Positions 1-6,267 of a stretch of 6,267 bases of DNA are shown one piece after another. Numbering within the stretch: position 1 is the first letter of the stretch; each line of letters begins with the position of its first letter. This DNA comes from a virus, in UHGV virus genome UHGV-1290421; one strand, 5' to 3'. The notes under the pieces are model-generated. The model did not search any database. It was given only the letters and a program-made list of their open reading frames with translations, and was not told where the DNA came from. Made by a program: the position numbers and the translations under genes.

Positions 1-75
1 TGACCCAATCAGTTAATATATATGAGGTTTGATATTAGTGTAGCTTATTAATCGTAATCTGTCAAGGAGGTATTC

Positions 76-324
76 ATGTTAAAGAAAATCGTGTTATGGT
101 TCTGTTGTTCTGTAATGTTTTTTTGGGCTTTTGTTTTTGGAGTGTTTCTTTGGTTAATATTTGCCGATACTGAACGTGCCCTTGCTACTATTCCTGTAGA
201 TAATTGGCTTGGTTGGTATGGCATTGGTCTTTGTTCTGGATTCTCTTTCCTTGCAGTTTGTTATGTTTTAATGGATGTGGTTATAGATAAAGTTTTTAAT
301 AAGTGTAAAAAGACCCAAAAATAA
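76..324 (+). CDS. Small integral membrane protein (82 aa, about 2 TM helices), function unknown.
   Basis: ATG at 76 is preceded by AAGGAGG (64-70) at 5 nt spacing. The protein is strongly hydrophobic (MLKKIVLWFCCSVMFFWAFVFGVFLWLIF...). A hairpin + T-run terminator lies 110 nt downstream (434-461). Its 3' end overlaps a minus-strand small ORF, so one of the two may be spurious. Confidence 0.45.
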   Translation: MLKKIVLWFCCSVMFFWAFVFGVFLWLIFADTERALATIPVDNWLGWYGIGLCSGFSFLAVCYVLMDVVIDKVFNKCKKTQK

Positions 325-417
325 GGTTATGACAAGGATGATTCCAAAAAGGCATAGAATTATGTGTGTCATATCCTGAGTTGCAAATGTAATGAATTTT
401 GTAATTAAGCTTATCAT
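268..417 (-). CDS. Small hydrophobic peptide (49 aa, single TM) downstream of the RHH gene on the minus strand.
   Basis: Internal ATG at 417..415 of the 268..543 ORF is preceded on the minus strand by GGAAGGAGA (RBS, spacing about 6). Product: MISLITKFITFATQDMTHIILCLFGIILVITLFLGLFTLIKNFIYNHIH. The annotated TTG-start extension 418..543 runs through the RHH gene and is rejected. Confidence 0.35.
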   Translation of the reverse strand: MISLITKFITFATQDMTHIILCLFGIILVITLFLGLFTLIKNFIYNHIH

Positions 418-433
418 GGTATTCTCCTTCCAG

Positions 434-461
434 CGGAGCAGCGCGTACTGCTCCGTTTTTT
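434..461 (+). terminator. Rho-independent terminator for + strand transcription. On the minus strand it forms a hairpin between the RHH gene and the small peptide ORF.
   Basis: Perfect 8-bp stem CGGAGCAG (434-441) / CTGCTCCG (448-455) with 6-nt loop CGCGTA, followed by TTTTTT (456-461). No T-run follows it on the minus strand. Confidence 0.55.
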
Positions 462-472
462 CATGAGTTTTT

Positions 473-679
473 TTAACCAGTCTTTGAGATAGATGATTTT
501 TCCAGCTTACTCTTCTGTTCTGTCCGGTTCTGCTGGGCTTCAAAATTTTTGATATAGTTTTCGATTATTATACTTCCCATTTGGCTTATGCTTCTTTTGT
601 CTTGTTCTGCTATATCCTTTAATTTTTGATAAATGTTTTCGTCTAATATAATTTGTACTTTGGGTTTTTTTGTTGGCAT
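473..679 (-). CDS. Ribbon-helix-helix (CopG/Arc/MetJ-like) transcriptional repressor, 68 aa.
   Basis: ATG at 679..677 with GAGGAGA RBS (684-690 on +) at 4 nt spacing. N-terminal beta-strand then two helices (KPKVQIILDENIYQKLKDIAEQDKRSISQMGSIIIENYIK) is typical of RHH DNA-binding domains. It is transcribed divergently from the structural operon. Confidence 0.7.
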   Translation of the reverse strand: MPTKKPKVQIILDENIYQKLKDIAEQDKRSISQMGSIIIENYIKNFEAQQNRTEQKSKLEKSSISKTG

Positions 680-693
680 AATTTCTCCTCAAA

Positions 694-765
694 AAAGGGA
701 TTGACGGTTAATCCCCTCATGTGATATACTGAGGGTATTCCAGGGGAGTAACCTTTAATCCCCGA
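694..765. promoter_or_regulatory. Two related inverted repeats (candidate operators for the RHH repressor) overlapping the -35 and lying just downstream of the -10.
   Basis: GGGA-N11-TCCCC (697-716, includes the -35) and GGGGA-N11-TCCCC (743-763). Both carry the right half-site TTAATCCCC (708-716 and 755-763), with centres about 47 bp apart. Confidence 0.35.
701..730 (+). promoter_or_regulatory. Sigma70-type promoter with extended -10, driving the gV/gVIII operon.
   Basis: TTGACG (701-706), 18-nt spacer, TGaTATACT (722-730; TATACT is 5/6 to consensus, with a TG extension). First + gene RBS lies at 1047. Confidence 0.5.
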
Positions 766-1059
766 ATGTCAAAGTGGTTGTTGTAGGTGCATTGGTAACC
801 TTCCGAAAATCTGAGTCATTCCGAATAGGTGTAGGGGTACAACTATTTTACCATGATTTCAGATTTTTGTACATACTGGCTGAGGAAACAGCTATCCGTG
901 TAAGTCGGTATATCTGTTCGGTGTTTAAGAAGTCTCCGGCCGTGCCATATCAGCGGTAAAGTGGTATGGATGTTCTGGACACAATTCCAGAGGGGAGATA
1001 TTTTCCTGTATCTCCTGTTAGATATTTGAATACTGGTTGAATGGTTAAGGAGGTATGTT

Positions 1060-1293
1060 ATGAAAGTACAGGGTGAATTTAAGTTTTTAGGTGTTGAAAA
1101 AAGGCAGGGTTTCAAGGACCCGTCCCAGACATTTTATGTCGCTGGCTTTGCCCAGGGATTGGATTCTCTTCGCTGCTATGTGGATGCGGAGGCATATGGC
1201 AGGTATTCCGGTATTGAACCTTATTCCGATGTAATGGCGGAATTAGAATATAACCCGGTATCGGGTAAGGTTGCACTTGTGGGCATTAACTAG
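1060..1293 (+). CDS. gV-like single-stranded DNA-binding protein (77 aa).
   Basis: ATG at 1060 with AAGGAGG (1047-1053) at 6 nt spacing. Size and position match Ff gV, immediately upstream of the coat gene. Recalled Ff gV motifs RQGKPYS...QLCYVDLGNEY correspond to RQGFKDPSQ...LRCYVDAEAY here. KVQGEFKF resembles the gV N-terminal beta-strand. Confidence 0.6.
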   Translation: MKVQGEFKFLGVEKRQGFKDPSQTFYVAGFAQGLDSLRCYVDAEAYGRYSGIEPYSDVMAELEYNPVSGKVALVGIN

Positions 1294-1308
1294 AAAGGAG
1301 GATTTAAG

Positions 1309-1599
1309 GTGAAGTTGTATCAGTCTTTGAAAAAGTATGGCACTCTCCCGGTCGCTACTGGTCTTATGGCAGTTTCATCTTTTCCGGCTTTGGCATCCGA
1401 AGCTGGGGCCACTGTCACATCCACGGACTGGGCGCCTATCATTTCAGCTATGACGGGTCAGATATCCGTGTCGACGGTAGTGGGTGTGATTGCTACAGCT
1501 ATCGGTGCCGGCATCGGCCTGGTGTTCATGTGGTGGGGCGGTCGCAAGGCAGTCCGTACACTTATGTCAGCATTCCGTAAAGGTAAGGTGTCCATGTAG
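1309..1599 (+). CDS. pVIII-like major coat protein precursor (96 aa; signal peptide of about 29 aa, mature about 67 aa).
   Basis: GTG start at 1309 with AAAGGAGG (1294-1301) at 7 nt spacing. Signal peptide ends in AxA (FPALA|SE). Mature protein has an acidic/polar N-terminus, a hydrophobic core (VVGVIATAIGAGIGLVFMWW) and a basic C-tail (RKAVRTLMSAFRKGK), the classic inovirus coat architecture. A strong terminator follows immediately. Confidence 0.7.
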   Translation: MKLYQSLKKYGTLPVATGLMAVSSFPALASEAGATVTSTDWAPIISAMTGQISVSTVVGVIATAIGAGIGLVFMWWGGRKAVRTLMSAFRKGKVSM

Positions 1600-1608
1600 C
1601 TCAGGGTT

Positions 1609-1637
1609 GGGGGTGGCGGTTGCCACTCCCTTTTTTT
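1609..1637 (+). terminator. Rho-independent terminator/attenuator after the major coat gene.
   Basis: Stem GGGGGTGGC (1609-1617) / GCCACTCCC (1622-1630) is 9 bp with one G.U pair and a GGTT loop, followed by TTTTTTT (1631-1637). This matches the Ff arrangement where a terminator follows gVIII. Confidence 0.75.
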
Positions 1638-1651
1638 ATTTGGAGGTTGTC

Positions 1652-2320
1652 ATGTCTTTTAAATGGTATATGGGTTCCCTGGACATTGGGAATGTGTTTA
1701 AGGTCTGGAAGTATAACAAGGAATTCCGTAAACAGCATCCTGAGTATTTTGACCCGGATGGGATTATCGTGTTCTGTGGGATGCAGGGTGCTGGTAAGAC
1801 AATCAGTGCTGTCCAGTATGTACAGAAACTTTGTGAACTGTATCCCCAGGTAAAGGTGTGCAGCAATATGGATTTGCGTCTCCCGGATGGCATTGAAGTA
1901 TATCCCTGGGACGGTGTTCATTGCTTCACGGATATTAATAATGGCTATGCTGGTGTGATTTATCTGATTGATGAGATACATCTGGAATTCAATTCCCTGG
2001 AATCGAAAAAGATGGACAGCAATATTTTTACGGTCGTCTCCCAGCAGCGTAAACAGCGGAAACATATTGTTGGCACGTCCCAGGTATTCAGCCGAATTGC
2101 GAAACCTTTCCGGGAGCAGTTTCGCTATGCGGTCGCCTGTCGCACGGTGCTGCGGTGCATTCAAGTCAATGCGTTGATTGACGCGAAAAATGCCCGGGAG
2201 GTTGACGGCGAGGTCGTTGCCAGCAGTATCAAACGGTTTTTTTGGTTCCACTCTCCTGCGCTTTATGATAGTTATGATACATATGCGGTGATGAATCGGT
2301 ATCGCCAGGATTGGGGGTGA
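1652..2320 (+). CDS. Zot/pI-like morphogenesis P-loop ATPase, cytoplasmic N-domain only (222 aa).
   Basis: The true start is probably ATG 1652 (GGAGG at 1642-1646, 5 nt spacing), not the annotated 1490 start, which would run through the terminator. Walker A is GMQGAGKTIS. Walker B is VIYLIDEIH. A downstream RKHIVGTSQ segment resembles the Zot-family motif. No TM segment is present, unlike canonical pI. Confidence 0.8.
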   Translation: MSFKWYMGSLDIGNVFKVWKYNKEFRKQHPEYFDPDGIIVFCGMQGAGKTISAVQYVQKLCELYPQVKVCSNMDLRLPDGIEVYPWDGVHCFTDINNGYAGVIYLIDEIHLEFNSLESKKMDSNIFTVVSQQRKQRKHIVGTSQVFSRIAKPFREQFRYAVACRTVLRCIQVNALIDAKNAREVDGEVVASSIKRFFWFHSPALYDSYDTYAVMNRYRQDWG

Positions 2321-2324
2321 TTGG

Positions 2325-2456
2325 ATGCAGGTTGCAATTGGATTATTTGCGGATGTGATTCGGGAAGCAATGCCCTATGCAATTGTGTTTGCTCTTGGCC
2401 AGCGGGTTGTTACATTGTTCCTTGGGATGGCCTTTAGAGGGGATGTACGCTTATGA
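2325..2456 (+). CDS. 43-aa hydrophobic membrane peptide, not in the supplied ORF track.
   Basis: ATG at 2325 with GGGGG (2313-2317) at 7 nt spacing. Product MQVAIGLFADVIREAMPYAIVFALGQRVVTLFLGMAFRGDVRL. Its TGA (2454-2456) overlaps the ATG (2453-2455) of the next gene in an ATGA arrangement, which suggests translational coupling. Confidence 0.45.
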   Translation: MQVAIGLFADVIREAMPYAIVFALGQRVVTLFLGMAFRGDVRL

Positions 2457-3265
2457 TGTGGAGGAGGATGTATTGTGTATTACTTTGTTTGGTTCTGTGT
2501 GCTTTATACTGTTTTCGGTCTTTTGCGGATGAGTATACGCTCACTGAGGAGGATTTTATGGCTCCTGAGGGATATCCTCAGGCTGAGACGAATGATGTAA
2601 ATGGGTGGCTTTCCAGTGTTCCTGATGAGGATATGGACTTTGATCAGTACCAGCAGATAATGGAAATCTTGTATCCTGAGCTGGCGGAGGAGGATGAGGA
2701 AGATGAGGATGATATGGCTGATATTGAGGACGATGATGACATGGAAGATATTCCTGTTGCTTCTGGTTCTAATGCTCGCGTTGCTAGTGCTTCTAATGCT
2801 GGGCGCACAAAAAAGGCCCAGACGGTAGCAAATATTCTGACTGTGAATTCTCCTGTGGTCTATAGCTCGTATACGCCTTATGATTCGTCTATTTCCACCA
2901 CAGTGATAACTTATATGTCGGATGTGCTTCCGAAGCTGGGAAATGTTCATTATGTGCTGTTCCGCCACGGACAGTATGCGTACCGTTTGGTTTATGCAAA
3001 GGATATGGTTTGTAATGGTACTACGTTCACGGCGGAGGATGCGCAATATATTGCCTATGATTCCCGGTATTATACTTGGTCAGCCGGCACGGAAGGTTCT
3101 TTTCGGCTCCAGGCGAATAATTACATCGTATACAGTGACCTTGCGGAATATCCGATGCTCCAGAGTGAGGGAACATATTACTGGCTGATTATCTTCATTG
3201 CCGGGGTAGCATTCCTTTTTGTGATATACCGCTCTCTGTTCAGTCCTGGCCGTGTACGGATATGA
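2453..3265 (+). CDS. Exported, C-terminally membrane-anchored protein with a poly-acidic tract (270 aa). Candidate minor virion or assembly protein.
   Basis: N-terminal hydrophobic signal/TM (YCVLLCLVLCALYCFRSFA|DEY), Asp/Glu-rich segment (EEDEEDEDDMADIEDDDDMED), Ala/Ser linker, Tyr/Ser/Thr-rich domain, then C-terminal TM plus short basic tail (YYWLIIFIAGVAFLFVIYRSLFSPGRVRI). The start could be 2453, 2456 or 2468. Confidence 0.6.
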   Translation: MMWRRMYCVLLCLVLCALYCFRSFADEYTLTEEDFMAPEGYPQAETNDVNGWLSSVPDEDMDFDQYQQIMEILYPELAEEDEEDEDDMADIEDDDDMEDIPVASGSNARVASASNAGRTKKAQTVANILTVNSPVVYSSYTPYDSSISTTVITYMSDVLPKLGNVHYVLFRHGQYAYRLVYAKDMVCNGTTFTAEDAQYIAYDSRYYTWSAGTEGSFRLQANNYIVYSDLAEYPMLQSEGTYYWLIIFIAGVAFLFVIYRSLFSPGRVRI

Positions 3266-3444
3266 TGGGACATCTTCATTTCCTTGTCCGCTGACAGTGC
3301 CAGGGGATTTATGGGTGCGAATCGTAATCGTTTTGTATATCTTCGTTTTGGATTTATGTAACACATTTTCGCCTGCAGGTGATTCCAGGCCAGGCCGGAG
3401 CCAGCTGTGTCGTGTGTTACAGATATGGTAAAGGAGGGTGTTAT

Positions 3445-3675
3445 ATGCAGGTGGATTTTAATAAGACTGAACTGCTCTATCTGGACATATTGGCAACGGA
3501 AAAATTGGATATTATAAAACACCGTCATGAACGGGATAAAAGAATCTTTGACACTTTGGATATTGATATTCATGAGCGTATTGTTTTATATGAATCCCAG
3601 ATTAAGGCATTCACTGATATACATAACAAGATAGTTTCTGCGGTTGGTTCCTTGAGTTTGGACCCTACTGTTTAG
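3445..3675 (+). CDS. Hypothetical soluble protein (76 aa from ATG 3445; the track's GTG 3379 extension is less likely).
   Basis: AAGGAGGG (3431-3438) lies 6 nt before ATG 3445. Product is charged, helical and has no TM (MQVDFNKTELLYLDILATEKLDIIKHRHERDKRIFDTLDIDIHERIVLYESQIKAF...). I do not recognise the family. Confidence 0.5.
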   Translation: MQVDFNKTELLYLDILATEKLDIIKHRHERDKRIFDTLDIDIHERIVLYESQIKAFTDIHNKIVSAVGSLSLDPTV

Positions 3676-3722
3676 TGCTTACTGATTACTAGACTTTCGC
3701 GAATAGTTGGAGGTATTACTCT

Positions 3723-5099
3723 ATGTCTGCTATTAAGCTGCGTAAAATTCTATCATTGTGTTTTTCTTTGGTTTTTGTTATTTTTTTTGTTATTTTATTT
3801 CCTTTGACTACTTTTGCAATGGTTGCTACTCCATCGGATGCGATTAAGGTTCCTGTTGCTACGTCTAGCAATGCATTGCTGTCCCAGGATTACATGGAAA
3901 CGGACGATTTTGACACATTGGATGTTATGCCCTTGTCTGATGGTGATTTACCTTATGTATCTAATACGGTTGATGTAACCGGGTGTTATTTATCGGTCGC
4001 TTATTATGATATGTCTGGTAAGCTTAAATTTACTCCTGCTAAATATTTTAATTCGGACCATTATGCTTCTATTGGAGTTCCGTCTGATTGTGCTTCGGTT
4101 TCCCACTTTGTTTTTTCAATTGAAAAATCAGCCCTTCCTTCATCCGGTGTATATTCTCTTTCGGCTCATTTTGCATCCAATACGGGGGTTGAATATAAAT
4201 TGGTTCGGATATATTCATCAAAGAATAATTCGAATGTTTCTACTCAAGAAAGCAGTTTGGATTTATCTTTTACTCAGTCAAGTGGGGATTGGTATTGTAC
4301 AACGGTTGTTGATGTTGGCACGGTTAGTAATATTCAGCTTTGGTTGATTCCTAAATCGACCTCAACCATTAATCTCCCGTATGGTGGTTTTTTGGATATT
4401 AACTTTACTAAGACATCCGCAACTCCTAATTATACGGCTGCTGGTGGCTCTCAGACTACAGGTGATATACAGAGTAATATTGCGGATAATACGGCCCAGC
4501 AGGTTGAACAAGGAGACACAATCATTGAACTAATTAAAAATACGATTCAGACCATTTCTTTCCAACTCACATCCTTCTGGAATCAGCTTGCTGGAGAATT
4601 TACAAATCTGTATAACAAAATGAATACCCAGCATGCCGAACAATTGGAAGCTGATCGTATGAACACGGATAACATTATAGCTGCTGATGATGCCAATACT
4701 AATAAGGTCACTACTGCCATTGAGTCCCATGGAAATTTTATCATTGAGGGTTTGAAGAAACTTTTCATTCCCTCGGATGAATATTTTAAGGCTTATTTTG
4801 ATGACCTCTATAGTTGGTTCAGTGAAAGGTTTGGGTTTCTCTCCTTCCCTATTGATTTACTATTAGAGGTCATTGATATTTTTGTTAATTCATCCCAGAC
4901 AGACTGTGTGTTGGTACTCCCCTCTTTCACTATCATGGAAAATCTGCTCTGGCCTGAGATGTCCTTTAATCTAACTGAATTTTTAAATACAAATTTTTCT
5001 TTTGTCGTTGTTGCGATTAAGACTGTAACAAGTATCTATTTGGTAATGGCATTTGTGCAGTTATGTGAGGAAAAATGGAATGAGGTGATGATGAATTGA
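3723..5099 (+). CDS. pIII-like minor coat / adsorption protein candidate (458 aa).
   Basis: ATG 3723 with GGAGG (3709-3713). N-terminal signal peptide/TM (MSAIKLRKILSLCFSLVFVIFFVILFPLTTFAMVA), Ser/Thr/Asn-rich exposed domains and a central predicted helical region. C-terminal TM anchor plus short tail (FSFVVVAIKTVTSIYLVMAFVQLCEEKWNEVMMN) matches the pIII topology. It is the largest ORF in the structural module. Confidence 0.6.
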   Translation: MSAIKLRKILSLCFSLVFVIFFVILFPLTTFAMVATPSDAIKVPVATSSNALLSQDYMETDDFDTLDVMPLSDGDLPYVSNTVDVTGCYLSVAYYDMSGKLKFTPAKYFNSDHYASIGVPSDCASVSHFVFSIEKSALPSSGVYSLSAHFASNTGVEYKLVRIYSSKNNSNVSTQESSLDLSFTQSSGDWYCTTVVDVGTVSNIQLWLIPKSTSTINLPYGGFLDINFTKTSATPNYTAAGGSQTTGDIQSNIADNTAQQVEQGDTIIELIKNTIQTISFQLTSFWNQLAGEFTNLYNKMNTQHAEQLEADRMNTDNIIAADDANTNKVTTAIESHGNFIIEGLKKLFIPSDEYFKAYFDDLYSWFSERFGFLSFPIDLLLEVIDIFVNSSQTDCVLVLPSFTIMENLLWPEMSFNLTEFLNTNFSFVVVAIKTVTSIYLVMAFVQLCEEKWNEVMMN

Positions 5100-5368
5100 T
5101 TTTGGAAAGTGTGTTTAACCTCTTTTCTTCTGCCTTGAAACTGATATTTGGATGGATTAATCTTCCAGAGTTGCCGGCAGAGATCCAAACGGTAGTGGAT
5201 TCACTCTTTCAATACATGCGTGCTGGTCTTGGATTTGTATTCCTGTTTTTTAACATGGACCTGGTTAAAATTATGTTGCCGTTCGTGATTGTGGTGGCGA
5301 ATTTTGAGAAGGTTTATAAGATTGTTATGTATGTGTTGCGGAAGATTCCTTTCCTGGGTATTGAGTGA
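5096..5368 (+). CDS. pVI-like small hydrophobic virion/membrane protein candidate (90 aa).
   Basis: TTG start at 5096 overlaps the TGA (5097-5099) of the upstream gene, which suggests coupling. GAGGTGA lies 7 nt upstream. The product has 2-3 predicted TM segments (GLGFVFLFFNMDLVKIMLPFVIVVANF). It sits where pVI sits in Ff, next to pIII. Confidence 0.5.
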   Translation: MILESVFNLFSSALKLIFGWINLPELPAEIQTVVDSLFQYMRAGLGFVFLFFNMDLVKIMLPFVIVVANFEKVYKIVMYVLRKIPFLGIE

Positions 5369-5377
5369 ATGGTTGGC

Positions 5378-5419
5378 ATGGCTGCCGGAACCGCACCAGC
5401 GGTGCGGTCCGGTAGCCAT
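5378..5419 (+). other. GC-rich imperfect hairpin in the rep-proximal intergenic region. Candidate replication origin or packaging-signal element.
   Basis: Left arm ATGGCTGCCGGAACCGCACC (5378-5397), loop AGC, right arm GGTGCGGTCCGGTAGCCAT (5401-5419). That gives about 19 bp with one wobble and one bulged A. No T-run follows, so it is not a canonical terminator. It lies 50 nt upstream of the Rep RBS in an otherwise AT-rich spacer. Confidence 0.4.
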
Positions 5420-5471
5420 TACTTGACAGTATAAACACTTAACACTCATTTTTATAAAAACAGGGGGAAAT

Positions 5472-6267
5472 ATGGAACCGTATAATGTCAAGATAATCAC
5501 TTATCCTGACCTTACAAAACAGTATCGTATTTATCATAATACGATTGGTACGGATGATTTAAGTATTCCTGTACGGCCTCATAAGAAGGGGGAACGGAAT
5601 CCATTTGACGGTAAGGTTTGTAAGGAAATATTGGTTGATATAAAGGATTATAAAAATCATGTGGATGATGTAAGTATAAAAAGAACAAAGAAAAAGGTCT
5701 ATGATTATGCCAAATCAAATGAATGGGAATGGTTTGTCACTTTTACTTTCAGTCCTGATAAAGTGAATCGTTATGATTATGATGAATGTACAAAGTATCT
5801 TAGTAAATGGTTTAATAATCTAAAACGTTCCTCTCCTGCTCTCTCCTATCTGGTTGTTCCTGAACAACATAAGGATGGCGCATATCATTTTCATGGATTA
5901 TTTAGTGGGATGAATGAACGTCAGATAGTATGGACTGGTAAGTATGTTATAAAGCGTGTCCGTGGGCTTAGAAGTAAGTTTGTTCGTACGAAAGAAAAGA
6001 TATATAAGATAGGCAGTTATAAGTTGGGTTGGATGACGGCTACAAGGGTTCGTGAGATGGAAAAGGTCACGTCCTACATAACAAAGTACATCACGAAAGA
6101 TATGTTGAACGGTCTGCATGGTAGAAAACGTTATTGGTGTTCCAGGAATTTGGTTTTGCCTTTGGAAGAGGTTTTTATCCTGGATGCCACAGACCGGTTC
6201 ATTCTGTCCCAGGAACTGGATGACAGTTCAAGGTTCAAGAAGGTTTCGCAAGTGTGTTATGGGGACA
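5472..6267 (+). CDS. Rolling-circle replication initiator (HUH endonuclease, superfamily I two-tyrosine type, as in phiX174 gpA / Microviridae VP4). 3' partial, 265 codons in the window.
   Basis: ATG 5472 with GGGGGAAA RBS. Motif I is FVTFTF. Motif II is YHFHGLF (HxH). Motif III is YITKYITK (Y-x-x-K-Y-x-x-K). The ORF is open to the window end and is absent from the supplied track because no stop was reached. Confidence 0.85.
   Translation, partial: MEPYNVKIITYPDLTKQYRIYHNTIGTDDLSIPVRPHKKGERNPFDGKVCKEILVDIKDYKNHVDDVSIKRTKKKVYDYAKSNEWEWFVTFTFSPDKVNRYDYDECTKYLSKWFNNLKRSSPALSYLVVPEQHKDGAYHFHGLFSGMNERQIVWTGKYVIKRVRGLRSKFVRTKEKIYKIGSYKLGWMTATRVREMEKVTSYITKYITKDMLNGLHGRKRYWCSRNLVLPLEEVFILDATDRFILSQELDDSSRFKKVSQVCYGD

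Follow-up and report, generated by a model that had tools for sequence, protein, structure and literature searches.

Organization of the phage genome

The window analysed here, a whole stretch of 6,267 nt, is a complete, circularly permuted inovirus genome. It codes for a rolling-circle Rep of the HUH class, an OB-fold protein, a coat protein of the pVIII type, a Zot/pI ATPase, minor proteins with anchors and a repressor of the RHH type. An earlier note had listed this hallmark gene set, and every feature was found at its place and in that order. The inovirus identity was confirmed by Rep (PF23343 REP_ORF2-G2P, 51.8 bits for a cut-off of 27.8), by the coat protein (phrog_2186 'virion structural protein', 5.6e-8) and by PF05707, matched by 12 of 13 Zot homologues. 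A truncation of Rep at the window end was considered and rejected, since the ORF reads through this end and closes at nt 32, giving 275 aa, the exact length called by gene callers in the integrated copies. The end and the start of the window are contiguous in the integrated copies L004, L005 and L203, the last being 99.9% identical across the full window and unbroken over its ends, which supports circularity. An IMG/VR contig, with ~95% identity in the aligned parts, carries a terminal repeat of 99 nt, and its attP is intact. In family profile searches no window ORF matched a secretin or an integrase, as the note had stated, and neither tRNA genes nor Rfam matches were found in the window. A Shine-Dalgarno site lies upstream of every gene; the full AAGGAGG, previously ascribed to nearly all plus-strand genes, is present at three only (orf82, the 77-aa gene and the coat gene), the remaining genes having GGAGG-like sites.

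Coat, assembly and minor-protein genes

The genes of this module are all on the plus strand. The 77-aa OB-fold protein (1060-1293) is probably the single-stranded DNA-binding protein, analogous to gV. The major coat precursor of 96 aa (1309-1599) exhibits a signal peptide, an acidic N-terminus, a hydrophobic core (1477-1539) and a basic C-terminus (1540-1596), and for a 97%-identical coat protein HHpred gave 95.5% to IKe G8P. An intrinsic terminator or attenuator, with a 9-pair GC-rich stem followed by TTTTTTT, is located 3' of the coat gene (1609-1630). The pI/Zot-type assembly ATPase (1652-2320) has Walker A (1778-1801) and Walker B (1955-1981) motifs and no membrane segment. It scored 20.0 bits with PF05707, just under the cut-off of 20.3, with an HHpred value of 99.8% to Pf3 ORF301, and tblastn showed 48-57% identity to annotated Zot/ATPase genes of GenBank inoviruses.

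The roles of the five other proteins of the module are assigned by analogy. A 43-aa single-pass membrane protein (2325-2456, membrane segment at residues 19-37), whose gene always adjoins Zot with 60-95% identity across lineages (L006-L011), is possibly a pXI-like membrane partner of the ATPase. The 270-aa exported protein (2453-3265; pI 4.1), with a signal peptide, a highly acidic region and a C-terminal membrane anchor, found no match in family searches and has homologues of 36-63% identity in other lineages; by analogy, it may be a minor virion or assembly protein. The ORF of the 76-aa soluble protein (3445-3675), with AAAGGAGGG, ends where attP begins and is kept in window-type phages, and a role in recombination is a speculation. 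The 458-aa protein (3723-5099), made of a signal/anchor helix, a variable beta-sandwich domain and a conserved helical C-terminal half with membrane segments, is probably the adsorption protein, analogous to pIII. Its gene is adjoined in all lineages by that of the pVI-like 90-aa hydrophobic protein (5096-5368), which has a membrane segment; a 98%-identical protein gave an HHpred value of 93% to phiLf G6P.

Replication and control region

Rep, the rolling-circle replication initiator, is encoded on the plus strand at 5472-6267 (residues 1-265) and 1-32 (last 10 codons and stop codon). It matched phrog_3419 (2e-22) and contains the HUH motif YHFHGLF (5883-5903) and the double-tyrosine motif YITKYITK (6075-6098), and the E. 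citroniae Rep, 95% identical to it, gave an HHpred value of 99.85% to the phage G4 A protein. Upstream lies the probable plus-strand origin (5378-5442, plus strand), where a GC-rich hairpin (5378-5419) precedes the invariant block ATTACTTGACAGTATAAACACTTAA, which includes the mini-hairpin TACT-TGAC-AGTA (5420-5431). The larger hairpin has a single-stranded DNA fold z of -6.1, and seven of its stem pairs are maintained despite two-sided changes among the window, L005, L006 and L191. TACTTGAYAGTA recurs in eight loci with diverged relatives (L002, L018, L027, L040, L051, L062, L074 and L076). Its placement relative to Rep was determined for three of them: in L074 and L076 it shortly precedes a Rep that shares 26-29% identity with that of the window, and in L002 it is ~100 nt downstream of Rep. 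We infer that the nick site is within this origin block.

The RHH (Arc/CopG-type) repressor is divergently transcribed (473-679, minus strand). It matched phrog_228 'Arc-like repressor' (5e-5) and fell under the cut-off of Pfam RHH_5; the same 68-aa product is recorded with PF03869 Arc in L004. A promoter scan gave a rightward promoter (TTGACG, 18 nt, TG-TATACT; 701-730, plus strand), and two repeats GGGAkT-N7-AATCCC (697-722 and 744-769, plus strand; direct repeat D4) are putative operators. The leader that follows (731-1059, plus strand), in which no ORF with a ribosome site and no Rfam match were found, has a single-stranded DNA fold z of -2.2 and is a candidate minus-strand origin or packaging signal. 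The long rightward transcript would end at a terminator-like hairpin (432-457, plus strand; 10-pair stem and T run).

Between Rep and this terminator lies a variable module, window 49-413 being replaced by other DNA in L004 and L005. It contains orf82 (76-324, plus strand), an accessory gene whose 82-aa product has two membrane segments and shares 97.6% identity with gene 26 (93 aa) of the E. citroniae inovirus. A 49-aa hydrophobic ORF antisense to the orf82 end (268-417, minus strand; GGAGAA site) had no family match and is a doubtful gene.

Integration at a 34-bp host site

The phage is temperate and occurs integrated at one specific host site of 34 bp, AACTATTCGTTAA-ACTAGACT-TTCGCGAATAGTT, which recombines with attP (3675-3708). 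In attP the centre ACTAGACT (3688-3695) and one arm, TTCGCGAATAGTT (3696-3708), are intact and the other arm, GTGCTTACTGATT (3675-3687), is degenerate, essentially absent with 2 of 13 positions matching the consensus; attP forms no single-stranded hairpin (z = +0.78). The full attB/attP/attL/attR set was recovered, including empty sites in L161, L126 and L095 with flanks 99% identical on either side; of the checks proposed in the earlier note, the search for dif-like sites thus proved the fruitful one. A 21-bp core is duplicated at the prophage ends, 5.9-6.5 kb apart. The note had taken the missing integrase as a host clue only; the absence stands, but the phage is temperate.

Near-identical prophages are present in the chromosomes of Enterocloster aldenensis and Lacrimispora, and the host is thus Gram-positive, as the note had proposed: Enterocloster and relatives (Lachnospiraceae). 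The same site is also used, from one side or the other, by at least two further inovirus lineages, of which one has an unrelated Rep; other inoviruses occupy its opposite side, and several elements stack there as arrays.

The site has 13-bp inverted arms around an 8-bp centre. In loci found via Zot and not via the site, conserved arms enclose a variable centre; the metagenome loci, for which exact arms were required, show variation at the four free positions of the centre. The GC skew is higher to the left of the site than to the right in all 15 phage-free loci, which form 7 independent groups and were compared over flanks of 2.5-6 kb only, and the same pattern is seen in L004, L005 and L006. 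By these features the host site looks like dif.

A gene for a 350-aa tyrosine recombinase was matched 46 times, in 45 of the 130 site-carrying loci. It is attributed to the host because it is also found beside phage-free sites. In 41 matches the gene is 29 bp to 3.4 kb away from the site; in the remaining five the distance reaches up to 9.3 kb, with phage genes intervening in four. Transcription is always away from the site. No such gene was found within 5.5 kb of the site near L004/L161, whose host is close to that of the window. The best family is XerS, ahead of XerC, XerA and XerD, with 213 bits, under the NCBI XerS cut-off of 267 bits.

Alternative explanations

We put at about 0.75 the probability that the window represents a temperate filamentous phage of Enterocloster-group Lachnospiraceae in its excised, circular form, which is of the same type as the E. 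citroniae WAL-17108 inovirus and exploits the Xer system of its host. The dif-like site, the linked XerS-like gene and the several inovirus lineages at this site together make Xer hijacking in a Gram-positive host the most likely explanation. The site and the recombinase might instead be the att/int pair of a resident integrative module, from which the phage borrows the recombinase, the site not being dif. Integrated mobile elements also have a recombinase gene adjoining their own target, the xerS module itself has been likened to an integration module (Le Bourgeois et al., PMC1914069), and the score below the XerS equivalog cut-off, the variable distance and the presence of the gene on either side of the site would fit. 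We consider this explanation unlikely, since each phage-free locus has a single full site with no partner half-site and ordinary host genes on both flanks, and since the site orientation tracks the GC-skew polarity whichever side the recombinase gene lies on. Moreover, the site is conserved in genomes and MAGs of Enterocloster, Lacrimispora, Roseburia and Clostridium sp., where mainly the centre varies, and lies at 3.17 Mb (49.8%) of a 6.37-Mb E. aldenensis contig, the start of which may not be the replication origin.

One base separates the att centre ACTAGAC from the origin motif ACTTGAC, and the phage encodes no other DNA-breaking enzyme than Rep, so that integration by the Rep endonuclease, or by general homologous recombination, was weighed against the action of a host tyrosine recombinase. 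It appears very improbable: phages with an unrelated initiator share the same kind of site, such as the E. citroniae DSM 19261 prophage with Rep_trans (PF02486, 5e-58), the arm-centre-arm design is typical of tyrosine-recombinase targets, and every copy has exact, reciprocal junctions. An identity of 21 bp is also too short for efficient RecA recombination. We give still less weight to the idea that the element makes no particles and is a satellite, a rolling-circle plasmid or what remains of a defective prophage. The phage is known here from its sequence, and several gene products belong to no recognisable family, but many near-identical copies have every module intact and co-linear, the coat, Zot and minor-protein genes are conserved, and the excised circular form was independently assembled. 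DNase-protected extracellular DNA was, in addition, detected for the near-identical E. citroniae WAL-17108 phage (Burckhardt et al. 2023, Microbiome 11:65, PMC10061712).

Comparison with known filamentous phages and Xer systems

The phage had been called novel; by protein comparison it is already known, as the same type as this phage published in 2023, and public metagenome contigs carry integrated copies 99.9% identical over the full window. Seven proteins share 95-98% identity with their counterparts in the E. citroniae phage (p43 97.7%, Zot 98.2%, coat 96.8%, 77-aa 97.4%, orf82 97.6%, Rep 95.2%, p90 97.8%), whereas the 458-aa protein shares 62% only, because its N-terminal domain is variable. 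The host genus is shared, direct repeats flank the published phage, and its gene list has another small gene at the position of the RHH repressor. That study counts the 350-aa 'integrase' as a phage gene, here assigned to the host, and mentions neither dif nor Xer.

The gene order, which the earlier note found unusual, is common to the whole clade, including the GenBank records of porcine 'Inovirus sp.' (MT135285-MT135314) and of 'bajarodino viruses' (PQ006102-PQ006175), both of gut origin and with Zot 48-57% identical. Bajarodino viruses 41 and 35 share the order Zot, small protein(s), large protein, ~95-aa protein and Rep. DNA similarity of these metagenomic inoviruses to the window is limited to the coat-Zot region, and in this comparison the 34-bp site was not found in L001-L003. 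In the Ff phages (M13, fd, f1), as in the window, Rep is succeeded by a single-stranded DNA-binding protein and then by the coat, and further on an adsorption protein precedes a pVI-like protein; both also have an ATPase of the pI type and a hairpin origin between genes. As the note had observed, pI is directly 3' of the coat gene, whereas the Ff pI follows pVI, and no pVII/pIX pair separates the SSB and coat genes, which are 15 nt apart. Unlike the Ff phages, this phage is temperate, has no pIV secretin and has an ATPase without its own membrane segment, and in family searches its 77-aa and 458-aa proteins had no sequence match to gV and gIII.

Like CTXphi, VGJphi and TLCphi of Vibrio cholerae, it is an integrase-less filamentous phage inserting at a site, here a probable one, of dimer resolution, where elements are arrayed; as in TLCphi, attP copies the site centre and one arm, the other being degenerate. 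In contrast to these phages its host is Gram-positive, inserts are seen on both sides of the site, the 34-bp site differs in sequence from the 28-bp XerCD dif, and the linked recombinase, on which dependence is putative here, is a single XerS-like protein. Its attP also lacks the hairpin of CTXphi. In XerS/difSL of streptococci and lactococci (Le Bourgeois et al. 2007, PMC1914069), the gene for a ~350-aa recombinase likewise adjoins an atypical dif-like site with imperfect inverted arms at a GC-skew switch. The putative system described here differs in belonging to Lachnospiraceae and not Streptococcaceae, in its 34-bp site (31 bp in difSL) of another sequence, in its variable gene-site spacing and in its lower score with the XerS model.

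Proposed life cycle

In our model, Rep would nick the conserved TACTTGACAGTA element beside the hairpin at 5378-5419 to drive rolling-circle replication, and the progeny single strands would be coated by the OB-fold protein. The coat-wrapped DNA would be extruded by the Zot ATPase, with the 43-aa membrane protein as a possible partner, across the single membrane of the host, which would make a secretin unnecessary. Receptor binding would fall to the 458-aa protein, in which the beta-sandwich domain is hypervariable, and the RHH repressor may act at the pair of putative palindromic operators over the rightward promoter. Lysogeny would follow the route of the Xer-exploiting Vibrio phages, attP retaining the centre and one arm of the dif-like site: the host XerS-like recombinase, with its gene beside the site, would join double-stranded phage DNA to it, leaving a complete site at one prophage end and a crippled site at the other, and interrupting the phage operon after the 76-aa gene and before the 458-aa gene. 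The phage would thus do without an integrase because it apparently borrows the chromosome-dimer-resolution recombinase of its host for chromosomal insertion.

Genome content and circularity

Eleven credible genes were found in the window, ten on the + strand and one, the repressor gene, on the - strand, each with a Shine-Dalgarno site. The earlier note, made from the sequence alone, had described an inovirus with a terminator after the coat gene and with neither secretin nor integrase. Its gene order proved correct upon ORF, family and ribosome-site checks, the terminator was recovered by a terminator scan, and Rep and the coat protein gave Pfam/PHROG matches, the Zot family being reached through homologues of the ATPase. 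The pI/Zot ATPase, the pVIII-type coat and the small circular genome with a rolling-circle initiator place the phage in the Tubulavirales (inovirus-like phages). As the earlier note had read it, no window ORF matched a secretin or a recombinase family in Pfam or PHROG, and the 458-aa protein p458 (3723-5099) is the sole ORF of more than 300 aa. A search of the whole window against Rfam, with E values of up to 1 allowed, gave no match. A tRNA as integration target was dropped, since the window contains no tRNA.

The question of circularity, also raised in that note, was answered by several observations. Rep reads across the 3' end of the window into its 5' end and stops at nt 32, giving 275 aa, the length found by the gene caller in integrated copies. 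In these copies the final base of the window is directly joined to its first base, and the prophage of loci L203-L207 shows only six mismatches to the entire window. Circularity is also seen, from a 99-nt terminal repeat, in an IMG/VR contig that is about 95% identical where it aligns and that keeps the same attP junction. The genome therefore closes, and the window corresponds to the excised form rather than to a fragment of a larger element. A plasmid or tailed-phage context was rejected, since the integrated copies are flanked by ordinary chromosomal genes with no terminase or capsid gene.

Virion and assembly proteins

The 96-aa coat protein (1309-1599) matched phrog_2186 'virion structural protein' (5.6e-8) and has the layout of a pVIII precursor, with a signal peptide, an acidic N-terminus, a hydrophobic core and a basic C-terminus. 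The coat protein also matched the conjugative pilins of TrbC/VirB2 (PF04956) weakly (E 6e-4, under the cut-off), which probably reflects the common layout of small membrane proteins. The 222-aa ATPase narrowly missed PF05707 (Zot), with 20.0 bits for a cut-off of 20.3; the same family was matched by 12 of 13 ATPase homologues (best 9.9e-6), and the protein is 48-57% identical to Zot/ATPase-annotated genes of GenBank inoviruses. The Walker A and B motifs are invariant. The ATPase has no membrane segment, and a conserved 43-aa membrane protein (p43, 2325-2456) is always encoded next downstream; by analogy with Ff, this protein may play the role of the pI C-terminal domain or of pXI. When the Zot profile and the coat protein were compared with PDB sequences, nothing meaningful was obtained.

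Only Enterocloster and Lacrimispora provided homologues, 24 in total, of the 77-aa protein, which had been proposed in the earlier note as a gV-like single-strand-binding protein. Its model adopts an OB fold (pLDDT 93.7) whose structural neighbours include single-strand-binding proteins, and no Pfam (Phage_DNA_bind) or PHROG match was found. The fold thus agrees with the proposal, and the protein probably does the gene V job, though its sequence does not show it to be a member of the gene V family. In the same way, the pIII-like assignment of p458 found support in topology and conservation pattern and none in the family and fold searches. In p458, a signal/anchor helix and a beta-sandwich domain modelled with confidence are accompanied by a C-terminal half that is helical and contains membrane segments. 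Its residues 76-250 are 23-45% identical between phages that are otherwise about 95% identical, and its C-terminal 200 residues are mostly 85-100% identical in the same phages, a pattern of variable N-terminus and conserved C-terminus that would be expected of a receptor-binding protein. No family match to pIII was found in Pfam or PHROG, and the fold search with the p458 model, whose helical C-terminal half is of low confidence, returned no pIII-like match.

Two further features were noted in this genome. The linker of the 270-aa protein p270 (2453-3265) contains a 24-nt tandem duplication (2756-2800) encoding VASGSNAR / VASASNAG. The segment 49-413, which follows Rep and comprises orf82 (76-324) and an antisense 49-aa ORF, is a swappable module, with a 148-aa ORF as its counterpart in L004 and unrelated DNA in L005, both loci with integrated relatives; orf82 is stopped by a TAA at codon 83 in the window, the version of the E. 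citroniae phage being 93 aa long.

Replication initiator, origin and regulation

Rep matched PF23343 (REP_ORF2-G2P) with 51.8 bits for a cut-off of 27.8, and phrog_3419 at 2e-22. With these family scores, its HUH motif (YHFHGLF) and its double tyrosine (YITKYITK), it belongs to the phiX174-A/G2P-type HUH initiators. A GC-rich hairpin lies between the 90-aa gene (p90, 5096-5368) and Rep (ssDNA fold z = -6.1), and seven of its pairs are maintained despite two-sided changes in four phages. The invariant 27-nt block 3' of this hairpin contains the 12-mer TACTTGACAGTA (5420-5431), a four-pair mini-hairpin. The 12-mer was also found in eight loci with diverged relatives, and its placement relative to Rep is known for three of them: just upstream of a Rep 26-29% identical to that of the window in L074 and L076, and about 100 nt downstream of Rep in L002. 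From these comparisons, the hairpin and the TACTTGACAGTA block are taken to be a candidate plus-strand origin with a putative nick site. TACTTGACAGTA resembles the CTTG/ATA nick sites of phiX174 and pC194, a likeness that fits the match of Rep to the phage G4 A protein.

The minus strand encodes a 68-aa repressor of the Arc/CopG type (match to phrog_228 at 5e-5; PF03869 recorded for the same product). A + strand promoter graded good (701-730; TTGACG, 18 nt, TG-TATACT) is overlapped by two GGGAkT-N7-AATCCC repeats (697-722 and 744-769), likely operators of this divergent repressor. The 329-nt leader from the promoter to the first gene (731-1059) has no ORF, no Rfam match and a mild degree of ssDNA structure (z = -2.2), and is a candidate for a minus-strand origin or a packaging signal.

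Host and known relatives

A Zot profile scan of one genome per species led to ATPase matches in Enterocloster aldenensis (99% identical), a Lacrimispora isolate (94%), E. citroniae (57%) and many Clostridia and Bacilli MAGs (38-58%). The prophages of E. aldenensis and Lacrimispora are co-linear with the window, at about 90% and 75% DNA identity, respectively, and confirm the Gram-positive host put forward in the earlier note. Relatives were also seen in MAGs labelled Paludibacteraceae, Melainabacteria, Tenericutes and Neobacillus (L011, L063, L037, L068, L080); the bin assignment of L011 looks wrong, since this contig carries a Lachnospiraceae-type site, a XerS-like gene and a prophage.

The novelty claimed for the phage did not hold. 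Seven of its proteins are 95-98% identical to those of the inovirus of E. citroniae WAL-17108 (Burckhardt et al. 2023, PMC10061712; protein sequences in its Table S5), p458 being 62% identical. Inovirus prophages flanked by direct repeats were described there in E. bolteae, E. clostridioformis, E. citroniae, E. aldenensis and Hungatella, with DNase-protected phage DNA in culture supernatants and filaments imaged for two strains; for the near-identical E. citroniae phage, DNase-protected extracellular pI DNA was reported (PMC10061712). The HHpred matches published for the WAL-17108 proteins, namely Zot with Pf3 ORF301 (99.8%), the coat with IKe G8P (95.5%), Rep with the phage G4 A protein (99.85%) and the 90-aa protein with phiLf G6P (93%) (PMC10061712), are consistent with our assignments in the window. 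The gene order called non-canonical does depart from that of the Ff phages, in which pI does not directly follow the coat gene, but is the norm for this clade, being also found in other Enterocloster lineages and in two GenBank 'bajarodino viruses', a name not met in the literature searched. The window phage is one more isolate, and almost a re-isolate, within a group of gut-commensal inoviruses that has already been described.

Integration at a conserved 34-bp site

Comparison of the window with a 30.8-kb contig carrying an integrated copy showed that 3688-3708 (ACTAGACTTTCGCGAATAGTT) is present at both prophage ends, as it is in E. aldenensis, Lacrimispora, L087 and L203. The host-side left junction is always AACTATTCGTTAA-ACTAGACT-TTCGCGAATAGTT, though the neighbouring host DNA varies by species. 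Metagenomes were scanned with this 34-bp site, four central bases being left free, and at least 119 loci were obtained. Empty sites of prophage-bearing hosts were recovered among the matches listed: the two flanks of L004 recur in L161 at 99%, those of L203 in L095 at 99.95% or more, and those of the E. aldenensis locus in L126, L085, L118 and L156. The attB, attP, attL and attR sequences align exactly. These att duplications and empty sites show that the phage is temperate, a lysogeny missed in the earlier note; the search for flanking host genes and dif-like sites suggested there yielded both the host flanks and this dif-like site. The identity of the phage, its host and its integration site are secure.

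The attP (3675-3708) retains the centre and right arm of the site, the left arm being replaced by the unrelated sequence GTGCTTACTGATT. Its right arm ends one base 5' of the p458 ribosome site and its left edge overlaps the stop codon of the 76-aa protein p76 (3445-3675), so that integration splits the long operon. Upon integration, the p458, p90 and Rep genes lie downstream of host DNA and off the phage promoter, which, speculatively, could help to silence the prophage.

Some loci presented additional features. In the Lacrimispora locus L006, both att-core copies are followed by the same sequence of about 55 bp (6068-6125 and 11953-12010), which may have been left by a previous insertion or by a tandem copy. 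In L209, an IMG/VR prophage region of an isolate genome, an internal attP-like junction (degenerate arm, core and GGAGG) accompanies a full attL, and suggests two phages in tandem on one side of the site. Complete two-arm sites suspected inside phage genomes (L007, L009-L011) turned out to be attL junctions of prophages adjoining the host recombinase gene.

Further lineages sharing the site

In a second lineage (E. citroniae DSM 19261, L007, L010, L011) the attP immediately precedes the coat gene, and the initiator is a Rep_trans protein (PF02486, 5e-58) unrelated to the window Rep. A third lineage, of about 7.7 kb, is integrated in reverse orientation on the side of the site not used by the window phage. 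It is delimited by a repeated left arm and centre, and its attP seems to retain the other arm of the site. Left arm and centre copies were seen 6.3-7.8 kb left of the full site in L192, L125 and L008, and this opposite-side lineage also in L120, L134, L167, L189 and L197; the p458-like gene of this lineage has about 30% identity and begins some 106 bp away from the site. Both sides are occupied in the array of L203 (1-16400; also in L204-L208), which consists, in order, of the XerS-like host recombinase gene, msrAB, the left-hand phage, the full site, the window phage, a crippled site and dnaJ. The left-hand inovirus is 7.76 kb long, lies on the minus strand and encodes a 261-aa weak Zot match and a 398-aa p458-like protein; the window phage beside it is 99.9% identical, and L095 represents the same host without either phage. 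Given such arrays, the 16-kb 'inovirus' of E. aldenensis AM40-2AC (PMC10061712, main text and Table S2) may be two or more phages stacked at the site.

These arrangements bear on how the phages integrate. Insertion mediated by Rep is disfavoured and a host enzyme favoured, because phages with unrelated initiators share one site. The att centre ACTAGAC (3688-3694) is one base off the origin motif ACTTGAC (5421-5427), and this likeness is probably due to chance, since sites of this kind also serve phages whose Rep is unrelated. Integration of a folded single-stranded attP, in the manner of CTXphi, was rejected, the attP showing a z of +0.78 versus shuffles and the genome no complementary copy of the core. 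As the attP has no ssDNA fold, a double-stranded substrate is more likely than a CTXphi-type hairpin, and the window phage would in this respect be like VGJphi and TLCphi and unlike CTXphi.

Nature of the site and linked recombinase

The site has an 8-bp centre between inverted arms of 13 bp that agree at 11 of 13 positions, which is the core layout of tyrosine-recombinase sites. In the loci found through Zot, which were not selected by site, the arms are conserved and the centre is variable; in the metagenome loci, for which exact arms were required, the four free centre positions vary (ACTAGACT, ACTATTCT and ACTTGTGT, for example). For GC skew, phage-free loci having 2.5 kb or more on both sides were used, and the slight asymmetry of the site served to orient them. 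Among the matches listed there were 15 such loci, in seven independent groups; in every one the left flank had a higher skew than the right (mean +0.083 vs -0.034), and the polarity was the same around the prophages in L004, L005 and L006. Within the single 20-kb locus L005 the skew is ambiguous alone, being informative only over many loci. The E. aldenensis copy of the site is placed mid-contig, at 3.17 Mb out of 6.37 Mb (49.8%).

A gene coding for a 350-aa recombinase was present in 45 of the 130 site-bearing loci among the matches listed, phage-free ones included. It lies 29 bp-3.4 kb from the site in 41 of 46 matches; the remaining five have it at a distance of 6.2-9.3 kb, four of them with phage genes in between. 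The site is 29-135 bp from the gene start in L010, L006, L171, L146, L104, L194, L094 and L115. Its transcription is always directed away from the site. The recombinase gene is on the opposite side of the site in L146, L150, L136, L008, L097, L184, L194, L104 and L110; in L146 and L150, the two with usable flanks, skew polarity relative to site orientation is unchanged, and the orientation of the site seems tied to the replication arms and not to the recombinase gene. This gene is the 350-aa 'integrase' listed with the E. citroniae phage (PMC10061712); its presence beside phage-free sites argues that it is a host gene.

The best NCBIfam match of the recombinase was XerS with 213 bits, below the equivalog cut-off of 267, followed by XerC (179), XerA (172) and XerD (166), XerD being its closest solved relative. 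The streptococcal/lactococcal XerS/difSL module was defined by a recombinase of about 350 aa adjoining an atypical dif at a skew switch (Le Bourgeois et al. 2007, PMC1914069), and the module of the window hosts is alike, with a protein of 350 aa (vs about 356), a site upstream near the gene and the skew polarity. We infer, with good support from these sequence features, that the 34-bp site is dif. Like the integrative mobile elements exploiting Xer (IMEX), the window phage has no recombinase of its own. Its integration at one conserved arm-centre-arm site of 34 bp was observed, and would be of the IMEX kind if that site is dif; the phage would then presumably be integrated by the host Xer recombinase.

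Discussion

A more far-reaching reading is that, in Enterocloster, Lacrimispora and related Lachnospiraceae, a XerS-like single recombinase resolves chromosome dimers at a 34-bp dif, and that several unrelated inoviruses without integrase hijack this module, on both sides and in stacks. We hold it tentatively, with a probability of about 0.4. The integration mode may be a variant of the Xer-exploiting strategy. In the part of the literature searched, no link of dif/Xer to Clostridia, Lachnospiraceae or Enterocloster was found; the dif predictions of Kono et al. 2011 have no Lachnospiraceae among the names searched, and Roux et al. 2019 do not mention Xer. To the described phage group, the present analysis adds exact genome ends, a complete attB/attP/attL/attR set and a mechanistic account of integrase-less lysogeny.

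If this reading is true, exploitation of Xer by phages would be described here for the first time in a Gram-positive host and with a Xer system of one recombinase, XerS-type modules would reach beyond the Streptococcaceae, and the 'integrase' listed for the E. citroniae inovirus would belong to the host, which would correct prophage borders that now include the host recombinase gene. Integration of difSL plasmids was demonstrated in Lactococcus (PMC1914069); if the dif/XerS-like reading is right, a non-replicating plasmid with the 34-bp site might likewise integrate, as a simple genetic tool for the Lachnospiraceae, a family that is hard to engineer. The same reading would explain the pile-up of several filamentous phages at one locus and name the likely dimer-resolution site of a major family of gut bacteria.

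Follow-up and report, generated by a model that had tools for sequence, protein, structure and literature searches.

A probable immunity or chronic-infection control module with a ribbon-helix-helix protein in an Enterocloster bolteae inovirus

Genome organization, host, and gene content

The 6,267-nt sequence analyzed here (the window) is a complete inovirus genome in circularly permuted form, and its end-to-start junction is contiguous in integrated copies. It codes for a rolling-circle Rep protein (REP_ORF2-G2P match, E = 1e-13; PHROG 3419, 2e-22), a coat-like protein, a Zot-like assembly ATPase, and a 68-aa ribbon-helix-helix (RHH) protein, whose gene lies beside a rightward promoter and a pair of inverted repeats (Table 1). 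A protein identical to the 68-aa ORF product is present in 202 contigs of up to 881 kb, for which the NCBI name is Enterocloster bolteae. At four loci (L001-L004) the phage is chromosomally integrated in E. bolteae and flanked by 21-nt direct repeats, ACTAGACTTTCGCGAATAGTT; the element is thus a prophage in these contigs. No integrase gene was found in the element at these four loci, and integration by XerCD is unsupported, as the att repeat is unlike the 28-bp dif site when the two are compared manually.

In a whole-window blastn comparison with annotated phages, the control region has no match, and the same search gives weak matches (∼72%) to the ATPase and coat regions of porcine and rodent gut "Inovirus sp." genomes. 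The RHH protein has no match in annotated phages by tblastn, and an Rfam search at E <= 1 returns no RNA family. Enterocloster inoviruses of the present group have been described, with secretion shown in vitro and in mice (PMC10061712). An ORF named "omega regulatory protein" is among the few genes that differ between near-identical members of the group, and strains with near-identical Enterocloster inoviruses differ in secretion level (PMC10061712). RHH ORFs are already annotated in inoviruses (PMC10061712; ORF13 of PMBT54, PMC10534721); operators and immunity were not analyzed in the 2023 Enterocloster inovirus paper (PMC10061712), and no operator or immunity analysis of inovirus RHH proteins was found in the literature searched.

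Table 1. Coordinates of features in the 6,267-nt window
Feature	Coordinates	Strand	Basis or remark
49-aa hydrophobic membrane ORF	268-417	minus	Strong RBS; downstream of RHH gene
Putative RHH repressor gene, 68 aa	473-679	minus	ORF list; RHH family and fold evidence
RHH codons 47-68, C-terminal tail EAQQNRTEQKSKLEKSSISKTG	473-541		Common to all immunity types
RHH codons 1-46, beta-alphaA-alphaB DNA-binding domain	542-679		Inside variable cassette
Variable (putative immunity) cassette, 233 nt: RHH codons 1-46, RBS, promoter, O1, O2	544-776		Alignment and type catalogue
RHH gene RBS, GAGGAG	685-690	minus	Sequence reading
O1 operator candidate, GGGATTGA-CGG-TTAATCCC	697-715		Overlaps -35 and first half of spacer
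Rightward promoter: TTGACG (701-706), 18 nt, TG (722-723), TATACT (725-730)	701-730	plus	Consensus match
O2 operator candidate, GGGGAGTAA-CCT-TTAATCCCC	743-763		Inverted copy of O1; ∼+6 to +26
Conserved block common to all types	778-873		Includes 25-nt motif (778-802) and plus-strand hairpin (804-869)
Candidate RHH promoter: TGTACA (873-868), 17 nt, TGgTAAAAT (853-845)	845-873	minus	Consensus match
Coat-like protein gene	1309-1599		PHROG 2186
Zot-like assembly ATPase gene	1652-2320
21-nt att direct repeat ACTAGACTTTCGCGAATAGTT	3688-3708
Rep ORF	from 5472, past window end, on to 1-41	opposite to RHH gene

The RHH protein and the rightward promoter

The 68-aa ORF codes for an RHH protein of the CopG/Arc type, as the original prediction held. 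Although the 68-aa protein alone scores 19.6 bits against Pfam RHH_5 (E = 7.8e-4), below the cut-off of 26, the RHH family hits that were looked for are seen in its homologues: 16 of 17 match RHH_5 (best 1e-7), seven match RHH_1 (reaching 4.6e-6), and three match Arc (2.4e-8). The protein matches an Arc-like repressor in PHROGs (5e-5), and the RHH-family profile retrieves EndoAI, CopG-family regulators, ORF56, CopG, and Arc from the PDB, the Arc matches being weak (E = 0.1-1). Alignment to CopG by hhalign has 88% probability (E = 2.8e-6) and is in a register that places K7, Q9, and I11 on CopG R4, T6, and T8, which are outward-facing ribbon positions.

An AF2 model of the protein (pLDDT 83.6) has an extended N terminus (residues 1-13) and two helices (14-26 and 31-64), with lower confidence after residue 50; the beta-strand is not formed in this monomer model, which is expected of an obligate dimer but is not proof of one. 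The top 50 Foldseek matches of the model in the PDB are almost all RHH proteins, with CopG-DNA complexes leading, and the best is CopG 1b01 (TMt 0.82, rmsd 1.4 Å, 34% identity over 41 residues); owing to the shortness of the protein, these matches have weak E-values (0.03). Both the profile matches and the beta-alpha-alpha fold place the protein in the RHH superfamily. No match to HTH families was found for the 68-aa protein, which sets it outside the RstR/Xre-type HTH repressors.

The rightward promoter is the window's best plus-strand match to consensus (10/12 with an extended -10) and was correctly picked out in the original prediction; 21 nt lie between its -35 and the RHH start codon, and its predicted transcript start is at ∼737. 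The two related inverted repeats described with it are also present, GGGA (697-700)-N11-TCCCC (712-716) and GGGGA (743-747)-N11-TCCCC (759-763), with TTAATCCCC ending both (708-716 and 755-763), and they cover the -35 and the start region, O1 over the -35 and spacer and O2 just beyond the transcript start. In repeat searches the pair scores both as direct (26 nt; 697-722 and 744-769, 77% identity, 47 nt apart) and as inverted (21 nt; 697-717 and 742-762, 86%), and O1 by itself as a palindrome (697-705/707-715). The most economical description is a 19-bp site, GGGAkTrA-N3-TTAATCCC, in which two 8-nt arms separated by 3 nt have 7/8 complementarity in both O1 and O2, with centers at 706 and 753. 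Half-site centers are 11 bp apart within each operator candidate, and the 47 bp between the O1 and O2 centers have their midpoint at 729.5, the 3' edge of the -10.

Sites of this kind are rare in the genome. Palindromes of the same arm-spacer-arm form with at least 7/8 complementarity occur five times in the 6,267 nt, and O1 and O2 are the only two of the five that match the 16-position consensus with one mismatch or fewer, the next best having four; two similar palindromes within 80 nt were seen in 0 of 500 first-order Markov shuffles. A consensus scan found no further operator-like site elsewhere in the genome, and none near rep, so the rightward promoter appears to be the sole target. A putative repressor gene thus adjoins the promoter that it would control, and repeated operator candidates overlap that promoter. 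No Firmicute LexA (Cheo) box was seen on manual reading. The promoter had been assigned to the structural operon, and coat and assembly genes do lie downstream, but the first gene of the operon codes for 77 aa, and the operon may amount to the main rightward transcription unit of the phage, extending beyond the structural genes.

A variable cassette in related phages

Approximately 40 related loci were gathered via RHH homologues, the 25-nt conserved motif adjoining the control region, and the ATPase. A four-way alignment of phages that are 87 to 97% identical overall has near-identity at 378-543 and 778-873 (these flanks are 95 to 100% identical) and nothing alignable between ∼544 and 776, with the left junction (∼543/544) coinciding with the end of the RHH domain. 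The repressor and operator region therefore diverges as a cassette between conserved flanks, and the functional unit, which had been drawn at 473-765, is better placed at ∼544-776. At least five cassette types are present among the ∼40 loci (Table 2). No locus with two RHH genes was seen among those fetched. In two relatives with an 87%-identical ATPase (L045 and L046), the RHH slot holds an Xre-type HTH gene together with three AGCATATTTT repeats, so the slot accepts nonhomologous repressors. Parts of a cassette may co-vary partly through their physical adjacency.

The layout of the promoter and repeats is common to the types. The equivalent of the rightward promoter is the best match in all eight lineages examined, and in all nine representatives it consists of TTGAC(A/G) or TTTACA, 17 or 18 nt, and TAnnnT, usually with TGn. 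In each of the nine, the -35 and spacer contain repeat 1, its inverted copy (repeat 2) follows ∼5 to 30 nt past the start, and the midpoint of the O1/O2 dyad falls 0 to 2 nt after the -10. Center-to-center spacings across types are 47, 45, 47, 48.5, 34.5, 34, and ∼33.5 bp, which are approximately multiples of 11.3 to 11.8 bp yet follow no single helical phasing. In type D, conservation is stricter in the repeats than in the promoter: the operator cores ATTGACAAAGTGACGTCACC and GGTGACGTCACTTTGTCA are invariant in 12 distinct sequences, while 6 of the 8 nt after the -10 and two positions inside the -10 vary; a conserved promoter with unconserved repeats had been named as the pattern that would speak against the operators, and the reverse is seen. 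O1 is identical in L007 despite diverged surroundings.

Table 2. Cassette types, residues at RHH positions 7, 9, and 11 (predicted DNA-facing beta-strand positions), and repeat sequences
Type	Loci	Residues 7-9-11	Repeat
A	window, L007, L008, L010/11	K-Q-I	GGGAkTAA / TTAATCCC; half-site GGGATTAA
B	L005, L006, L009, L019, and others	R-Q-I	GTGAGTAAC; half-site GTGAGTAA
C	L012, L013, L032	Q-K-Y	AGTGGTACCACT
D	∼15 loci, including E. aldenensis	R-T-R	GGTGACGTCACC
E	Agathobacter MAG, L023	L-K-Y	AGTGGkmCCACT

The repeat sequence changes together with the predicted DNA-facing residues of the RHH protein. The type A lineages (the window, L007, L008, and L010) share 59 to 71% protein identity, and the DNA flanking their sites has diverged, but the half-site is kept; in L010 it is kept even though the Rep family and the gene order are different. 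Of the three residues, position 7 alone distinguishes type A from type B, and a single base accounts for most of the difference between their half-sites. Types C and E have K9 and Y11 in common, and their operators are near-identical. Conservation of the repeats in relatives had been proposed as a check on the operators, and the repeats are indeed kept where the DNA-binding residues are kept and replaced where those residues change. Judged from sequence comparison, this covariation is the pattern expected if the RHH ribbon reads the repeats.

One part of the original prediction probably does not hold, namely that the RHH gene is transcribed divergently from the rightward promoter. The best RHH promoter candidate (873-845) converges on the rightward promoter instead; it lies in the flank conserved across all cassette types, with a predicted start at ∼838 and a ∼159-nt leader that would cross O2 and O1. 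In seven of eight lineages, the best RHH-direction candidate is found past repeat 2, 140 to 210 nt upstream of the start; the one in L023, among the seven, is an independent TTGTCA-17-TGaTATAAT, and L008 has a different best candidate. The 21 nt between the RHH start codon and the -35 are too short for a back-to-back RHH promoter and contain no match to one. Within the cassette, no acceptable -10 for a back-to-back promoter was found on the RHH strand in types A to D, and TTGACA at 772-767, considered as an RHH -35, has no partner hexamer. Because no back-to-back promoter fits and the best candidate lies beyond repeat 2, we tentatively suggest that the two promoters may face each other and overlap by ∼100 nt (predicted starts at ∼737 and ∼838). 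A terminator or attenuator formed by an O2'/O1' hairpin and U6 in the RHH leader was considered and rejected, as the U-run is present in the window's type only and the leader RNA folds no better than shuffles (z = -0.95).

Interpretation as a control module

Taken with the prophage state of the element, these features make it likely that this 6.3-kb E. bolteae inovirus has its immunity or chronic-infection control module at 473-776. The RHH protein probably binds O1 and O2, and the two-stranded beta-ribbon of a dimer would enter the major groove at the GGGAkTrA / TTAATCCC half-sites, contacting DNA via K7, Q9, and I11. Binding would probably repress the rightward promoter, with protein on O1 keeping RNA polymerase off the -35 and spacer, much as Arc does at Pant, and protein on O2 hindering clearance, and repression at 701-730 would shut off the 77-aa gene, the coat protein, the Zot-like assembly ATPase, and downstream genes. 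The symmetry of O1 and O2, inverted copies about the -10, suggests one complex that is probably cooperative and would bridge the two sites or spread over them; oligomerization may be aided by the long C-terminal helix (31-64), as it is by the coiled coil in Mnt. If the RHH gene is transcribed from 873-845, which is the best candidate by position and consensus, the opposed promoters across ∼100 nt and the binding of RHH to its own leader region would give mutual interference and negative autoregulation.

Since near-identical phages exchange the RHH domain together with the operators, it is most likely that each cassette type marks a heteroimmune group; a module swapped as a unit is the usual signature of phage immunity types, and the module would probably confer superinfection immunity. 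The layout had been likened at the outset to a lysogeny or chronic-infection switch analogous to RstR, and the integrated state of the phage and the RstR-like divergence of the cassette support this.

A different reading of O1 and O2, which we regard as unlikely, is that the pair acts mainly as a hairpin in packaged plus-strand single-stranded DNA (ssDNA), as a cruciform, or as an RNA structure, possibly as a complementary-strand origin, packaging signal, or structural element, with RHH unrelated or secondary. The plus-strand DNA at 690-770 does fold at -14.8 kcal/mol (z = -3.75), a value reached by 0 of 200 shuffles, and an O1:O2 stem of 9 to 24 bp with a loop of 15 to 25 nt holding the -10 can be drawn in every cassette type. 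O1:O2 pairing is kept in the type B loci L005 and L006 through one C-G to T-A double change and wobble changes, and mispairs in the plus-strand stem are G·T in 10 cases versus A·C in 3, which the duplex-operator model does not predict, although this is a weak bias (one-sided p ∼0.05) among nonindependent variants. However, the repeats are self-palindromic (types C and D have perfect 12-mers, and type A has arms with 7/8 complementarity), which an O1:O2 hairpin does not need, they are position-locked to the -35 and -10 in every type, and their sequence tracks the DNA-facing RHH residues in lineages with unrelated flanks (L010 and L023). The hairpin and operator roles are also mutually compatible, and a hairpin is a possible extra role of O1 and O2 rather than a replacement. 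With rather low probability, the inverted pair could be under selection to fold in packaged ssDNA, where the stem would recreate the duplex operator, such that resident RHH would recognize incoming single-stranded genomes of its own type before the replicative form; within the same ssDNA reading and similarly doubtful, the hairpin might have a second function in packaging or as an origin. Were an ssDNA role of this kind real, the 233-bp cassette would set both repression and single-strand-stage specificity.

It is similarly improbable that RHH acts at the same sites as a CopG/omega-like copy-number or replication regulator, or as a homeostatic brake on chronic production, with no part in upholding lysogeny or in keeping out superinfecting phage. 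CopG, omega, and RepB-regulator families are among the RHH matches, and in L010/L011 the RHH gene is divergent from an operon of an 81-aa gene and Rep. An episome-maintenance role has been proposed for the PMBT54 RHH ORF (PMC10534721), which fits a copy-number function, as does the continuous secretion of phages from lysogens (PMC10061712); because of this secretion, repression would be leaky. In the window, RHH and rep are on opposite strands and far apart, and neither co-transcription with rep nor rep autoregulation of the CopG type is seen. Moreover, exchange of a repressor-operator cassette between near-identical phages at the same att site is the pattern of an immunity region, and diversifying selection of cassette type is hard to square with a pure copy-number brake.

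A toxin-antitoxin pair of RHH and the 49-aa membrane ORF, with the repeats as an autoregulatory operator, is highly improbable: the RHH antitoxins EndoAI/MazE, CopA-SO, FitA, and ParD are among the best matches, the hydrophobic ORF with its strong RBS is next on the RHH strand, and the conserved RHH tail could bind a toxin, but no family match is seen for the 49-aa ORF, the type D loci L015 and L016 lack it while keeping the RHH tail, a hairpin (432-457) separates it from the RHH gene, and the repeats flank a promoter pointing away from that gene.

Among known systems, the repressor-operator module is functionally closest to rstR and its operator region in CTXphi, and by analogy it would work like RstR without being a member of that family. 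Both phages are temperate and filamentous, both have a small repressor gene described as divergent from the controlled operon, and in both the repressor and operator region is highly divergent between types with the rest conserved; in CTXphi, divergent rstR alleles define heteroimmune types (PMC7326730). The two differ in that RstR is an HTH protein and the present protein is RHH, the present host is a Gram-positive member of the Lachnospiraceae, the operon here has a 77-aa gene and then coat and assembly genes rather than rstA and rstB, and neither a LexA-type site nor an RstC-like antirepressor was seen here.

The Arc and Mnt proteins of P22 (immI) are RHH phage repressors with ∼21-bp operators and half-sites ∼11 bp apart, as here. 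The Arc operator lies between the -35 and -10 of Pant, a placement that resembles O1 in the rightward promoter, and the C-terminal helical oligomerization domain of Mnt resembles the predicted helix 31-64. Unlike the proposed module, Arc and Mnt regulate an antirepressor rather than serving as the main immunity repressor, each has a single operator rather than an inverted pair bracketing the -10, and Arc has weak sequence similarity to the present protein. CopG (pMV158) and omega (pSM19035) bind pseudosymmetric or repeated elements that overlap promoters, multimerizing along DNA, and CopG is the best structural match, with K7/Q9/I11 on R4/T6/T8. However, CopG is co-transcribed with repB and autoregulates, whereas the present RHH gene is on the strand opposite to its operon and rep, and the present protein has an extra conserved tail of 22 residues in comparison with CopG and omega. 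Coliphages 186 and P2 have face-to-face promoters with transcriptional interference and autoregulation, and the E. bolteae inovirus would resemble them if the predicted 873-845 promoter is real, with converging lytic-type and repressor promoters overlapping by ∼100 nt and the repressor acting at the rightward one; unlike the present repressor, 186 CI and P2 C are not RHH proteins.

A repressor-operator immunity cassette is a kind of element already known and is unsurprising to a specialist. This one is well defined and directly testable, with 19-bp sites, three residues, and five specificity classes, and it would carry the CTXphi-style concept of heteroimmunity over to inoviruses of Gram-positive hosts, in which a different DNA-binding fold is used. 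The natural RHH-operator pairs, at least five in number, are a ready-made specificity-swap series for the RHH recognition code, and the cassettes could supply orthogonal repressor-operator parts for use in Clostridia. Secretion by Gram-positive gut commensals has been shown for few filamentous phages, the Enterocloster inoviruses being among them, and the module, one of the few regions that differ between these phages, is an obvious candidate for the control point of their strain-dependent secretion.

Genome ends and integration site

The Rep open reading frame spans the end of the window, running from 5472 to 6267 and then on at 1-41. In L001, an integrated E. bolteae copy, the window's end joins its start without a break; the window is the whole phage genome, circularly permuted. 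Just upstream of rep is a strong GC-rich hairpin (5378-5419; -22 kcal/mol, z = -4.15) that lacks a T-run and is a candidate for an origin, a packaging signal, or a terminator. The prophage ends, in L001 and others, are a 21-nt direct repeat, ACTAGACTTTCGCGAATAGTT (window 3688-3708), with an inverted AACTATTCG 16 nt upstream on the attL side. By manual comparison this 21-nt repeat does not resemble a 28-bp dif site, and the phage lacks an integrase gene. Tandem arrays also occur, in which a second, unrelated Zot-encoding inovirus-like prophage directly adjoins the first at the same chromosomal site.

Coordinates of small membrane ORFs, adjoining prophages, and alternative repressor slots
Feature	Location	Strand	Remarks
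49-aa hydrophobic ORF	268-417 (window)	minus	strong RBS; next after RHH gene
82-aa membrane ORF	76-324 (window)	plus	convergent with 49-aa ORF
Second inovirus-like prophage	L002 11336-16207		
Second inovirus-like prophage	L003 11359-16207		
Second inovirus-like prophage	L012 10363-14207		
Xre-type HTH repressor slot	L045 2340-2660		
Xre-type HTH repressor slot	L046 2550-2860		

Sequences surrounding the operator candidates

The block at 778-873 is common to all immunity types and begins with a 25-nt motif, GGTTGTTGTAGGTGCATTGGTAACC (778-802), that is retained even in an Agathobacter metagenome-assembled genome (L023) and, in recognizable form, in L010, a type A locus with a different Rep family. 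A plus-strand hairpin follows at 804-869, and because a minus-strand promoter-like element also sits within the block, the block could be the promoter of the gene for RHH (the 68-aa ribbon-helix-helix predicted repressor), a complementary-strand origin, or both. The stretch from there to the 77-aa gene (874-1031) is variable; it is missing from L015, and a 40-aa ORF region takes its place in L009 and L016. A 61-aa GTG ORF at 774-959 has neither an RBS nor a family match and is thus probably not a gene.

When the control regions of every cassette type are compared, the long stem formed by the candidate operators O1 and O2 shows 10 G·T and 3 A·C mispairs, counted on the plus strand, and L005 (type B) carries a C-G to T-A double change in this stem, which together hint at selection on a plus-strand hairpin. 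In the RHH-sense RNA (window 691-762, minus strand), U6 comes after the O2'/O1' hairpin and immediately precedes the RBS. This resembles a terminator or attenuator, a reading that was rejected: the other cassette types have no U-run, and the leader folds no better than shuffled sequences.

Beyond the 3' end of the RHH gene, the 49-aa ORF overlaps the 3' end of the 82-aa ORF, is missing from the type D loci L015 and L016, and has no family match. The hairpin at 432-457, between it and the RHH gene, has a T-run on the plus strand only.

Replacement and rearrangement of the probable immunity module

The C-terminal tails of RHH in L005, L038, L025, and L026 are frameshifted or hybrid (for example, ending in VIYLKDWLKKLMKKRSSTRCSAGRRIP), and the RHH tail, which lies where the cassette ends, seems to rearrange readily. 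In the related inoviruses L045 and L046, whose ATPase is 87% identical, the same slot is occupied by an Xre-type helix-turn-helix repressor, and that of L045 also contains three direct repeats of AGCATATTTT; this is a non-homologous substitution for the immunity module.
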